Assembly: GCA_964347045.1 (NCBI GenBank)
Contig: CAYFXC010000007.1
Location: 10,549 to 74,548 of the forward strand
DNA: 64,000 bases
Source of the DNA: an uncultured archaeon
Lineage (GTDB): Archaea > Asgardarchaeota > Hermodarchaeia > Hermodarchaeales > Hermodarchaeaceae
Reading direction: 5' to 3'
Part shown: piece by piece, positions 1 through 64,000 of the stretch
How positions within the stretch are numbered: the stretch's first letter is position 1
How the letters are laid out: each line of letters opens with the position of its first letter
Notes under the pieces: generated by a model
Database searches by the model: none
What the model saw: only the letters and a program-made list of their open reading frames with translations
Told to the model about the DNA's origin: nothing
Made by a program: the position numbers and the translations under genes

Positions 1-568
1 AGTTGAGAGCAACTTCTTCACGATTTTCTTCAGGAATGAGACCAGATTTTCCAGCAAGGGGTTCAAGGATGGCGCCCATTTCAAGAGTTGCTGGTTGGAA
101 TTCTCCTCCGATGCGAATGAGACGTTCACGAGCGTCTGCAACCTGGACATAGACTTTTTGGTAGTCGGGGTTGGTGAGAAGTTGGTTAAGGGCTTCATCG
201 ATTTTACGTTCAACTACCACAGCTTTAGAGGCATGAGAAAGTTTGACGCCGGGGACACTACTGAATCTTTCGAGGGTTTCGGTGATGCGATGGGCGATTT
301 CATTAGCATAATCTGGGCGTTTTTGCTCATCACCCCCTGTAATATCGAGATGGATTGTGGGAGTTTTAGAGTCGACTAAAAGGGTAACTTCGAGTCGATC
401 TTCAGTGCTAGGCATACGAAAGGAAACGGTGGCTGTACCGAAGAAGCCTTCTTCAGTGTAAGTTTCAGCGATGTTGGTTAGTCGAGTACCGATTGAAGAG
501 ATGCAAAAATAAGCAGCCCCAAAAGCAAGACTAGGTGAAAGTTCCCCGATAGGAATCTCTGTTGACAC
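1..568 (-). CDS. Hypothetical protein, truncated by the window edge (not in ORF track)
   Basis: Manual translation: GTG at 568 after a GAGGGT SD-like motif, MSTEIPIGELSPSLAFGAAYF..., open for 189 codons to position 1. Confidence 0.75.
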   Translation of the reverse strand, partial: MSTEIPIGELSPSLAFGAAYFCISSIGTRLTNIAETYTEEGFFGTATVSFRMPSTEDRLEVTLLVDSKTPTIHLDITGGDEQKRPDYANEIAHRITETLERFSSVPGVKLSHASKAVVVERKIDEALNQLLTNPDYQKVYVQVADARERLIRIGGEFQPATLEMGAILEPLAGKSGLIPEENREEVALN

Positions 569-974
569 AGTAGGACCCTCTTACAAACTGTGGTCGAAGA
601 GGAAAAAAGTGTTCTGATAGACCTGATTCTACACGCGTAAAAGAGCTCGGAGCCATTTTACTTCCCAAACCCACTAGAAGAGAAGAAGTGGTGCACTGGA
701 TTGAATATGTTAAATTAGAATTTCCTAGCCGTTTTGAGTAATTTCTTTTTGAATGGCATCTTTATCGAGATTTTTCCATAGTCTCATCTCACTCTTACAA
801 AGATATAACCTGAGTAAATGTAAGATTAGTTCCCGATTGCTATTCAGGGGCCTCATTTTGTGTTTCTTTTTAGTAGATTCAAGCTCTATAATTTGATTTT
901 TTCAAGGAAGATGAAGCTTCTTGGATAAAATGATAAGGGCGTGCTTTCAAGGGCATTACACGCGCGAGGTAGTT

Positions 975-2516
975 ATGATGCAGTCGGACCCACCGGATAA
1001 AGAGCCGGAGAATGCGGAAGAACATTTCGGAGCGGCCTCAGAATCATCGGATTCCGTGCAAATTGAACCCATTGCCGAAGTCGTTGGTAAAACAACAACC
1101 CACACACTGAAAATTCGAGTGATTAAACAGGGAGACGTCGGCCGAAACGACTTTCTTTCTATTAATCACCAAGGAGAAGAATATCTGCTTCTTTGTAAAG
1201 AACTATGGCGCGAAAGTGGAAAAACAACGGGGCAATGTAGTGTTGTTGGTCCAATGCCCCGAACTCCCTTTAATCCTGAGATGATGATATACAAAGCAAC
1301 ACCAAGAACTGTGAGTGCCGCGCTGGGGATTAATGTATCAATTGATGAAGGAGCATACGTAGGTCAAATCTCTGGAAATACAGTTCCAGTGCGTTTGCCT
1401 GTGAAACGATTGGGACGATTATTTGTTGTTGGAAAAACAGGGAGTGGAAAAAGCTATACTACAGCTGTAATTATGGAAGAATTTCTGAAAAAGGGAATTC
1501 CTGTTGTTGTACTGGATCGTCATGGAGAATATTCAAGTCTAAAGATTCCTGCGGAAACAAGAAATGAACGTTTTGATGTGGAACCGCGAAGTTATGAAAT
1601 GAGTGTTATTGAGTTTGCGGATTTGCATGCCAATCCAGGAGCAGACCTTCCCATTGAAGCACTCCTTGGTACACACCCGAAGGATTTGGTAGTTTCTGGT
1701 CAGGGAACAATTATCAATTTTCGTGGTCTTGATTTAGGTGTTCAAGAGGCCCTGTCGCAGGAAATTCTTAGTGATCTTTATCATGCTGCTGTGAATCGTG
1801 AAATTCCACCATTCTATTGTTTTGTTGATGAGGCTCACACATTAGCTCCAAATAGGGGGAAAGCTGCAACGACGGGAATGATGCGTTTATTTGCTCAAGA
1901 GGGTCGGAAATTTGCGGCTAATTTAGTAGTCATTACGCAAAAGCCTCAACTCCTCGACACAATCGTTCGGAGTCAAGTTGGCACATGGATTATTCACCAA
2001 TTAACCGATGTCCGAGATGTGGATATCACAGTCTCAAGCACAGAAGGGCTTTCGAAGGAATGGGCTGAAGATATACAACGCCTTGATACCGGTCAGGCAG
2101 TTATTGCAGGTGATGCCGTTGAAGTTCCTGTATTTCTGGATGTTCGATACCGAGAAACTACGCATGGCGCAACTGGTTTTAATCCACTAGATTTTGCTGA
2201 AAAACAAACTTTGGAAGAATTAGAGAAACGCCGAATTCGATTACGCACAAATTTTGCTGGACGAATTAAAGCGGCAGTAGAACGTTTCCAGCAATTAACG
2301 GCAAATGCTAATGGGGGTCAGATGCCTCAACATGTTCATGCCCTACGATCAGAGCTTCAGGCTGCTGAACAGAAACTCAATGATATCCGAGAGGAAAATT
2401 CGAAATTAACAGCACGAATCCGAGAACTGAAAATCGAACTCAAAAAAGCTGAGGAGAAATACAAGAAAGCGATGAATATTGCTGAGCGCGCATTAGCTGA
2501 GCTTAAGGGACGTTAG
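975..2516 (+). CDS. HerA/FtsK-family (DUF87) ATPase with C-terminal coiled coil
   Basis: Walker A GKTGSGKS, LDRHGEY, Walker B VDEAH, EGRKF, TQKPQ; N-terminal HAS-barrel-like strands; heptad-rich tail; start moved to ATG 975 after GAGGT. Confidence 0.85.
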   Translation: MMQSDPPDKEPENAEEHFGAASESSDSVQIEPIAEVVGKTTTHTLKIRVIKQGDVGRNDFLSINHQGEEYLLLCKELWRESGKTTGQCSVVGPMPRTPFNPEMMIYKATPRTVSAALGINVSIDEGAYVGQISGNTVPVRLPVKRLGRLFVVGKTGSGKSYTTAVIMEEFLKKGIPVVVLDRHGEYSSLKIPAETRNERFDVEPRSYEMSVIEFADLHANPGADLPIEALLGTHPKDLVVSGQGTIINFRGLDLGVQEALSQEILSDLYHAAVNREIPPFYCFVDEAHTLAPNRGKAATTGMMRLFAQEGRKFAANLVVITQKPQLLDTIVRSQVGTWIIHQLTDVRDVDITVSSTEGLSKEWAEDIQRLDTGQAVIAGDAVEVPVFLDVRYRETTHGATGFNPLDFAEKQTLEELEKRRIRLRTNFAGRIKAAVERFQQLTANANGGQMPQHVHALRSELQAAEQKLNDIREENSKLTARIRELKIELKKAEEKYKKAMNIAERALAELKGR

Positions 2517-2538
2517 AATTAGACAGAAACGACCATGG

Positions 2539-2916
2539 TTATTTTGCTTGCCAAGCTTTCGTTGTGACTTTATCAGCAAGACCTTTGTCGCGTAATTCAT
2601 TTAGTGAGCGGATGATTTCGTTTCGTGGAATATCGACTCCCCCTGCGCCCCGAATTATAGTTTGGATAGCGCGTGGACGCTGAGGGCGTTCACGAATGGT
2701 TTCAAGAACAGCGGCCTGAAGAACAGAGAGTTTAGCTCGTTTTTTGGAGGATTTTTTTTGCTTGGGTTTTTCTTCTTCGATTGGCTTTTCTTCTATCGTA
2801 TCGATTTCCTCTTCAGAAACTTGTTCAGGTTTTACCTCTTTTTCAGGTTCTTCGGGTACGGGTTCTTCAGGGGTTTTTTGGGGGGAAGATTTTTTCTTTG
2901 ACACGTTCATCGCCAC
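2539..2916 (-). CDS. Small protein: charged disordered N-terminus plus C-terminal winged helix
   Basis: E/K/P-rich N-terminal half; LSVLQAAVLETIRE...IPRNEIIRSLNELRDKGLADKVTTKAW fits a wHTH pattern. Confidence 0.7.
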   Translation of the reverse strand: MAMNVSKKKSSPQKTPEEPVPEEPEKEVKPEQVSEEEIDTIEEKPIEEEKPKQKKSSKKRAKLSVLQAAVLETIRERPQRPRAIQTIIRGAGGVDIPRNEIIRSLNELRDKGLADKVTTKAWQAK

Positions 2917-3090
2917 GATTTTCTATTCGAAGGTAGGGTGGGAGGGGGCGCGACCTCAGTTCACGGTGAGTCATTTAAATTTTCTGATAACTCGCCAAAT
3001 ATTATCTAATAGTAATTTGTAGCCGTAGCCGTAAGGTTGAAATACGGGAAGTATAATCGACCGTCTCGCCTGAAAGGTAGGTTGTTCGCT

Positions 3091-4470
3091 GTGTCACGTC
3101 GACAACGGAAAGATAAGAAGCGTAAACAAAAGCGACTCGAAAGAGTCCCAGAAAAGCTGCAGCGGAAACGAGACCGTCAAGAAAGGCAAAGAAGCCGTCG
3201 AATGCCTGGATGGATTCGAACCAGCCTAGTTGTTGTTTTGATTGCCATTATAATTGGTGGCGCTTTCTGGGTTTGGTGGATTAACCTACCGGATCCAATT
3301 CCATCGCTACCTGTTGAAGGCGAAGTATACGTTCTCCAACAAGACAGTTTCTTTGTTTTCATTAATGATACCGGTCATGTACAAATTGATTTCATGCTAG
3401 GTAGATTTGCTGGCGGCACTTGGTCTGGAGATCAATGGCTAAATGTGTCGATTGCCCGTTCATTTGATGAGAATCAAGTGAACTTCACGTTGATTGACCC
3501 GTATGTCTTCTACGACTATTATGGAAATGCATATCATATTCCACTAGAAGTCGAGGCAGACAGTCTCGAATTCAATGTTGACCTTATTCAACCGAACATG
3601 TTCGAAGCTTTTGAAGAGCATAAACTTCGTGGTGGAGCGACAATGCGTGGTTTTTGGTCACTATTCTGGCACTACATAATCAACAGCAGTGACAATCTTT
3701 GGCTTCAAACTGACACAATGGAAGACATGTTTACTTTCACCTTCGATATCCACCCAGAGAACGACACACTTCCCTACAACATTCCTACTATTGTCCAATT
3801 CAATATTACCTTCAACACATTGAGTGCCTCTGAGACAAATGTCTTTAATTATGGCGAATCAATGATCCTTTTTCCAAAACAAGTCTACAATGATACCACA
3901 TTATTAGCGAATATGACGGTTCACGACGTTTATCGTATCGGAAGCAGAATTACTGACGATCTTATTCCAACAATTGATAATGAAACACACATCGGATTTC
4001 AGGCTAACCCAATCACGGCCTCGATGTCACAAAACCAGTCCTGGGGATATGCCTTTGATTTGAACGTTACGACGTTTACAAATGAAACATTCAGCCTAAT
4101 AGACCTCACCACACCTGAAAACGTATTCTTCTTGCAATCAGGTTTCACAGGTGTTGTTTTAGATCAACCAATGCATTTCCCGAAGGCTCAAATCAACATC
4201 CTTACTCCAAGGGTAGATCATTTAACACAAAATGTTACCGATATTGAATTCCGATTTCCCGAAATACGGGTAGATAACGGAACAATACACTATCATGTAC
4301 CTTCTGATTCATTTGGACCACGCATTTATTCAATTTCGCCCCCTTCAAACCCGGAACCAAGAACAAGCACAATTAATGTTTTAGAAGGAATCAAGAACGA
4401 TTCCAGTAATCTTGACTTGCAAACAATATTTTGGTTTGCTGAATTACGACGATTCTTCCTTCTCAATTGA
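3091..4470 (+). CDS. Type II single-pass membrane glycoprotein with R/K-rich cytoplasmic N-terminus
   Basis: SRRQRKDKKRKQKRLER... then one TM (LVVVLIAIIIGGAFWVWWI), then a beta-rich domain with about 15 N-x-S/T sequons; start GTG 3091 is uncertain. Confidence 0.75.
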   Translation: MSRRQRKDKKRKQKRLERVPEKLQRKRDRQERQRSRRMPGWIRTSLVVVLIAIIIGGAFWVWWINLPDPIPSLPVEGEVYVLQQDSFFVFINDTGHVQIDFMLGRFAGGTWSGDQWLNVSIARSFDENQVNFTLIDPYVFYDYYGNAYHIPLEVEADSLEFNVDLIQPNMFEAFEEHKLRGGATMRGFWSLFWHYIINSSDNLWLQTDTMEDMFTFTFDIHPENDTLPYNIPTIVQFNITFNTLSASETNVFNYGESMILFPKQVYNDTTLLANMTVHDVYRIGSRITDDLIPTIDNETHIGFQANPITASMSQNQSWGYAFDLNVTTFTNETFSLIDLTTPENVFFLQSGFTGVVLDQPMHFPKAQINILTPRVDHLTQNVTDIEFRFPEIRVDNGTIHYHVPSDSFGPRIYSISPPSNPEPRTSTINVLEGIKNDSSNLDLQTIFWFAELRRFFLLN

Positions 4471-4658
4471 ATGTTGAAACTTGTGAAAGACCCCTTCCTT
4501 TTTCACTGCGTAATGCTTTGAAAATAAATTCGTTGAAGGGAGCGTTGGGCAATCCTTAATCAACTTTAAATCCGCACTTAATCCGGATAAGTAGCTCCGA
4601 GGCTTTAAAAGTGCGGCACTTCTTAGAGATAGTGAACTAATCCGCTGGAGTAATTCCG

Positions 4659-5309
4659 ATGCCCTCTGAAAAAAACGATCTCGACAAAGCTTATTCCAAG
4701 TACCGTAAAAAATTGAAATCAAAAATTGCCGAACAGGATCCAACCAAGGATGAGGAGCTACGTTTAAGACTTGAAGAAGTCGACCGCCAGTCACCTTCAA
4801 AATCCAAGTTATTCATCGATTCGGATATTCGTCTTGAACAGCTCAAGGAAGAATTTCACTTCGAGATTCAAATGCCTCAAACACTGCAGGAATATATTGT
4901 ATATTTTTTGACTCAGAGGCGGATGGCGGAAACTTCAATCACTACTTTTGCTGTAGCAGATTTATATTCAGAGATTCATGAAGTTGACCAATATCGGAAG
5001 CTCTCTAAAAAAGAGTTTCAAAAAAGCCTTAAGCAACTGGAAAAGGAAGACACCGTTCAACTAAAAGAAATTCAGGGAACTTTAGTCGTCAAATTACGTG
5101 ATGAATTTCTCAGTGAAGATGAAGCAGCGATTCTCGATATTGCCGCTCGAAAAGATGGAAAAGCCTCTTTAGAACAGATTATGCTTTCTACTGGTTGGAC
5201 TCAAGCCAGGGTTCAAATTGCCTTAGACTCGTTGGTGGCAAAGAAAATGGTGGTTGAGAAAAAGAGCTTCACCCGAGGGACCCGTTACCAAGTATCGGGT
5301 GACACCTAA
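4659..5309 (+). CDS. ESCRT-II Vps22/Vps36 (EAP30)-like tandem winged-helix protein
   Basis: LSEDEAAILDIAARKDGKASLEQIMLSTGWTQARVQIALDSLVAKKMV resembles the Vps22/SNF8 second WH; a first WH (LSKKEFQKSLKQLE..IQGTLVV) precedes it. Confidence 0.65.
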   Translation: MPSEKNDLDKAYSKYRKKLKSKIAEQDPTKDEELRLRLEEVDRQSPSKSKLFIDSDIRLEQLKEEFHFEIQMPQTLQEYIVYFLTQRRMAETSITTFAVADLYSEIHEVDQYRKLSKKEFQKSLKQLEKEDTVQLKEIQGTLVVKLRDEFLSEDEAAILDIAARKDGKASLEQIMLSTGWTQARVQIALDSLVAKKMVVEKKSFTRGTRYQVSGDT

Positions 5310-5386
5310 GCGCTTTATTTCACTTATACATAACCCTCTATTATTTTAAATAGCTATTTTGGGAATGCTTGTTAGGTGTTTATTAA

Positions 5387-5602
5387 GTGAGTTCTGATTG
5401 TATAGAACCCATACGCCGTGTTCAACGAGATTTCAATGAGATTCCTCAGTGGGATATCCGCCGAGAAAAGCGATTACTTCGAAGAGCAATTGCTGCAACG
5501 AGTGGTTCCCATCGAATACGGCTTCAAAGAGAATTAGCCGCCCTTGAGGATTATGAGCGGGAAATGCGTCAAAAACTCCTTGAGCAAACTCCCAACGCTT
5601 AA
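5387..5602 (+). CDS. Small helical hypothetical protein
   Basis: 71-aa ORF with upstream TATA-like TTTTAAAT, AGGTG SD-like motif and a downstream hairpin. Confidence 0.6.
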   Translation: MSSDCIEPIRRVQRDFNEIPQWDIRREKRLLRRAIAATSGSHRIRLQRELAALEDYEREMRQKLLEQTPNA

Positions 5603-5603
5603 C

Positions 5604-5627
5604 ACCGGATTCAGAAATTCGGTTTTC
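5604..5627 (+). terminator. Possible hairpin plus T-tract terminator
   Basis: ACCGGATT-CAGA-AATTCGGT followed by TTT directly after the stop codon. Confidence 0.35.
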
Positions 5628-5712
5628 ATTTTAGAGGGAGCATTCTTATCAGATATTCAACTCAATGTCATCTAGATTCATCGAAATATGCATGAATCAT
5701 TGGTGACAAATT

Positions 5713-6321
5713 GTGGAACAGGTAATTGCTATTTCTGGAATACCCGGAACCGGTAAAACCGCGGTTGGAAGCGTATTAGCTAAACGTCTCAACGCGGAAT
5801 TCATCGAACTTGGACAGGTTGTCAAAGAACGACAGCTTCATTATGGTATCGATCCTGATCGTGGTACCCTAATCGCAAATATCGATAGTCTACAAGATTA
5901 CCTAATAGATCAAATTCAAGATACGGAAAAGCTATTTGTCGTAGTTGGTCATTTTGCAGATTTGGTTCCAGAAAATTATCTAAAAGTCCTAGTGATTCTT
6001 CGTTGTCATCCGGTTACTCTAGCTGAGAGATTATGTAGCCGTCAATGGTCATCAAAGAAGACGTTAGAAAATATTCAAGCAGAAATCCTGGGGGAATGTA
6101 CATCCCAAGGTTTGGCGCGACACCGCCTTGAGAAAATCTTTGAAATTGATACTACAGACACACCGATTGAAGAAGTGGTGGATACTATTGAAGTAATTCT
6201 TTCAGGGAAAGGTGGTCAGTTTGCATTTGGAAAGATTTCGTGGCTTCGTACCCTTGATCCTGAACTTATCCATCAGATTATGGAAGAGAACCGGCTTCCC
6301 GCTTCCTCACAAAAAGCATAA
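5713..6321 (+). CDS. Archaeal adenylate kinase, AK6/Fap7 family
   Basis: ISGIPGTGKT, VVVGH, ILRCHP..LAERL..R.W...K..ENIQAEI, EIDTT. Confidence 0.9.
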   Translation: MEQVIAISGIPGTGKTAVGSVLAKRLNAEFIELGQVVKERQLHYGIDPDRGTLIANIDSLQDYLIDQIQDTEKLFVVVGHFADLVPENYLKVLVILRCHPVTLAERLCSRQWSSKKTLENIQAEILGECTSQGLARHRLEKIFEIDTTDTPIEEVVDTIEVILSGKGGQFAFGKISWLRTLDPELIHQIMEENRLPASSQKA

Positions 6322-6370
6322 GTGTCTCCCAATTACTTGAACACATTAACGAAAAGCAGGTCGGCGTCAC

Positions 6371-8101
6371 GTGAAAAATCGCAACGGTTCATCAGTGCAA
6401 GAGTTAATTCGAAAATATAGTCTAGCAAACGCTATCAAATTTAATGGAAAAGCAAATGCCAACGCAGTCATTGGAAAGATTCTAGCGGAAAGACCTAGTT
6501 TACGATTACAAGCACAAGGTATTATCGAACAGGTTAACCAAATAGTGAGCGAAATAAACCAGATGGCCATTTCTGACCAAATTTCTGAACTAGAAAAAAT
6601 TGCACCCGAGTTACTCGAAACGACTAGGGAAAGACGAACTAAGGAACTTCCACCACTTCATGGAGTAAAAAAAAGGCGCGTTACCACTCGGTTACCACCC
6701 GAGCCAAGCGGGTACCCGCATATTGGACACGCTTATGCGGGATACATTAATTGGTATTATGCTCGCAAGTACAACGGACGATTGATTCTCCGATTTGAAG
6801 ACACAAATCCCCGTAATATCAATATAGAGTATTATGATGCATTCAAAGAAGGCTACCGTTGGATGGATATTGATTGGGATGAGGAGTTCAATGTTTCAGA
6901 TGATATCCCCTATTTTTATGAACACGCACAATTGCTGTTAAGTCGCGGTGAAGTCTATTTTTGTTCTTGCTCTTCAGAGGTCATTAGCGAAAATCGGCGA
7001 ACCGGAGTGACGTGCGAACACCGTCAAACAAGCAACGAAGAAAATCAGAAAATTTGGGAAGAGATAATTGAAGGCAAATACATGGAAGGAGAGATTGTTT
7101 GCCGCCTTCGAATTGATATGACCCATCCTAATGCAGTGATGCGAGATCCGAATATCTTTCGAATCATAGATTTTCCTCACCCTATACAAGGTGATCGATA
7201 TCGCCTCTGGCCAACCTATGACTTTGCCAATGCTTTAGAAGACTACCGAAATGGTATTAGCCATGTACTAAGAAGCAATGAATTTGCGAGCCGAGGAGAA
7301 CTTCAAGCATATATCCGAAATCTCTTTGAATATCCTCAGCCAATTATTCAGGAATGGTCCCGATTTGCCATAGAAGGAAGCCCTGTAAGCAAGAGAAAAA
7401 TAAGACCTTTGATCGAATCCAAGCTTATTAGCGGATGGGACGATATTCGGCTAACTACATTGTCAGCACTTCGCCGCCGAGGTATCATTCCTGAGGCAAT
7501 TCGAGAAATGACCCGAGAAGTTGGGCTAAGTGTGGCTCAACCAATCATAGATTGGTCCATCTTGCTGGGAATTAATCGCAGACTTGTTGATCCTCTTGCA
7601 AATCGATATTACTGTGTCACTCAGCCAATGCTCGTCAATATTGACGATACAAAATCATTCACAGCCGAAATCCCATATCATCCTGATTTCAAAGATCGAG
7701 GATCCCGAAAAGTTTTGATACAGAATCAAGTGTTCATAGATGGGATTGATGCAGAACAACTCAAAATTGGTGATATCTTTCGATTAAAGCATGCCTTTAA
7801 TCTCCGAGTTGAAAAGAAAACCCCAAAAATGATAAAATGCGTCTATGCAGGAGACGCATTAGATCAAGCACCGATGAAAATCCAGTGGGTTACTCTTGAG
7901 AATGTTCCTGTTCAAATATTTGTGCCAGACGTACTATTCATCAAAGAGGAATATAATACAGAGAGCCTTCAAATCCTTGACGGACTTGGAGAGCTTGCCC
8001 TCAAAGAAGTGATGACAGGGACAATCATCCAATTAGAACGCAAAGGGTTTGGTTTTGTGGAGAGAAATGGGGAGAAAGTCAACATTAATTTGACTGAGTA
8101 G
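6371..8101 (+). CDS. gltX: Glutamyl-tRNA synthetase (archaeal, probably non-discriminating)
   Basis: RLPPEPSGYPHIGH, LRFEDTNP, WPTYDFA, SHVLRSNEF, VSKRK, GWDDIRLTTL. Confidence 0.97.
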   Translation: MKNRNGSSVQELIRKYSLANAIKFNGKANANAVIGKILAERPSLRLQAQGIIEQVNQIVSEINQMAISDQISELEKIAPELLETTRERRTKELPPLHGVKKRRVTTRLPPEPSGYPHIGHAYAGYINWYYARKYNGRLILRFEDTNPRNINIEYYDAFKEGYRWMDIDWDEEFNVSDDIPYFYEHAQLLLSRGEVYFCSCSSEVISENRRTGVTCEHRQTSNEENQKIWEEIIEGKYMEGEIVCRLRIDMTHPNAVMRDPNIFRIIDFPHPIQGDRYRLWPTYDFANALEDYRNGISHVLRSNEFASRGELQAYIRNLFEYPQPIIQEWSRFAIEGSPVSKRKIRPLIESKLISGWDDIRLTTLSALRRRGIIPEAIREMTREVGLSVAQPIIDWSILLGINRRLVDPLANRYYCVTQPMLVNIDDTKSFTAEIPYHPDFKDRGSRKVLIQNQVFIDGIDAEQLKIGDIFRLKHAFNLRVEKKTPKMIKCVYAGDALDQAPMKIQWVTLENVPVQIFVPDVLFIKEEYNTESLQILDGLGELALKEVMTGTIIQLERKGFGFVERNGEKVNINLTE

Positions 8102-8181
8102 GGTATGGCATAAAGATTTTAGAGAACAAATTCCCAGTACCGTATAGCTAGTATTGCGCAATAGGGGGTAAAGGTATAGCG

Positions 8182-9009
8182 ATGGCCGAGGAAGTACAGC
8201 GGGCATTGGATAATCTTCGTTTTGACCGAATGGTCAAGGCATTCTGCATCATATCTCCTGACAGTAAGATCTATCAAAGCACCCTAGATCCCGATACTGA
8301 AGCAATGGTCAAACAAACTGTAAGCCTGTACAAAGGACAAATCAGTCAGCTTACTGTAAACACTGAAGCAGGACTCGTTGTAATATCCAAAATCGCCGAT
8401 AATTGGCTCCTTGCAGTACTTTTTCCGCCTAATCTCTCATTGGGAATTGCAGTAGTGAAAACAAAAGCAACCCTTCTAGCCCTCCGCGAACTTAATCTAA
8501 ATATCATCGAAACAATGAAAGAAAAACCCGTAGAACCAACGCCGGCTCCTCCACCCGAACCAGTCACATCTCCACCAGTTCCACCTTCACAACCGACTCC
8601 AACTCCAGAAACAGACACACCACAACTAGAACCCATTCCACCACCTGAACCCACACCCGTCCCTCCCGACATCGAAGAAATGCCTCCCCCTCTTGAACCT
8701 CCTCCAATCGAACCCTCAGAAACCACCACTCCTCCCCCGCCTCCATCACCTGATAAAGGACGTATTAATCTAAAATTTGTACCCCAAGGTGGTGAAGAGT
8801 TGCTAGCAGCTCTTGATTCAGGATCAGCGGTTGGAAGTGCCCTGAACGATAAATTTGGTCCCTATGCTAGGGACGTGCTCTTTCTAGTAGATGGAAAACG
8901 CGATGTAAAAACTATAGCCTTCCTTTTAGGGCTACCAGAGTATGCCATTGTTGATGTTCTAGAATTCGCCATCAACAATCGAATTCTAGCTAGCCCCGTG
9001 GCAGTATAG
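8182..9009 (+). CDS. Roadblock/longin-like domain, polyproline linker and C-terminal winged-helix domain
   Basis: N-terminal alpha-beta-beta-alpha-beta-beta-beta-alpha pattern (AFCIISPDS..QLTVNTEAGLVVISKI..WLLAVLF..LSLGIA); about 75-aa Pro/Glu/Thr linker; VLFLVDGKRDVKTIA..LGL HTH. Confidence 0.7.
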   Translation: MAEEVQRALDNLRFDRMVKAFCIISPDSKIYQSTLDPDTEAMVKQTVSLYKGQISQLTVNTEAGLVVISKIADNWLLAVLFPPNLSLGIAVVKTKATLLALRELNLNIIETMKEKPVEPTPAPPPEPVTSPPVPPSQPTPTPETDTPQLEPIPPPEPTPVPPDIEEMPPPLEPPPIEPSETTTPPPPPSPDKGRINLKFVPQGGEELLAALDSGSAVGSALNDKFGPYARDVLFLVDGKRDVKTIAFLLGLPEYAIVDVLEFAINNRILASPVAV

Positions 9010-9059
9010 GAGTAATTTAGATTCTCCAACAAATGAACAGAACCTTATCAAAAAATGAT

Positions 9060-9190
9060 GCCGGAGGGCAGTTGATGGAGGAGGGGTGTTATTGAAGGAC
9101 GAGGACGACTCGGACCTGAGCCTCTAATAGAGGATTCTGCCAATGAAGAGTTTTAGGTTTGTTTTAAAATCGCTTCTCTGCCCAACCGGC
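9060..9190 (-). ncRNA. Candidate ~131-nt structured non-coding RNA (strand not certain)
   Basis: Complementary ends GCCGG-TT-GGGCAG / CTGCCC-T-CCGGC; BRE+TATA (AATAAAAG TTTATAAT) at -30..-23; T6 4 nt downstream; internal hairpin CCTCT-ATT-AGAGG; no convincing ORF. Confidence 0.5.
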
Positions 9191-9212
9191 TAATGAATAA
9201 AGACCATGGCTA

Positions 9213-9228
9213 ATTATAAACTTTTATT
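9213..9228 (-). promoter_or_regulatory. Archaeal BRE/TATA promoter upstream of the candidate ncRNA
   Basis: Minus strand AATAAAAG-TTTATAAT at canonical spacing from 9190. Confidence 0.5.
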
Positions 9229-9285
9229 GTTTTCTCAATAAAATATTAATTTGTTGCGATTATCACAAACGAAGTTGTTGAAAGC

Positions 9286-9894
9286 TTAGGATTTTGTTCT
9301 TTGTTTTTCGAAAATTGAGCCTTCTTCACCACATTGTACACATATCAACGGTTGGGATCGGTAGACGGCGTCACATTTTATGCAAGTAAATTGAATTGAA
9401 GCCGGTGCTTTTGTAATGGGTGGATTTTGTCGTTTATAGAGCATGAAAGGAAGCGTAATTAGTGTAGCAAAACCCAGTGTTAAACCAAGTGGAATTATAA
9501 TCTGCCACACAATGAATGACACCAAAAAACCGAGCGAAAATCCTGGTAAGAAAATGTATTTAATGGAAAAAATGAGCCATGTTCCTGCAGGGAGAAGCAT
9601 TGCTGTAGCAAGGGTCGATATGGTAATGTTAAGGTTCCGGAGAAGAAGCGCGAGAACGATAGTAACGCCGAGCCATAGTATTAGGGAAAACTGAAATGAG
9701 AAATTAAGGAGAAGATCAACCGTCGCCATTACCCAAGCTAGCTCGTACAGTTGGAGCGGGTCAACAAGAGGATTGTATGTGGTATAAACAATAGTTTGGA
9801 TAATGTTTGGCTGAGTTAGATATACTATAATGGAAAGTCCAATACCTATGATGAGCCCTAAGGGAGCAATTCGGGAACTCCTTAGGGTCGGCAT
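9286..9894 (-). CDS. Multi-pass membrane protein with C-terminal zinc ribbon
   Basis: About 4-5 hydrophobic segments; CIKC...CVQC at the C-terminus. Confidence 0.75.
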   Translation of the reverse strand: MPTLRSSRIAPLGLIIGIGLSIIVYLTQPNIIQTIVYTTYNPLVDPLQLYELAWVMATVDLLLNFSFQFSLILWLGVTIVLALLLRNLNITISTLATAMLLPAGTWLIFSIKYIFLPGFSLGFLVSFIVWQIIIPLGLTLGFATLITLPFMLYKRQNPPITKAPASIQFTCIKCDAVYRSQPLICVQCGEEGSIFEKQRTKS

Positions 9895-9932
9895 GATAGG
9901 AAGCCTTTGAGTATTGACTTATTAATATGGTT

Positions 9933-10415
9933 CTAGTGCGCTTCAAATTGCGAAGTGAGAGTTCCGCCGATAACTCCACCAACAGCCGCTATCAATCCAG
10001 CAAGTAAACCGTTGAGAACCCAATTAAGAAGCTGAGCACTATAAGGACCACCTAATAAGAAATCTAGCCCATAACAAACGAACGGAGCAATCATTGCCAT
10101 GATTAATCCTGCAGCCGCACCCTTCATCATATCCCGGACAATTAATCCGGCAATTAGACCACCAATGAGCCAAATAACAGGAGCCAGGATATATACGGTG
10201 AGAATAATGAGAAGCACATCATTGTACGCCGTGAAAAGTTGATTAAAGATTGGATCAGCGAGAAAGGTTGCAGCCGTCGAGGCTTGAACAAGACCTGGTC
10301 CGACAAGAGGTAAAATGCCTGCGGCGGTAGCATAAATGATTCCATAAGCAATGCCTAATGTGGCAAGGAAGCCAACAACTATTCCGAGTATTAAGCTTGT
10401 ATTTGATGTTGCCAT
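9933..10415 (-). CDS. Four-TM Gly/Ala-rich membrane protein (DUF5518-like)
   Basis: WLIGGLIAGLIVR..KGAAAG and AAVGGVIGG small-residue TM motifs. Confidence 0.7.
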   Translation of the reverse strand: MATSNTSLILGIVVGFLATLGIAYGIIYATAAGILPLVGPGLVQASTAATFLADPIFNQLFTAYNDVLLIILTVYILAPVIWLIGGLIAGLIVRDMMKGAAAGLIMAMIAPFVCYGLDFLLGGPYSAQLLNWVLNGLLAGLIAAVGGVIGGTLTSQFEAH

Positions 10416-10488
10416 TGAGCTAACCTCGATTCCTTGATTATGAGAGGAGAATGATGATTTAAAGTTGTTTACAGTAATTAGTTCATTG

Positions 10489-11706
10489 TTAGACCATACG
10501 AAGTTTTCTTAATTCTTGCATTAGAGAAATGAGTTTTCGGTCTTTTGTCGCCATTGCTTTCATGAAGATTTTGACTTTTTTACCTGCAGTCATTCGAACA
10601 ATTGATTCACCGGTTACAATGTTTGCGAGTTTATCGAGCGTCTCATCATCTGTTTGGAGAATTAGTTCTCGCAGTTTCAGGGATTGATTAAATTCATCGC
10701 CATAAAGTTTACGCCATTCTTTTTCATATTGTTGCAGGAGTGAGGAACTGACAGTTCCATTTTCTGCACATTGGGCAGCAACACGCCCCGCAATACTGCC
10801 ACAGACCATTGCGTAACCCATTCCACCACCGGTAATTGGGTGAATCTGTCCCGCAGCATCCCCAACTAATATGGCGCCATCAACAACATTGATTTTATTA
10901 GGACCACACACCGGTAATGCGCCAACTCGAGTTTCGATAATTTTGGCATTTCCCAGTTGCTGCTTTGCCACATCATGGTGCTTTAGGAAATAATCTAGGT
11001 ATTCTTTGGCGGTTTTTGACTCAACCCCTCCGCCAATTCCAATACCTACGTTTGCACGACCCGTGCCTTTGGGAAAAATCCAAATATATCCTCGTGGCGA
11101 GACTTCGCTCCCTAATAGAAATTCCATAAGATCTAAGACTTCGAGGTCGCAGTTCGCCATTTCATAAGCGAAACAGGAATCGATATCATCAGGTTTGTAG
11201 GCCTTTCTTAGTCCAGTTAAACGTGCAATCTGGCTATTTACTCCATCGGCGCCTATTACAACCTGAGCCTTCAATGTCTTTCGTTGTCCATCATGACGAA
11301 CGACAACACCATTTATTGTTCCATTAGAACGCGTTACATCTAGTACTCTGGCCCCAAGCAAACTTTCTGCTCCCGTTTCTGTTGCTCGAGCAAAGAGCTC
11401 TTTGTCAAAAACTCGTCGATCAATTATTAACCCGCTTGGTTCTTTAGTGGCATAATCGACGGAAATCTGCCCTGGACTATAGAGCCGAAAACCACGGACC
11501 GGTGCACGAATTGATTCTGAAGGAATATCGATTTCTGCTACCCCTGGACCTGTTTTACCAATAGCTTCTCCACATTGTACTGGGATTCCAACATTTGTTT
11601 TCCTGTCAACAATTGTGACCTTAGCACCTTCACGAAGTGCACCGATGGCAGTGGATGAGCCTGCGGGCCCAGCGCCAACCACAATCACATGATTTGCCAA
11701 TTTCAA
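10489..11706 (-). CDS. Digeranylgeranylglycerophospholipid (geranylgeranyl) reductase
   Basis: VVGAGPAGS FAD motif, PVQCGE, DRRVFDK, GADG, PRGYIWIFPKG, VGDAAG..HPITGGG. Confidence 0.92.
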   Translation of the reverse strand: MKLANHVIVVGAGPAGSSTAIGALREGAKVTIVDRKTNVGIPVQCGEAIGKTGPGVAEIDIPSESIRAPVRGFRLYSPGQISVDYATKEPSGLIIDRRVFDKELFARATETGAESLLGARVLDVTRSNGTINGVVVRHDGQRKTLKAQVVIGADGVNSQIARLTGLRKAYKPDDIDSCFAYEMANCDLEVLDLMEFLLGSEVSPRGYIWIFPKGTGRANVGIGIGGGVESKTAKEYLDYFLKHHDVAKQQLGNAKIIETRVGALPVCGPNKINVVDGAILVGDAAGQIHPITGGGMGYAMVCGSIAGRVAAQCAENGTVSSSLLQQYEKEWRKLYGDEFNQSLKLRELILQTDDETLDKLANIVTGESIVRMTAGKKVKIFMKAMATKDRKLISLMQELRKLRMV

Positions 11707-11728
11707 TTCCTCCTTAAGCGTTCATTCA

Positions 11729-11953
11729 TCATATACGACCGATTAAATTGATTGCTCCTACAGGACATACATTCACACAGATTCCGCATCCTGTGCATTT
11801 TTTCGGAATGACTATTATGTAATTTTCTGTGACTTCAATTGCATTAACAGGACAAACAGTTGCACATGCTTGGCAGACTCCACAGAGTTCGCCATCTACA
11901 TCAGCAAGTTTCTTCGTTCGTTTCTTTCTTGATGCATTCTTTGTAGGAGGCAT
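11729..11953 (-). CDS. 2x[4Fe-4S] ferredoxin, likely electron donor to GGR
   Basis: Two CxxCxxCxxxCP motifs; directly upstream of GGR. Confidence 0.92.
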   Translation of the reverse strand: MPPTKNASRKKRTKKLADVDGELCGVCQACATVCPVNAIEVTENYIIVIPKKCTGCGICVNVCPVGAINLIGRI

Positions 11954-12024
11954 GTTTTAGACGTCCACGAATATTTAGAGGGAACACGGTAAGTAAGGGT
12001 TTTTGAGGCTTTCTACTATTTGCA

Positions 12025-12936
12025 TTACTCGCCACTTGTGAAAATGAGATATGCTCCTTGTGGTGGGATTATTCCGCGTTCTGTAATAAAGGCATCAATG
12101 TACTCATGCCCAGTAACATCGAATAGCGGGTTTCGTACCGTGATGATTGGGTTAATTTGCCCTCTAGGTACGACTTGTTCTGGATTTCCTTCTTCAAGTG
12201 TTATGAGACGCCCTAAAAGAGTTTCATGAGAGAACTTGTAGCTTCCTACGGCGATGAGAACACGAACACGCGCTTCGTGACATAATTCGGCAAGCGTTGC
12301 AGTGCCTACCTTAGAGACAATGGCACCATTAGCAGCGATTGCTTCACCTCCAGCAAGTAGGAGGTCAATATCAGGAAGAAAAATGCGAGCAGCAAAATCT
12401 GTAATGAGAGTGACATGGATTCCTAAAGCAGCGACTTCATTTGCTAATAAACGACCTTCAAGGTCAGGACGACTTTCAGCAACAAAAACCTCGATTTTCT
12501 TGTCCTGCTCCACCACTTTCTTTAAAATGGTTAATACCGTTGTGCTCCGGCATAACGTTAGTATTCGATCACCGGATCGAATTCTTTTTGATCCGATTTC
12601 ACCAATTCGTTGCTTAGCTTCAGCAATTCGCATTACAAAATCATCGCAAGCGCGGGCAATAATGTCACGCATTTTCTTCAATGAAGTCTTTTCATGATAA
12701 GCTTTCTGAGCTGCATCCTCTATGTAATCAAGACAGTTATGCAACGCAGCGGAACTTTGGCGCGCTTCACGAAGACCAAATGCAGCTAATTTTACCTGGT
12801 CAAATAGGTCTTTTGCTGATTTTGCTTCGGTTTTAAGTGCTAGATTCTTGAGAGCAGATGCAGCTTCAATAGCAGTTCCGTCTGCGCTAGCAATCTCATA
12901 TGATTGAAATTTCTTAATCAGCCAGTCAACATTCAA
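12025..12936 (-). CDS. eIF-2B alpha/beta/delta family protein, divergent paralog of R15P isomerase
   Basis: ILTLCRS, ESRPDLEG, GGEAIAANG..SKVGT, RNPLFDVT..YIDAFITERG; start TTG 12936 after GGAGG. Confidence 0.85.
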   Translation of the reverse strand: MNVDWLIKKFQSYEIASADGTAIEAASALKNLALKTEAKSAKDLFDQVKLAAFGLREARQSSAALHNCLDYIEDAAQKAYHEKTSLKKMRDIIARACDDFVMRIAEAKQRIGEIGSKRIRSGDRILTLCRSTTVLTILKKVVEQDKKIEVFVAESRPDLEGRLLANEVAALGIHVTLITDFAARIFLPDIDLLLAGGEAIAANGAIVSKVGTATLAELCHEARVRVLIAVGSYKFSHETLLGRLITLEEGNPEQVVPRGQINPIITVRNPLFDVTGHEYIDAFITERGIIPPQGAYLIFTSGE

Positions 12937-12982
12937 ATCATGGCGCCTCCATGATAGCATTAATACCTTGATTGTGTATTAA

Positions 12983-13981
12983 ATGCCTCGGCGACCAGCT
13001 ATGGTGTTGATACCAGAAGAAACGCAAAAAATCGCCGAAGACATTCGGTCAATGCGAACGCACGGAGCAGGACGGATAGCACGAGCAGCTGCAAAAGGCG
13101 TGGTCATCGCAACACAAGAGTCTAAAGCAAAACGGGTTCACACTCTCCTTCGAGATGTGGCTACCGCTGCCCAATTACTATATGAGACGCGCCCTTCAGC
13201 AGTTTCGTTACCTAATGCCCTTCGTTACTTCTACACTCGATTACTCAACCAAGTTGATCAGACTAAGGGTATCCGTGAACTCAAAGAAGCTGGACACAAG
13301 ATTGGTCAAGGTTTCATTGAAATGTCAAATAATGCGGTGACAACCATTGGTCAAATAGGTTCACAATTGATTCAGGATGGTGACATCATATTCACGTATT
13401 GCAATAGTGCCACAGCCTTTAGCGTACTTAAAACAGCATCTACAATGGGTAAAGAATTTACCGTGTATGTTCCTGAAACTAGACCAAAATATCAAGGTCA
13501 TATTACCGCAACATGGCTGGATGAAGCAGGTATTCCTTGCATATTGATTACAGATAATTCCCTGCGGTTTCTCATTGCTCGAGCAGATAAGGTGTTTGTA
13601 GGTGCCGATTCGATTACAGCAAATGGAGCTGTTGTGAACAAAATAGGTACGAGTTTAGTAGCCCTAGCGGCTGATGAAGCAAGGGTTGACTTTTTTGTCG
13701 CTGCAGAAAGTTACAAGTTTAGTCCTGCTACAATGGCAGGAGAGTTGATTGAAATAGAAGAAAGGGATGAATCTGAAATAGTATCAAAAGAGAAGCTTGC
13801 AAGCTGGAAATATGTAACTGTTCGGAATCCAGCTTTCGATGTTACACCACCAGAGTATATTGATGCAATCATAACAGAACAGGGGGTTATCCCTCCACAG
13901 GGAGCAATTGCGATTCTCTATCGGGAGTTTGGGTGGTATTCTACAGAACAAGCATTACCTTGGGAGCCCTACTTAAAATAA
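12983..13981 (+). CDS. Ribose-1,5-bisphosphate isomerase (eIF-2B family)
   Basis: MRTHGAGRIA, TRPSAVSLPNA, TYCNS (catalytic Cys), ETRP, VGADSI (catalytic Asp), NKIGT, RNPAFDVTP; AMP phosphorylase is in the same window. Confidence 0.88.
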   Translation: MPRRPAMVLIPEETQKIAEDIRSMRTHGAGRIARAAAKGVVIATQESKAKRVHTLLRDVATAAQLLYETRPSAVSLPNALRYFYTRLLNQVDQTKGIRELKEAGHKIGQGFIEMSNNAVTTIGQIGSQLIQDGDIIFTYCNSATAFSVLKTASTMGKEFTVYVPETRPKYQGHITATWLDEAGIPCILITDNSLRFLIARADKVFVGADSITANGAVVNKIGTSLVALAADEARVDFFVAAESYKFSPATMAGELIEIEERDESEIVSKEKLASWKYVTVRNPAFDVTPPEYIDAIITEQGVIPPQGAIAILYREFGWYSTEQALPWEPYLK

Positions 13982-14013
13982 ACGACTAACTCTTGTCAAG
14001 GAGAGTATCTCAT

Positions 14014-14712
14014 TTACTCTTTACCGAGATCCCGGATTACTTTGCGCCATTCCTTAATTCGTGATTCTGGAATACCAGTGAGTAATGAAAGGTCTCGTGG
14101 ATTTTCTGCACTAAGGTCAGCGAGTGATTCAACACCGAGTTCTTTGAGTTGTTTGACATCCGTACGAGTAATATCATGAAGGTCTTTGAGTTCCTTAATC
14201 GCAGGTTCTTTGGCTTTTTCTTCACGAACGGTTTTTGCTTTTTCTCGCTCGTAGCGTTTTGCAGTATCAATTAATTTCTCAGCACGGTTCCGCTTTAGAT
14301 CGGTTATTCGTGAAAGGCGACGAGGTGAGATTGTAGCTAAATCATGAATGTTTTTCACACCGGCTGCCACTATAGTTTCAGCGACTTTCTTTGTAACGCC
14401 GCTTAGGTTTGTCAGGTCGGTTTCAATGGGTTCGGGCTTCGGTGTAGCTTTAGTTGGTCTTGGCTTCTCAACTTTTGCTTTTGGTTTGGGAGGTTTTTTG
14501 ACTTTTTCGAGTTTCGTAATACGTTTTACAAAGTCTTGCAGCAGTTTCACATTTTCAGGATGGTGTGTTTTTCGCCTATTGTCAATTGGTATTGCCATCC
14601 ACCGAGCATCCGCTAGACCAATACCAGCATCTTTGAGTTCTTGATGAGTGAACCCCCGACCTTTGCGAACGTCGCCGGTTTGGGGGGCACGAATTTCGGG
14701 TCGAAATGCCAA
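14014..14712 (-). CDS. rpl13e: Ribosomal protein eL13 (L13e) fused to two helix-hairpin-helix domains
   Basis: RKGRGFTHQELKDAGI..AR.MAIPIDNRRKT..ENV L13e signature; K/P linker; two LxxLxGVx..xxLxxxGVxxxxDL HhH repeats; start TTG after GGTGA. Confidence 0.85.
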   Translation of the reverse strand: MAFRPEIRAPQTGDVRKGRGFTHQELKDAGIGLADARWMAIPIDNRRKTHHPENVKLLQDFVKRITKLEKVKKPPKPKAKVEKPRPTKATPKPEPIETDLTNLSGVTKKVAETIVAAGVKNIHDLATISPRRLSRITDLKRNRAEKLIDTAKRYEREKAKTVREEKAKEPAIKELKDLHDITRTDVKQLKELGVESLADLSAENPRDLSLLTGIPESRIKEWRKVIRDLGKE

Positions 14713-14893
14713 GATTTGTTCACCATATAGCTGAGTGAAGGAGACGAGAAGAGTCCCAGCTAAAAATGTTTTGACCAATCAGCTGTCATAGGACGATTTA
14801 ATTATGTTGCTGTCGAAACCGAAAAGAGAAGAAAACTTAAATTGGTTAACATATTCGTGGGCAATTAATTACTGAGAAAGAGGTTAATCATCC

Positions 14894-15517
14894 ATGATGG
14901 GACAAAATGATAATCATCGATTGATGTCTCACACAACCACTGTAGCTGTAAAAGTAAATGGCGGCGTAGTTCTTGGTACGGAATCGCAGGCATCAATGGG
15001 TTCCCTCGTTGCAAGCGATACTGCACCAAAAATCCTACAAATAACTGATCACACGGCAATGACGATTTCAGGTTCAGTTGCAGACGCGCAGCAACTTACC
15101 AATAATATTCGCGCCATTGCACATTTAGAAGCACTAGAAACCGGGCGTGAATTGACTGTAAAAGCGATTTCTCGATTAACTTCTTCGATTCTATTCCGTA
15201 ATCGAATGTTCCCTTTAATCACCATGCTTATTGTCGGTGGAGTAGACAAAAAAGGAGGACACATCTATATGCTTGACCCGCTAGGCAGTATGTTGGAGGA
15301 GAAAAAATTTACTGCGACAGGTAGTGGATCTGTTGTAGCGTATGGTGTCCTTGAAGATGAATACAGAGATAATATGACCGTTGAAGAAGGAAAAAATCTA
15401 GTCACAAGGGCGGTCAATGCTGCTCGAAAACGTGATATTGGTTCAGGTGGCGCTATTCAAATGGCGGTAATCGACTCTGAAGGCGTTAACATCTCCCGTG
15501 AAAAAGTATCAACTTAA
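14894..15517 (+). CDS. psmB: Proteasome beta subunit
   Basis: TTTVAV, K33 (APKI), SGSVADAQ, GGVD, ATGSGS, RDIGSGG. Confidence 0.95.
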   Translation: MMGQNDNHRLMSHTTTVAVKVNGGVVLGTESQASMGSLVASDTAPKILQITDHTAMTISGSVADAQQLTNNIRAIAHLEALETGRELTVKAISRLTSSILFRNRMFPLITMLIVGGVDKKGGHIYMLDPLGSMLEEKKFTATGSGSVVAYGVLEDEYRDNMTVEEGKNLVTRAVNAARKRDIGSGGAIQMAVIDSEGVNISREKVST

Positions 15518-15538
15518 CTCCTTCTTGGATATACAAGC

Positions 15539-16498
15539 CTATAGGACACAACAGGCATTTCGCGTGTTGATAGTATAATCATTCTTCTCTAAGTATTGAA
15601 GCGTAGCTTTTGTTGGTTGAACAAGACGTGTTATCCCTGCATGAATAGCTAGTTGCTCCATTTGACGACGAATGCCACCTCGAGGGCGCATGCAACCAAG
15701 AGCAATTTCAGTTTCGGGGAAAAGAAGACGGGCGATAGCACAAACTCGGGCGACATCATGAGGTGGTGGAGATTGGCTAGCTGCCATCGGTGTTCCTTTT
15801 GTCGGCATTAAAGCAATGAAAACAAGCAGCTTGGGGTTAATTGTTGATTTGATAAGTTGAAGGGCATTGAGCTCCCCAGACAGTTCTCCATTGTGGAGCC
15901 CAATACAGATGTGAGGGGCTATTGGAAGACTGTGTTTTTCAAGTGCCTGTAGAGTCAAAGCATAATCCTTCGTTGTACGTTGCGCTAAGCCGTATATTGT
16001 TTGGATTGTTAAATCATCACCAACCACATCAACAGAAGCACAATCAATCCCAGTTTGTGCTAAGTTGTATGCTTGTGTGTCTGAAAGAAATCCAGTGTGG
16101 ACGTTTAGAAAAAGATTGGTGGACTGTTTAATTTCAGATAGAGTAGGAAGAAAAGGTGTTAGGGGAATTTCTCCATTTTCGTTACAGCCGCCGCTGATAA
16201 GACAGCCTACACCTTTCTGGTGATGTAGATTTTTGCAAAAAGTGAGAAGTTCTTGAGGATTGTTGATAGGTTTCATTTGATGAAGAAATCTGCCAGCGCA
16301 ATGTTGGCATTGTAGTTTGCAATGAGTCCCTGTAACAGAAAGTGAAGGAAAATGATCGCCAGGATTGAATAATGTTATTTTTCTTTTGAAGGCTTTTTCA
16401 GTAAGAATACGAGCTTGATAGAATAATTCCTCAAGATTATTGAAAGGCGCCACAAACCAATCATGCAAGGTATTAGCCTCATTGCCTGCGGAAATCAT
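15539..16498 (-). CDS. lipS1: Archaeal lipoyl synthase subunit LipS1 (radical SAM)
   Basis: CKLQCQHC, LISGGC, LGCMRP and C-terminal CC motifs; flanks the lipoate ligase. Confidence 0.8.
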   Translation of the reverse strand: MISAGNEANTLHDWFVAPFNNLEELFYQARILTEKAFKRKITLFNPGDHFPSLSVTGTHCKLQCQHCAGRFLHQMKPINNPQELLTFCKNLHHQKGVGCLISGGCNENGEIPLTPFLPTLSEIKQSTNLFLNVHTGFLSDTQAYNLAQTGIDCASVDVVGDDLTIQTIYGLAQRTTKDYALTLQALEKHSLPIAPHICIGLHNGELSGELNALQLIKSTINPKLLVFIALMPTKGTPMAASQSPPPHDVARVCAIARLLFPETEIALGCMRPRGGIRRQMEQLAIHAGITRLVQPTKATLQYLEKNDYTINTRNACCVL

Positions 16499-17292
16499 TT
16501 CTTAAGCCCCCGTTGAAAAGTCCAATTTGGTTTCGCATACCATGATTCAGCAATTTGTTGAGCGGATTGTAATTCAGTGTCCGTTAAGCCTTCTTCATAA
16601 AACCTAGCAGGTAATGTAGCCGATAGACCTTCAATAAGGGCTTCTTCAATTTGACCAAAAGAAGGTGCTTTTCCGAGTTCTTGATGAAGTGAGGTTAAGC
16701 TGCCTGCAGCGTTTTTAATAAAACTAGTATCAGCTTTCTGTTTATTGACTTTTAGGAAGGTGAACATTTTGTTGAGGTTTAGCGTTCGGAGGATGGTGCC
16801 ATGTTGAAGAAGAGTGTTGCCACGTCGTGATTGAGCATTCCCGGAGATTTTTCTTTTTTTCACAAATAGATTTGGACAAAAGGCTTCAGAGCCTGGCGAA
16901 AATTTTGCGCTAACCCCAAGGCGGTTTAGCCCAACGAGTAATCCGTTACAAAGATGGTGATACGTTTCAATTACATCTGAAGGGAGTTGTATCTCATCCG
17001 TTCGGCAGATGATACTATAGGTAAGTTCCCCTTCAAAATCGTGATAAACTGCACCCCCGCTCGAGAGTCGGCGCACAATATCGATATTGAATTTTCGACA
17101 AGCTTCAGCATCCACTTCATCTTCAAGGTGTTGAAATCGCCCAATAGACACAGCAGAGGGATTCCAGCGGTAAAATCTGATTGTGTTAGCAGCAGTTTCT
17201 TTATGACACGCGTCGAGTAATACATGATCAATTGCCATATTATCAAAGGCATTGAAAATACCAGTTCGTATTAGCCGCCATAATTTTGCCAT
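16495..17292 (-). CDS. Lipoate/octanoate-protein ligase (LplA/LipM family)
   Basis: NMAID, RFYRW.PSAVSIG, VRRLSSGGAVYHD, KISGNAQ, LQHGTIL. Confidence 0.92.
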   Translation of the reverse strand: MAKLWRLIRTGIFNAFDNMAIDHVLLDACHKETAANTIRFYRWNPSAVSIGRFQHLEDEVDAEACRKFNIDIVRRLSSGGAVYHDFEGELTYSIICRTDEIQLPSDVIETYHHLCNGLLVGLNRLGVSAKFSPGSEAFCPNLFVKKRKISGNAQSRRGNTLLQHGTILRTLNLNKMFTFLKVNKQKADTSFIKNAAGSLTSLHQELGKAPSFGQIEEALIEGLSATLPARFYEEGLTDTELQSAQQIAESWYAKPNWTFQRGLKK

Positions 17293-17295
17293 AAT

Positions 17296-18291
17296 CTATA
17301 GAACTCCTGCCAGTTGGGATTCGATTTCCTTTAGGGCTTCAGCCGATGGTAACATTGGGTAGTTGAAAATAGGACCTCCAGGTTGCTCTGTGAAGAAAGG
17401 GCGGTTACAAGAAGGACAGCCAGTCGTTTGAAAAGGCTTCCCTCGTGCGATGATATCCATAAGGGTTTCTTTTGATAGCCCAAGATTCATGATTTGATTA
17501 GATGAATTGAATTGCATCTGTTTAATGGTCACAAGACGATTTTGAAGTAGATAATGAGTCAGTTGGATTCTACGATAGTGGTCAATTGCAGGGCGACTAA
17601 TTTTCGCTAAAGGAGTTCCGTTCACTGGCATGAAGGGAAATAAACCAATTCTAATGCCCTTGTTGATGAGCTTTTGGAGGAGATTTATAGTTTGGCGTTC
17701 GTTTTCTCCTAAACCGATTATGAGATGAGTTGTTGTTCGCCCGGGTCCAAAGACATCTCGAGCAGATTCTAATGCTCTGAAATGCTCACTCCATGTAAAA
17801 GGTCCATTAACCCCTGTGCCCTTAATACGATTAAACAAGTTGGGGGTAATAGCGTCAAGAGAAACAGCAACCCGATCAACTCCCAATTTATAAAGATCTT
17901 GAAATTGATTAGCATGGAGTGGAGGCAATGCTATCGAGAGAGGAACTTGAGGTAAATGGTTTCTGAAAAAGGGAATAAGTTGCAATAAATCTTTGACGAG
18001 ATTTGGATAGCACAGTGTTTGGATGCAAAGGCGGTTAAATGGGAATTTTTTACAATTCTCAGCTAATGTGTCAATAATTTTGTGTACTGAGTATGCTGGC
18101 CAAGTAATACGAGAAAGTTTATTGACTTTTCCACTACTTTCGCGCGCTTGAACACAAAATGCGCAATTCGCCCCGCAACGTGATTGAGTGTAGGTCATAG
18201 TATATGCGGTTGTAGGTTTGACATCTAATTTGCATTGAACCAGCCCAAGAAGAGCCGCCGTTCCAATTGAAAGTCGTATGGATTCTGACAT
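17296..18291 (-). CDS. lipS2: Archaeal lipoyl synthase subunit LipS2 (radical SAM)
   Basis: CGANCAFC, LSRITWP, HLIIGLGE, TTGCPSCNRP motif. Confidence 0.8.
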   Translation of the reverse strand: MSESIRLSIGTAALLGLVQCKLDVKPTTAYTMTYTQSRCGANCAFCVQARESSGKVNKLSRITWPAYSVHKIIDTLAENCKKFPFNRLCIQTLCYPNLVKDLLQLIPFFRNHLPQVPLSIALPPLHANQFQDLYKLGVDRVAVSLDAITPNLFNRIKGTGVNGPFTWSEHFRALESARDVFGPGRTTTHLIIGLGENERQTINLLQKLINKGIRIGLFPFMPVNGTPLAKISRPAIDHYRRIQLTHYLLQNRLVTIKQMQFNSSNQIMNLGLSKETLMDIIARGKPFQTTGCPSCNRPFFTEQPGGPIFNYPMLPSAEALKEIESQLAGVL

Positions 18292-18606
18292 TTACCTTTC
18301 CTCACTGAGGATCTACTGATGTGAATTTGTTATGCTAAATAGCAGGACATACAAGAAAAATTAGCCTTTCGGGTTTATGGCTTTCTAACATGTTACATTA
18401 GTCAAATGAAACCGTTGTTGTTAGAACGTTACTATATGTAGTGGGGAAAGATACGCATGATTGTATGTAAGTTCGGATTCCAACAGTTGATCCAGTGGAT
18501 AGTTAATGATTCAATTATTATTTGGAATTGGGAATGGCAGATATTTCTAGCGGTTGAAGGTAAAACCTAAAATCAGAATGCACCTCACAATTGAATGGTG
18601 TTTTTC

Positions 18607-19155
18607 ATGCGAATATCTGGTTCAGAAGAAGAAACCAAAACTATCATTGACGTCGCTCGACTGATGCTAATTGCAGCCCGAACAGCACCCAAGGGTCGAG
18701 GAATCGATGATCTTGAATCAATGATTTTGACAGGGAAGGAAAAAGATGCTGTAGCTAAAGAAATGTATAGAATATCCAAGGAGCCCGATGACCATTGGAC
18801 GCGTGATGCAAAAAACGTAGAAGAATGTCCAGCCCTAGTTTTAATCGGACTCAAAGGCCCTAAGGCTTTAGGTACGAATTGTGGCGCATGTGGGTATGAC
18901 GATTGTAGCCATATGTTGAAGACCGGGCGAAAACAAGGGCACTTCTTTGCTGGACCCACTTGTATAATCAAAGCCTTGGACATGGGTATCGCTCTAGGAA
19001 GTGCGGTAAAAACAGCTCAAATTCATAACATCGATAATCGAATCTTCTTCCGGGCAGGAGCAGCCGCATATCGACTAAAGCTCATGCCTGACTCTACGAT
19101 TTTGATCGGAATTCCCATTGCGGGAACAGGAAAAAGCCCATTTTTTGACCGTTAA
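18607..19155 (+). CDS. DUF2148 ferredoxin-domain (nitroreductase-like) protein
   Basis: AARTAPKGRG.D, NCGACGYDDC, GPTC...DMGIALGSAVK, IDNRI, KSPFFDR. Confidence 0.85.
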   Translation: MRISGSEEETKTIIDVARLMLIAARTAPKGRGIDDLESMILTGKEKDAVAKEMYRISKEPDDHWTRDAKNVEECPALVLIGLKGPKALGTNCGACGYDDCSHMLKTGRKQGHFFAGPTCIIKALDMGIALGSAVKTAQIHNIDNRIFFRAGAAAYRLKLMPDSTILIGIPIAGTGKSPFFDR

Positions 19156-19173
19156 CGAGTGTTTGAATAAGAA

Positions 19174-19297
19174 TGGTAGCCCGGCGCGGATTCGAACCGC
19201 GGTCCCAAGGTTTCTCCACCATCTTGAATGTGGATCCAGAGCCTCGGATGATTGACCAAGGTGCATACCCCAAGTGAGCACTCTACACTACCGGGCT
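19174..19297 (-). tRNA. tRNA-Gln(CUG) with two introns: 15/16 (19259-19282, 24 nt) and 37/38 (19212-19235, 24 nt); CCA encoded
   Basis: Removing both introns gives a 76-nt cloverleaf AGCCCGG..CUCUGGA..GGUUCGAAUCC..CCGGGCUACCA; BHB-type central helices GUGU/GCAC and CUCU/GGAG. Confidence 0.92.
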
Positions 19298-19322
19298 TCA
19301 GCGAAAAAAAGTTCAAGTTGCC

Positions 19323-19586
19323 TTATTTAGTCTTTTTGCTTTTGGTTTTCTTCTTCGGCGCAGTTGGTGTTGATACCTTGGGCTCCTCTATTCGACTAAT
19401 TAACAACCCAGAATCGAGAAATATCATGAAATTGTGATCCTCATGAATTACTTGAAAAGGAACAGGATATTGATTTGCATCTTTAACTGCATCTTTGGTA
19501 ACATAAAATACAGCACGTGCTCCGCAAATGGGACATTTGAGAGCTTTCCAGAATTTTTTAAAAGATTTAGACATGCAGGATTTCAC
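19323..19586 (-). CDS. Small zinc-finger protein (CxxC...HxxH) with Lys-rich tail
   Basis: CPICG...YPVPFQVIHEDHNFMIFLD. Confidence 0.7.
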   Translation of the reverse strand: MKSCMSKSFKKFWKALKCPICGARAVFYVTKDAVKDANQYPVPFQVIHEDHNFMIFLDSGLLISRIEEPKVSTPTAPKKKTKSKKTK

Positions 19587-19589
19587 CGG

Positions 19590-20480
19590 TTACTGTAGCT
19601 TTTTTATTGCCTCAGCAATGACAGGTGCAACTGAAACATAACTTATTGCGGAGGGGACAGTATCTGTGCCCACAACGTCGATAGCACCAGCCTCATAAAT
19701 TCGAACAAGTGCATTGAGAACAAGGAGAGGATGCGTGCAAGCAACGTAGATATCTTTTGCCCCATTTTTCTTTAAAACATCAATAGCTTTGATAATCGTA
19801 TTACCTGTACTGATAATATCGTCGACAATTAGTACATCCCGATCATTGAGGTTCAATTTTCGGGGTCTAATTTCCACTGTTTCAGCATCAAGACGTTTCT
19901 TTTCAAGAGCATCATAGTCTACTGAAAGGGCATCAGCGGCAGTTTTGGCCCAAGCTCCTGCCTCAGCGTCGGGTCCAATGACAGCCGGATTATGAAGAGT
20001 ATGTATGTTGTTCATATGTTTAGCTAATGCACCCATTGCTGTCAAATCGTGTAACGGTATTGTTGTAAGAGTGTCCTGTTCAATAACGCGATGACGATGC
20101 GAATCTATAGTGAAGATATAATCGGCACCCGCAGCCTCAATTAGCCGGCTCACTGTTTTTAGACTAATAGCTTCACCGGATTCGAATCGTTCATCTTGTC
20201 TGGCATAAGCAAAATATGGTAAAACGGTGATGACGCGTTTGGCCTTTAGATCTTTGAGAGCATCAAGCATAAGAAAAAGTTCGATGAGAAAATCGTTGGG
20301 TTGCAATGCGAGAGATTGAACTACAATTACCTCTTCTGTTGCTACTTCACCTAGAAATCGAACATAGGTTTCGCCATCAGGAAAGTGCTTTACTTCGGTA
20401 TTCAAGTACTGAGCTTTGAGCGCTTGGGCAACATTCCAAGCGAGGAATTTAGAGGGGCTTCCACTTGTAACTATGACCAT
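19590..20480 (-). CDS. prs: Ribose-phosphate pyrophosphokinase
   Basis: FPDGETYVR, PYFAYARQD, GEAIS, VDDIISTGNT. Confidence 0.95.
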   Translation of the reverse strand: MVIVTSGSPSKFLAWNVAQALKAQYLNTEVKHFPDGETYVRFLGEVATEEVIVVQSLALQPNDFLIELFLMLDALKDLKAKRVITVLPYFAYARQDERFESGEAISLKTVSRLIEAAGADYIFTIDSHRHRVIEQDTLTTIPLHDLTAMGALAKHMNNIHTLHNPAVIGPDAEAGAWAKTAADALSVDYDALEKKRLDAETVEIRPRKLNLNDRDVLIVDDIISTGNTIIKAIDVLKKNGAKDIYVACTHPLLVLNALVRIYEAGAIDVVGTDTVPSAISYVSVAPVIAEAIKKLQ

Positions 20481-20571
20481 GGACAGTGTCCTCACGTGAC
20501 GATGTTTCTTACCAATGACTAGGTGCAAATAAGCTTAGTGGAAGCCAACAAAGAGCATAACTGTCTGTAGA

Positions 20572-21372
20572 TTACTTCGCAAGCATGTTTTCAAACCAGA
20601 GAACAAGTGTTCGAAGACCTTCACTGGAGAGACGTTGTGAATAGATTTGGACTGCACCCGTTGCATCCATTCGACATGCTAGTGGTCGACCGATATTATC
20701 AATGATTGGAGTAATGAAACTAATTGCATGAATTGTACTAGCGTTTCTTTGTATTTCTTTATAGAGATCTAACTTATCTAAATCACGCGCACGAATATTG
20801 ACTTCATCTAAAGTGCTCCCATTGAATTCTATATCTCGAAATACTGCGCGAACTAATTCACCAGGACCTCCATTTGAGGTTCCCGTAAGATATCTGATTA
20901 TCTTTCGCATTTTCTTATTATCGATATCAAACAAAGATAATCGTCCTGGATAACCAAGGACGGCAGAGGATAATATCCAAGTAGCAGCACTAACAGCACG
21001 ACGCGGGACATCCATTATGAAACAAAATCCTGTTTCAGGACGCCAAAGGATCTGTGAGGTTACTGAATAGGAAACCAGTCGATATCGCCTTTCACGCCTC
21101 CCTAGTTCAGGGATTTTTATGACCCGGTCATAAGTAAGATCCAACTCGATGAATTTTGATGAGGCTTTTTGACACTGTAACACCGCATTGGGTAGAAGTT
21201 GCCCAATCCGTCTAGTACTCATTCGCCCACGTTTGCGTACAGTGGATTCTGCATCTTCTTCATCAGATATGGCAGGACCTGCAAGGTCATCTATTGTAAA
21301 ACGTAGTTGAGTAAGCTTTCGCGTAACGGGGACAATGGCTCGGGTTTCAGTAATGTGGAAAGCCTGCACCAA
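20572..21372 (-). CDS. Hypothetical alpha/beta protein
   Basis: 266-aa ORF with GGAGG SD; no recognised motif. Confidence 0.75.
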   Translation of the reverse strand: MVQAFHITETRAIVPVTRKLTQLRFTIDDLAGPAISDEEDAESTVRKRGRMSTRRIGQLLPNAVLQCQKASSKFIELDLTYDRVIKIPELGRRERRYRLVSYSVTSQILWRPETGFCFIMDVPRRAVSAATWILSSAVLGYPGRLSLFDIDNKKMRKIIRYLTGTSNGGPGELVRAVFRDIEFNGSTLDEVNIRARDLDKLDLYKEIQRNASTIHAISFITPIIDNIGRPLACRMDATGAVQIYSQRLSSEGLRTLVLWFENMLAK

Positions 21373-21520
21373 TATACCTCCAACCGCCCTTTATAGGGTG
21401 CAACTTCTATATATTTGAAAAAGCCCAGATTTTTGTCGCTTTTTTTCAAGTCCTGTAGAATGAAGGAATGATTGAAAAAGCACAGAAGAGGGATAGGCTC
21501 ACATACCAGGAGGTCTATTA

Positions 21521-22279
21521 ATGGTTCAGAAAGACAGAGAAAAGAAACGAACCATCATCACTCCCGATGAGGAAGAACACCATCATGCTCATTCCCATGG
21601 CCATAGTGAAAAGCATACACATAGTCCTAGTTCTAAAACCGTTGATATATCGCTAGAAGAAAATTTCATGGAACGGAATAAATCAATAGCTCGTGAAAAT
21701 CGTGAATATTTTTCTAATCACGGTATTCGAACAATAAACATTTTGGGCAGTGTTGGGTCGGGAAAAACTTCGTTAATAGAAGCTATTTCACAAAAACTGA
21801 TACATCGGCGGAAAGAGATATTGGTTATTGCAGGTGATGTTACAACAACTATTGATGCAGATCGTATTGCTAAACATGGAATACAGACCATCCAGGTTAA
21901 CACAGGTGTAGAATGTCACTTAGATGCAAAATTAATTCAAAAAGCGTTGGATTCCACTGATCTAGTTACAACGAAAATTATCATTATTGAAAACGTTGGC
22001 AACCTCATTTGCCCTGCAGATTTCCCATTAGGCAGTCATCTGCGACTTGTTGTAGTCAGTGTGACAGAGGGGCCTTGGATGATTCAAAAACATCCAGTTA
22101 TGTTTCACGAAGCCGACATCTTAGTTATTAACAAAATTGACTTAGCTGAAGTTATGGATGTTGATGTCGACAAATTGGCACAAGACGCAAAAAACATTAA
22201 TCCGAATATTAAGATTTTCCGAACTAGTGTGCGAAACGACGTTGGCGTTGATGAAGTAATTAAACATCTAGGATTCTGA
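21521..22279 (+). CDS. hypB: Nickel-insertion GTPase HypB
   Basis: His-rich N-terminus, GSVGSGKT, ECHLDA, IENVGNLICPADF.LG, NKIDL. Confidence 0.93.
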   Translation: MVQKDREKKRTIITPDEEEHHHAHSHGHSEKHTHSPSSKTVDISLEENFMERNKSIARENREYFSNHGIRTINILGSVGSGKTSLIEAISQKLIHRRKEILVIAGDVTTTIDADRIAKHGIQTIQVNTGVECHLDAKLIQKALDSTDLVTTKIIIIENVGNLICPADFPLGSHLRLVVVSVTEGPWMIQKHPVMFHEADILVINKIDLAEVMDVDVDKLAQDAKNINPNIKIFRTSVRNDVGVDEVIKHLGF

Positions 22280-22296
22280 GAAACACTCTCAATTAA

Positions 22297-22701
22297 TCAA
22301 CCGAAGCCTAAAATCTTTTCAAGCCGTGCAGCAGTTCGCTTGAGTTCAAGTAATAATGGTCCTAACCGCGCATCTTTTTCAGTAATGAAGAGAACAACAG
22401 CTAAAGGGCCACTATATCGGAGAAGAATGTAACCCCGATCACATTTAACATAGATATTATCTAATTCTCCTTTTTTGAGATTCTCCATTGCCGTTGATCC
22501 AATAGAGAGCATGGAGGAAGCTAAAGCAGCTAATTCAGTTTCTTCAATGTTTTCATTAATAGCGCTAGCCATAGGGAGACCATCGGTGGAAACTACAGCG
22601 ACACCTTGAATGCCATCCACATTCTGTTCTGCTTCTCGAAGTATTTGCATTATTGCTTCCATTGGATCCTCAATTTCTGGTGGCTCGGTCATAGACAACA
22701 C
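22297..22701 (-). CDS. Roadblock/LC7 (MglB-like) protein
   Basis: GVAVVSTDGLPMAS..LAALASSML..GEL..IYV..GYILL..ARLG. Confidence 0.92.
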   Translation of the reverse strand: MLSMTEPPEIEDPMEAIMQILREAEQNVDGIQGVAVVSTDGLPMASAINENIEETELAALASSMLSIGSTAMENLKKGELDNIYVKCDRGYILLRYSGPLAVVLFITEKDARLGPLLLELKRTAARLEKILGFG

Positions 22702-22763
22702 AGATTACAGGCGGATATTGGAATTAACACTTGATTCAATCCTCTAAAAACCTGCGCTCGCCT

Positions 22764-23528
22764 TTAGGATTGACCTATCCACCCTAAATTCTTCACAGTG
22801 GGCAATAACCGTTCAGTAATAGGTAGCGCCACGAGAATACCAACCATCACTTGCATGAAGTTAAAAGGTAACTCTGCGATAGCGGCATATTGGAAAATGA
22901 AGAATTCGTAGAGAAAGTAACCTGTTATGATAACGAAGCCGCCTAAAAGCATCGCTGTAATATTCCAAGCAGCTTTCGGATCATATCTAAGCGTTAGAAA
23001 AATGGTCATTGATCCAAGAAAGATTGCAAGAATAAACCACACCCATGATGGAAGAAAGAAAGGAATTTCCCACCACGGACTCCCCCAAAGAGCAAGTTCT
23101 CCACCAAACCGTAGAACCCCAATAGCCCCCAAACAAATGGCCAATCCCAAACCCATTCCGATTCCAAGATATCTCAGCTGTTTAGGGGCAAATCGGTCTC
23201 TAAAAGCCCAAGTCAAATACCCAACAGCGAACCCCTCAAGGCCTTTAATTACTAAGGTTCCTGGAGCATATAGAAAATACCCAGTAGCAAGATCAGCTGT
23301 CATTGATCCGATACCTCCTGCAATAGCTCCAATGATTGGACCAAACAAAATGGCTGTGATAAAAACTCCAACTTCACCTAGGTTAAAGTATCCTTGAGTT
23401 GCGGGTACAGCAATCTGAAATGAGATGGTTAACACCGCAACCAACGCTGTCATTAAGGCAGTGATTGAAAGTAGGAGCGTTTTGGGCATTTGGGGAAGTA
23501 AAATTGAGGCGCTTTTCATTATTATCAC
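22764..23528 (-). CDS. ECF transporter S component with extra TM insertion
   Basis: MTALV, PATQGYFNLGE, FGP..GAIAGGIGS..ADL..GY..YAPGTL.IKG.EG, N.MQ. Confidence 0.85.
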   Translation of the reverse strand: MIIMKSASILLPQMPKTLLLSITALMTALVAVLTISFQIAVPATQGYFNLGEVGVFITAILFGPIIGAIAGGIGSMTADLATGYFLYAPGTLVIKGLEGFAVGYLTWAFRDRFAPKQLRYLGIGMGLGLAICLGAIGVLRFGGELALWGSPWWEIPFFLPSWVWFILAIFLGSMTIFLTLRYDPKAAWNITAMLLGGFVIITGYFLYEFFIFQYAAIAELPFNFMQVMVGILVALPITERLLPTVKNLGWIGQS

Positions 23529-23555
23529 TTCTGACAGCTACAAGACCGTTCTCAT

Positions 23556-24482
23556 TTATGTATATCTTGGTCCGGCAAAAGATAGCCCGGAAACAAGTAC
23601 CGAGTTTGGAGAAAAAAGATTATCAACTGATCGAACAACTGAATCAACAGCATCAATGTGTACCAGAGCATGAAAGGCATCACCAATCATGTTCTGTGTT
23701 GCACCGAGTGCCCCCGCATCCATGACTTTCTCTAAAACATCCGCAACTCGCTGAGAGAGAAAGCCCACTTTTTTTGCGAACCGGTTACAAAGGCTCATAA
23801 ATTTCACAGGGGTCGGGTTGACTAAAATCTGTTTTAGCACAGTTTGGCCATGACGATTAACGCTTCGTAAAGCCTCTTTTGAAAAAATAATATCTTTCTT
23901 TGAAATCGGAGCAAAACTAGCTGTCACTATTCGATATGATGGATCAAAGGGTAACCAATCCACACGGTCATAACCTGGTGCCCCTGGTTCCAAAATTAAA
24001 ATCATGCCACCACGGATAACGCCACTAACACTCCCCAACCCTGTGGCACAACGTAATTCCGCGAAATGCGCAAATTGTCCAATACGATTTAGCGAAAGAT
24101 TCATTCCTATAGCCCGACTTACAGCCATCGCTGTGCTCACAGCACCAGCTGCGCTCGCTCCATAACCAGCACCAATTGGTACTTCCACCCTATGATCTAC
24201 GCGGATTCGATAGTTATTTTTTACTCTGCTAAGAAGCAACTTGCACACTTCACGAGTTACCATGGCTTCCGGGGCTTTTTCTCCATTAATGGATACTATC
24301 AACTGATTCGTTTCAGCAGATTCAACTTCGACTTGTGTGTACACACCTTTCTCCAAAATAAACCCTCCACCTCTCGCCCCAACTTTACATGCGTTCACCA
24401 TTGTTTGTGGAGAAAAATTTGGAACATCCGCCTGAAAGAAGCTAGATATTCCTGCTGGACAGAATGCCGATGTAGATATCAT
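23556..24482 (-). CDS. Pantoate kinase-like GHMP kinase (paralog 2)
   Basis: AFCPAGISSFF, GARGGG, VPIGAGYGASAAGA, AHFAE..TGLG, PGAPG, QNMIG. Confidence 0.8.
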   Translation of the reverse strand: MISTSAFCPAGISSFFQADVPNFSPQTMVNACKVGARGGGFILEKGVYTQVEVESAETNQLIVSINGEKAPEAMVTREVCKLLLSRVKNNYRIRVDHRVEVPIGAGYGASAAGAVSTAMAVSRAIGMNLSLNRIGQFAHFAELRCATGLGSVSGVIRGGMILILEPGAPGYDRVDWLPFDPSYRIVTASFAPISKKDIIFSKEALRSVNRHGQTVLKQILVNPTPVKFMSLCNRFAKKVGFLSQRVADVLEKVMDAGALGATQNMIGDAFHALVHIDAVDSVVRSVDNLFSPNSVLVSGLSFAGPRYT

Positions 24483-24661
24483 ATAAGGTGAGCAACCGTT
24501 GCTACTCTTCTTTAAACTAGTGGCATAAAAAGATTATTTGGTTGAAAAATTGTATAAAATTTAAATAATTTAAATTTGCGTTGCAGAATATTTATTTTCT
24601 CATTCAACACCACGCGGTTATGTCAGGCTCTGTAACAGAAGAAGATGGGCAGGCTTACATC

Positions 24662-25585
24662 ATGAAAAAGATTCGAACATTTTCCCCCGGCCACATCACG
24701 GGTTTCTTTCAGATATGTGATGAAGCTGAAAAGCCCCTAGAAAAGGGATCGCGCGGAGCAGGAGTCTCAGTTAACAAAGGCGTCACAACTACTGTTAAAG
24801 TAAAAGCTGCTAGAAAACCATCAATTCATATAGAAATCAACGGAACCCCATCTGCTCAATCCTCAGTCTCTGAGGGAGTCATTACCCGTTTCTTTGAGTA
24901 TAGACCTGAACAGCATTATGATGTTCGTGTAAGTCATGAAGTCGAGCTTCCTATTGGTTCTGGATTTGGAACCAGTGGAGCAGGAGCCCTAAGTTTGGCA
25001 CTTGCATTGAATGAAATCTTAGAATTTGGGCTAACAGAGCTTGAGGCAGCACAAATCGCACATACCGTAGAGATTGAACAGCGTACAGGTTTAGGTACAG
25101 TGATAGCCGAATTGGCAGGAGGAATTGAAATTCGAAGTGTGGCGGGAGGACCAGGAGTGGGACAAATTGAGATGCTTCCATCGAATAATGAGTACATGGT
25201 TGTGTGTTTGCCATTCGGTCCCATTTCTACACCCAAACATCTGATTGATCCAAGTTCCCGTAAGCGCATCAATGAACGCGGTGGCCTATTAACCGATGCC
25301 CTTCGCGAGAATCCAACTGTAGCAAATTTCATGGATTTTTCACGAAGTTTCGCCGAACATATCGAAATCATTACTACACGCGTTGAAATGGTTCTGCAAG
25401 AAACTGATGAGGCAGGATTCACTTGTAGTTCGGCAATATTTGGTGAAAATGTTTTTTCACTTGTTCTACCGGAGCAGGTTCAAGAATTGACTGCGATATT
25501 TAAACGGCACAAGATTCCTGAACAAGGAGTTTTAGTAATGGAAATCGATTATGAAGGAGCTAGAGTCTTAGATGCAAAAAGATGA
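24662..25585 (+). CDS. Pantoate kinase
   Basis: FSPGHITGFF, GSRGAG, LPIGSGFGTSGAGA, AHTVE..TGLG, GGPG; heads the CoA operon; start uncertain. Confidence 0.88.
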   Translation: MKKIRTFSPGHITGFFQICDEAEKPLEKGSRGAGVSVNKGVTTTVKVKAARKPSIHIEINGTPSAQSSVSEGVITRFFEYRPEQHYDVRVSHEVELPIGSGFGTSGAGALSLALALNEILEFGLTELEAAQIAHTVEIEQRTGLGTVIAELAGGIEIRSVAGGPGVGQIEMLPSNNEYMVVCLPFGPISTPKHLIDPSSRKRINERGGLLTDALRENPTVANFMDFSRSFAEHIEIITTRVEMVLQETDEAGFTCSSAIFGENVFSLVLPEQVQELTAIFKRHKIPEQGVLVMEIDYEGARVLDAKR

Positions 25586-26360
25586 AGTTTCACCGCGACA
25601 TCCTCGAGCAACGTCTTTGCGTATTCGAGCAAAGCTTGTACACGGGTTTAAAATCGGAGTCACATCCCCCTTTGGTCTCTTTGCTCATGGAAGAGGAGAA
25701 GCCTTCGATTACCTTATTGGTGAAATCACAACGGATAACGCAAAACGAGCCATTAAGGCGGCGGTGGCTCGCCTTTTACTTGGAGAAAACTCAGTTTTAT
25801 CAGTAAATGGGAATGTTGCGGCATTAGTTCCGGAGGGACTGGTAAAACTTGCAAAAGTTTCTGGAGCAAAATTAGAAATTAATTTGTATCATCGATCAAA
25901 GGAGAGAGAAGAGGCTATTGCACGAGTTCTCAGAGACGCGGGTGCAAAGGAAATCTATGGTCTAGATTCAGCCTTCCAAGAAACTATACCAGAAATTCAT
26001 AGTGAACGTCGAGTAGTTGATCACCGTGGATTATTCATCGCAGATGTGACCTTCGTACCCTTGGAGGACGGGGACAGAACTGAAGGACTTGTACGATTAG
26101 GAAAACAAGTCATTACTGTGGATTTGAACCCACTTTCTCGAACCGCACAAATGGCGAGCATTACGATTGTAGATAATGTAGTTCGTGCGGTGCCACTATT
26201 GATCAGTTCGGCTAGAAAACTTCGGAAAGAGCCTAAAAAAGCCCTTCAAAAAATCCTCGATAATTTTGATAATAAACAAAATCTCGCTGAAGCGATTCAG
26301 CTCATAAATGAACGGTTGCACATGCTAGCAAAAACAGGACCTTCTGATATTGGGAGATGA
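25572..26360 (+). CDS. 4-phosphopantoate--beta-alanine ligase (PPS)
   Basis: HPR..SL..R, AHGRGEAFDYLIGE, SVNGNVAAL, VPLEDGDRTE, DLNPLSRT. Confidence 0.95.
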   Translation: MQKDEVSPRHPRATSLRIRAKLVHGFKIGVTSPFGLFAHGRGEAFDYLIGEITTDNAKRAIKAAVARLLLGENSVLSVNGNVAALVPEGLVKLAKVSGAKLEINLYHRSKEREEAIARVLRDAGAKEIYGLDSAFQETIPEIHSERRVVDHRGLFIADVTFVPLEDGDRTEGLVRLGKQVITVDLNPLSRTAQMASITIVDNVVRAVPLLISSARKLRKEPKKALQKILDNFDNKQNLAEAIQLINERLHMLAKTGPSDIGR

Positions 26361-27255
26361 AAGAATGGCTTTTAATCATGTAATTGTGCTTGGAGCGGGT
26401 TCAGTTGGGTCCACCTATGGTGCACTTCTTTCACAGAGGCACGACGTCACATTAATTGGAAGACCCGCACACATGAACGCTATCCGTCAAAAGGGCCTTA
26501 CAATTGTTGGGGACAGAGAAGGAACATATAAAGTTACAACTGCAACTGAAATCAAAGAGATTTTTCCTAAAACGCTTCTCATAATCACTGTGAAAGCCCA
26601 TCAGTTACATGAGACACTTGTATCAGTTCGAGAGCTAATTCGAAAGGATACAACAGTTTTGCTTTTACAAAATGGATTGGGAATTAAAAAAGTGGCTCGT
26701 GACGTACTAAAAGCAAGGGAGAAAGTTATACAAGGATTTGTTGAGTTTGGAGCCGAAATCCTTGAACCTGGGCGAATCCTTGTTAGTTTAGGCTTTACAA
26801 TCTTGGATTCAGATAAATTGTCAAAAGAGATAGCACAGTTCTTTAAGATGTCAGGAATCAATGTTGTAAATTCTGAAGACTTTCAAACGGATATGTGGAG
26901 AAAAGTAGTAATCAATTGCGTGGCTAATCCGTTAAGCGCAATTTTACAGGCTCCAACAAAGGAATTGGTATCACCCCTTCTAGCTAGTATTCGACGAAGC
27001 ATTGTCGAAGAATGTATTGAAGTAGCCCGAGCTGAGGGAATTCAACTAGATTTGAGTATTCTTGAGCGAATTGATGCTGCTTTTCCAAATTTTGAAAACC
27101 GAACTTCAATGTTTCAAGATATTCTACGTAGACGTAAAACGGAAATTCATTTTCTAAATGGAAAGATTGTAGAACTAGGAAAAATCCACAATATTCCCAC
27201 ACCAGTCAATGAAACACTTACTCGAATAATTCTATTTTTGGAGGAAAAAATGTAA
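26350..27255 (+). CDS. panE: Ketopantoate reductase
   Basis: VLGAGSVG, TVKA, LQNGLG, WRKV.IN..ANP, TSMFQD..RKTEI..LNG. Confidence 0.92.
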   Translation: MGDERMAFNHVIVLGAGSVGSTYGALLSQRHDVTLIGRPAHMNAIRQKGLTIVGDREGTYKVTTATEIKEIFPKTLLIITVKAHQLHETLVSVRELIRKDTTVLLLQNGLGIKKVARDVLKAREKVIQGFVEFGAEILEPGRILVSLGFTILDSDKLSKEIAQFFKMSGINVVNSEDFQTDMWRKVVINCVANPLSAILQAPTKELVSPLLASIRRSIVEECIEVARAEGIQLDLSILERIDAAFPNFENRTSMFQDILRRRKTEIHFLNGKIVELGKIHNIPTPVNETLTRIILFLEEKM

Positions 27256-28025
27256 TGAATACAGATGAGATACGCACAATGAAGAAAAAACAAAAAATCG
27301 TTATGCTCACGGCCTATGATTACCAGATGGCTAGAATTCTTGAAACCGTAAAAATTGACATGATTTTAGTAGGCGATAGTCTTGGTATGGTCTTCCAAGG
27401 CAACCCCGACACTAAACAAGTTACCATGGAAGCAATGCTCTATCATACGCGAGCAGTCGCCAAAGGCGTAAAAAATACTCTAGTTGTCGCGGATATGCCG
27501 ATTCATAGTTACGATACAGCAGAAGAAGCGCTAATTAATGCAAAGCTATTATGCGAGGTGGGAGCACAGGCAGTAAAAATTGAAGGAACCCAACCTGAAG
27601 TTGTTAAGACACTACTAAACGAGGGAATTCCTGTTATGGGCCATGTAGGACTTTTACCCCAGTCCGCGGAAAAATATCGTGTTCAAGGAAAAACCCCAGA
27701 ACAAGCAGATCAGATTTGGCGTGACGCATTAGAACTAGATAAGTTAGGTGTCTTTTCCATAGTATTAGAATGCATACCTGAATGGTTGGCAAGAAAAATT
27801 ACTAATGATGTCAAAACACCAACCATTGGAATTGGAGCAGGCAAGTATTGCGATGGGCAAGTTCTGGTAATCACTGAACTTCTTGGAATGGCTCGCAATG
27901 AACATATTCCAAAATTTGTTAAGCATTATACTGACCTAAACAAGATTATCGGTCAAGCCGTTTCAGAATTCATAGAAGAGGTTCGCAGTGGTAAATACCC
28001 AGATAAACAACATACGTATCATTAG
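27255..28025 (+). CDS. panB: 3-methyl-2-oxobutanoate hydroxymethyltransferase
   Basis: MLTAYD, LVGDSLGMV, ADMP, VKIEG, GHVGLLPQ, IGIGAG..CDGQVLV. Confidence 0.96.
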   Translation: MNTDEIRTMKKKQKIVMLTAYDYQMARILETVKIDMILVGDSLGMVFQGNPDTKQVTMEAMLYHTRAVAKGVKNTLVVADMPIHSYDTAEEALINAKLLCEVGAQAVKIEGTQPEVVKTLLNEGIPVMGHVGLLPQSAEKYRVQGKTPEQADQIWRDALELDKLGVFSIVLECIPEWLARKITNDVKTPTIGIGAGKYCDGQVLVITELLGMARNEHIPKFVKHYTDLNKIIGQAVSEFIEEVRSGKYPDKQHTYH

Positions 28026-28068
28026 AATTTGATAATTAGAAGAAAAAAAGAATAGGAACACGATTTGG

Positions 28069-29334
28069 ATGTCAATGGATACTCACCCCTCAAAGGACAT
28101 AATCGAAACCTTAAGCACAAAACTCCGAGGCAAATCTATTGTACTCTGCGTCACTGGAAGCATTGCGGCGGTACAGAGTTCCGAAATTGCTCGATTATTA
28201 ATGCGTCATGGCGCAGAAGTGGTGACTGTGTTTTCTGATGCGGCTCAAGAAATCATTCACCCACATTTGATGGAATGGGCAACTGGCAATCCAGTAATTA
28301 CCAAACTTACTGGAAAAATTGAACATGTAGCACTTGCAGGAGATCATGAAGAAAAAGCAGATTTGGTTTTAATAGCTCCTTCAACAGCCAATACTATATC
28401 GAAAATTGCGATGGGCATTGATGATACTCCAGTTACTTCAACGGTTACAACTGCCTTTGGATCAGGAATACCGATTATTATCGTTCCAGCCATGCATGCA
28501 TCCATGTATAGACATCCAATTCTCCACGAAAATATAAAGAAACTCGAGGAGCACGGAGTTGAGTTCATAGGACCCCGAATGGAGGAAGGAAAAGCAAAAA
28601 TTGCCACTCCCAAAGAGATTGTGGACAGGGTTCTTTCACGATTTGGAGCACAACATGACTTAGCAGGAAAACACTTTCTCATCACCGCAGGACCCACCCT
28701 TGAATATATTGACCCTGTTCGTATTGTAACAAGCAAAAGCTCAGGTAGAATGGGAGTTGAAATTGCTGCAGCGGCGTTTCAAAGAGGTGCGAAAGTAACA
28801 TTAGTTTATGGCCATGGAACTGTGCCTTCTCCTGAGAATATGAAGGTCATAAATGTTGAGACAACTCAAGAGATGTACGATGCAGTGGCCAACGAGTTAT
28901 CTATGCAAGATTATGATGTTGTAATCGCTGCGGCTGCAGTCGCAGACTGGACGCCAAAAGTTCGTCGAAAAGATAAAGTGCCAACTTCAAAAACAAGAAC
29001 ACTTTCGGTTACGTTTAAACCGACCTTGAAAATTGTTGATGCCGTCAAAAAAATGCAAAATTCCGTATATCTCGTTCTTTTCAAAGCGGAACATGATGTC
29101 TCAAATGATGAATTAATTGCAAGAGCCCATACACGTTTGATTAAAGCTAACGCTGATTTGATCGTGGCAAACGATATTGGCCGAGCGGGAGTAGGTTTTG
29201 GAACAGCTACAAATGAATTGTTTGTAATTAATGAAAAGAAGAAGGTTATTCACATTCCAAAGGCTTCGAAAACGAAGGTGGCACACAAACTCTTAGATAT
29301 TATTAAGAAACAGATTTTAAAGAAGAGAAACTAA
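28069..29334 (+). CDS. coaBC: Bifunctional phosphopantothenoylcysteine decarboxylase/synthetase
   Basis: VTGSIAA, EHV, APSTANT, PAMH..M, TAGPTLEYIDPVR..SSGRMG, AAVAD, FKAE. Confidence 0.96.
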   Translation: MSMDTHPSKDIIETLSTKLRGKSIVLCVTGSIAAVQSSEIARLLMRHGAEVVTVFSDAAQEIIHPHLMEWATGNPVITKLTGKIEHVALAGDHEEKADLVLIAPSTANTISKIAMGIDDTPVTSTVTTAFGSGIPIIIVPAMHASMYRHPILHENIKKLEEHGVEFIGPRMEEGKAKIATPKEIVDRVLSRFGAQHDLAGKHFLITAGPTLEYIDPVRIVTSKSSGRMGVEIAAAAFQRGAKVTLVYGHGTVPSPENMKVINVETTQEMYDAVANELSMQDYDVVIAAAAVADWTPKVRRKDKVPTSKTRTLSVTFKPTLKIVDAVKKMQNSVYLVLFKAEHDVSNDELIARAHTRLIKANADLIVANDIGRAGVGFGTATNELFVINEKKKVIHIPKASKTKVAHKLLDIIKKQILKKRN

Positions 29335-29340
29335 ACCATA

Positions 29341-30357
29341 TCAGAGTCTTTTTAAAAGTGCTGCCCAGAGTGCATCTTCGGGGGGTTGGACTAGCGTCTT
29401 GATTGACCCGTCAAGTTCGACTATTTTTCTTTGAGTAGGATTCTTTACAACATGTCCGATAATAGATGCAGATATTCCATCATCTTGGAGGATTTTAACG
29501 AGATTTGAAGCCTGTTTTGCTTCCACCGCTATCAACATGGCTCCGCTAGCAATAAGTTCGAGAGGATTAATATTAAAAAAGTTACAAATTTGATTTGTTT
29601 CTTCAGAAATAATCAGCTTACTGCGATTAACAATAAACCCCACCTTTGACGCATCAGCCAACTCATGTAAGCCGTTAGCCACACCTCCTTCTGTTGGATC
29701 ATGCATTGCAGTAACAGCGCCTGTAGATATCGCTTTGAGCGCTTCAGGAACAACACTGATTTTGTGAATAAACTTTTGCGCACGATTTATCAATGAATCA
29801 TTGAAGTTTTTCCGCAAGATCTTTTCTCGTTCGGTGGCTAGAATTGCTGTTCCTTCAATTGCAACGCCTTTGGTTAGAATAATCGAATTATCAGGCTTTG
29901 CTTGAGTAGAAGTTACAAACTGATTCTGTTCTGCTACACCTAACATGAATCCAATGATAATCGGTCGCTGCAGGCTAGGGGTTACCTCACTATGACCACC
30001 TATGATGCTGACTTTCAAATCTTTAGCCGCAGAATCCATTGACGCCATAATTTCTTTCAGCATTTGAGATTCAGCATTTTCTGGTAACAAAATTGTTGCA
30101 AGAAACCATCGAGGTCGAATTCCAAATGTAGCAACATCATTTGCGCATATATGGACAACATAGGCTCCAATATTATGAATAGCACCCGTGATAGGATCTG
30201 TGGTTGCAACAACTACTTTTCGCCCTATACGAACTAATGCAGCATCACGACCGATTCCAGGACCATAAATTAAATCTGAATCAGGAGCCCCTAGAAAAGG
30301 AAATACGCTTTTTTTTAAAATCTTTGGAGGAACTTTTCCTATGGGTAGGTTTGGCAA
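29341..30357 (-). CDS. AIR synthase (PurM/HypE-like) family protein
   Basis: GPGIGRDAA, TDPITG, ANDVA, IIGGHSEVT, TKGVAIEGT, MHDPTEGG. Confidence 0.88.
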   Translation of the reverse strand: MPNLPIGKVPPKILKKSVFPFLGAPDSDLIYGPGIGRDAALVRIGRKVVVATTDPITGAIHNIGAYVVHICANDVATFGIRPRWFLATILLPENAESQMLKEIMASMDSAAKDLKVSIIGGHSEVTPSLQRPIIIGFMLGVAEQNQFVTSTQAKPDNSIILTKGVAIEGTAILATEREKILRKNFNDSLINRAQKFIHKISVVPEALKAISTGAVTAMHDPTEGGVANGLHELADASKVGFIVNRSKLIISEETNQICNFFNINPLELIASGAMLIAVEAKQASNLVKILQDDGISASIIGHVVKNPTQRKIVELDGSIKTLVQPPEDALWAALLKRL

Positions 30358-30539
30358 TTAATTGACACCTCTCAGGCATTCTGCAGGAAAAATAGTTTAA
30401 ATGTGTGTTTATCAACAAAGTTAGTTGATTGGGAGATTAGATACGGACAATGTTTTAAGGTCTCGAACTCGGAGAAGGTATTAGGGCATGCAATATTGAG
30501 GGAATCTCTCTTCACAAACAAATTTGTGGTTGGCTAGTT

Positions 30540-31214
30540 ATGAGTCAAAGACGCGAAAATTGGGTTTATGTCTGTCTTTGTGTCGTGATTGTATTAGGTT
30601 CTATTTTTTGGTTTGTAAGGCCTGTTCCCACTATTTTTGTTGTTATAATCGCCATACTAGCAATTGGCATTATCTATGTCTACCGTGCTCAGAGTGATGA
30701 ATCTTCGACAATGTCACCGAGTAGCTCAGATTCTCCCGAGGAAAAAGAAACATTAGCTTCAATTATTGAAACGTTCCAAGAACAGGATTCGGTTTTAGAA
30801 CCGACTCTTGAGTTAGATGAAAAAACTCCTGATTCACTTGTTACTCCCTCTGCTCTTCAATCCATGCCAGAAAAAGAATCGAAGGAATCAATTAGAGCGC
30901 TTCAAGAACGTATTACAGAATTAGAAAAGCGAGTGATATCATTAAAACAGCAACTCGTAGGTGATCCAATTCCTAGTAGCGAAGATATAGTTTCAGCTTC
31001 CGATAAACAAGAATACAGAGAGGAGGAACTTTCAGAAAAGGCAACCCAGCAACTATTGGACACTCTTGATGAGAAGCTTGCGAAAGGCGCAATCTCCAAG
31101 CAGTTATACACCCAGTTACGCGACAAGTATATAGCGAGGATGGAGAAAGCAAAAAAGAGACACAAAGCATCTGCTATTCCGGGGAAAAAAGACTCAATTA
31201 CAGGTGACACGTGA
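30540..31214 (+). CDS. Membrane protein: 2 N-terminal TM, disordered linker, coiled coil, SHOCT-like C-terminal hairpin
   Basis: IRALQERITELEKRV coiled coil; LLDTLDEKLAKGAISKQLYTQLRDKY. Confidence 0.7.
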   Translation: MSQRRENWVYVCLCVVIVLGSIFWFVRPVPTIFVVIIAILAIGIIYVYRAQSDESSTMSPSSSDSPEEKETLASIIETFQEQDSVLEPTLELDEKTPDSLVTPSALQSMPEKESKESIRALQERITELEKRVISLKQQLVGDPIPSSEDIVSASDKQEYREEELSEKATQQLLDTLDEKLAKGAISKQLYTQLRDKYIARMEKAKKRHKASAIPGKKDSITGDT

Positions 31215-31217
31215 AGC

Positions 31218-32015
31218 ATGCCGAGTAAGCGAACGTCTGCCATCATTGGAATATGGGTATTAGTAGCGGTCACCCTAATCGTTGATGCTTTTTTCTTTTC
31301 AGGAGTCTTGCTTGATAGTCTTTTTCCTGGTTTAGGCGGTATAGTAAACGTCCTAATCTTTGCCTTGATTCCATTCATTGCGGCAAGTTTTTTACTGGAC
31401 CGTCGCACGACGCCATCACCGGCTGCAGGACAATCTCGTTCACCACCTCAAGGCGCACGTTCCGCATCAGGGGAACCGTTCAGCAGTGCTAGACCTAAAC
31501 CGCGGATCAAACGGGATAAACGAGCGGCTCAACTTGAAACCATTGTCGTTGAACCAAGAGCAGTGGGAAACAACAGTATTCAAGCAAATTCTCAAGATAC
31601 CACTTCACCGATCTCTCAACAGACTTCACCAAGTTCTAGATTCCTGCGATCTCGCCGACCGCATTCTGAAGAAGCTGTTGAAGTTGACCAACAGGTTCAG
31701 GAACAGCTTGATGCAATTGAGCTTGAGATGGCTAAGCTGGAAGAACAACTTGAACAAAATGGAGTTTCACCCGCCCCATCAAATTCTGATTCGGTATCAA
31801 ATTTGGAAGTGAATGAGCCTGTCTCAAACACTGTAACTCCTACAACAAAGTCTAGTGGTAATTCACTTTCGGGTGAAGAAGCAACTTCAGAACTTCAAGC
31901 TATAGATGAACTCCTAAAACGGTTGGAACAACGGAAACGCGCAGGAGGCGTAGAAGAAGAAACTTACCAACGCCTTCGTGAGAAGTACCTAAAACGACGT
32001 TCAGAACTGACCTAG
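31218..32015 (+). CDS. Membrane protein with the same architecture as the preceding gene
   Basis: 2 TM; LDAIELEMAKLEEQL coiled coil; LLKRLEQRKRAGGVEEETYQRLREKY. Confidence 0.7.
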   Translation: MPSKRTSAIIGIWVLVAVTLIVDAFFFSGVLLDSLFPGLGGIVNVLIFALIPFIAASFLLDRRTTPSPAAGQSRSPPQGARSASGEPFSSARPKPRIKRDKRAAQLETIVVEPRAVGNNSIQANSQDTTSPISQQTSPSSRFLRSRRPHSEEAVEVDQQVQEQLDAIELEMAKLEEQLEQNGVSPAPSNSDSVSNLEVNEPVSNTVTPTTKSSGNSLSGEEATSELQAIDELLKRLEQRKRAGGVEEETYQRLREKYLKRRSELT

Positions 32016-32041
32016 CTTTCATATATTGTTGTTATTAATCG

Positions 32042-32713
32042 CTAGGCACGGTATTTGATTACCATTGAAATGATAATATCCGCAGCGTCTTTCGCCTTAT
32101 CAGTGGTCTGCCCAAGTAGTTGAATAATATCATGGAGTAGTACGAGAGTTGAACATTCCATCTCATGCTCAACAAGAAGTTTTAGGGTTTCAAATTCAAC
32201 ATCGCGATTCTTTTCTCGAATCGGATAGACTGAATGCGCTTTCCCTAGGGCGGCATCGAAGTCTTTACTTAATGCCACGATACTTTCCACAACTGCTTCT
32301 GTAGCTTGCACACAAAGTTTAGCCATATCACTGAGTGATTCTTTTACATCAAGATCAATTGGTTCCCCAATAATTCGCATTTTTCTTACAATTAATTCAG
32401 ACCGGTCAGCAAGCCCATCAACGGAGGAAATCAAGTCAAACTGACCACTACTTGTGACAGGAAGTAAGGAACTTTTGAAGAACTCTTCGTTAATTCGTTC
32501 TTCGACCTCATCTGCTTGTAGCTCGAGTTTTAGAACTTTCTCTCCAAGCTCTTGTTCAGATTCTACCAGTCGTTTTTCAGGGCGCTTTTCCAGTATTATA
32601 CTGATGTATTCATAAAGAGCTTGGACAGTTTTCAGTACAAGTTCAGCATGTTCCACAATGAGGTTCCGAATGGTATCTTCTTGCTTTCTTCGCCACACTA
32701 TTCGAGTCACCAT
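32042..32713 (-). CDS. DUF47/PhoU-like phosphate transport regulator
   Basis: LELQADEV..LLP...DL..VDGLAD, DKAKDAAD helical repeat pattern. Confidence 0.8.
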   Translation of the reverse strand: MVTRIVWRRKQEDTIRNLIVEHAELVLKTVQALYEYISIILEKRPEKRLVESEQELGEKVLKLELQADEVEERINEEFFKSSLLPVTSSGQFDLISSVDGLADRSELIVRKMRIIGEPIDLDVKESLSDMAKLCVQATEAVVESIVALSKDFDAALGKAHSVYPIREKNRDVEFETLKLLVEHEMECSTLVLLHDIIQLLGQTTDKAKDAADIIISMVIKYRA

Positions 32714-32784
32714 GAAGTATTTATTGTTACAAACAGATAGGGCTACTGGATTTTAAAGATTTGACTTGTGGCGAATTTTCAGAA

Positions 32785-33564
32785 TCAAAACTTATGACGC
32801 CGAAACTTCATAATAGGCAAATTTTTTCGGACTGTCTTTATTTCTTCAAGATTTACTATCGCTTCAATTAGTTGAGGCGCATCGTTTGCCTGTGCTAAGG
32901 TTGTACCGGCAGGATCTATAATTGCACTGCGTCCCCCAAAAAGGCGTTTTCCGTCACTTCCGACTCGATTACATCCAATTACAAATACTTGGTTTTCAAT
33001 CGCTCTCGCGCGAAGTAATGTAGCCCACACGGCTATTCTTTCAGCAGGAAACTCAGCTGGACAGAAAATTACTTGCGCACCATTTTGAGTTAATCTTCCA
33101 GCGAGTTCAGGGAAACGTAAGTCAAAACAGATCATAACTCCGAAGAGCCCAAGTTCAGTTTTGAATATTGAAGCTTCAAAGCCAGCTGAGAGGAATTTGT
33201 CTTCCTGGAACGGAGGAAATAAATGGATTTTATCATAATGTCCTAGCAATTTTCCATCTTTTCCAATCAAATGGCACGTATTGTAGATCTCTGTACCACG
33301 TTTTTCTAAGATGCTACCTGCTACAATAAAAATACGAAATCGACCTGCTAGATCACGCAATAACCCAATAGAGTGACCTTTTGGTGATTCAGCAAGGCTA
33401 TTCGCTTTATCTAGGCAATAGCCCGTTGTAAAAAGTTCTGGTAAAACTATTAGGTCAACTTTGCGAGTTGCGGCCTCCTTTACCATTTGAACTGCTGTTT
33501 CGAGATTAACTTCTTTGTTCCCTAGGGCAACATCTATTTGGGCACAGGCAATTCGAAATTCCAT
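32785..33564 (-). CDS. Carbon-nitrogen hydrolase (nitrilase/omega-amidase family)
   Basis: LPELFTTGY, YDKIHLF, ICFDLRFPE, RARAIENQ (E-K-C triad). Confidence 0.93.
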   Translation of the reverse strand: MEFRIACAQIDVALGNKEVNLETAVQMVKEAATRKVDLIVLPELFTTGYCLDKANSLAESPKGHSIGLLRDLAGRFRIFIVAGSILEKRGTEIYNTCHLIGKDGKLLGHYDKIHLFPPFQEDKFLSAGFEASIFKTELGLFGVMICFDLRFPELAGRLTQNGAQVIFCPAEFPAERIAVWATLLRARAIENQVFVIGCNRVGSDGKRLFGGRSAIIDPAGTTLAQANDAPQLIEAIVNLEEIKTVRKNLPIMKFRRHKF

Positions 33565-33662
33565 AACAATCTAGCCCTCTACATGCTTACTCAAAAATGC
33601 TGGTAATAACATTCAAGCAAGCAAAGCCTTTATCTTCAGGAGGTTTTTATGACCGCACGTTG

Positions 33663-34025
33663 ATGACTGTGACTGACATTGAATTGAAACCTTCAACGCT
33701 CATGAAGCTGAAAGATTTGGACAACCTTGTGCGGTTGGTTCATTGGTGGGCGGCACGCGAACGTACAGCTACAATCCTTTATTTCAAAAAAGGAGACAAA
33801 TATGTCATGGGCACAATGACATCAATACCAGGTTGGTATAATCTTGAAGGCCTTCCCTTGTTCCTTTATGTGGAAACGGACAAAAAACCAAAAGGAATCT
33901 TCATTAAATACAAAGCAGATCCAGAAGAACAATGGGATTATGCTAAGGGGACTTTTGATCGAACTTGGATGTACATCCCACTTATTGAACTCTCTGTAAT
34001 TCCAGAGTTTCTCAAGAATCTCTAG
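33663..34025 (+). CDS. Hypothetical protein
   Basis: Protein-like composition; abuts the convergent neighbour; start uncertain. Confidence 0.65.
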   Translation: MTVTDIELKPSTLMKLKDLDNLVRLVHWWAARERTATILYFKKGDKYVMGTMTSIPGWYNLEGLPLFLYVETDKKPKGIFIKYKADPEEQWDYAKGTFDRTWMYIPLIELSVIPEFLKNL

Positions 34026-35224
34026 TCTTCGATTTCCTCGATTTTATCTTGCTTTTCAATTGATTCAGCATCTTCCAGTATTTGTCTTTCTAATGAATCT
34101 GTTTCCTCAACAAGCACTTCATCCAGCTCCATTATTTCATCAGGTGCCGCGAAGAAGCTGATTGTAAAAGCAAAGATGAAGATCAGACTTGATCCGACCA
34201 TAAGCGTTGGACGGAGCCAGATGGCTGAAATACTGAAGAAGCCATTAAGTACTTCGACAATGAGAAATGATGCAGCGAACAGGATGCCAATTATTGAAAG
34301 TTTAAGATTCCCCCCGAGCCCTACTGCGAATTTAACAAGATAGACAATAGCGATTATTCCAAGACAGAGATAATTGACATAACTGATGTTTCCAAGGGTT
34401 CCGGCAAATCCTATTGGATCCGGAAAAGCTAGATTGTAGGTTAAACCTGAATTTACCGAGAGAGAGAAGACAGGCAGGAAGGGATTTAGCAGCACCCAAA
34501 AAACAACAAAGAGGACAAGTTCAGTAAAACGAATTAACCATAATTTTTGGCTATCGCTATGCTGAAGTTTACCACTTTTATCCAAAGTCCCATAAGATAG
34601 ATGAAGCAAAGAGCCGATCGCAAGAGCATTGACAATACAAAGTGACGTAAAGTACAATGGATCAAAAAGCAGCCACCACGCAGTGAAAATAATCCCTACA
34701 ATTGCAATAAAGTATTGGAACCAAATGACAGTTAGATAGATAGGCACAATCGCCAGCAGAATGAAAAGGATGAGAGTATAACCTAATCGTGTGCCTTGGC
34801 TTCTTTGCCATATATTTTCTGAACGATGAACAATTCGATAGGCCAAAATAAGGGCTGCAAAAATCGCAAGAGGAGGAGAAATGAAAGGAAAAATGAAGAA
34901 GGCGAGTATTATAAGTGTGTTGAAGCTATAGAGCATTCTCCATCGGAGGGGAATGAGGTTGCCTTTTTTATTCATGATTTCTGAGGCATTGATGGTTCGT
35001 TCTCGAAAAATGACTACAAAGAGAATCCAAGGAAAGGCAAAAATAGCAGGCATGATGAGATAACGAAAGATACTGGAGAGAGGTAATTCAATTAATCCGG
35101 GTATTAGCGGTGCATAGAATGAAAGGATAAAGATCAGAATTATGAAGTAGGAAACCACGCAAATTGCAACGACTATTGGGAGAAGATTGCTTGATCGCTT
35201 GGCATGAGCGTAAATGAATGACAT
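34022..35224 (-). CDS. Polytopic membrane protein (about 9 TM) with acidic C-terminal tail
   Basis: Many long hydrophobic segments; D/E-rich C-terminus. Confidence 0.8.
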   Translation of the reverse strand: MSFIYAHAKRSSNLLPIVVAICVVSYFIILIFILSFYAPLIPGLIELPLSSIFRYLIMPAIFAFPWILFVVIFRERTINASEIMNKKGNLIPLRWRMLYSFNTLIILAFFIFPFISPPLAIFAALILAYRIVHRSENIWQRSQGTRLGYTLILFILLAIVPIYLTVIWFQYFIAIVGIIFTAWWLLFDPLYFTSLCIVNALAIGSLLHLSYGTLDKSGKLQHSDSQKLWLIRFTELVLFVVFWVLLNPFLPVFSLSVNSGLTYNLAFPDPIGFAGTLGNISYVNYLCLGIIAIVYLVKFAVGLGGNLKLSIIGILFAASFLIVEVLNGFFSISAIWLRPTLMVGSSLIFIFAFTISFFAAPDEIMELDEVLVEETDSLERQILEDAESIEKQDKIEEIED

Positions 35225-35376
35225 GGCTGCTCGCTAGCGATTAAGCAAATTCACCGTTTTTAATTTGCTGTCTACTGTGCGCTTCGTCTACCAAAGAGGA
35301 GAAATGCTTAAATGCTGTTCACAACTTAAACGCCCATATACTTTACAACCATAAACTATGTTGGAAGGTGTAACTA

Positions 35377-36459
35377 ATGAGACCGATTAAGGTTGCTATT
35401 GCAGGGCTTGGTAATTGCGCATCTGCGCTTGTGCAAGGCGTGAATTATTATAAAGACGTCAACGGGCATGAAGACCGAGTAACAGGCCTTATGCATCCAT
35501 CCTTTGGAGGTTATTTACTACGGGACATCAAATTTGTTGCCGCTTTTGAAGTTAACGCAGGAAAAATCGGGAAAGATATCAGCAAGGCAATCTTTGTTCA
35601 CCCCAATTGCGTAATCAAATTTGCTGAAACACCAAAACTTGGAGTTAAGGTTCTACCCGCACCCATAATGGACGGTGTAGCCGAACACATGTTTGGCGCA
35701 TTTGACGTATACGATACAAAAACAACTACACCAGTTAATGTAACCGAAGAGCTCCGCAATGCGAATGCAGAAATTCTAATAAACTTCCTTCCGGTTGGGA
35801 GTGCCGAAGCCTCGCGTTACTATGCCCAAGCAGCCTTAGATGCCGGATGTGGTTTCATTAACTGCATCCCTGAATTCATTGTTTCTGATAGTAAATGGCA
35901 AGACAAATACCGAAAAGCCGGACTGCCAATGGCAGGAGACGACATTAAAAGCCAAGTGGGCGCTACCATCCTCCATCGCGTCATAGCCCAACTATTATCT
36001 GATCGCGGAATCGAGATTGACGAAACCTACCAACTTAACATAGGTGGAAATACAGACTTTGAAAACATGCTTGCAGAACACCGCTTGAAAAGTAAAAGAA
36101 TAAGCAAAACTGAAGCCGTTACGAGCATTCTTGATTATCCAGTGCCCACACGTATTGGACCTAGCGATTATGTCCCATTTCTCGATGATACAAAGGTCTG
36201 CTATATCCACGCAAAAGGTAAGAAATGGGGGGGAATGCCAATCCAAATCGCATTAAAACTATCTGTTGAGGACTCCCCGAATAGTGCAGGGGTTGTTGCA
36301 GATGTTATTCGTGCCACCAAAATCGCATTAGATCGTGGAACTAGTGGTCCTTTGATGAGTATTTCAGCTTATTCATTTAAGCACCCACCAGAACAGATTG
36401 AGGACAGCATTGCTAAACAACGAGTTGAAGAGTACATCCAAGGAACTCGTGAACGCTAG
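35377..36459 (+). CDS. ino1: Myo-inositol-1-phosphate synthase
   Basis: GLGNCASALVQG, NFLPVGS, GDDIKSQVGAT, YQLNIGGNTDF, SKRISKT, VEDSPNSAG. Confidence 0.96.
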   Translation: MRPIKVAIAGLGNCASALVQGVNYYKDVNGHEDRVTGLMHPSFGGYLLRDIKFVAAFEVNAGKIGKDISKAIFVHPNCVIKFAETPKLGVKVLPAPIMDGVAEHMFGAFDVYDTKTTTPVNVTEELRNANAEILINFLPVGSAEASRYYAQAALDAGCGFINCIPEFIVSDSKWQDKYRKAGLPMAGDDIKSQVGATILHRVIAQLLSDRGIEIDETYQLNIGGNTDFENMLAEHRLKSKRISKTEAVTSILDYPVPTRIGPSDYVPFLDDTKVCYIHAKGKKWGGMPIQIALKLSVEDSPNSAGVVADVIRATKIALDRGTSGPLMSISAYSFKHPPEQIEDSIAKQRVEEYIQGTRER

Positions 36460-36473
36460 TTTACGCAATTAAT

Positions 36474-36671
36474 TCAATCGTCTGAACTTTGTGGCATCGT
36501 GAGCGGTGAACCTGAAATCCAAAGTTCGCGTTTAAGAAGATCACGAATAGCCACACGAATCGCTTCACTTCTCGTCGGATATGTTCCTCTATCAACCAGT
36601 GTATCAAGCCCTCGAACATAGGCTTTTGGGAGTTTAACGGATACCAAATGCAAGCGTATTACCCGGGACAT
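36474..36671 (-). CDS. Ribbon-helix-helix (CopG/CdrS-like) transcriptional regulator
   Basis: VSVKLP..LD.LV..G.YPTRSEAIRVAIRDLL. Confidence 0.9.
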   Translation of the reverse strand: MSRVIRLHLVSVKLPKAYVRGLDTLVDRGTYPTRSEAIRVAIRDLLKRELWISGSPLTMPQSSDD

Positions 36672-36832
36672 ACCCTGACCTATATCTGGATATTATAAAA
36701 ACACTTTCGCTCGATTCGAATCCGGCTTTCTCCTACTCGGATTTTTCGGAAAAGCCTTTTAAGAAACTCTGACACGAGACACTACAAAATCACCACTAGC
36801 GAGTGGTAACCACAAAGGAGCGATTATTCATA

Positions 36833-38350
36833 ATGGAAAAAATGCCACCTAAAGAACTCCCATACACAACGAAATCAGTATGTCCCGAATGCTTCTGTGT
36901 TATAGAAGCCACCATTTACGAAGAAGACGGCAATGTCATGATCAAGAAAGAATGCACAGAACACGGTGAATACAAAGACACATACTGGTCTAGTGCATCG
37001 GAGTTTAATCGGGCCTTTCAATTCGCCTACAAAGGTATTGGTCTAGAAAACCCTCGAACCGAAACCGTAAACGAATGTCCCAATGATTGTGGTATCTGCC
37101 CGAATCATAAAACACACACCAATCTCGCACTTATTGATGTTACAAACCGATGTAACCTAGAGTGTCCGATTTGTTTTGCACACGCTGGAAAAGCAGGATA
37201 CGTCTATGAACCCACTCTAGATGAAATTCGTGCAATGTTAGAAAATCTTCGTGCTAATAAACCGGTACCTGCACCTGCAGTTCAATTTGCAGGTGGCGAA
37301 CCAACAATGCGAGCGGATTTACCGGAGATTATCAAAATTGCGAAAGAGGTTGGTTTCCCTCATGTGCAAATTGCCACAAATGGCTTATTACTGGGTCAAA
37401 AGGGTTATCCGAAGAAGCTGGTTGAAGCCGGTTTGAGTACAGCATACCTACAATTTGATGGCGTCACGAAGGAACCCTATCTCGCAGCACGAGGCGTGAA
37501 CCTACTCTCTCAGAAAATGAAAGCACTGGAAAGAAGTCGTGAAGAAGGACTTCACAGTATCGTTCTTGTTCCAACACTTGTACGTGGCGTGAATGATGAC
37601 CAAGTCGGCGATATCATTCGATTTGCGGTCGAAAACAATGACATTATCCGTTGTATCAACTTCCAACCAGTATCGATTACTGGTCGGATTGATGCGGATC
37701 AACGCAAAGAGATGCGAATCACGATTCCTGATTTAACGCGGCTTGCAGAAGAGCAAACGGATGGGATAATTAAACAAAGCGACTGGTACCCCGTTCCTTT
37801 TGTAATGCCCTTAGCAAGAGCACTTGGTGCAAGATCAGGAACACCAATGGTGGAATTTTCAGAACATCCTGCTTGTGGTATGGCTACATTCATTGTCATC
37901 GACGACGACGGTAGCTGGGCCCCAATAACAAAATACGTACAGGTCGAAAAATTCCTTGGAACTCTTGAAAAAATGGCAAAAGATTTTGAAAAAGGAAAAG
38001 GCTGGCGCGGAAGCCTGCGCGGAGTCATGGGAGCTATGCGTTTCTTCAAGAAGAAAGGGTTACTATTCAGACTTGCTGATAACCTGCTTCGGAAAAAGGA
38101 CTACGATGCACTAGCCGAATTCATGAAACGCATTATAATGATTGGATCAATGCATTTCATGGATCCATACAATTTCGATCTTGAACGTGTTGAACGATGC
38201 GGAATTCATTATGCAATTCCAGATGGTCGGATTGTACCATTCTGCGCAATGAACTCTTTTCATCGTCCAAAAATTGAGCAACAATTTGCCATGCCTTTAG
38301 AGAAATGGCAAGAAGATCATCCTGGTAAGAAGCTGAACGCGCAAGCATAG
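36833..38350 (+). CDS. tes: Tetraether lipid synthase (Tes/GDGT-MAS, radical SAM)
   Basis: SVCPEC..C.EHG, CPNDCGICPNH, TNRCNLECPICFA, NFQPVS.TGR, HPACG, MHFMDPYNFDLERV.RC.IHY..PDG..VPFC. Confidence 0.88.
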   Translation: MEKMPPKELPYTTKSVCPECFCVIEATIYEEDGNVMIKKECTEHGEYKDTYWSSASEFNRAFQFAYKGIGLENPRTETVNECPNDCGICPNHKTHTNLALIDVTNRCNLECPICFAHAGKAGYVYEPTLDEIRAMLENLRANKPVPAPAVQFAGGEPTMRADLPEIIKIAKEVGFPHVQIATNGLLLGQKGYPKKLVEAGLSTAYLQFDGVTKEPYLAARGVNLLSQKMKALERSREEGLHSIVLVPTLVRGVNDDQVGDIIRFAVENNDIIRCINFQPVSITGRIDADQRKEMRITIPDLTRLAEEQTDGIIKQSDWYPVPFVMPLARALGARSGTPMVEFSEHPACGMATFIVIDDDGSWAPITKYVQVEKFLGTLEKMAKDFEKGKGWRGSLRGVMGAMRFFKKKGLLFRLADNLLRKKDYDALAEFMKRIIMIGSMHFMDPYNFDLERVERCGIHYAIPDGRIVPFCAMNSFHRPKIEQQFAMPLEKWQEDHPGKKLNAQA

Positions 38351-38413
38351 GTGTTAGCTTCCACCCCTTCCCTTTATTTTGGTGTATGTGCCTAATAGAA
38401 TCGGCGTTGTGTT

Positions 38414-38992
38414 TTGACATCGCAAAAGGCTTTATTGAAACCCGCTACGCGTCTTCTTGGAGTAGCGGAAAGTGGATTTGTAGGTGCTAGTGATACGATT
38501 CTTGGTGGGGTCGTAATGCGCAGGGATTTGTTAATCGATGGTATGGCTTGGAGCAAAGCTACCATTGGGGGAGTTGATTCCACTCAAGCGATTATTCGAA
38601 TGATTGAATTTCTTGAACGCTCTGACATAAACGGCCTAATGCTGCATGGTACTATTATCGCTGGATACAATATCATCGATATGGCCAAGCTGTTTGAAAA
38701 TTTTTCTTTTCCGATAATTAGCGTTACCAAGAAACCTCAAGAAGATTTGAAAGAGCATCTAAAATCGACCTTTTCTCTCGATTGGGAAAAACGGTGGAAG
38801 ATAGTTCAACGAAATGGCGAAATTAAGTCAATTGAAGTTGAGCCTAATTCCTATGTATTTGTTCAGTTTACAGGGTGTGAATTGGAAGTTGTAAAAGGAG
38901 TTATCAAACGTTTTACCCATTTTGGAGGTTTACCGGAACCAATTCGTGTGGCACGGATATTGGCTCGTTCTCTAGTCAAAACAAGCAAATGA
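38414..38992 (+). CDS. DUF99 endonuclease V-like protein
   Basis: RLLGVAES, GVVMR.D..IDG, IGG.DST, IAGYNIID, PEPIRVA. Confidence 0.88.
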   Translation: MTSQKALLKPATRLLGVAESGFVGASDTILGGVVMRRDLLIDGMAWSKATIGGVDSTQAIIRMIEFLERSDINGLMLHGTIIAGYNIIDMAKLFENFSFPIISVTKKPQEDLKEHLKSTFSLDWEKRWKIVQRNGEIKSIEVEPNSYVFVQFTGCELEVVKGVIKRFTHFGGLPEPIRVARILARSLVKTSK

Positions 38993-39018
38993 AGTTAGAA
39001 CGAGATTGCTCTGAGAGT

Positions 39019-40116
39019 TCAGGGTTCAAACTTGAATTCGCCCAGGAGCAATTCAACAATTTCGAGGTATCCTTCTGCAGGGAGAAGTGTGAAGTAATTT
39101 TGTGCTGTGTAACGCGATTGAAGAAGAAAATCTTTGAAAAGTAACACATTGAGAGCTCGTGTGAACGTATGGGAAGAAGAGGAAACCCCCATTTCTTCTA
39201 ATATTTGTTCAAATTGCGTGAATAAACTTGATTTATTTACATAGATGTGTCCTGGATGAGTTGTAAAATACCTTCCTATGGCTTGCAGAAGAACAACTGT
39301 AGTGGCATCTAATTCAGTGAGACTTGAAAGATGATCGTTCCAAAAATCGTAGTGAAGGGTTCTTGAGTTAATACAGGATTGGCGAATCAGATTAGCTGAG
39401 ATACACGAAGATGTAGTAAGTAGAGGATACAGATTTTGAAGTAGTTCAATAATCGTAGCAGGTCTTTGGAAGTCTAGAATGCAGATTAGATCAGCCATAA
39501 ACTCAGTTATATGAGATGGAAGGGAGTAAGGGAAAACTTCTGCAACTCGTTGTTTAATTATATCCAAAAATTGATGATCTGTAAAAGGTTCTAACTCTAT
39601 GACCACGTCAAGAAATTGTAATGTGTTAAGCCCTAATTGTCGAGGGTAGTATCTTGGCGCTGTTGCCATTGAGGGAATCGCATTTTCTTTACAAACACTA
39701 AGCAACTTTCCATAAATTTCACAGGTTTGGGTATTAACATCATCAAACACAAAGACAATTGGAGCCTCAGATTTACGTAGAAGACGCTTTAGTAAGGTCC
39801 ATTGATCTGGAAGTGAGTTTGTTAAATTTCGAATTGGGGCTAGAGAATGGAGAGTATCAGAAACGATTTCAGTGAAGTGTTTTCCTTGGAATCGAATAAA
39901 TGGAAGCCGATAATGACCTAATTCTTGCTGTCCAAAAAAGCGGAGAAGCGTTGTTCTACCAATTCCAAAGCTACCATGAACTAAGATATTTAATGAGTTA
40001 GTAGAAGAGCAGCTTGAAGCAAAGAGATTCGACAGAATTGCAAGTTCTTGATCCCGATGAAGAAGCTTCGCCGGCAAATAATTCGCATTGAATAAAGCAT
40101 CTAATGAAGCCACCAT
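39019..40116 (-). CDS. Orc1/Cdc6-family AAA+ protein with degenerate ATPase motifs
   Basis: LFNANYLPAKLLHRDQEL, NILVHGSFGIGRT, VFDD, LEPFT...DIIKQRV, C-terminal wHTH-like region. Confidence 0.8.
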   Translation of the reverse strand: MVASLDALFNANYLPAKLLHRDQELAILSNLFASSCSSTNSLNILVHGSFGIGRTTLLRFFGQQELGHYRLPFIRFQGKHFTEIVSDTLHSLAPIRNLTNSLPDQWTLLKRLLRKSEAPIVFVFDDVNTQTCEIYGKLLSVCKENAIPSMATAPRYYPRQLGLNTLQFLDVVIELEPFTDHQFLDIIKQRVAEVFPYSLPSHITEFMADLICILDFQRPATIIELLQNLYPLLTTSSCISANLIRQSCINSRTLHYDFWNDHLSSLTELDATTVVLLQAIGRYFTTHPGHIYVNKSSLFTQFEQILEEMGVSSSSHTFTRALNVLLFKDFLLQSRYTAQNYFTLLPAEGYLEIVELLLGEFKFEP

Positions 40117-40334
40117 AGTAACTATCCATTTTGCGATTTCCGTTAGAACCTATTTAAACTACAATACGATTTAGCAAACAAACAGCAGGCAGAGGAGACT
40201 GAAAGTAATCTTTTTGCATCCCTTCTTTTTCGATGCTCGCAACACTGTTGAAAACCTTATAACGGCAAGAGCAACCTTGATATAGGAAACAACGAAGAAA
40301 ACAACGTAGTCAGGTATAGAGGATGTAATGGACG

Positions 40335-41042
40335 ATGGCTGAGACACCATTCAAAGACCTACAGAACCTTATGAGAAGAATTGAACAATCAACGGGCCTG
40401 GAGGCCCTAGCTGTTGTAACACGCGAGGGCATTCGTCTAGCTTGTGCCGTAAGCGGTGATGTCGACTCGGATATCTTCTCTGCTGCCACAGCTACTCTTG
40501 TCAATGTTGGCGAAGAAACTCTACGACAATTAAGTCAGGGTTCTCTTTCTGAAGTGATTCTCAGAGGGAACAAAGGCTTTACTATTATTATGCGGGGAAC
40601 ACCAGAAACACTCCTTGTTGGTGCAAGTCGAGATCAAATTCGTCTCGGATACTATATCGGTCTCATGAAAATCTATGCAACTAAGGTTACGAAAATAATG
40701 GAATCTCATCCTCTCGAACCGGACCAACTTCTTGGTTTTAGAAAAATGCCTGCGACAGCGGATATAGGCGTTGCAGAAGCGGTTACTGAACCTAAACCAT
40801 CAGAAGAGCTCATTTCCACTGAGATCACTCAAGAGTCAATATCCGAAGAGGCTGAAACGATTACACCAGCCACTGAGGAAGAGCCCTCACATGCTGAACC
40901 CACCATTGCCCCTGTTGAGGAGCCCGGCCTTGAAACTGTTAGTATGTCAGAGGTAAGCGGCGATGTAAACGATGTATCGGTGGATGATAAAGAAGCCATC
41001 CTTGCCGCACTCAAAGCCTTGGGTTTTGATGAGCCGGATTAA
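40335..41042 (+). CDS. Roadblock/LC7 protein with long acidic tail and terminal amphipathic helix
   Basis: ALAVVTREG..SAATATL..GSLSEVILRG.KGFTII..RLG; E/P/T-rich tail; EAILAALKALGF. Confidence 0.85.
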   Translation: MAETPFKDLQNLMRRIEQSTGLEALAVVTREGIRLACAVSGDVDSDIFSAATATLVNVGEETLRQLSQGSLSEVILRGNKGFTIIMRGTPETLLVGASRDQIRLGYYIGLMKIYATKVTKIMESHPLEPDQLLGFRKMPATADIGVAEAVTEPKPSEELISTEITQESISEEAETITPATEEEPSHAEPTIAPVEEPGLETVSMSEVSGDVNDVSVDDKEAILAALKALGFDEPD

Positions 41043-41127
41043 CTTGCTACTCTTTCTTTGCAAGCAATAATTTTATTGAAGAATAGTAACTGTCGAGCGC
41101 TACGATTGTTTTCCACCAAGGAGATTT

Positions 41128-41820
41128 TTACACAAATAACCCCAACAACGCAAGTGCAACAAAAACACAAAGAAGCATCACGGCTCCGAATACAACCAAA
41201 GCCTCCAAGAAGTTCCCAAAGCTCCATGTAAATTCTGGCGTCGTAATACGCTCTCCAAACACATCTCTAAGCATTTTTTCAAACCAAGTATCCTCGTAGA
41301 CAAGATGCGAGGGTTCTTCCAAGGTAAGCATAATGCCAAATAAATCCGGAATAATTTCGGCAGGATCATGTGCATATTCGTATTCAATCTCATATTCTTT
41401 TTTGCCTTCTACTCGGTAAATGCGAAGATCTAGATCATCCATCTCCAAAGTTTCAGAGAATTTGAATGGATCCATTACAAGAGCAATTGCTTCGGGAAAG
41501 AAAGCTTGATATCGAAGCTGTGTAGACACGTCTGTTCCAGACATAAATACTCCAAGACCGGGGTGCGTATGATGCCAACCAATGATAACTTCATCCATTC
41601 CCCTTTCAGATAGCTCTTCGGCAAGAATCGCCATGTCAGCATCATTGATGTAAACATGCGTCCTTGATCCCCTTTGTCGTGGGAAAGTAGCTCTTGTGAC
41701 AATAATCTTATCCCGTTTTATCTTTCCAATGAGAAACCCACCGATTTCTGTTCGACCGGCACGAGCAGCCTTACTCAACATTAGTGACAGGATGCCTGGG
41801 TAAATCTCAATTTTGCGCAC
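41128..41820 (-). CDS. JAMM/MPN+ metalloprotease with C-terminal transmembrane anchor
   Basis: TEIGGFLIG; GWHHTHPGLGVFMSGTD (intact HxH-x7-S-x2-D); ALVMDP; hydrophobic C-terminus ALVVFGAVMLLCVFVALALLGLFV. Confidence 0.9.
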   Translation of the reverse strand: MRKIEIYPGILSLMLSKAARAGRTEIGGFLIGKIKRDKIIVTRATFPRQRGSRTHVYINDADMAILAEELSERGMDEVIIGWHHTHPGLGVFMSGTDVSTQLRYQAFFPEAIALVMDPFKFSETLEMDDLDLRIYRVEGKKEYEIEYEYAHDPAEIIPDLFGIMLTLEEPSHLVYEDTWFEKMLRDVFGERITTPEFTWSFGNFLEALVVFGAVMLLCVFVALALLGLFV

Positions 41821-41910
41821 TCGCTAAACCCCTGCAACCTAAGAGTAAGATAAGACTAAAAAGCCTTACTTGTTGTTTTCAGCATAAGCCGATTTGAACC
41901 GTGTTAACCA

Positions 41911-44487
41911 ATGCGTCCATTAAAACCTCCCTTTAGTTTAGCCCTAGTTCCAGAGAAGAAACGAGAGCTTGCAGCATTCATCATTGTGTTTCGCCCAAAA
42001 CGATCAAATTTACCGATATTACGGGCACGTATCAAGTTTCAGATGAAAGAAGGAAGACTTCGACCAGCGAAGCTTTGGCTAGTTCAAAAGGGAGGCATCA
42101 AACCCGTTGACCCAAGAACCTTTTTGAACTGGGTACGGAATGCCGAATATGTTGCCATCCCTCGATCGCCACGTTTTCCATTTTTAGCAGAATTAAAAGG
42201 AATGCTGCGAGATTTTGGCGTAAAAGATCCTGTGATAGTTCGGGCTTGCAGTTCATGCATTACAGACGGCAGGTTGACTATGTTACGCAAGCAGCAAGTA
42301 TACCGACTTGAAGGTCAACCAGTATGTTACAAGTGTGCCTCCCGGGAGTTGACGAATCGCCTTCAATCGATAGACGTTGAAGTTTCGAAGAAAGCCTATG
42401 GCAGTTTAGAAACAATGTTGCAACGGTTACAATCGGTAGAAAAGGTTGCATCTTTTCTTTCATCACAATTTCGTCCAAGCCAAAATCCTGCCATGACACT
42501 ATATGATCAGGTTCAAGCAGTCAAAGAACCTGAAGAAAAAGTGCCTCTTGCGACGCTACCAATTTCATCGAAATTAATACAGGTCTTTGAAAAGTCTGGA
42601 GTTGAATTTCTCCTCCCAATTCAAACCAAGGCTTTGAATGCTGGATTACTAGACGGCAACTCAATTTTGGCTGTCTCGGATACAACTAGTGGAAAATCCC
42701 TAGTAGGTGAGCTTGCCGGATTAAACACTGCAATGCAAGGGAAGGTCTACATTTACTTATCGCCTTTGGTCGCATTAGCTAATCAAAAATACCATGAATA
42801 TCGTGAGAAATTCGAGCCCCTTGGATTACGTGTAGCAATTCGCGTTGGTATGAGCGGTATTGATGTCGGAGAAGAAGCACTTGTTATTGTCGACGATGAT
42901 GTCACTGATGCAAACATTATAGTTGCTAGTTATGAGGGATTCGATTATTTACTTCGATCAGGAAAAGCTGACAAGTTTGGTGATGTTGGCGTTGTTGTCA
43001 TCGATGAAATCCAAATGGTTGCTGATGAGGACCGAGGACCAGAACTAGATGGCTTAATCACACGTTTACGAACGCTCTTTCCAAACGCCCAATTAGTAGC
43101 ATTATCAGCAACCGTTGGAAACCCGAATGAATTAGCTCAAGAGCTGGAATTGGAACCAGTCATTCTTCGTGGTCGCCCTGTACCTTTACAACGTCACTTG
43201 ATTATGGTGCTTACAGAACCGGATAAACTAAGAATTATTGCAGATCTTAGTAAATCTGAATACAAGCAAAAAAGCTCATATGGTTTCCAGGGGCAAACAA
43301 TTGTATTTACAAATTCTCGTCGAAGTACACACTCGATTGCAACAGAACTTCAAAAGCAACGAATTCTTGCTAAAGCATATCATGCCGGAATGACATATCC
43401 TCAACGACGTCAAATCGAAGATGCATTTGCATCAGGAAAAATCGCTGTTGTTGTTACAACGGCGGCATTAGCCGCAGGTGTGGATTTTCCGGCTAGCATG
43501 GTTATTTTTCAAAGTTTAATGATGGGAACAAAAACTTTGAGTGTTGGCGAATTCACACAAATGCTAGGTCGTGCGGGTCGACTTGGAAAACATGATGTTG
43601 GAAAAGCTGTGTTACTAGCAGAAATCGGAAGAAGATATTTTGGAGATGAACCCAAAACCGAAGAAGAGGTTGCTTTGGATTTATTGAATAACCCTATTGA
43701 AGAAGTACACCCAGAAGCAACCTTCGAACAATCCGTTGATCAGCTCCTTGCAACTCTATCATGTTATGATACAATACCGCGAACGCACCTAGAAAATGCT
43801 TATCAACGATTATTATCTCGTACAGTAACATTCAATGAGGGACTTCGGTTTTTAAAGCGACATAATCTTGCTACCCAAAGTGGACAAGAAGTCATGCCCA
43901 CGGAGTTGGGTCGAGCTGCGGCAATTTCATATTTCTCAGCTTCCAATGTCGCAGCTATTCAAGAATATCGCTACAATACCGCGGATTCCTTATCAGTTAC
44001 TCTTGAACCGCTAAGGAACGCATATCTATCACCCAGATTACAAAGTGAAATTGAGCGCACTCTTCGCACCCGCTTTGCTACCAGATTATTTGCTGGTGCG
44101 GTATTAGATCTAATGAGTACAAAGCGTAGTCGACGACTAAAACGACTACCAAGATGGGTATTACGAACATTTAGTAAATGGACAGTAGACTTCTTCAATT
44201 GCCATTGTAATGAAAACCCTTTCTGTGATTGCGGGATTTGGAAAGTGTCGAAAGCCGTTTTAGAAATGCGCTATCGTGGGTTCACACCATCACAAATAAA
44301 CTCAGCATTTCTTGAAGAGTATGAGCTATTCATCTATCCCGGCGACATCTTTAGTTTTCTTGATAACCAAGTGCATATACTCCAAGGCATCATTCGAGTG
44401 GCAGAGGTAATTGGACGATATGAATTAGCTGAAAACGCCGCCAGGGTAATTGAAGCAATTGAAAATCCAATTCATACCGGAGTTTAA
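41911..44487 (+). CDS. Archaeal SF2 helicase (ASH-Ski2/DUF5814 type)
   Basis: N-terminal CxxC..CxxC, LLPIQ, TTSGKS, PLVALANQKY, IDEIQ, LSAT, YHAG, QMLGRAGR, C-terminal CHCNENPFCDC, YPGD. Confidence 0.9.
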   Translation: MRPLKPPFSLALVPEKKRELAAFIIVFRPKRSNLPILRARIKFQMKEGRLRPAKLWLVQKGGIKPVDPRTFLNWVRNAEYVAIPRSPRFPFLAELKGMLRDFGVKDPVIVRACSSCITDGRLTMLRKQQVYRLEGQPVCYKCASRELTNRLQSIDVEVSKKAYGSLETMLQRLQSVEKVASFLSSQFRPSQNPAMTLYDQVQAVKEPEEKVPLATLPISSKLIQVFEKSGVEFLLPIQTKALNAGLLDGNSILAVSDTTSGKSLVGELAGLNTAMQGKVYIYLSPLVALANQKYHEYREKFEPLGLRVAIRVGMSGIDVGEEALVIVDDDVTDANIIVASYEGFDYLLRSGKADKFGDVGVVVIDEIQMVADEDRGPELDGLITRLRTLFPNAQLVALSATVGNPNELAQELELEPVILRGRPVPLQRHLIMVLTEPDKLRIIADLSKSEYKQKSSYGFQGQTIVFTNSRRSTHSIATELQKQRILAKAYHAGMTYPQRRQIEDAFASGKIAVVVTTAALAAGVDFPASMVIFQSLMMGTKTLSVGEFTQMLGRAGRLGKHDVGKAVLLAEIGRRYFGDEPKTEEEVALDLLNNPIEEVHPEATFEQSVDQLLATLSCYDTIPRTHLENAYQRLLSRTVTFNEGLRFLKRHNLATQSGQEVMPTELGRAAAISYFSASNVAAIQEYRYNTADSLSVTLEPLRNAYLSPRLQSEIERTLRTRFATRLFAGAVLDLMSTKRSRRLKRLPRWVLRTFSKWTVDFFNCHCNENPFCDCGIWKVSKAVLEMRYRGFTPSQINSAFLEEYELFIYPGDIFSFLDNQVHILQGIIRVAEVIGRYELAENAARVIEAIENPIHTGV

Positions 44488-45260
44488 TCGTCAAAAATGA
44501 AATATTTCCTGTTTCCTAGTACATAGGTAAGTATTGAATTAAATTCTGTTTCAACGACTTGAGTTGAACTTGAAGAAGCGGTTGGGTCTGTTTGCATTTC
44601 GATGATAATCCATTCTTCAAAACTTGCGGGATTAAACGCTTCGAATTCCATTTTATCAATGCGGAATGTCCAAATTCGGTTAGTATCACTGAATCTATTA
44701 CGTACTAAGGCGTCCTTGAAAGGTGAATATAACCGATTCTTTTGTCCTCCTAGAAGAAATCGTGCCTTTTTCATCCCAGAGATGAGAGAGATATTTCTAG
44801 GTACAATGCTTTGCTCTTCGATGAGAGTACGGGGAAGTCCACCCTCCGTGGTTATCGTGAGGATTTGACCTGAATCTTCAACAGTTCCTTTTTTGATTAC
44901 TAATGTGCGAATAATTTCCTGGACCTGTTCAACTGAAGCTTGTTCAAGAGGATCTAATATTTCTGGGTTTATGATGTCAAGAAGTGGAATTGGTTCACGC
45001 GGACGCATTTTTGTTGGATCAAATATAACTGCACCGACAAGATATTCTACATCCACTGGTTTTCCTTTAATCATAACTTGTCCTTTGACGACGCCCGGAC
45101 CAATAAAGGCTGAACGCACAACTTCCTCTTGAAGAAAGCTGAATAATTGCCTAGAGGCAATGAGAAGTTCTCCGCCAAGAGTAATTTTTTCTCCCAGGAT
45201 CGTGAAACCCGGAATAACATAATCTAATACCCAAAGAAGGGGTGGGTTTTCTTCAGTCAT
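44484..45260 (-). CDS. Hypothetical protein
   Basis: 258-aa ORF, tightly packed, no motif recognised. Confidence 0.75.
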   Translation of the reverse strand: MTEENPPLLWVLDYVIPGFTILGEKITLGGELLIASRQLFSFLQEEVVRSAFIGPGVVKGQVMIKGKPVDVEYLVGAVIFDPTKMRPREPIPLLDIINPEILDPLEQASVEQVQEIIRTLVIKKGTVEDSGQILTITTEGGLPRTLIEEQSIVPRNISLISGMKKARFLLGGQKNRLYSPFKDALVRNRFSDTNRIWTFRIDKMEFEAFNPASFEEWIIIEMQTDPTASSSSTQVVETEFNSILTYVLGNRKYFIFDD

Positions 45261-45280
45261 GTTAATTCATCTCAATGCAT

Positions 45281-46498
45281 TCAACTTTCATTATTGCTTG
45301 GTTTTGAGCGAAGTTCAGGGATTTTTGCCAATAGGTTCTCAAGGACGTAATTTTCAATTTGTGCTCGATAATCCTCCCCCGCTAAATTTTGGATTTCGCG
45401 TAATTCTTTTCGAATCACAGTTTTCTTCGAGCGAGTCCAAGAAAATCTATTATCCAAATCAAAAATGATGGTTGTTCCGATTTTATCAAGTGGCGTACCT
45501 TGTTCGATTAGATTATCTGTGACTGTTGTGATTTTTTCGCTTAAGAACGGAGCCCGTTCATCGGGTTTTTTCATTGAAGCGAGCCATACATCTCGTTCCA
45601 GATAATCTAAAGGCGTTTGTAAAGGAGGACCCATTTGGGGTCTTGCTGGGAAAGGTGCAGAAACGAAACCAAACTTCGGTTTTTCATCAAGCGATTCTGG
45701 TGGAGATGGTGAAACCTCAATTAGAATTTCGCCAGCAGTATTTGAAGAAACGGTCTCAAGTGGTCCTTGGACTTCTTTAATCAGGAGTTGAATTTCACCA
45801 AGTATTTTTTCCATTAACCGGGATTCTTCTTCCTCTTCGTCTTGTTGACTTAGAGATTGCTCATATCGTCGTAGCTTAATCAGCAAAGAGGCACGAGCGC
45901 CATTTATAGCATCATCAATTTCAGAATTCGTAGATCCGATTAATCCCCCCGTAATCGCTCGAATTGCAAGTGTAATTTTTGCACCCTCATGATCATTTAA
46001 CCATCGTTCAATTAAGGGTTGAAAATAGCAATCATTGATTTTTTTTCTTTGCGCTAAAACCGCAATAACTTGTTCGTTTGCGGGTTCAATTTCATCAGAA
46101 ATAGTTCGTTCAAGATTTACTAAATTTCGAAGATCGGTCAGTAGTATTTTGCCAAGTTGTCCATAAAGATATTCAATCCATTTCCCTTCCGTTATAGCTA
46201 CTTCTCGTTGATATGTATCGATTTCAGGAACCGGCCTTCCTATTTGGGCTCGACGATCAAATTCCTGCATAAGAATACGGCAAGAGGGTTTGGGGTCTGG
46301 AATAACTCCATCTAACATAACCCTATATGCTACTCGGGCAACCTCAAGATGAACACAACATTCGTCAGCAATAGCGAGTGCGGCATCATCAGGTACACGT
46401 GCAACTTTCTCGTCTAGCGTTCCATAAGTCGATTCAAACTCTTCAGCTATGCGCCGACTTAAACGCCGTATTTCATCTTCATCAACATAATGGCTCAT
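45281..46498 (-). CDS. Hypothetical helical protein
   Basis: 405-aa ORF, no motif recognised. Confidence 0.8.
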   Translation of the reverse strand: MSHYVDEDEIRRLSRRIAEEFESTYGTLDEKVARVPDDAALAIADECCVHLEVARVAYRVMLDGVIPDPKPSCRILMQEFDRRAQIGRPVPEIDTYQREVAITEGKWIEYLYGQLGKILLTDLRNLVNLERTISDEIEPANEQVIAVLAQRKKINDCYFQPLIERWLNDHEGAKITLAIRAITGGLIGSTNSEIDDAINGARASLLIKLRRYEQSLSQQDEEEEESRLMEKILGEIQLLIKEVQGPLETVSSNTAGEILIEVSPSPPESLDEKPKFGFVSAPFPARPQMGPPLQTPLDYLERDVWLASMKKPDERAPFLSEKITTVTDNLIEQGTPLDKIGTTIIFDLDNRFSWTRSKKTVIRKELREIQNLAGEDYRAQIENYVLENLLAKIPELRSKPSNNES

Positions 46499-46612
46499 AT
46501 CCTATCATTCCTCGACATCAGTTTATACAGCTTTTCCGCTTAGTAGCCACAAGGATACTACAAAGTAGTTGTGGATTGGCTTAAGTGTTATGGCAAAGGG
46601 CGAGTAAGATAT

Positions 46613-46629
46613 TATTCGTCTGACGAATA
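46613..46629. promoter_or_regulatory. Perfect palindrome, putative operator in the divergent region upstream of mat
   Basis: TATTCGTC-T-GACGAATA about 20 nt upstream of a TTCTTAAAAA TATA-like box. Confidence 0.35.
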
Positions 46630-46689
46630 TTCGAGGATGTAAAGAGGAAATTCTTAAAAATCAAAGTCATCCATCCGGGCTAACCCAAG

Positions 46690-47916
46690 GTGAAGAAAAT
46701 GTCCCGAAATATCGCTGTTACGAAAGCATTTACACTTCCCATCGAAGATCAATCACTAGAAATCGTTGAACGGAAAGGGAAAGGTCATCCGGATACAATT
46801 CTTGACGCCATTGTTGAGAATGTTGGTGTGAAATTCTGTAACTATTACATCGACAATTTTGGCGGAATTCTCCATTACAATGTTGACAAAGGCTCAATTG
46901 CTGGAGGACGTGCTCAAGTAGACTTTGGTGGGGGAGAATTATTAGAACCGATTTACATTTGTGTTGTGGGCCGAGCAACCACAGAAGTCTTCAAAGAAGG
47001 GAATTTACTCAGGGTTCCTATTGGAACTTTGACCCTTGAATCGATGAAGAAAACATTACAAAATACATTGCGTTTCCTAGACCCAACACAACAAGTTATG
47101 ATGGATTACAAAATAAAACCCGGTTCGGCCGACCTCACACATGTTTTTGATCATTCAGTTGATGACATTCCTCGTGCAAATGATACTAGCTTCGGTGTTG
47201 CGTTTGCGCCCTTTTCAGAAACCGAAACACTCGTGTTTGAGATGGAACAACTTCTGAACTCGGATGCCTTCAAAAAGAAGCATCCAGAAGTTGGTGAAGA
47301 TATCAAAGTAATGGGACTACGAACCAACAGCGATATCAAACTAACCGTCGCGGCGGCGATGATTGCACATCTAATTCCCGATGCGGATCACTATCAAGGA
47401 GTTCTCGATGATGTAAAGAATGCTGTACTTGATAAAGCGGCGAAGATTACTGAACGTGAAGTTAGCGTGGTTGTTAACTCTGCGGATGACCCTCAACGAG
47501 GTATGTACTATTTGACAATTACAGGAACATCTGCTGAGATGGGAGACGATGCTGGAGTAGGAAGAGGTAATCGTGCAAATGGATTGATTACTCCTTGTCG
47601 ACCGATGAGTCTTGAAGCTACGGCGGGAAAGAACCCACAAAACCATGTTGGGAAGATATACAATGTCTTAGCCCAACGCATCGCTGACCGAGTAATTTCT
47701 GAGGAACCCAAAGTTTCAGAAATCGCAGTCAAAATTCTAACACGAATTGGATATCCAATTGACCAACCATTAATCGCTTCAACTGAGGTAATCGCAGATG
47801 AACAAGCCTCTTGGAGGGCTGTCGAAAAAAATGTCGCAGCGATTGTTGACGCGGAGCTTGAGGATGTCTGTTCTGTTCAACAATTAATCTTAGATGGAAA
47901 AGCCCGTCTATTCTAG
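46690..47916 (+). CDS. mat: Archaeal S-adenosylmethionine synthetase
   Basis: EIVERKGKGHPD, HYNVDK, ANDTSFG, GEDIKVMG, GTSAEMGD, GRGNRANGLIT, GKNP.NHVGKIYN. Confidence 0.96.
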   Translation: MKKMSRNIAVTKAFTLPIEDQSLEIVERKGKGHPDTILDAIVENVGVKFCNYYIDNFGGILHYNVDKGSIAGGRAQVDFGGGELLEPIYICVVGRATTEVFKEGNLLRVPIGTLTLESMKKTLQNTLRFLDPTQQVMMDYKIKPGSADLTHVFDHSVDDIPRANDTSFGVAFAPFSETETLVFEMEQLLNSDAFKKKHPEVGEDIKVMGLRTNSDIKLTVAAAMIAHLIPDADHYQGVLDDVKNAVLDKAAKITEREVSVVVNSADDPQRGMYYLTITGTSAEMGDDAGVGRGNRANGLITPCRPMSLEATAGKNPQNHVGKIYNVLAQRIADRVISEEPKVSEIAVKILTRIGYPIDQPLIASTEVIADEQASWRAVEKNVAAIVDAELEDVCSVQQLILDGKARLF

Positions 47917-47949
47917 CAGAAAAAAATCACGATAAGAGAATAAGCGACA

Positions 47950-48165
47950 TCAAAGTCCAAGTTGAACCAAGATGAGATGCACACCAAACCCAACAGCCAA
48001 CGCAATAAAAATAATTGCTATAATCATTTTCGACCAAGGAGGCTGGCGAGCCTTTTCCACCATATAAACTAGCCAGATTGCGAGAATAATACCAAAGGCA
48101 ATTAGAAGTGCGCCATATACAGAATACCAGGGAAGAACCAACGACCATTGCATGTTTGAAAACAC
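47950..48165 (-). CDS. Small two-TM membrane protein
   Basis: Two hydrophobic helices separated by KARQPPWSK. Confidence 0.7.
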   Translation of the reverse strand: MFSNMQWSLVLPWYSVYGALLIAFGIILAIWLVYMVEKARQPPWSKMIIAIIFIALAVGFGVHLILVQLGL

Positions 48166-48247
48166 CTTTAGATATTAGGAGAGAGTGAACCGCTTGCCCT
48201 TTTTAATTATTTTTGGTTTCGGTGATAAAGGCAGTTAAAGAATGTTG

Positions 48248-49000
48248 TTAAACTGTCATGGAATGTTTCTTATTGAATTCAGACTCATCGACGTGTAGTT
48301 TGCGATGTAAAATCCCGCTCCGCTGGGTTTTCAACCGCACTTCTTTCGAGGTTAGTTGTTTCATGTCCGGCGGAAATATCAGATCTTGAATCTCATAGGT
48401 ATTCTCAATGAGCAAAGAAGAAAACTCTGAAGGAACATCCTCAGCGAAATCAGGTACGAGTTCATGGAGAAGCTCTTGAACGAATTCAGTTCCTGAAGGA
48501 ACTTGAGTTGTACTGAATTTGAGTCGTTCACTAAGTGGAGGTTCTTTCTGAGCCGATGGAATCTTTGCTTTCGTTTTATGAAGCCATCCTATTTTGGTGG
48601 ATAAATTACAAAAGATGTAAGCGTTTTCGCCGACACTCTCATAAAGAAGAGCCGCTTGTTTTGTAGTGAAGCTCCCGACTAGTTTTGACTGGTATAATAA
48701 AGTTCGGGGTTTCTTTTTCGACGGCGCTGCTTCAAATCCTAAATCTGCTAGAATCTCGTCGAGTGGTTCATAGCCTAAAATAATCCCTGAAAGCGACACG
48801 GTTTCTACAGGGACCATTGTAAGCATAACTGTTGCAGGTAGATCCTGATACATGAATGTTGAACGAACTTTGACTTTACCCACCTTGGTTATGGTTATTT
48901 CAGTAGCAGGTCCAGGATATTCGCCTCTACCATATCGAAGAAAAGCACGGTGCACGGAGCTATCTACCGAGTTGGTTAGTATCTTGGTTATGAAATGCAT
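48248..49000 (-). CDS. Hypothetical protein
   Basis: 250-aa ORF, no catalytic motif recognised. Confidence 0.75.
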   Translation of the reverse strand: MHFITKILTNSVDSSVHRAFLRYGRGEYPGPATEITITKVGKVKVRSTFMYQDLPATVMLTMVPVETVSLSGIILGYEPLDEILADLGFEAAPSKKKPRTLLYQSKLVGSFTTKQAALLYESVGENAYIFCNLSTKIGWLHKTKAKIPSAQKEPPLSERLKFSTTQVPSGTEFVQELLHELVPDFAEDVPSEFSSLLIENTYEIQDLIFPPDMKQLTSKEVRLKTQRSGILHRKLHVDESEFNKKHSMTV

Positions 49001-49128
49001 ATACTCAGCACCAATTCATGGTTATAGAAGCTATTCAAAAATCATTAGGTTAGATATTGTCTGAAACGCATATCTTTTTACTATGATGAATGCTTCATTT
49101 TTCCTATTAGCGTTTTGAGGTTCTTGAA

Positions 49129-49683
49129 TTGAGCAAAGAGAAAAGTTGGAAACGGGAAATCATTGAAGACGCGATTATAATCGGGCTTGTATTAGTAATC
49201 GTTTGGGGAACGGGCATCGGGCTGCAGAGTTATCTTCAAACACCATCCCCGTTACTAGCTGTTGAATCGGCGTCTATGGAACCCACACTTTATCGTGGCG
49301 ATCTTGTAATTGTCCGAGCAGTAGATCCAACCACATTACAAGTAGGAGATATCGTAATTTATAATGCTTCATCATTACTTGGTAATATTCGTGCTGTACC
49401 TATTGTTCATCGCATTGTAAATATCTATTACGAATCAGGTGAACTCCGATTTACGACTAAAGGAGACAATAACCCATCTAACGATCCTTTATTTCGGACT
49501 GCGGACGATATCATTGCCAAGGTGATTGGTAGCATACGGTATCTGGGATTTATCACGCTTCTGTTGATATCACCCTATGGACTAACATCGATTATTGCAT
49601 TGATAGTGATTTTCGTTGTTACAACATTGCTTTTTGATAACCTTGTTCCACGAAAACCTGATGAAGAACTCGAAAATCCATAG
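49129..49683 (+). CDS. Signal peptidase I (Sec11 type)
   Basis: VESASMEPTLYRGDL, VGDIVIY, PIVHRI, TKGDNN..D. Confidence 0.95.
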   Translation: MSKEKSWKREIIEDAIIIGLVLVIVWGTGIGLQSYLQTPSPLLAVESASMEPTLYRGDLVIVRAVDPTTLQVGDIVIYNASSLLGNIRAVPIVHRIVNIYYESGELRFTTKGDNNPSNDPLFRTADDIIAKVIGSIRYLGFITLLLISPYGLTSIIALIVIFVVTTLLFDNLVPRKPDEELENP

Positions 49684-49809
49684 CAGAAAGAGCAAGGATA
49701 GGCAGATACTTTTTAACCATATATTAGAAAGTCTATGATGTTCAAACTTCTGCTCCAAGGCGATTCCTGGGAGAAGTGACACAGAACGAGAATTAAGTAG
49801 GCGATTTAA

Positions 49810-51411
49810 ATGACTGAAGCAGTGACTTTTGAATCAATCTCACCAGCTGATTTCTTCTACCGAAACCGGTCAATCGCCGGTTTTGATAACAATATGAGAG
49901 CATTATACACAGCTGTTCGTGAACTTGTGGAAAATTCCCTTGATGCTTGTGAAGATGGTGGATTCCTTCCAACAATTGATGTAAAGTTAAAAGAGGTCTC
50001 ACCTAGCTGGTTTAAACTTCGTGTCCAGGATAACGGTATTGGTGTCCCCCGTGATCATATTCTCCCTGCTTTTGGACAAATTCTATATGGTTCGAAATAT
50101 GAACACAAGCAAGCGCGTGGCCGCTTTGGCCTTGGTGGAAAGATGGCATTTCTTTTTGGGCAAATCACGACCAGCGAACCATTGCATGTCACATCCGCCC
50201 CCGTTGGTGGTGATCATGTCTTTGAGGTGACTTTACGACAGGACATTGAAGAAAACAAACCAGAACTAATGAAATGGGAACGCCGGAAAAATCGAAATGA
50301 CGAGCGTGGGTGTACACTAGAGTTCACCTTGGAGGGTAACTGGCGAACTGCAAAGCGTTTTATCCTCGACTATATCGAACAAACCGCCCTAATTACACCC
50401 TATGCTAATCTCTCGTTTACGGAGCCTGATGGAACCGCCCATAAATACAAACGTTCAGTGAAGAAGCTGCCTCCCCCACCTCAATCAGTTAATCCCCACC
50501 CAAAGGGGATGGATATAGAACAGCTTTCCCGAGTGGTCGAGAATACAAGAACCACTGATATGGTGACATTTCTGCGTACTCATTTTCATCGTGTTGGACC
50601 TAAAACCGCTAAAGCCTTCTTAAAAACCATTAATATGCCCTATTCCCAAGATCCCAGAGGGCTCAAACCCAATGATTTGGTTAAAATCGCTCGTGGTTTT
50701 GAAGAGTTTAGTAAATGGTTACCCCCCGATGCTCGAGTTCTTTCACCCCTAGGAATAAAACTCTTAGAAATGGGGATCCGTTCAACACTAAACCCAGAAT
50801 TTGTCCAAGTGACTCAACGCCCGCCAAATAGCTATGGAGGTCATCCCTTCATTGTTGAATGTGGACTAGCTTATGGCGGTGGTGTTCCGTTGAAAGAATC
50901 GATAATCATCTATCGGTTTGCCAATCGAATTCCATTGATTTTTGATGAGTACAAAGATGTTGCGGCTAAGGTGATTCGGGCAATTCCCTGGTCCCGATAC
51001 CGAATTCGTCCTGGTATGCCCATTGCGGCTTTTGTTGCAGTAGTAAGCACTAAAATTCCTTTCAAGACCGCAGGTAAGGAATTCATTGCAGATCTCACTG
51101 AATTAGAGCACGATATCCGTATGGGATTGATGGAATGTGCACGGAGTCTTAAAGGCCATTTACGCCAGAAAGAAAAAGTACAACGAGAACGAGTTCGCGC
51201 CAGTGTTTATGAAAAATACCTTCCAATTATTGCGCGGGATATTGCAGCATTAGCTGGAAAACGTAAGGTCCCGGATACAAAACCTCTTGTTCAAAGTGCG
51301 TTGACGATAGAACTTGAAGGAGAAGAAGAACTAGAAGAGCTACCCCCCGCCGAAGAGGGACTTTTGGAAGAATCTCCACCAGAAGTTGAGAACCCTGAGG
51401 AGGAGGAATGA
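49810..51411 (+). CDS. top6B: DNA topoisomerase VI subunit B
   Basis: ISPADFFYRN, ELVENSLDA, DNGIG, GSKY..QARG.FGLG, HPKG, RFANRIPL. Confidence 0.97.
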   Translation: MTEAVTFESISPADFFYRNRSIAGFDNNMRALYTAVRELVENSLDACEDGGFLPTIDVKLKEVSPSWFKLRVQDNGIGVPRDHILPAFGQILYGSKYEHKQARGRFGLGGKMAFLFGQITTSEPLHVTSAPVGGDHVFEVTLRQDIEENKPELMKWERRKNRNDERGCTLEFTLEGNWRTAKRFILDYIEQTALITPYANLSFTEPDGTAHKYKRSVKKLPPPPQSVNPHPKGMDIEQLSRVVENTRTTDMVTFLRTHFHRVGPKTAKAFLKTINMPYSQDPRGLKPNDLVKIARGFEEFSKWLPPDARVLSPLGIKLLEMGIRSTLNPEFVQVTQRPPNSYGGHPFIVECGLAYGGGVPLKESIIIYRFANRIPLIFDEYKDVAAKVIRAIPWSRYRIRPGMPIAAFVAVVSTKIPFKTAGKEFIADLTELEHDIRMGLMECARSLKGHLRQKEKVQRERVRASVYEKYLPIIARDIAALAGKRKVPDTKPLVQSALTIELEGEEELEELPPAEEGLLEESPPEVENPEEEE

Positions 51412-52760
51412 ACGCGGAGAGGAAGAAAATGGCAGAAACTACACCTGATCAAATCATCAGACAACTTACGCGCCGATGGAAGCCCACAAAGCGCCTTACC
51501 AAGCTATTAAGAATTGACTCTAATCGCCTTCGTCGAGTCCTGAAGAAAATGGAAGAAGAGGGATTAATTGAAGCCCGAAAACGGGGAGGCCAGCTTGAGT
51601 GGCGATTAGTGAAAGGAGAAGCAAAACGAATACGCCAAATCAAAAAAGAGCCAAAAGCATTCAAAGAAGAACAAAAAAATTCTGAGCAAATTCGTTCGGA
51701 GATGAAAGGGGTTGGACAATCACTATATCGAACTCTATCAAAAGGCGAATTTCCAGAAATTGAACTACCAAGTCGAAGTACGGGAAACATCCGTTTTGAC
51801 CAAGAACTGGGTCAATACGTTCTAGCAGGAAAGACAGTCACACGATCGACAAAAAATGTCGGTCAAATCCGTAGTTTTAGTCAATTTATTTGGGTTATGC
51901 GATTTCTGAAAGAGCTTCTGACTGAAGGAAAATCAAGCACTTTACGAGATATTTATTATCAATCCTTTGGGTACGGCGTGAAATTCGGTCAACAAAGTGA
52001 AAGCGATACAACAATCACTGATGTTGAAGCCAAACTTAAAACCCCTCGTGAATCATTTCGAGTTTTCCCAGAAGAACGGGCCGCCATCTATGGCGATCTT
52101 ACCATCGAGTATACGTCCCCACAAAAATATGCAGGTAAGCAGGTGAATTGCACTGATCACCCCGATGGCCTTATGATTGGTCCTTATTTGACATCCGCAA
52201 AATTCATCAAATGTAAAGCCAAGAAAGTAATCGCCATCGAATCCGGCGGCATGTTTACGCGTTTCGTAGAGGATGGAGTCCATGAAACACACGATGCGCT
52301 GCTCATTCATACTGCAGGTCAGGCACCCAGGAGCGTTCGGCGCACAATACGAAGGCTCCGATATGAGTTGAATTTACCAACGTATCTTTTCGTGGATGCA
52401 GATCCATGGGGAGCTCATATCGCCATGGTTATCATATCCGGAAGCGCTTCTGCGGCACATTTACGAGGCCTTGCTACACCTGATGCAATTTGGATGGGCG
52501 TTTGGGCCTCGGATATTCAGAAATACAATCTCCCCAGTGACGCTTTTACAGACACCGACAAAAAACGAACACAAGATTTATTGAAAGATCCGCGCTATCA
52601 AACCAAATTCTGGCAACAAGAATTGAAGATGTTCTTAAAGAATCAAAGAAAAGCTGAACAACAAGCTTTCAGTCGCTATGGCTTGAGTTTCGTCACTGAA
52701 GAGTATTTGCCAAATAAGTTTAAAGAAATTGATAAGCTTCAACGTCAAGGCATTCTCTAA
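51408..52760 (+). CDS. top6A: DNA topoisomerase VI subunit A with extra N-terminal winged helix
   Basis: STLRDIYY (catalytic Tyr), QQSESD, AIESGGMF, DADPWG, KAEQQA. Confidence 0.96.
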   Translation: MNAERKKMAETTPDQIIRQLTRRWKPTKRLTKLLRIDSNRLRRVLKKMEEEGLIEARKRGGQLEWRLVKGEAKRIRQIKKEPKAFKEEQKNSEQIRSEMKGVGQSLYRTLSKGEFPEIELPSRSTGNIRFDQELGQYVLAGKTVTRSTKNVGQIRSFSQFIWVMRFLKELLTEGKSSTLRDIYYQSFGYGVKFGQQSESDTTITDVEAKLKTPRESFRVFPEERAAIYGDLTIEYTSPQKYAGKQVNCTDHPDGLMIGPYLTSAKFIKCKAKKVIAIESGGMFTRFVEDGVHETHDALLIHTAGQAPRSVRRTIRRLRYELNLPTYLFVDADPWGAHIAMVIISGSASAAHLRGLATPDAIWMGVWASDIQKYNLPSDAFTDTDKKRTQDLLKDPRYQTKFWQQELKMFLKNQRKAEQQAFSRYGLSFVTEEYLPNKFKEIDKLQRQGIL

Positions 52761-52848
52761 TTTTTTTCATTCCAAAGAAATTAGGGTTGTCAAGCCAGAA
52801 TTCTTTTGTAGTGTGAAGATGCCATTCTAATGTCTAAAATCTTCTGAT

Positions 52849-54111
52849 GTGACAAAGATGGCAGATGTTAATTTCCTATATGGTTCGGAGCAAATTCGCC
52901 TAAAAATTCCCGATAGGAATTATCTAGGTTTGTTAGATGCTAAACCTGTTGAAGGAGTAACTGACCCAAATAAAACCGTAACAAAGGCTATTTTGAATCC
53001 AATTGGCTCCCCACAGCTAAGTGAAATCGCTCAACCAGGACAGTCTGCGGCAATTGTGGTTGATGATCACACTCGAGGACTACCTTGTCATTTTATGATT
53101 AATCCCCTCATCGAACAACTACAAGGCGCGGGTGTCAAGGAGAAAGATGTTACCATTATTTTTGGGACAGGAACACACAGAGCAACGACTCTCGAAGAAC
53201 AACAAAACCTCTTATGTGATGTAGCGTGTAATGAGCACCAGATTTCAGTTCACAGTTGCGATGCAAAAAACTTGGTTAATGTTGGTACGACATCTTATGG
53301 TACCAAAGTGGAAATTAATCGAATATTCCATGAAATGGATCTTCATATACTCACAGGAGATATTGGCTACCACTATTATGCTGGATTTGGTGGAGGACGG
53401 AAAAGCGTGCTCCCAGCAATAAGTGGACGCGCAACCATTAATAAAAATCACGGGATGTTGACACATCCAAAAGCGTCCACAGGTAATCTAGAAGAAAACC
53501 CCATCCACCTTGATATGACCGAAGCTGCCAAGCTAGCCCGTACCGATTTTATAGTGAATATTGTACGAAACACAAAAAAAGAAATTGTAGCGGCATATGC
53601 AGGAGATCTTGAACAGGCTTTTCTAAAAGGCACTGAATTTGCAGATTCAATGGGCCGGTTGAAAATCAAAGAAAAGGCTGACATAGTGATAACCAGTTCT
53701 GGATACCCAAAGGATATCAACTTGTATCAAGGAACTAAAGCTATGGTACATGCCCTAGGCGCTGTACGAGATGGAGGAGTGTTAATTGCCCTTCTAGAAT
53801 GCCGCGAAGGGATAGGAAATCAAGTCTTTGAAGAGTGGGCACATAAATATCCGTCTTATGAGGAGCTAAGTCATCAGATACAGACCAATTTCATCATGGG
53901 AGGTCACAAAATTTTCTACATGGCTCAAGGTGCGAAACGAGTCCATCAGTATTTAATCTCAGATCTTGATCCTAAAGAACTAGAACAATATTATTATGTA
54001 ACGCCATTCAAATCCGTCAAGAATGCATTAGACGCAGCTTTTGAACAAGTAGGACGAGATTCCACCATATGGGCTATGCCTCATGGAACTGATGTTCTTC
54101 CATCAGTTTAA
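52849..54111 (+). CDS. larA: Nickel-pincer-dependent lactate racemase family (LarA)
   Basis: DDHTR, GTGTHR, HYYAGFGGGRKS.LP, NH, YPKDINLYQ..K, GGHK; substrate not determinable. Confidence 0.88.
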   Translation: MTKMADVNFLYGSEQIRLKIPDRNYLGLLDAKPVEGVTDPNKTVTKAILNPIGSPQLSEIAQPGQSAAIVVDDHTRGLPCHFMINPLIEQLQGAGVKEKDVTIIFGTGTHRATTLEEQQNLLCDVACNEHQISVHSCDAKNLVNVGTTSYGTKVEINRIFHEMDLHILTGDIGYHYYAGFGGGRKSVLPAISGRATINKNHGMLTHPKASTGNLEENPIHLDMTEAAKLARTDFIVNIVRNTKKEIVAAYAGDLEQAFLKGTEFADSMGRLKIKEKADIVITSSGYPKDINLYQGTKAMVHALGAVRDGGVLIALLECREGIGNQVFEEWAHKYPSYEELSHQIQTNFIMGGHKIFYMAQGAKRVHQYLISDLDPKELEQYYYVTPFKSVKNALDAAFEQVGRDSTIWAMPHGTDVLPSV

Positions 54112-54146
54112 TTCAACTGCATTAATAATAGTAGAGCAAGGTCGAC

Positions 54147-55373
54147 TCAGGGAAAGGGTACTAAGAATCCTGAGGTCAGCGGTGGGAGAAGTAAAATTAC
54201 CATCACAAATGAAATAGCTCCAATAATCATTCTCCAAGCACTTACAGGCGAGACATCGTCAACCGGTCCTGGGTGTCGTCCCGCAAAGAGAAAGAATGCA
54301 ATTAATGCCATAAACCAATAGCCAAAGATAAACAGAATAAAAATTCCGATAAAAGAAACCAATCGGTGATATCTTCCTCCGACTAGTGCACGTGAGACAT
54401 GTCCTCCATCAAGTTGACCGATTGGAAAGTAATTGAGAGCAGTGATAAGAAATCCTACCCATCCGGCAAATGCAACGGGATGAACATAAGCAGTATACCC
54501 TGGAGGAATACCAAAGGTAATCAGAAGCCAAATCAGGTCGAAGAGAATTGGTGTAGGAAGGGGGCTGGGAGGTAATCCAAGTGATTGTACGAAGACCATT
54601 AATTGAGAAAATTCAGTGGGACTGAGAATTGGGCTCATCGACAAGCCAACTACCACAACGATTATAGAGACGCCGAATCCAACAAGAGGTCCACTAATTC
54701 CAAGATCAAAAAGACTATCTCGTGTAGGTGGAGGGGACCGTTGGACAATAAGTGCTCCAAAGGTTCCATAATAGAAGCCTGGAATGAAATAGGGCATCGA
54801 AGCTTCGACTTGATGATATCGGCTTGCTCCAACATGTCCGAATTCATGAAGCCCAATAATGGCAAGGAGTGCAATAGTATACGTGATCATGACAATGTAA
54901 GGATTATACGGAATCCTGAAAATTTCAACATGAATGTAAACAAAGGCTACATCGGTTGCAAAGAACCAGCCGGCTAAGAGAACAGTAAATACAGTGGCAA
55001 CAAAAAGAATGATGTTCATTGTGTAACTGCTAGCCCGTCGAGGAGGAGGTGCCGGGACTAGTTTGATAACTGTGCTCTTTTCCCCAGTTCCTTCAAAGAG
55101 TTCAACCTGTCGGATTACAGCAAATAAATTATGTGGTTGTAGTCGTTCAGTGAGGCGAGCAGACCGCTCTTTCATTTTCGAATCCACTTCGACGACAAAA
55201 ATTGGTAAATTATCTTGAGCGTCAATGTATGCATAGCTAACAACGAATTCTTCTTTGACGATGTCTCGTAGCTTAAGAAGGTAGGTATCCGGAATGAAAG
55301 AATCTCCACCCGAGAAAGAAGAATCATATTCCGTCTTGGACTCATCGGGTGTTGAAGTTTCTTCATTAGACAA
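54147..55373 (-). CDS. Site-2 protease (M50)
   Basis: HEFGH, PYFIP, GTFGA, SGPLVG, N.FPIGQLDGGH. Confidence 0.95.
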   Translation of the reverse strand: MSNEETSTPDESKTEYDSSFSGGDSFIPDTYLLKLRDIVKEEFVVSYAYIDAQDNLPIFVVEVDSKMKERSARLTERLQPHNLFAVIRQVELFEGTGEKSTVIKLVPAPPPRRASSYTMNIILFVATVFTVLLAGWFFATDVAFVYIHVEIFRIPYNPYIVMITYTIALLAIIGLHEFGHVGASRYHQVEASMPYFIPGFYYGTFGALIVQRSPPPTRDSLFDLGISGPLVGFGVSIIVVVVGLSMSPILSPTEFSQLMVFVQSLGLPPSPLPTPILFDLIWLLITFGIPPGYTAYVHPVAFAGWVGFLITALNYFPIGQLDGGHVSRALVGGRYHRLVSFIGIFILFIFGYWFMALIAFFLFAGRHPGPVDDVSPVSAWRMIIGAISFVMVILLLPPLTSGFLVPFP

Positions 55374-55489
55374 AGAATATCACCGTAAAACTCTATGCAC
55401 GCCAGAGAGACAACACTCAAAAAGCTTTCCAAATAGTCAGTCGATGAATTTTTAATACCTAATTGTTAGCACTCTAATAGCTGATTTAA

Positions 55490-55975
55490 TTGACCGAACT
55501 ACAAGGCTTCGTTGTACGAAAGGCTGAACCAAAGGACATCCCTACAATTATGCAAATCAATCTTGATACCCTGCCAGAAAACTACCCTGAATATTTCTTT
55601 CGTCAAATTCTAGAAAGATATCCCGAAGCATATTATGTTGCAGAAACTGAAGGCAAAGTTATTGGGTATATAATGTGTCGCATGGAAGGGGGCATCTCGA
55701 ATTTTGGATTACGTTGGGTTCGTCGAGGTCATATTGTAAGTGTCGCGGTTCTGCAGGAATATCGACGACAAAAAATCGCATCGAAACTAATCAAACAATC
55801 TATGAAAGCCTTAGAGACCGTTTATGCAGCAAAAGAAATCATTCTTGAAGTCCGAATCAATAACCATGCTGCAATTCAGCTCTATGATAAACTCGACTTT
55901 AAACGAATCCGAACTTTACGAACCTACTACCGCAATGGTGAAGATGCCCAACTAATGGCAATTAAATTAAAGTAA
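55490..55975 (+). CDS. N-alpha-acetyltransferase (Ard1/RimI-like GNAT)
   Basis: LPENY, GYIMCRME, GHIVSVAV..YRR..IA, LEVR..N..AI.LY, YY.NGEDA. Confidence 0.92.
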   Translation: MTELQGFVVRKAEPKDIPTIMQINLDTLPENYPEYFFRQILERYPEAYYVAETEGKVIGYIMCRMEGGISNFGLRWVRRGHIVSVAVLQEYRRQKIASKLIKQSMKALETVYAAKEIILEVRINNHAAIQLYDKLDFKRIRTLRTYYRNGEDAQLMAIKLK

Positions 55976-56060
55976 CACCGGATTTATGAAGAACGAAAAT
56001 TTGATGAAATACCCTAATGGTTTCCCAAAACTACTATAATTCTCAAAGGAGAGTCATCCC

Positions 56061-57584
56061 TTGAAGTTAAAAGCCCAAATTCTTGATGTTGACACAGGTG
56101 GTGTTCACAAAATCTTACTCAACCCTGTTGAGATCACCCATTTAGCAATGTTCGCAGGTGAACGCGTCCTTCTCAAATATCGTAAGGAAGAAACAGTTGC
56201 CATTGCAGAATCCACCTCTCTAGTTGAACAAGGAAAGGTGGGGATTCTAAATCAGGTACAACGCGAATTGAATGTAAAAGAAGGCGCCTTTGTAGAAGTT
56301 TCTAGCGATGTTAAACCGACATCGATCAGAGCAATTCGAAAAAAAATGGATGGGTTAACTTTGACAGGCGAAGAAATCGAAGCCATAGTGGAAGACCTAG
56401 TAACTGGTCGTTTATCAGACATAGATATCGCCGCTTTTTTGGTCTCTGAACAAATCCGAGGATTATCATTAGAAGAAACCGTCCACTTAACCCGAGCTAT
56501 GGCTGAAGAGGGAGAGCGTCTAGATTTTGGTACAAATGTGTTTGACAAACATAGCATTGGTGGAGTACCAGGAAATAAGGTCTCATTAATCATCGTACCC
56601 ATCGTAGCAGCGGCCGGACTCTTAATTCCCAAAACTAGTAGTCGAGCCATCACAAGCCCCAGTGGGACTGCTGATACCATGGAAGTTCTTGCAGATGTTG
56701 AATTCAGTGTAGAAGAATTACAACAAATCGTAAAGGATGCAAAAGCATCCATTGTTTGGGGAGGCGCATTGAATCTCGCACCTGCAGACGATCTCTTTAT
56801 TCAAATTGAACATCCTCTTCAAATCGATCCTCAGCCTCAAATGATTGCCTCAATTATGTCGAAAAAACTCTCAACAGGAATTCGATACATGGTTTTAGAT
56901 ATACCTACAGGCGAAGGCTGTAAAGTCACCACTATGGAAGAAGCTAGAAGACTTAGCCATGATTTCATTACTGTTGGTAATGAGCTAGGTATTTCTGTTC
57001 ATTGTGCTGTGACATATGGCAGCCAACCGGTAGGTCACGCAATTGGTCCAGCACTCGAAGCCAAAGAAGCATTAGAAACGCTCATGGGAGGAGGCCCAAC
57101 AAGTCTTATCGAAAAATCAACGGGATTAGCGGGAATATTACTGGAAATGGGTGGTTTAGCTGTTCGTGGTGCAGGACGAAAACTAGCTAAAGAGATACTG
57201 GCTTCAGGAAAAGCTTTAGAGAAAATGCGAGAAATTATCAAAGCGCAAAATGGCAAACCCGAGATCACCCCTAAACAGATACCTATTGGAACTTACACCT
57301 ATGATTTGACTGCGCCCTCTGATGGATACGTGGCCACTTTAAATAACCGCGCCTTGGTTCGAATCGCCAGAGCAGCAGGAACACCAAAGGTTCATGGGGC
57401 CGGTCTTTATTTACACGCAAAGATTGGCTCCCGAGTAAAGGAGGGAGATCCAGTTCTAACCATTTATGCGGAAACCGAAGGAAAACTTGATGACGCCATT
57501 GATGTTGCCAAAAGCTTAATGCCTTTCACAGTAGAAGGAATGCTCCTTCACACATTGACCGATACAGAAGAATTCAAGCAATGA
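56061..57584 (+). CDS. AMP phosphorylase
   Basis: N-terminal double-psi-barrel extension, DKHSIGGVPGNK, IPKTSSRAITSPSGTADTMEVL, IGPALEA. Confidence 0.95.
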   Translation: MKLKAQILDVDTGGVHKILLNPVEITHLAMFAGERVLLKYRKEETVAIAESTSLVEQGKVGILNQVQRELNVKEGAFVEVSSDVKPTSIRAIRKKMDGLTLTGEEIEAIVEDLVTGRLSDIDIAAFLVSEQIRGLSLEETVHLTRAMAEEGERLDFGTNVFDKHSIGGVPGNKVSLIIVPIVAAAGLLIPKTSSRAITSPSGTADTMEVLADVEFSVEELQQIVKDAKASIVWGGALNLAPADDLFIQIEHPLQIDPQPQMIASIMSKKLSTGIRYMVLDIPTGEGCKVTTMEEARRLSHDFITVGNELGISVHCAVTYGSQPVGHAIGPALEAKEALETLMGGGPTSLIEKSTGLAGILLEMGGLAVRGAGRKLAKEILASGKALEKMREIIKAQNGKPEITPKQIPIGTYTYDLTAPSDGYVATLNNRALVRIARAAGTPKVHGAGLYLHAKIGSRVKEGDPVLTIYAETEGKLDDAIDVAKSLMPFTVEGMLLHTLTDTEEFKQ

Positions 57585-57594
57585 GCTGGTTCAG

Positions 57595-58773
57595 TTGACT
57601 GACACCCACGTCTATGAAAGGGGCCGCATATTAACAAGTGAACCTGTAGTACACAAAGGCTTTCATATTTTCCGGCGAGAAGCGATTGTAGCTGTTGCCC
57701 TCTTCGTGTTTTTCCTTCTATCACTCTTCGTATTTCAAAATCCTTTGATATTAGTAATTGGAACAATGGCATTTGCTCTTTGGTTAACTTTCCGAGCTTC
57801 ACATGTTGCAATTGATGGATTAGAATCATTAGGAGCTTTAGCCGGATTAAGCGCTTATTTCATCGGTGTCCTTTCATCACTTGCATCCAATACTCCTGAA
57901 GCCGTTGTAAGCGCCCTAACCGCATGGCGTGGTTATGCAACGGGTAATCTTGAGCTAGTCGAAATCGCTGTTTTGAGCGTAGTTTTGGCAGCAGGGTTCA
58001 ACATATTACTCCTTGGCATTGTTGTGTTTCTTTCAACTCGAAAAACGGGAGTTGTTAAAGTTCCTCGTCAAGTTGTTGAAGATGATACTGATTTAATGCG
58101 ATGGACAATTGTCGTAATGACGCTTCTTTTTGCATTTGGAGTTTTACATTATATTAACCAACTCATTCACGGAGTCATTCCTGAGCTCACTTTTCTTCCC
58201 CCCGTCTTGGGATTTCTAATGGTACTCTCGTATGTTTTATACGCGATTTATGCTGTCAGGAAGCCATCAGCGAAAGATAAACCTGTTCCTACACCACGGC
58301 ATTCAAAGCGAACTTCCGCATTATTATCCCTCATAGGTTTTGTGGGCATCTTTATTGCTGGATACCTTTTAGCAGAAGCAGTAGAGCTCACATTTGAATT
58401 CGTGCCTTGGACCGGAATTGGAATTACTGAAACCCAACGCATTTCCGTTATGGCACTAATTATTGGAGCCGCAGGAGCCCTTCCTGAACATGGCATCGCT
58501 GTTATTGCGGCCAACAAGGGCAAAGCCGACATTGCTATTGGCAACACTTTAGGCGGTACAACACAGGTATTGTTACTCATCGTGGGTAGCGTAGCTATGT
58601 TTCTTCCTCTTCCTCTCGATTCAGCCGTGCTTCTACAGCTCGCTACGGCAGCTGGTTCATTATGGTTTCTGAAACGTGCTCTAACAGATGATCAGAAGGT
58701 AGACATATTCGAAGGGGCAATGATAATACTGATGCAGGTGTTTGTTTTCATCCTCGTCTTAACGCCCATTTGA
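57595..58773 (+). CDS. Cation/Ca2+ (Na+/Ca2+ or Ca2+/H+) exchanger family
   Basis: Alpha repeats SLASNTPE and AAGALPE..GNTLG; about 10 TM. Confidence 0.85.
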   Translation: MTDTHVYERGRILTSEPVVHKGFHIFRREAIVAVALFVFFLLSLFVFQNPLILVIGTMAFALWLTFRASHVAIDGLESLGALAGLSAYFIGVLSSLASNTPEAVVSALTAWRGYATGNLELVEIAVLSVVLAAGFNILLLGIVVFLSTRKTGVVKVPRQVVEDDTDLMRWTIVVMTLLFAFGVLHYINQLIHGVIPELTFLPPVLGFLMVLSYVLYAIYAVRKPSAKDKPVPTPRHSKRTSALLSLIGFVGIFIAGYLLAEAVELTFEFVPWTGIGITETQRISVMALIIGAAGALPEHGIAVIAANKGKADIAIGNTLGGTTQVLLLIVGSVAMFLPLPLDSAVLLQLATAAGSLWFLKRALTDDQKVDIFEGAMIILMQVFVFILVLTPI

Positions 58774-58830
58774 GATAACCGCAGATTTGTTTCCCCACTC
58801 CATAAACTCAACAAACTCTTTTAGGTAACC

Positions 58831-59592
58831 ATGAAAAAGTCAGATATCAGTTTTGAGCTAAAATCTGGTGGGAATGCAGTGTCATTTGAAAGTATAGAAG
58901 GACAAATGATGCAAATGCCAGCCACTATTCTAAATCAACTAGGATTAGTAGCACCATCAGTGCTAGCTCCAGGCATCAACTTATCCACCACTACACCAAC
59001 AGAACGTGTAGTGTTAGTTAATCTTGATAACTTTGGGTTACTTGAGGTTGCCTTGCATAAACCCCAATTTTTACTCAAAGAAGCTCGTGTCATTTTAACT
59101 TTGAATACAAAAGATGGATTAGCCTCTAACGTAATCAATGAGCTCATTCACGGGAACCAAGCAGATGGTTTCAATCTATTTTCCTTTCTCACGCATCAAG
59201 GCAAATCCGCGGTTCTTGTCGATCGTGAAACACAAAGAGAAAATGCTGGTCAAGCTACATTTCATTCAGCAGACACTGATATGCGAACCTACATTGAAAC
59301 AGCAAAACTCTTGAATCGTTCTGATTTTCTTTACATTCACTTCCTCGATTTCGATACCCTTTACAAAGAACATACTAGCCGTCCACCATTGGAACTGGCC
59401 CAAAAACTACTTCACAGGACGGATCGGTGGTTACTCGGATTCTATAAACAGGCTCGGGCCAATACACTTTTTCTTATCCTCGGGAATCAGGGACAGCGAG
59501 ATTATGGTTTAAAGTACGAGGACAAATATCAAAACTGGGCAACTGCAAATGTTCCCATTTGCCTCGTTATATACAAACCAACCGGAGAATAA
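58831..59592 (+). CDS. Alkaline-phosphatase-superfamily fold, apparently catalytically degenerate
   Basis: RVVLVNLDNFG, FLYIHFLDFD, LILGNQG where DHG is expected, NVPI. Confidence 0.6.
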   Translation: MKKSDISFELKSGGNAVSFESIEGQMMQMPATILNQLGLVAPSVLAPGINLSTTTPTERVVLVNLDNFGLLEVALHKPQFLLKEARVILTLNTKDGLASNVINELIHGNQADGFNLFSFLTHQGKSAVLVDRETQRENAGQATFHSADTDMRTYIETAKLLNRSDFLYIHFLDFDTLYKEHTSRPPLELAQKLLHRTDRWLLGFYKQARANTLFLILGNQGQRDYGLKYEDKYQNWATANVPICLVIYKPTGE

Positions 59593-59599
59593 GAAAAAA

Positions 59600-59965
59600 A
59601 TGAAAGTATCAACTGAAACTGAAAATGAGATAGCAGAAGAACCCCCACGAGAACCAATAGACTCAATTGCGACTGTTCTTTTTCTTGTGTTTGGTGGGGC
59701 TCTAGGATATTTGCTAATTGGATATAGCTATGGGTTGTACCCCTTTGTTGTTGTTGGACCTATTCAGTCACTGCTACCGACATGGGATGCAGTAATTACA
59801 TTTGTTGCCCTTCTCATCATCATGTTCGCTGGCCTAATAGGCGGATTAATCAGAATGCGATATTCAATTTATCTAGTCGGTGTTGTGACCCTCATTGCTA
59901 TTTTCGTAATTTTGCTTTATGCGTTGTTAGCTGTCAGTCAACTAGTTGGTCCTTTACCACCTTAA
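59600..59965 (+). CDS. Small three-TM membrane protein
   Basis: Acidic N-terminus then three hydrophobic helices; start moved to ATG 59600. Confidence 0.7.
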   Translation: MKVSTETENEIAEEPPREPIDSIATVLFLVFGGALGYLLIGYSYGLYPFVVVGPIQSLLPTWDAVITFVALLIIMFAGLIGGLIRMRYSIYLVGVVTLIAIFVILLYALLAVSQLVGPLPP

Positions 59966-60030
59966 TTGACTCAGGATAAGTCTATAAGCCAAGTAATCCA
60001 TTCGAATCATATTATCGGAGATACAAGATT

Positions 60031-61011
60031 ATGACCATTGTTGATTTGCTAGATAAAGCAACTCTTCGATTTCTCCTTTTTGGAGGGAAGGGGGGAGTAG
60101 GTAAAACAAGCAGTGCCGCCGCTTCCGCACTTTGGGCAGCTGAACATGGTCGAGAAACTATTGTAATTAGTACAGATCCTGCGCACAGTCTTGGAGACTG
60201 CTTTGCCCAGGATATCAGTGGTGGAGAAGTCATTCCCATCAAAGGCGTAAAGAACCTTTACGGAATGGAAATCAACCCCCAAAAAGCATACGAAGAGTAC
60301 AAAGAAACTGCACAACAATCCGACACAGGCGAAATCGGCTCGATGGGTGATATGATGGGTCTTGAGGATCTCGCAGACATGAATGCTCCTGGATCAGATG
60401 AAGCACTTGCCTTTTCCAAAGTACTAGAATTTATTCATAAGTGCGAATATGATCTAGTTGTCTTTGATACTGCTCCTACAGGCCACACACTTCGCCTTTT
60501 AGGGCTCCCAGAAATGCTTGACAGCTTTTTTGGAAAACTCATCAAATTCCGAATGCGATTCAGTAGCATGTTTAGCCGATTAAAATCGATATTCGGACGA
60601 GGAGACCCAAAAGGAGAAGACCGGTCTTTGGAAAATCTCGAGAACCTTAAAGTCGCCATTAATGAAGCACGGGTTGAACTCACTGACCCGACACGAACTA
60701 GCTTTGTCATTGTTATGATTCCTGAAGCTATGGCAGTATCTGAGACTGAACGCCTTTTACAAACACTCTACGAATATCAAATTCCAAGTAGCCATATTAT
60801 TGTGAACATGGTTTTCCCAGATATTCCAAATTGTCAATTTTGTAGGGCTAGAAAAACCATGCAGACCCAATATTTAAGCCAAATTCATGAGATTTATGAC
60901 GATTTCATGATTACAGAGATTCCTCTCTTCGAAGAAGAGATTCGGGGTATCCCTGCTCTAACACGTCTTTCAAGTTTATTGGCCACGGGTGTATTTCCAG
61001 AAAAAAGGTGA
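60031..61011 (+). CDS. Get3/TRC40-type ArsA-family ATPase
   Basis: GGKGGVGKT, STDPAHSL, PGSDEA, DTAPTGHTLRLL, Met-rich insert, CQFC.AR..MQ..YL..I. Confidence 0.9.
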   Translation: MTIVDLLDKATLRFLLFGGKGGVGKTSSAAASALWAAEHGRETIVISTDPAHSLGDCFAQDISGGEVIPIKGVKNLYGMEINPQKAYEEYKETAQQSDTGEIGSMGDMMGLEDLADMNAPGSDEALAFSKVLEFIHKCEYDLVVFDTAPTGHTLRLLGLPEMLDSFFGKLIKFRMRFSSMFSRLKSIFGRGDPKGEDRSLENLENLKVAINEARVELTDPTRTSFVIVMIPEAMAVSETERLLQTLYEYQIPSSHIIVNMVFPDIPNCQFCRARKTMQTQYLSQIHEIYDDFMITEIPLFEEEIRGIPALTRLSSLLATGVFPEKR

Positions 61012-61127
61012 AAAAACTATTGAGGAAAAAGCGGCAGAATCTAATCATCGCAATAATCATGATGAGTCTAATCATTGGCAGCGTAATTGTTGGCATCATC
61101 CTTCTCAGCCTTCCTTTCTTACCATAA
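61008..61127 (+). CDS. Unannotated 39-aa single-TM protein overlapping the Get3 stop codon
   Basis: GTGA overlap; MKKLLRKKRQNLIIAIIMMSLIIGSVIVGIILLSLPFLP*. Confidence 0.6.
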   Translation: MKKLLRKKRQNLIIAIIMMSLIIGSVIVGIILLSLPFLP

Positions 61128-61194
61128 ATGCTCTAGAACTGAGCAAAACTTATTAAGCGACGAGAGATGCCGTCTAGCAGTACATATTTTCGAG

Positions 61195-61410
61195 GTGCTC
61201 AGAATTACATTTCGGTGTGCTAAATGTGGGAAAACACTTTCCTGCCCTTATTGTCAAACCCCAGTCCCTTCAATGCCTCCTAGTAATCGGTGTCCCCATT
61301 GCGGTAAGCCTTTTGCTACAACCTTGCCTTCCAGTAAATGTCCTTTCTGCGGGGCACGAATAATGTACAAGGAGCGCCCTCAAATCATTAAGAAGCTTAC
61401 TGCACGGTAA
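61195..61410 (+). CDS. rpoP: RNA polymerase subunit Rpo12 (RpoP) with inserted second zinc ribbon
   Basis: FRCAKCG ... KCPFCGARIMYKERPQIIKKLTAR Rpo12 signature; extra CPYC..CPHC between; start GTG 61195 or ATT 61204. Confidence 0.82.
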   Translation: MLRITFRCAKCGKTLSCPYCQTPVPSMPPSNRCPHCGKPFATTLPSSKCPFCGARIMYKERPQIIKKLTAR

Positions 61411-61534
61411 ACACTTCACCCCAAGCAACTGAGACCTAATTCTCAACTCCATGGAGCTATCACAAGCACCTCCGTAAGCTTTTATAAGGGTTAAATTGGA
61501 TATCCCTTATCACCATAATTCTATGAGGTAAATA

Positions 61535-61843
61535 ATGTCAGAAATTTGTCCTATTTGCAGTTTGCCTAAAGATATTTGTCGCTGCCAAGAATTGGCGAAG
61601 ACAGAGCAGCGAATAAAAGTAAGCGTCGAGAGACGAAAATGGGGACGGGAAGTTACTCTCATTGAGGGTATAAACAGCCGAGAAATTTCACTTTCCGAAC
61701 TTGTCACTAAACTCAAGATGAGATGTGCATGCGGAGGTAGTGCAAAAGAAGGTGTCATTGTTTTGCAAGGAGATCACCGCCACAACATCAAGAACATTCT
61801 TAGTGATCTCGGATTCCCCTCCGATAACATCGACGTTGCTTAA
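61535..61843 (+). CDS. Translation initiation factor aIF1 (SUI1)
   Basis: ICPICSLPKDIC.C, RRKWGREVTLIEG, LK..CACGGS.K, LQGDHR. Confidence 0.95.
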   Translation: MSEICPICSLPKDICRCQELAKTEQRIKVSVERRKWGREVTLIEGINSREISLSELVTKLKMRCACGGSAKEGVIVLQGDHRHNIKNILSDLGFPSDNIDVA

Positions 61844-61979
61844 CGCTAATCAGCTTCAGACTTGTCAATACAAGGCTTTGGATAGCCCATTGGTAGACAA
61901 ATAGCAGATGCAGAGGGGGTTATACCTTCTAAATATAAGAGGAAAGCTTTTTGTGGGAGGGCTTGGTTCAACATTTCTT

Positions 61980-62001
61980 CGTGCCGGGGCACCGTGCCGG
62001 G
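61980..62001 (+). repeat. Direct repeat CGTGCCGGG x2 duplicating the tRNA-His 5' acceptor strand in the leader
   Basis: CGTGCCGGG at 61980-61988 and 61993-62001. Confidence 0.8.
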
Positions 62002-62150
62002 ATTATGTTGGTAAGTATTTACCAGCTCCCGAAGGTGTAAACTGGTAATTACCCAGGCGCAATGGTAGCATTGAAGCCTGTGGAACCCTATCCTCATGGA
62101 TAGGATGCTGAGAGCTTTAGGTCGGGGTTCGAATCCCTGTCCCGGCACCA
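61996..62150 (+). tRNA. tRNA-His(GUG) with three introns: 8/9 (62004-62033), 15/16 (62041-62062), 37/38 (62084-62112); A73; CCA encoded
   Basis: Splicing gives a 74-nt cloverleaf GCCGGGAUGGUGUAAUGGUAGCAUUGAAGCCUGUGGAGCUUUAGGUCGGGGUUCGAAUCCCUGUCCCGGCACCA; BHB-type motif at each intron; adjacent to hisS. Confidence 0.88.
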
Positions 62151-62165
62151 TTTTTCACTATCAAC

Positions 62166-63701
62166 ATGAATAATAGAGAGAAGTACGAACATGAGTTGAT
62201 GAAAATGAAACGCGGAAAAGATCTAGCCGTTGGTGGATTTCGAGATTTCTACCCTGAACTTTATCAACGAATTGATAGAATACTTCAAGCCTTCCGTGAG
62301 ACTCCTAAATTGTTTGGTTATATCGAATATGAGTGCCCAACAGTTGAACCACTAGAACTATATCAGTTGAAATCCGGACCATCACTCGTTGAAGAAACTT
62401 TCAAAGTCACAGATCGCAAAGACCGGCAGCTTGTATTGCGTCCAGAAACAACACCCTCTCTTGCTAGGATGCTTGCCGCCCAACAGCAGTATTATCCACG
62501 CCCAATACGGTGGTTTTCAATTTCGCGCGTATTTCGAGATGAAACCCAACAACGAGGGCGCGTTAAGGAATTTTGGCAATTGAATGTCGATATTTTAGGC
62601 ACCGAAGATGTCGCCGCTGATGCCGAAGTTATCAACGTGCTCGCAGCAATCATTCTAAGCCTTGACTTCACACCAAAAGATTTCGTTATTCGGATCAATG
62701 ACCGGCGCTTAATCCAAAGTTTCATCGAATCATTGAAACTTACCAATTACACAGAGATTATACGAGTCTTAGACCGGCGCGAAAAACTCTTACAAGAATC
62801 CATTGTTGACCGGCTCACAAAAATCGGTACCCCAGCAAAAAAAGCGGACCAAATTGCCCTCAAACTTCGTCATTTCTATATTGGAAAACAAAAAGCCGAA
62901 CCAAAACTTCCAGCTTCTAAAGAAATTACAGAATTGAAAAAAAGTCTTCCACAACTTCAACGTCAGGCACTTATCAATGCACTTCGAAAAACGGGTATTA
63001 CTCAACAGGCAGCAGAACGACTCACTGATTTTTCTGCAATTCGAGGAACACCAAAAGATTTCCTTAAGGCCATGGATGACATAAAACTTGACAAATCAAC
63101 TCAACGAACCTTAGGCCCTCTTAGGCAACTCGCTATGCAATTGAATGACTTAGGAATAACAGATGTCTGTGAATTTGATGCAGGAATAGCCCGGGGGCTT
63201 GATTATTACACGGGCATCGTCTTTGAAGCTTGGGACCGCCGTACGGGATTACCTCGAGCAATTGCAGGAGGAGGTCGCTATGATGATCTTGTCGGCATTT
63301 TTGAAGGACAACGACTGCCAGGGACTGGATTCGGTTTTGGTGAGACTGTAATTTTGGAACTTGCTGAAGAAATGAACTTGCTTCCACCCCCAGAACCACC
63401 CGCTGAAATCTATTTAGCTCCGGTCTCAAAGAAACAACTAAGCAGTTGTCGAGAAGTCGCCTCACTCCTCCGAGCAGCGGGAATAAGGACACTTTTCAAT
63501 GGTTTTTCATGGTCACTAACCAAACATCTTGAGGATGCCAGTAAACGTCAGATCCCATTTGTTGCTATCATTGGACCTCAAGAACTTGCCAAAAAGGTCG
63601 CTAATGTCCGTGATATGAAGACTGGTAAAGAGCAGTCAGTTAAGATCACAAAATTAGCAGATTTCATTCAAGAAAAGCTTCAAAAAAGAACCAAATCTTG
63701 A
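62166..63701 (+). CDS. hisS: Histidyl-tRNA synthetase with enlarged insertion domain
   Basis: GFRDFYP, LRPETTP, motif 2 FRDETQQRGRVKEF, ARGLDYYTG.VFE, GGGRYD.L, GFGFG, anticodon-binding domain. Confidence 0.97.
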   Translation: MNNREKYEHELMKMKRGKDLAVGGFRDFYPELYQRIDRILQAFRETPKLFGYIEYECPTVEPLELYQLKSGPSLVEETFKVTDRKDRQLVLRPETTPSLARMLAAQQQYYPRPIRWFSISRVFRDETQQRGRVKEFWQLNVDILGTEDVAADAEVINVLAAIILSLDFTPKDFVIRINDRRLIQSFIESLKLTNYTEIIRVLDRREKLLQESIVDRLTKIGTPAKKADQIALKLRHFYIGKQKAEPKLPASKEITELKKSLPQLQRQALINALRKTGITQQAAERLTDFSAIRGTPKDFLKAMDDIKLDKSTQRTLGPLRQLAMQLNDLGITDVCEFDAGIARGLDYYTGIVFEAWDRRTGLPRAIAGGGRYDDLVGIFEGQRLPGTGFGFGETVILELAEEMNLLPPPEPPAEIYLAPVSKKQLSSCREVASLLRAAGIRTLFNGFSWSLTKHLEDASKRQIPFVAIIGPQELAKKVANVRDMKTGKEQSVKITKLADFIQEKLQKRTKS

Positions 63702-63759
63702 CCCATCAAGGAATCTTAATTGAATATTTACCTTGATAAATAGAAGTGCTTTAATAGTC

Positions 63760-63778
63760 GTAGGATATTTTATCCTAC
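63760..63778. promoter_or_regulatory. Inverted repeat just downstream of a TATA-like box
   Basis: GTAGGATA-TTT-TATCCTAC following CTTTAATA. Confidence 0.35.
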
Positions 63779-63801
63779 AAATACGTTTAGGGCGATTAAC
63801 T

Positions 63802-64000
63802 CTGAAAAAACAGGCTATTTATGGAGTCCTTCTTCTTTCGCTGATTTTCCTCATAACCAACACCACAACGGCCAACACTTCATCTAGTAGCTTTGAAACC
63901 TATGAATGGGTTGCTTCAAATCTAGAGCAAACCATCGATTATGGTAACTCAACACAAACTGTATTTTCAAACCTAAGTGGAATAACTGCCTTTGATATTC
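63802..64000 (+). CDS. Secreted/surface protein, 5' part only (not in ORF track)
   Basis: Open frame to the window end: (M)KKQAIYGVLLLSLIFLITNTTTANTSSS... with a signal peptide and N-x-S/T sequons; apparent CTG start, uncertain. Confidence 0.6.
   Translation, partial: MKKQAIYGVLLLSLIFLITNTTTANTSSSSFETYEWVASNLEQTIDYGNSTQTVFSNLSGITAFDI

Follow-up and report, generated by a model that had tools for sequence, protein, structure and literature searches.

A predicted three-intron tRNA-His gene in a Hermodarchaeaceae archaeon and a candidate folding helper in its leader

A 155-nt segment of the genome of an uncultured Hermodarchaeaceae archaeon (positions 61996-62150, plus strand, of the 64,000-nucleotide stretch of DNA analysed here, hereafter the window) becomes a 74-nt tRNA-His(GUG) once 62004-62033, 62041-62062 and 62084-62112 are removed. 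We are highly confident that this locus is a functional tRNA-His gene with three BHB introns, two of which lie at non-canonical sites. Multi-intron tRNAs of Asgard archaea have already been published; what the present analysis adds is a copy of the acceptor strand in the leader that is tied to the intron between tRNA positions 8 and 9. The overall explanation that we favour, and consider very likely, is a functional three-intron tRNA-His whose maturation would follow a pathway in which this leader copy takes part.

Structure and surroundings of the tRNA-His gene

The gene consists of exons of 8, 7, 21 and 38 nt separated by introns of 30, 22 and 29 nt. Exon 1 (GCCGGGAU, 61996-62003) supplies tRNA positions 1-8 and is invariant in 17/17 family genes; exon 2 (GGUGUAA, 62034-62040, positions 9-15) is invariant too. 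Exon 3 (62063-62083, positions 16-37), which holds the GUG anticodon at 62080-62082, was recognized by ARAGORN in the spliced form and has an orthologue identity of 0.99, and exon 4 (62113-62150, positions 38-76) contains A73 at 62147 followed by an encoded CCA. Joined, the exons give a 7-bp acceptor stem, U8, a normal D arm, A73 and the encoded CCA, and ARAGORN calls the spliced 74-mer tRNA-His(GUG), with the GUG anticodon in a standard cloverleaf. A T5 run directly downstream (62151-62155), kept in congeners, is a likely archaeal terminator. The first-pass annotation of this DNA had read the 155-nt gene in the same way, and its coordinates, helices and bulges for the three removals held up, as did the tRNA-finder check that it had proposed for the in-silico spliced sequence. 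Its expectation that standard finders would miss the gene was also borne out: ARAGORN made no call on the unspliced form, Rfam at gathering score returned nothing across the whole window, and the Rfam tRNA model gave a partial match over the unspliced locus of 19 bits against a cut-off of 29 bits.

Each intron was compared with the canonical BHB rule, that is, the definition of Marck and Grosjean as restated in a 2026 census preprint (10.64898/2026.10.13.758758), under which a 4-bp central helix joins four exon and four intron bases, is flanked by two 3-nt bulges and is cut 2 nt 3' of each helix strand. All three motifs have this bulge and cut geometry, and cutting them accordingly leaves the correct tRNA as product. 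In intron 1 (62004-62033, site 8/9), C3-G6 pair with CCCG at 62028-62031 in a complete CGGG/CCCG central helix (4/4), with bulges AU|U and AA|G and an 8-bp inner stem, GUUGGUAA/UUACCAGC. In intron 2 (62041-62062, site 15/16), which is present in all 17 family genes, G10-U13 pair with GCGC at 62057-62060 (GUGU/GCGC, 4/4, two of them G-U), the bulges are AA|A and AA|U, and the inner stem is CUGG/CCAG. Intron 3 (62084-62112), at the canonical 37/38 site, has a C32-U35 central helix (CUGU/GCUG) of which 3/4 positions pair in this species, with one U-U mismatch, and all 4 bp pair in most congeners; its bulges are GG|A and AG|A and its inner stem is CCUAUCC/GGAUAGG.

All three introns have the inner helix h', with covariation in introns 1 and 3. 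The outer helix h differs among them: that of 37/38 is the anticodon stem; that of 8/9 is weak (C2:G10 and G1:U11, with two further G-U pairs possible), and a CACC:GGUG helix formed with the spacer upstream of exon 1 can stand in for it; 15/16 has none and is of the HBh' type, an accepted class. Because of flanking A's, the 15/16 junction can also be read as 13/14 or 14/15 by sequence alone, and its placement among these three options is fixed only by the BHB rule.

The gene lies between two protein-coding genes. On one side is SUI1 (61535-61843); on the other, hisS (62166-63701, plus strand) starts 16 nt past the tRNA-His CCA and encodes a histidyl-tRNA synthetase of 511 aa (Pfam tRNA-synt_His, E 5.7e-50, with matches to HisRS structures in the PDB). 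The order SUI1, tRNA-His, hisS is kept in 16/16 orthologous loci from 16 genomes, and on two distant contigs (L086 and L087) hisS also follows tRNA-His directly. A minus-strand open reading frame at 61846-62151 (101 aa) was considered as a gene and rejected; it is without a Pfam match, and the conservation pattern is that of an RNA gene. The locus is the sole tRNA-His gene detected in this genome: a second tRNA-His was not found in the assembly, which is 89% complete, and none of 19 family genomes (72-91% complete) yielded a second tRNA-His-like sequence.

G-1 is not encoded. Position -1 is U here (A in species G009) and position 73 is A. The Pfam Thg1 family, which occurs in 5 other genomes of the phylum, was not found in the 19 family genomes, at 72-91% completeness; G-1 might conceivably be added post-transcriptionally by a route other than Thg1.

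Orthologues, covariation and natural intronless genes

When 40 relatives were searched at the DNA level, the tRNA-His gene turned up in 12 congeners (82-92% identity) and in each of the four sister-genus species; a thirteenth congener has it in two parts, lying at the ends of two contigs. The twelve congeneric species have all three introns in common, and their exons are invariant and their intron hairpins covary; across 12-17 species the exons are 99-100% identical, the introns drifting with their helices kept. Across the 13 aligned orthologues, the 52 proposed pairs are standard in 95.6% of cells, and both sides have changed in 10 of these pairs; none of 500 shuffles scored as high, and sliding the partners left 35-46% of cells paired. 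In the intron-1 hairpin, 8 of 9 pairs carry changes on both sides. As judged from these alignments, the conservation of three introns together with covariation is far beyond chance.

The sister genus supplies natural variants. G016 and G018 carry the 15/16 intron only, G015 is without the 8/9 intron, and G017 has the 8/9 and 15/16 introns and is without 37/38. The genes free of the 8/9 intron (G015, G016 and G018) match the predicted junction letter for letter, and those free of the 37/38 intron (G016, G017 and G018) match that junction exactly. For the remaining site, the AT-rich metagenome contigs L086 and L087 encode an intron-free tRNA-His that is identical from G9 through the anticodon arm, a segment that spans the 15/16 and 37/38 junctions. 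At the level of sequence, natural intronless genes thus confirm all three junctions. The two intron-free copies came from a scan of the metagenome; two exact-pattern scans of the contigs of species genomes found none, and a BLAST search with a one-intron orthologue against 151 genomes of the phylum returned, outside the family, only a tRNA-Gly.

A copy of the acceptor strand in the leader

The 8/9 splice motif and the acceptor stem are mutually exclusive, because C3-G6 belong to both. In this gene, a second copy of the acceptor strand (GUGCCGGGG) lies 13 nt upstream of exon 1. This leader copy, a candidate decoy of the 5' acceptor strand (GTGCCGGGG, 61981-61989), could form 8-9 bp with the 3' strand UCCCGGCAC (62140-62148). 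It is separated from exon 1 by a spacer (61990-61995) made up of CACC and bases -2 and -1 (GU), and in the minimum-energy fold CACC can pair with GGUG of exon 2, a pairing that survives one-sided changes in 13/13 sequences.

The presence of the copy follows that of the intron. The copy is found in 13 complete genes and the one split gene, all of which have the 8/9 intron, and is absent from 3/3 syntenic orthologues that do not; at one syntenic locus within one family, species therefore carry both the 8/9 intron and the leader copy, or neither. The same split is seen within the present assembly, where 36 tRNA genes retain CCA and an intact T arm. Three of them have an 8/9 intron, namely His, Leu(UAA) (contig C1) and Ser(UGA) (the small contig C59), and only these three of the 36 have an upstream copy of the acceptor strand, at 13 nt (His), 42 nt (Leu(UAA)) and 17 nt (Ser(UGA)). 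The hypergeometric chance of such a three-gene split of copy and intron is 1 in 7140, a figure that includes Ser(UGA) of C59; since contig C59 has no orthologue in 18 relatives, this tRNA-Ser may be foreign, and we do not count it as independent support. The arrangement in tRNA-Leu(UAA) is shared by both genera.

The position of the copy suggests that it is part of the transcript. A putative promoter-like box (AAAGCTTTTTGTG, BRE/TATA-like, 61943-61955), conserved in both genera, has its start exactly 40 nt ahead of the G1-equivalent in the leader copy; in orthologues without the 8/9 intron, the same 40 nt separate the start of the box from G1 of exon 1 itself. In other tRNA genes of the genome, a T/A-rich box starts 32-43 nt before G1. 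Given the same box spacing as in the intron-less orthologues and in these other tRNA genes, the leader copy sits where exon 1 lay ancestrally, and its transcription is to be expected. Spacing of this kind has been used in the same way by Chan et al. (PMC3218864), with Thermofilum promoters 30-49 nt upstream.

Folding models show what the copy could do in the precursor. With the leader copy, the 3' acceptor strand pairs with the copy (P about 1); without it, the acceptor stem holds exon 1 fast (P 0.97-1.0). The C3-G6:CCCG helix reaches P 0.72-0.99 in 10/13 orthologues when the copy is present and P < 0.01 in 13/13 when it is removed; in the other three (G002, G006 and G017), the unconstrained fold is without the 8/9 helix even with the copy. 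When the strict 8/9 motif is imposed, defined in the cost model as all six bulge bases unpaired, it costs 3.4-8.1 kcal/mol with the copy versus 7.0-12.4 kcal/mol without, so that the copy lowers the cost by 3.0-5.5 kcal/mol (median 4.3) in 13/13. The models thus predict that the 8/9 motif would not form without the leader copy. We caution that this fold switch is weak functional evidence alone, because it follows almost inevitably once a strand is present twice; the argument for a decoy rests on co-occurrence, conservation and position rather than on energies.

Changes in the leader copy are few, comprising a C to U opposite G70 and a variable seventh base, and at least 8 bp with the 3' strand are kept. 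All changes relative to the 3' strand are one-sided (C to U, keeping a G-U pair); true compensatory changes are impossible here because the 3' strand is invariant. On the strength of these patterns, we think that the leader copy probably has a functional role, and we lean slightly towards the more general proposal that a leader copy of the acceptor strand is a cis folding helper, needed for, and gained or lost with, any tRNA intron that borrows the acceptor stem.

An alternative interpretation is that the leader copy is a neutral by-product of the way in which the 8/9 intron arose, either through a 13-nt tandem duplication or through one insertion that brought a second exon 1, with the intron being cut co-transcriptionally or with the help of proteins. 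The two copies do form a 13-nt tandem repeat with 10/13 matches, and the upstream one lies as far from the promoter-like box as exon 1 did ancestrally, which is what a tandem duplication would leave. Being local, the 8/9 hairpin and its helix could fold ahead of the synthesis of the 3' strand, and the hairpin could then be cut during transcription, before that strand exists, making the copy unnecessary. Moreover, once all introns are gone, the decoy pairing is still the more stable one in the model, by 3.2 kcal/mol; this fits poorly with a transient helper, and its resolution would have to come from tertiary contacts, modification or RNase P. We nevertheless consider a neutral origin unlikely, although it is the alternative to be taken most seriously, because the leader copy is conserved almost as well as the central-helix strand (mean pairwise identity in 12 congeners, 0.92 versus 0.96), whereas the adjacent intron-1 hairpin has drifted to 0.52, because the changes in the copy keep its pairing with the 3' strand, and because the arrangement recurs in tRNA-Leu(UAA) of both genera and in tRNA-Ser with a different spacing.

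A further interpretation inverts the roles of the two copies, such that the upstream copy is the true exon 1 and the first intron is a 43-nt element holding the second copy. The upstream copy does sit at the exon 1 place of the intron-less orthologues, and in G009, and only there, both copies read GCCGGGAU, being identical over positions 1-8, so that the same tRNA would result either way. In 12/13 species, however, the upstream copy would put a base other than U at position 8, together with a variable position 7 (G, A, U or deleted), and in three species it would also give U3, whereas the downstream copy is invariant and equals the 5' end of the intron-less orthologues exactly; we regard this reading as highly improbable. 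Still harder to credit is a decaying pseudogene with the working tRNA-His in the unassembled part of the genome, for which one could cite the incomplete assembly, the U-U mismatch in the central helix of intron 3 in this species and the flag 'possible pseudo' given by Valentin-Alvarado et al. to a three-intron tRNA-His of Atabeyarchaeia-1 (PMC11291895), but which is contradicted by exons held near identity over 12-17 species while the introns drift with compensating changes, by the lack of any second tRNA-His-like sequence in the 19 family genomes and by the conserved synteny with hisS.

As to history, G017 and some congeners share a detail of the leader copy, CGTGCTGGGAC, and a detail of the intron 3' end, AGCTGGCACC, which hints at one origin of the 8/9 intron followed by precise loss; two gains and two losses are equally parsimonious, because the HisRS tree leaves the four sister-genus species unresolved.

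Proposed maturation, related systems and meaning

The genome encodes machinery that would suit the splicing of all three introns and the removal of the leader. Two EndA paralogues are encoded, and their sequences have the features of an (alpha-beta)2-type enzyme with its loop. The predicted alpha subunit (L001, 1222-1779, 186 aa) matches that of A. pernix (3P1Z_B, E 6e-45) with Tyr, His and Lys kept, and no gaps interrupt the alignment across the Crenarchaea-specific loop, where a lysine stands in the place of K44, the residue on which broad specificity depends (Hirata et al. 2011, PMC3241643). An (alpha-beta)2 EndA with this loop has been published for Asgard archaea (PMC5829648). In the second paralogue (L002, 1465-2061, 199 aa), the catalytic His is replaced, as in structural beta subunits. 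RtcB is encoded as well, and an archaeal RNase P RNA is present (177 bits).

We propose that transcription would run from the promoter-like box through the short leader to the T run past CCA, giving a precursor with three BHB introns at 8/9, 15/16 and 37/38. In this precursor, the leader copy would pair with the 3' acceptor strand and so free exon 1 for the splice motif. A two-subunit (alpha-beta)2-type endonuclease with the broad-specificity loop would excise the introns, RtcB would join the exons, exon 1 would displace the leader copy after splicing, and RNase P would then take off the leader. Transcription of the copy, its pairing in vivo, cleavage and the final resolution step are the parts of this pathway that we infer. 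The first-pass annotation had argued that splicing must be ordered, on the ground that the 8/9 and 15/16 motifs share exon 2; this is not supported, for the central and inner helices of the two motifs share no bases, and the overlap of the 8/9 motif with exon 2 concerns only its weak, optional outer helix. In the folding model, both motifs together come to 7.8 kcal/mol, less than the sum of 4.6 and 5.1 kcal/mol for each alone, and removing either the 8/9 or the 15/16 intron shifts the cost of the other by about 1 kcal/mol. It is possible that two enzyme molecules do not fit side by side, and either order of splicing is possible.

Heavily interrupted tRNA genes are known from other Asgard archaea. 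Introns interrupt 92-95% of tRNA genes in Atabeyarchaeia and Freyarchaeia, and the genes listed for Atabeyarchaeia-1 include a tRNA-His with three of them (PMC11291895); the census preprint (10.64898/2026.10.13.758758) counts 2.2 insertions per Asgard tRNA gene, finds that D-arm introns are often missed, and reports a few insertions at 'acceptor stem and junctions', which it pools as 'other'. The present gene resembles those of both studies in having several short BHB-type introns per gene, of a kind that often occupies non-canonical D-arm sites and often escapes annotators; it differs in coming from another lineage, Hermodarchaeia, and in its 8/9 site, which neither study names. The words 'leader' and 'decoy' do not occur in the text of the census preprint, a literature search on BHB, leader and acceptor stem returned no publication describing a leader copy, and a search for 'positions 8 and 9' returned modification papers only.

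Multi-intron tRNAs of the Thermoproteales are a second point of comparison. As far as the available text of two reviews goes (PMC4090602, PMC4033280), their intron sites include 20/21, 22/23, 25/26, 29/30, 30/31, 45/46, 53/54, 56/57, 59/60 and, as an extreme, 3/4. Features in common with the gene described here are relaxed HBh' motifs, as many as three introns per gene and an (alpha-beta)2 EndA of the broad-specificity type. Two features of the present gene have no counterpart in that same text: 8/9 is unnamed among the sites, and a helper strand in the leader is undescribed. The suggestion of the first-pass annotation that no 8/9 site had been described accords with these portions of the reviews, but the site is not unique to tRNA-His, being shared here by tRNA-Leu(UAA) and tRNA-Ser.

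Trans-spliced split tRNAs (Nanoarchaeum equitans, Caldivirga and Aeropyrum; PMC3218864, PMC4090602) offer a parallel for the leader copy in one respect, as in them, too, extra complementary sequence outside the mature tRNA builds the helix for the endonuclease. In split tRNAs, the extra sequences pair with each other, join two transcripts and are cut off at the BHB; unlike these, the element proposed here would be a copy of an exon strand in cis that occupies the partner strand and would be removed by RNase P.

For the family, the tRNA-His recovered here fills what would otherwise look like a gap, because to ARAGORN and the Rfam tRNA model its genomes would appear to be without tRNA-His, and the published picture of heavily interrupted Asgard tRNAs is extended to another lineage and to an acceptor-proximal site. 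The SUI1, tRNA-His, hisS locus offers a clean natural comparison between sister species, and it makes testable the idea that a stand-in strand is required when an intron intrudes on the acceptor stem. The locus is also relevant to the origin of such introns, because the stand-in lies at the ancestral position of exon 1. If the proposed role is true, the leader copy would define a new class of pre-tRNA element, one of use to gene finders, and intron gain near the ends of tRNAs would require two coupled changes.

Further tRNA genes with an intron at position 8/9

Two other genes of the source assembly carry an 8/9 intron together with a leader copy, that is, a second copy of the 5′ acceptor strand (exon 1) upstream of the gene. 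The tRNA-Leu(UAA) gene (about 237965-238117 of contig C1; L034:16-168, minus strand of L034) scores only 27 bits with the Rfam tRNA model and has a single intron, of 24 nt at 8/9, with a central helix of G3-G6 paired with CCCC. GCGGGGG recurs in its leader, 42 nt upstream, and this arrangement of 8/9 intron and leader copy is conserved in both the source genus and its sister genus. Since the 34-nt spacer of this leader also contains CCCCACA, which resembles the 3′ end of the gene's own 8/9 intron, the leader has the look of a second, degraded copy of exon 1 together with the intron.

The tRNA-Ser(UGA) gene (about 1404-1552 of contig C59; L033:75-223, plus strand of L033) has an exon 1, GCCGGGAU, identical to that of tRNA-His, and introns of 31 nt at 8/9 (3′ end CCCGUA) and 13 nt at 37/38; its leader copy reads GTCGGGAT and lies 17 nt upstream. 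Contig C59 may be foreign to this organism, because it is just 2.8 kb in size and an orthologue of its tRNA-Ser was found in none of the 18 relatives.

Origin of the tRNA-His leader copy and intron 1

At the locus orthologous to window 61980-62003 in the congener G009 (L010), leader copy and exon 1 are both GCCGGGAT, so the same tRNA would result from either of two alternative first exons; these identical copies may represent a near-ancestral state following the duplication. The hairpins of intron 1 (window 62007-62026) and intron 2 (window 62042-62056) have CUGGUAA...UUACC(C)AG in common, a likeness found in the source species and the congeners G003 and G013 and absent from most congeners, and an older intron 2 might have been the source of intron 1.

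Gene neighbourhood

Upstream of the SUI1 - tRNA-His - hisS block lies a Get3/ArsA-type ATPase gene (window 60031-61011, plus strand; Pfam E = 2e-94). A 101-aa reading frame antisense across tRNA-His (window 61846-62151, minus strand) has no Pfam match and is almost certainly spurious, but a gene caller could annotate it in place of tRNA-His. The histidyl-tRNA synthetase (HisRS) gene hisS (window 62166-63701) begins 16 nt 3′ of the tRNA. Two AT-rich metagenome contigs (GC 26-28%), L086 (about 2500-2581, minus strand) and L087 (2188-2258, plus strand), carry an intron-free tRNA-His that equals the spliced window tRNA throughout its body; in both, the gene immediately after it encodes a HisRS (28-29% identity), which indicates that the tRNA-His - hisS tandem predates the archaeon's family.

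The 5′ end of tRNA-His and its synthetase

In these intronless homologues −1 is an encoded G. Base −1 of the window tRNA-His (window 61994-62150) is U (A in G009) and position 73 is A, and thus G−1 is not gene-encoded. Thg1 had no Pfam match in any of the 19 genomes of the family and was detected in five genomes of the phylum outside it. The solved structures nearest to the encoded HisRS are those of the Thermoplasma and trypanosome enzymes. The tRNA-His/HisRS pair may constitute a G−1-independent identity system.

What the first reader, a model, noticed from the sequence alone, without database searches (positions are those of the whole stretch)
61995..63701. Possible G-1-independent histidine identity system: A73 tRNA-His beside a HisRS with an altered motif-2 loop
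Seen: the discriminator is A73, the genomic -1 base is T, and hisS starts 15 nt after the CCA. HisRS motif 2 reads FRDETQQRGRVKEF. Known: most archaeal and bacterial tRNA-His use G-1:C73. E. coli HisRS (FRHERPQKGRYRQF) reads the G-1 phosphate and C73 through R116, Q118 and R123. Eukaryotes have A73 with G-1 added by Thg1, and some alphaproteobacteria have A73 with no G-1. By-eye alignment gives R116->T and R123->K here. Inference: either a co-evolved tRNA/synthetase pair that dropped G-1, or eukaryote-like non-templated G-1 addition in an Asgard archaeon.
Basis: partly seen in the sequence, partly recalled or inferred. Interest (0 to 1): 0.8.

Follow-up and report, generated by a model that had tools for sequence, protein, structure and literature searches.

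The report
Asgard histidine tRNA without extra G
This Asgard archaeon's only histidine tRNA gene, hidden by three introns, lacks the near-universal extra 5' G and its C73 partner and sits beside an unusual enlarged histidyl-tRNA synthetase; no G-adding enzyme is found in 77 genomes that share the pair, so histidine tRNA recognition has probably been rewired, which would be the first archaeal case.

Summary
Window 61996-62150 is a tRNA-His(GUG) gene that gene finders miss because it has three bulge-helix-bulge introns. After in-silico splicing, ARAGORN calls a 74-nt tRNA-His. The base at -1 is T, the discriminator is A73, and CCA is encoded. An independent contig of the likely source run confirms A73.

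hisS follows, but its conserved start is ATG 62205, 54 nt after the CCA, not 15 nt.

The pair is lineage-wide. A73 with no G at -1 occurs in the window's class (f1, Hermod-type) and in four Heimdall-labelled families (f4, f13, f18, f21). Each of these carries one distinct clade of ~500-aa HisRS with three features:
- motif 2 reads [FY]R[DN]ET.Q.GR[VL][KR]E;
- the Gly-Gly G-1 pocket is lost;
- the insertion domain has about 55 extra residues.

Families with other HisRS types (f5, f6, f9, f16, f19) encode G-1:C73. Thg1/TLP was found in 0 of 77 genomes of the A73 families.

Best reading (about 70%): a co-evolved histidine identity pair that does not need G-1. Eukaryote-like G-1 addition is not supported. 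The mature 5' end and the enzymology are untested.

Earlier notes of this scan describe the same state in other Hermod- and Heimdall-group genomes.

The parts
61938..61955 (+). Conserved upstream element AGAGGAAAGCTTTTTGTG, a likely BRE/TATA promoter of the tRNA gene. It implies a 5' leader that RNase P must remove.
   Evidence: The same element lies 30-50 nt upstream of tRNA-His in genus g2 loci L013 and L014. The promoter role is inferred. RNase P RNA is present in the genome at 177 bits.
61995..61995 (+). Position -1 of tRNA-His: T, not G.
   Evidence: In relatives of the class, -1 is T in all but one and A in L012, never G.
61996..62150 (+). tRNA-His(GUG) gene with encoded CCA. Exons: 61996-62003, 62034-62040, 62063-62083, 62113-62150.
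   Evidence: The spliced sequence is called tRNA-His(gtg), 74 nt, by ARAGORN. Covariance model R1 built from it recovers tRNA-His genes across the phylum.
62004..62033 (+). Intron 1 (30 nt), between tRNA positions 8 and 9, with a bulge-helix-bulge (BHB) motif.
   Evidence: The 4-bp central helix CGGG/CCCG is flanked by two 3-nt bulges (worked out by hand from the sequence; scan). The intron is absent in L013 and L090, which read GCCGGGAT|GGTG.
62041..62062 (+). Intron 2 (22 nt) in the D-loop, after position 15, with a BHB motif.
   Evidence: Central helix GUGU/GCGC, where a G-to-A change in L013 turns a U-G wobble pair into U-A. The inner hairpin CTGG/CCAG has a loop of variable length and sequence. 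There is an intron at the same site in f21 genome G120, and the f21 gene L241 lacks it.
62084..62112 (+). Intron 3 (29 nt) at the canonical 37/38 site.
   Evidence: The BHB motif has one U-U mismatch. The intron is absent in genus g2, where L013 and L090 read CTGTGG|AGCTTT.
62147..62147 (+). Discriminator base A73.
   Evidence: The Logan contig of run X1 is identical here. A73 is present in all relatives of f1, f4, f13, f18 and f21 that I examined.
62151..62204 (+). 54-nt spacer: a T5 tract straight after the CCA, a conserved GATAATAG-like box, and GAGTTGA just before the start codon.
   Evidence: Whether hisS is read through from the tRNA or has its own promoter is unresolved.
62205..63701 (+). 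hisS, histidyl-tRNA synthetase, 498 aa from the conserved start. The longest ORF starts at 62166.
   Evidence: Pfam tRNA-synt_His at 5.7e-50 plus HGTP_anticodon at 4e-17. The start is conserved as ATGAAACG (MKRGK), with in-frame stops upstream in relatives. Database relatives are 494-509 aa.
62229..62246 (+). N-terminal VGGFRD. The position of T. thermophilus Arg7, by my recalled numbering, is Gly here.
   Evidence: The A73 clade has G/K/S/P/H/A at this position; most C73 families have R. The numbering of Arg7 is recalled, and its role is taken from PMC4357726.
62412..62426 (+). DRKDR, which aligns with T. thermophilus D70-R-G72-G73-R74. The Gly-Gly that forms the G-1 pocket across the dimer is Lys-Asp here.
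   Evidence: Alignment to 4rdx/1adj. The A73 clade never has GG. The pocket role, and Asp-Asp in Caulobacter, are from PMC4357726.
62532..62573 (+). Motif-2 loop FRDETQQRGRVKEF.
   Evidence: The clade signature is [FY]R[DN]ET[QPL]Q[RK]GR[VL][KR]E[FH]. Among the 80 best loci kept by a scan of GTDB species genomes, the ET core occurred only in Asgard records.
62817..62993 (+). Clade-specific extension of about 55-59 residues in the helical insertion domain (protein residues about 205-263).
   Evidence: The extension is absent from all other Asgard HisRS types in the alignment. The AlphaFold model gives confident helices here, pLDDT mostly 85-95. In the T. thermophilus complex, the insertion domain contacts nucleotides 72-75 (PMC4357726).

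Best explanation
The locus encodes a matched histidine identity pair that works without the G-1:C73 element.

Proposed pathway:
1. The pre-tRNA is transcribed with a 5' leader.
2. The archaeal splicing endonuclease removes three BHB introns.
3. RNase P cuts at the normal +1 site, because nothing marks -1 for retention. The mature tRNA-His therefore starts at G1 and ends in A73-CCA.
4. The neighbouring 498-aa HisRS charges it without a -1 nucleotide.

This HisRS belongs to a private clade in five Asgard families. The inferred changes are that the enzyme has given up most contacts that other HisRS make to G-1 and its 5' phosphate, and that it compensates through its enlarged insertion domain, which faces nucleotides 72-75 of the acceptor end, and probably through stronger anticodon reading.

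Shown: the gene structure, A73, the absence of an encoded G-1, the absence of Thg1/TLP, the HisRS clade and its substitutions, and the co-distribution.

Inferred: the 5' end of the mature tRNA, and the enzyme's independence of G-1.
For: Gene and tRNA:
- The spliced gene is a normal tRNA-His with A73 and T at -1.
- It is the only tRNA-His gene found in the genome.

The tRNA state is clade-wide. A73 with a non-G base at -1 was found in:
- about 17 genomes of f1;
- 10 genomes of f4, one of f18 and one of f13;
- two genomes of f21.

All of these families carry the ~500-aa HisRS clade: f1 17/18, f4 31/31, f13 11/12, f18 3/3, f21 12/12. The clade is monophyletic, with SH-aLRT 100 and 93.

Families with other HisRS types encode G at -1 and C73: f6 (6 genomes), f9 (3), f16, f5, and f19. 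f19 belongs to the same class as f4, f13, f18 and f21.

Thg1 (PF04446) results:
- 0/19 in f1, 0/31 in f4, 0/12 in f13, 0/3 in f18, 0/12 in f21.
- The search does detect TLPs in 16 other Asgard genomes and in the Methanosarcina control.

HisRS changes at the positions that contact G-1 in the T. thermophilus complex (PMC4357726):
- Arg115 becomes an invariant Thr.
- Gly72'-Gly73' becomes Lys-Asp.
- Arg7 becomes Gly.
- Arg122 is kept as Lys.

The G-1-independent T. brucei enzyme also lacks the Arg7 and Arg115 equivalents (PMC4338351).

RNase P RNA is present.
Against: - No RNA data show the mature 5' end. The only RNA run that held part of the stretch gave one contig over hisS of a relative.
- No single protein feature is diagnostic. 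The Arg116 position varies in canonical Asgard HisRS. The Gly-Gly pair is also missing in f9, which has G-1:C73, and is kept in T. brucei HisRS, which does not need G-1. Gln118, the C73 reader of E. coli, is retained. A Lys/Arg remains at position 123, so a 5'-phosphate contact could persist.
- In this class, -1 is usually T and could pair with A73, and -2 G could pair with C74. An altered RNase P cut is therefore not excluded.
- On the HisRS tree the co-distribution is a single event, so it is co-inheritance and not repeated independent covariation.
- All genomes are 63-95% complete MAGs.
Confidence: 0.7

Rival explanations
1. An extra 5' nucleotide is still present but is not G. RNase P cuts one position upstream, because U-1 pairs with A73 and extends the acceptor stem as in bacteria. 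The HisRS then reads the 5' phosphate of N-1 through its Lys/Arg at position 123, whatever the base.
For: - In f1, -1 is T in all but one genome, and -2 G can pair with C74, which gives a 9-bp helix in the gene.
- 7 of 10 f4 genes also have T at -1.
- Published archaeal HisRS (A. pernix, N. equitans) accept A or C at -1 and depend mainly on the 5' phosphate (PMC9976931, PMC10100707).
- The basic residue at position 123 is kept.
Against: - -1 is A in L012, G074, G071, G076, G032, G118 and G120, and C in G021. These cannot pair with A73, so no conserved -1:73 pair exists.
- Upstream DNA is AT-rich, so a T there is expected often.
- CCA is encoded in most tRNA genes of this genome, so the G-2:C74 pairing is incidental.
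- The pocket for the -1 base is filled (GG to KD).
Confidence: 0.13
2. G-1 is added after transcription, opposite A73 as in eukaryotes, by an enzyme that the searches missed: a very divergent Thg1-like protein or an unrelated activity.
For: - A73 with no encoded G-1 is exactly the eukaryotic gene state (PMC3245924).
- Plant mitochondria have a G-1-adding activity whose enzyme is not identified (same paper).
- The genomes are incomplete MAGs.
Against: - Thg1 N- and C-domain models find nothing in the own genome, and the N-domain model finds nothing in 77 genomes of the five families. It does find TLPs elsewhere in the phylum.
- Loss by incompleteness in all 77 genomes is not credible.
- Characterised archaeal TLPs need C73 as template (PMC3245924).
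- The HisRS has lost the G-1 pocket and two of the three arginines that hold G-1.
Confidence: 0.07
3. The feature is ordinary: a canonical G-1-dependent system in which a second, standard tRNA-His gene (G-1:C73) or a second HisRS lies in unassembled parts of the genome.
For: - The genome is 89% complete, and tRNA genes are often missed in MAGs.
- Multi-intron tRNA genes escape the standard finders.
Against: - No second tRNA-His or HisRS was found in the own genome by ARAGORN with introns, a custom acceptor/T-arm scan, the covariance model or a protein search.
- Single-contig genomes of f4 (G049, G050) show only the A73 tRNA among the matches I examined and only the ~500-aa HisRS.
- The same single pair recurs in dozens of independent MAGs.
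Confidence: 0.03

Closest known systems
G-1-less tRNA-His with divergent HisRS in a clade of Alphaproteobacteria (Caulobacter crescentus; Wang 2007; Yuan 2011, PMC3064791)
   Same: - A73 discriminator and no encoded G-1.
- Clade-wide co-inheritance with a private HisRS.
- The Gly-Gly G-1 pocket is replaced by charged residues: Asp-Asp there (PMC4357726), Lys-Asp here.
   Different: - Here the first pair is G1-C72, not G1-U72.
- The D-loop has 7 nt with no U20a.
- Gln118 is retained, whereas Caulobacter has Gly118.
- The HisRS belongs to a different clade with a ~55-residue extension of the insertion domain.
- The host is an archaeon and the tRNA gene has three introns.
- Anticodon dependence is shown for Caulobacter and only inferred here.
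Noncanonical G-1-independent cytosolic HisRS of Trypanosoma brucei and Acanthamoeba castellanii (Rao 2013, PMC3561963; Rao and Jackman 2015, PMC4338351)
   Same: - A73 tRNA with a Watson-Crick 1-72 pair.
- No Thg1 in the genome.
- The Arg7 and Arg116 equivalents are replaced: Gln and Ala in T. brucei, Gly and Thr here.
- T. brucei HisRS is the best eukaryotic structure match to the window's enzyme, at 3e-58 against 4e-34 for human.
   Different: - The trypanosome enzyme keeps Gly-Gly and has no enlarged insertion domain.
- Its motif 2 (WRYEAITRGRRREH) differs.
- It is no closer to the window's enzyme than Thermoplasma HisRS is (7e-67), so no special kinship is shown.
- Its independence of G-1 has been shown biochemically; here it has not.
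Eukaryotic tRNA-His maturation: A73, with G-1 added without a template by Thg1
   Same: The gene state is the same: A73 and no G encoded at -1.
   Different: - No Thg1/TLP was found in 77 genomes.
- The HisRS lacks the longer loop recalled for eukaryotic motif 2.
- It is further from human HisRS than the canonical Asgard type, which pairs with G-1:C73.
Canonical archaeal system: encoded G-1:C73 retained by RNase P, with or without a Thg1-like protein
   Same: - The same enzyme family (class IIa HisRS).
- The same RNase P RNA and intron-splicing machinery.
- Neighbouring Asgard families (f5, f6, f9, f16, f19) use this system.
   Different: C73 and the encoded G-1, described as among the most informative archaeal tRNA identity positions (PMC9976931), are both absent here.

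Membership tests
G-1-independent tRNA-His/HisRS identity pair (functional class) | The tRNA-His gene has no G at -1. | tested here: met
   T at 61995. -1 is T or A in f1 relatives and C, T or A in f4, f13, f18 and f21. The one exception is a degenerate second copy in G120.
G-1-independent tRNA-His/HisRS identity pair (functional class) | The discriminator is not C73, so no G-1:C73 pair can direct RNase P. | tested here: met
   A73 at 62147, confirmed by an independent contig and in all relatives.
G-1-independent tRNA-His/HisRS identity pair (functional class) | The genome has no enzyme that could add G-1 (Thg1/TLP). | tested here: met
   PF04446 and PF14413 give no match in the own genome. PF04446 gives 0/77 in f1, f4, f13, f18 and f21, against 16 positives elsewhere in the phylum and a positive control.
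G-1-independent tRNA-His/HisRS identity pair (functional class) | The mature tRNA-His lacks a -1 nucleotide. | not testable with these tools
   The public runs that hold the locus are kept as contigs. None shows tRNA ends.
G-1-independent tRNA-His/HisRS identity pair (functional class) | The HisRS aminoacylates tRNA-His lacking G-1 about as well as tRNA-His with it. | not testable with these tools
   This needs recombinant enzyme and transcripts.
G-1-independent tRNA-His/HisRS identity pair (functional class) | The HisRS has lost the residues that hold G-1. | tested here: inconclusive
   Arg115 to Thr, Gly-Gly to Lys-Asp, Arg7 to Gly, and Arg122 to Lys. However, each change also occurs singly in some G-1-dependent relatives, and T. 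brucei HisRS keeps Gly-Gly.
Class IIa histidyl-tRNA synthetase | A HisRS catalytic core with motifs 2 and 3, plus a C-terminal HGTP anticodon-binding domain. | tested here: met
   PF13393 at 5.7e-50 and PF03129 at 4e-17. Best solved relatives are HisRS of T. acidophilum, T. brucei and T. cruzi. GLDYYTG and GGGRYD are present.
Alphaproteobacterial G-1-less type (Caulobacter) | A G1-U72 pair and an extra U20a in a 9-nt D-loop. | tested here: not met
   The spliced tRNA has G1-C72 and a 7-nt D-loop, AAUGGUA.
Alphaproteobacterial G-1-less type (Caulobacter) | The HisRS belongs to the alphaproteobacterial divergent clade (Gly at position 118). | tested here: not met
   Gln is kept at position 118 in all members of the clade. 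The nearest non-Asgard relatives are Gemmatimonadota and CPR HisRS with FRYER.QRGRLREH. No direct comparison with the Caulobacter sequence was made.
Eukaryote-type Thg1-dependent system | Thg1 is present and HisRS motif 2 has the eukaryotic Ala-Met-Thr-type insertion. | tested here: not met
   No Thg1. The motif-2 loop has the bacterial/archaeal length and keeps Gln.
Archaeal BHB-intron tRNA gene | Each intron is flanked by a bulge-helix-bulge motif, and the exons join to give a normal cloverleaf. | tested here: met
   - A 4-bp central helix and 3-nt bulges for all three introns, with one U-U mismatch in intron 3 (sequence).
- The spliced product is accepted by ARAGORN.
- Natural intron-less orthologues confirm each junction.

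The most novel reading that the evidence does not exclude
The A73, G-1-less state of Heimdall-group archaea is the evolutionary source of the universal eukaryotic A73 discriminator. On this reading, the archaeal ancestor of eukaryotes already had A73 and a G-1-independent HisRS, and Thg1-dependent G-1 addition opposite A73 was imposed later, when the eukaryote-type HisRS took over. This would overturn the published inference that the C73-to-A73 change happened during early eukaryotic evolution (PMC3245924).
Probability: 0.07. Interest if true: 0.85.

Novelty: new member of a known kind. Interest (0 to 1): 0.62.

Why it matters
G-1 on tRNA-His is one of the most conserved tRNA identity marks. 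Exceptions are described only for one alphaproteobacterial clade and a few protists. Four searches of the held paper library that combined Asgard or archaeal terms with tRNA-His, Thg1 or HisRS terms found no archaeal case and nothing on Asgard tRNA-His.

If the inference holds, these points follow:
- Whole Asgard lineages, including Heimdall-group relatives of eukaryotes, run a different histidine identity rule.
- One archaeal class holds both rules side by side (f19 against f4, f13, f18 and f21).
- The eukaryotic A73 is no longer unique to eukaryotes and a few bacteria.

There are practical consequences too. The pair is a candidate for a naturally orthogonal HisRS/tRNA-His set. The three-intron gene also shows that standard tRNA finders under-report tRNA-His in these genomes.

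The claim can be tested directly with recombinant enzyme and transcripts, or by complementing yeast thg1-delta as was done for the protist enzymes.

Tried and rejected
Gene finding:
- ARAGORN on the window found nothing. Rfam tRNA scored below threshold.
- My first splice model, with a D-loop intron of 45-51 nt taken from a BHB scan, was wrong. Comparison with relatives showed two separate introns instead.

Finding tRNA-His in other families:
- BLAST with the L013 tRNA recovered only other tRNAs.
- An anticodon-loop/T-loop pattern found one true hit among many chance hits.
- tRNA-His was not found in f2, f3, f7, f12, f22 or f33 with the model or the pattern. Their state is unknown.

RNA evidence:
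- One metatranscriptome contig of a relative covers 62206-62258. No run showed tRNA ends or spliced joints, so nothing follows about the mature 5' end or about co-transcription.

Readings set aside:
- U-1:A73 as a conserved pair: not conserved across genomes.
- The upstream duplicate acceptor strand (61983-61989) as an alternative 5' end: it too is preceded by T, and it is not conserved.
- Loss of Gly-Gly as a diagnostic: it fails for f9 and for T. brucei.
- Val/Leu at position 122 as unique: bacterial relatives have Leu there.
- Transfer from Heimdall-group to Hermod-group archaea: one tree nested f1 among the Heimdall families, but the tree that included f21 gave an unresolved polytomy.
My f9 genomes have G-1:C73, and I could not tell whether f9 is that lineage.
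Full report
**What is in the sequence**

Window 61996-62150 (+) carries the two halves of an acceptor stem, GCCGGGA and TCCCGGC. It also has a perfect T-arm (CGGGG-TTCGAAT-CCCTG), an anticodon loop CTGTGGA, A at the discriminator position (62147) and an encoded CCA. ARAGORN finds no tRNA in the window, and the Rfam tRNA model reaches only 19 bits. The reason is that the gene is broken by three introns.

Seventeen related loci made the exon structure plain:
- Genus g2 genes lack the first and third insertions. They read GCCGGGAT|GGTGTAA and CTGTGG|AGCTTT.
- An f21 gene lacks the second insertion.

Each intron is bounded by a bulge-helix-bulge motif: a 4-bp helix between two 3-nt bulges. The introns are:
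- intron 1, 62004-62033, after position 8;
- intron 2, 62041-62062, after position 15 in the D-loop;
- intron 3, 62084-62112, at the canonical 37/38 site.

ARAGORN calls the joined exons a 74-nt tRNA-His(GTG) with a regular cloverleaf.

Other facts about the gene:
- Position -1 is T.
- A Logan contig of the probable source run matches 62132-62558 without a difference, so A73 is not an assembly error.
- This is the only tRNA-His gene that ARAGORN with introns, a custom acceptor/T-arm scan and a covariance model find in the 89%-complete genome.
- RNase P RNA is present.
- A conserved promoter-like element lies about 40 nt upstream, so a leader has to be removed.

**The synthetase gene**

The downstream ORF is a class IIa HisRS. 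The ATG at 62166, 15 nt after the CCA, is not conserved. Relatives have in-frame stops or no ATG there. All of them share ATGAAACG (MKRGK), which is ATG 62205 in the window, 54 nt after the CCA. This gives a 498-aa protein, in line with database relatives of 494-509 aa.

**Who else has it**

Earlier notes of this scan, and one NCBI title, label the organism as a Hermod-type Asgard archaeon. NCBI titles of close relatives disagree with each other. Its class holds a single family, f1, with 19 genomes.

The HisRS is 65-84% identical within f1. It is 36-46% identical in four families of another class whose records are titled Heimdallarchaeota (f4, which includes AB_125; f13; f18; f21). It is only about 30-35% identical, in two pieces, to the shorter HisRS (425-490 aa) of all other Asgard families.

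On trees, the ~500-aa proteins form one clade, with SH-aLRT 100 when bacterial relatives are included and 93 in a second tree. The branching order of the five families is unresolved. The direction of any transfer between the two classes therefore cannot be stated.

A covariance model built from three spliced tRNA-His sequences recovered tRNA-His genes across the phylum.

| tRNA-His state | Families and genomes |
|---|---|
| A73, non-G at -1 | f1 (about 17 genomes), f4 (10), f13 (1), f18 (1), f21 (2) |
| G at -1, C73 | f6 (6), f9 (3), f16, f5, f19 |
| C73, 5' end unresolved | f15 |

Family f19 belongs to the same class as f4, f13, f18 and f21, so both rules exist within one class. The match between tRNA state and HisRS clade had no exception in the families I could resolve. 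On the HisRS tree, however, it is one event. It is co-inheritance, not repeated independent covariation.

**No route to G-1**

The Thg1 N-domain model finds nothing in the own genome, in the 19 genomes of f1, or in f4 (31), f13 (12), f18 (3) and f21 (12). That is 0 of 77. The same model detects Thg1-like proteins in 16 other Asgard genomes and in the Methanosarcina control. The C-domain model is also negative in the own genome.

**What changed in the enzyme**

The T. thermophilus HisRS-tRNA structure (PMC4357726, read) assigns contacts with G-1 to four elements: Arg115, Arg122, Arg7, and a Gly72'-Gly73' pocket across the dimer. It notes that Caulobacter, which has no G-1, carries Asp-Asp in the pocket.

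| T. thermophilus element | Window's enzyme |
|---|---|
| Arg115 | Thr |
| Arg122 | Lys |
| Arg7 | Gly |
| Gly72'-Gly73' | Lys-Asp |

Across the clade, motif 2 reads [FY]R[DN]ET[QPL]Q[RK]GR[VL][KR]E[FH]. HisRS paired with G-1:C73 have an aromatic or basic residue in place of Val/Leu, and a variable residue (R/E/N/A/G) in place of Thr. Among the 80 best loci kept by a scan of GTDB species genomes, the ET core occurred only in Asgard records. The nearest non-Asgard relatives are bacterial HisRS with FRYER.QRGRLREH.

The clade also has about 55 extra residues in the helical insertion domain. The AlphaFold model folds this stretch confidently. In the T. thermophilus complex this domain contacts nucleotides 72-75.

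None of these features is diagnostic on its own:
- The Arg116 position already varies in canonical Asgard enzymes, and is Glu in Thermoplasma.
- Position 123 is Lys or Arg within the clade.
- Gly-Gly is also missing in f9, which has G-1:C73.
- Gly-Gly is kept in the G-1-independent T. brucei enzyme.
- Gln118 is retained.

That removes this argument but not the conclusion, which rests on the genomic evidence.

**Relation to eukaryotes**

The window's enzyme matches human HisRS at 4e-34. The canonical Asgard type, which pairs with G-1:C73, matches it at 5e-68. The f19 enzyme has a human-like REFVQCD after motif 2 (the human sequence is recalled, not fetched). So the A73 clade is not the eukaryotic HisRS lineage, and the locus does not copy the eukaryotic system.

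Still, A73 tRNA-His in Heimdall-group archaea qualifies the published statement that A73 arose in early eukaryotes (PMC3245924).

**Verdict**

- Most likely (about 0.7): a co-evolved histidine identity pair that does not need G-1. This would be the first such pair indicated for Archaea, and it is present in five Asgard families.
- Retention of a non-G nucleotide at -1: about 0.13.
- An undetected G-1-adding activity: about 0.07.
- An unassembled canonical pair: about 0.03.

Four searches of the held paper library that combined Asgard or archaeal terms with tRNA-His, Thg1 or HisRS terms found nothing on Asgard tRNA-His identity.

Earlier notes of this scan describe the same state on other Hermod- and Heimdall-group genomes. 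I read them after forming this view and re-derived the evidence here. They are not independent support.

Noticed in passing
window 61981-61992: GTGCCGGGGCAC is an imperfect upstream copy of the tRNA's 5' acceptor strand (GCCGGGG, again preceded by cgt). It lies 13 nt before the real strand and forms a small palindrome. A similar copy (GTGCTGGGA) lies upstream in L014. Its role is unknown; it could be a leader structure or the remnant of a duplication.
   Followed up: partly
window 62151-62204: The tRNA-hisS spacer has T5 straight after the CCA, a conserved GATAATAG-like box about 30 nt before the conserved ATG, and a conserved GAGTTGA just upstream of it. A metatranscriptome contig of a relative carries at least 34 nt upstream of the ATG. 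Whether hisS has its own promoter or is released from a tRNA-mRNA co-transcript is open.
   Followed up: partly
L261 (G120:C94:20300-20402) and L241 (G118:C33:17538-17608): In family f21, tRNA-His also lies near hisS, 3-5 kb away. G120 has a second tRNA-His copy with G at -1 and A73, but it has two acceptor-stem mismatches and is probably decaying. The D-loop intron sits at the same site as intron 2 of the window's gene.
   Followed up: partly
L306 (G312:C1:161784-161854): An f15 genome with 8% contamination has a tRNA-His-like gene with C73 but T at -1. That is C73 without an encoded G-1, and this genome is one of the few with a Thg1-like protein.
   Followed up: no
window about 19174-19297 (-): An intron-bearing tRNA-Leu(CAA) is found only when ARAGORN is run with introns allowed on the whole contig. 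The default scan of the window reports no tRNA at all, so tRNA counts for this genome are underestimates.
   Followed up: no
L365 (G104:C5:76200-78400): The f19 HisRS (438 aa, paired with G-1:C73) has motif 2 FRDGPVKKGRYREFVQCD. It lacks Gln118 and resembles the eukaryotic cytosolic enzyme after the loop. It may be the Asgard HisRS nearest to the eukaryotic one.
   Followed up: no
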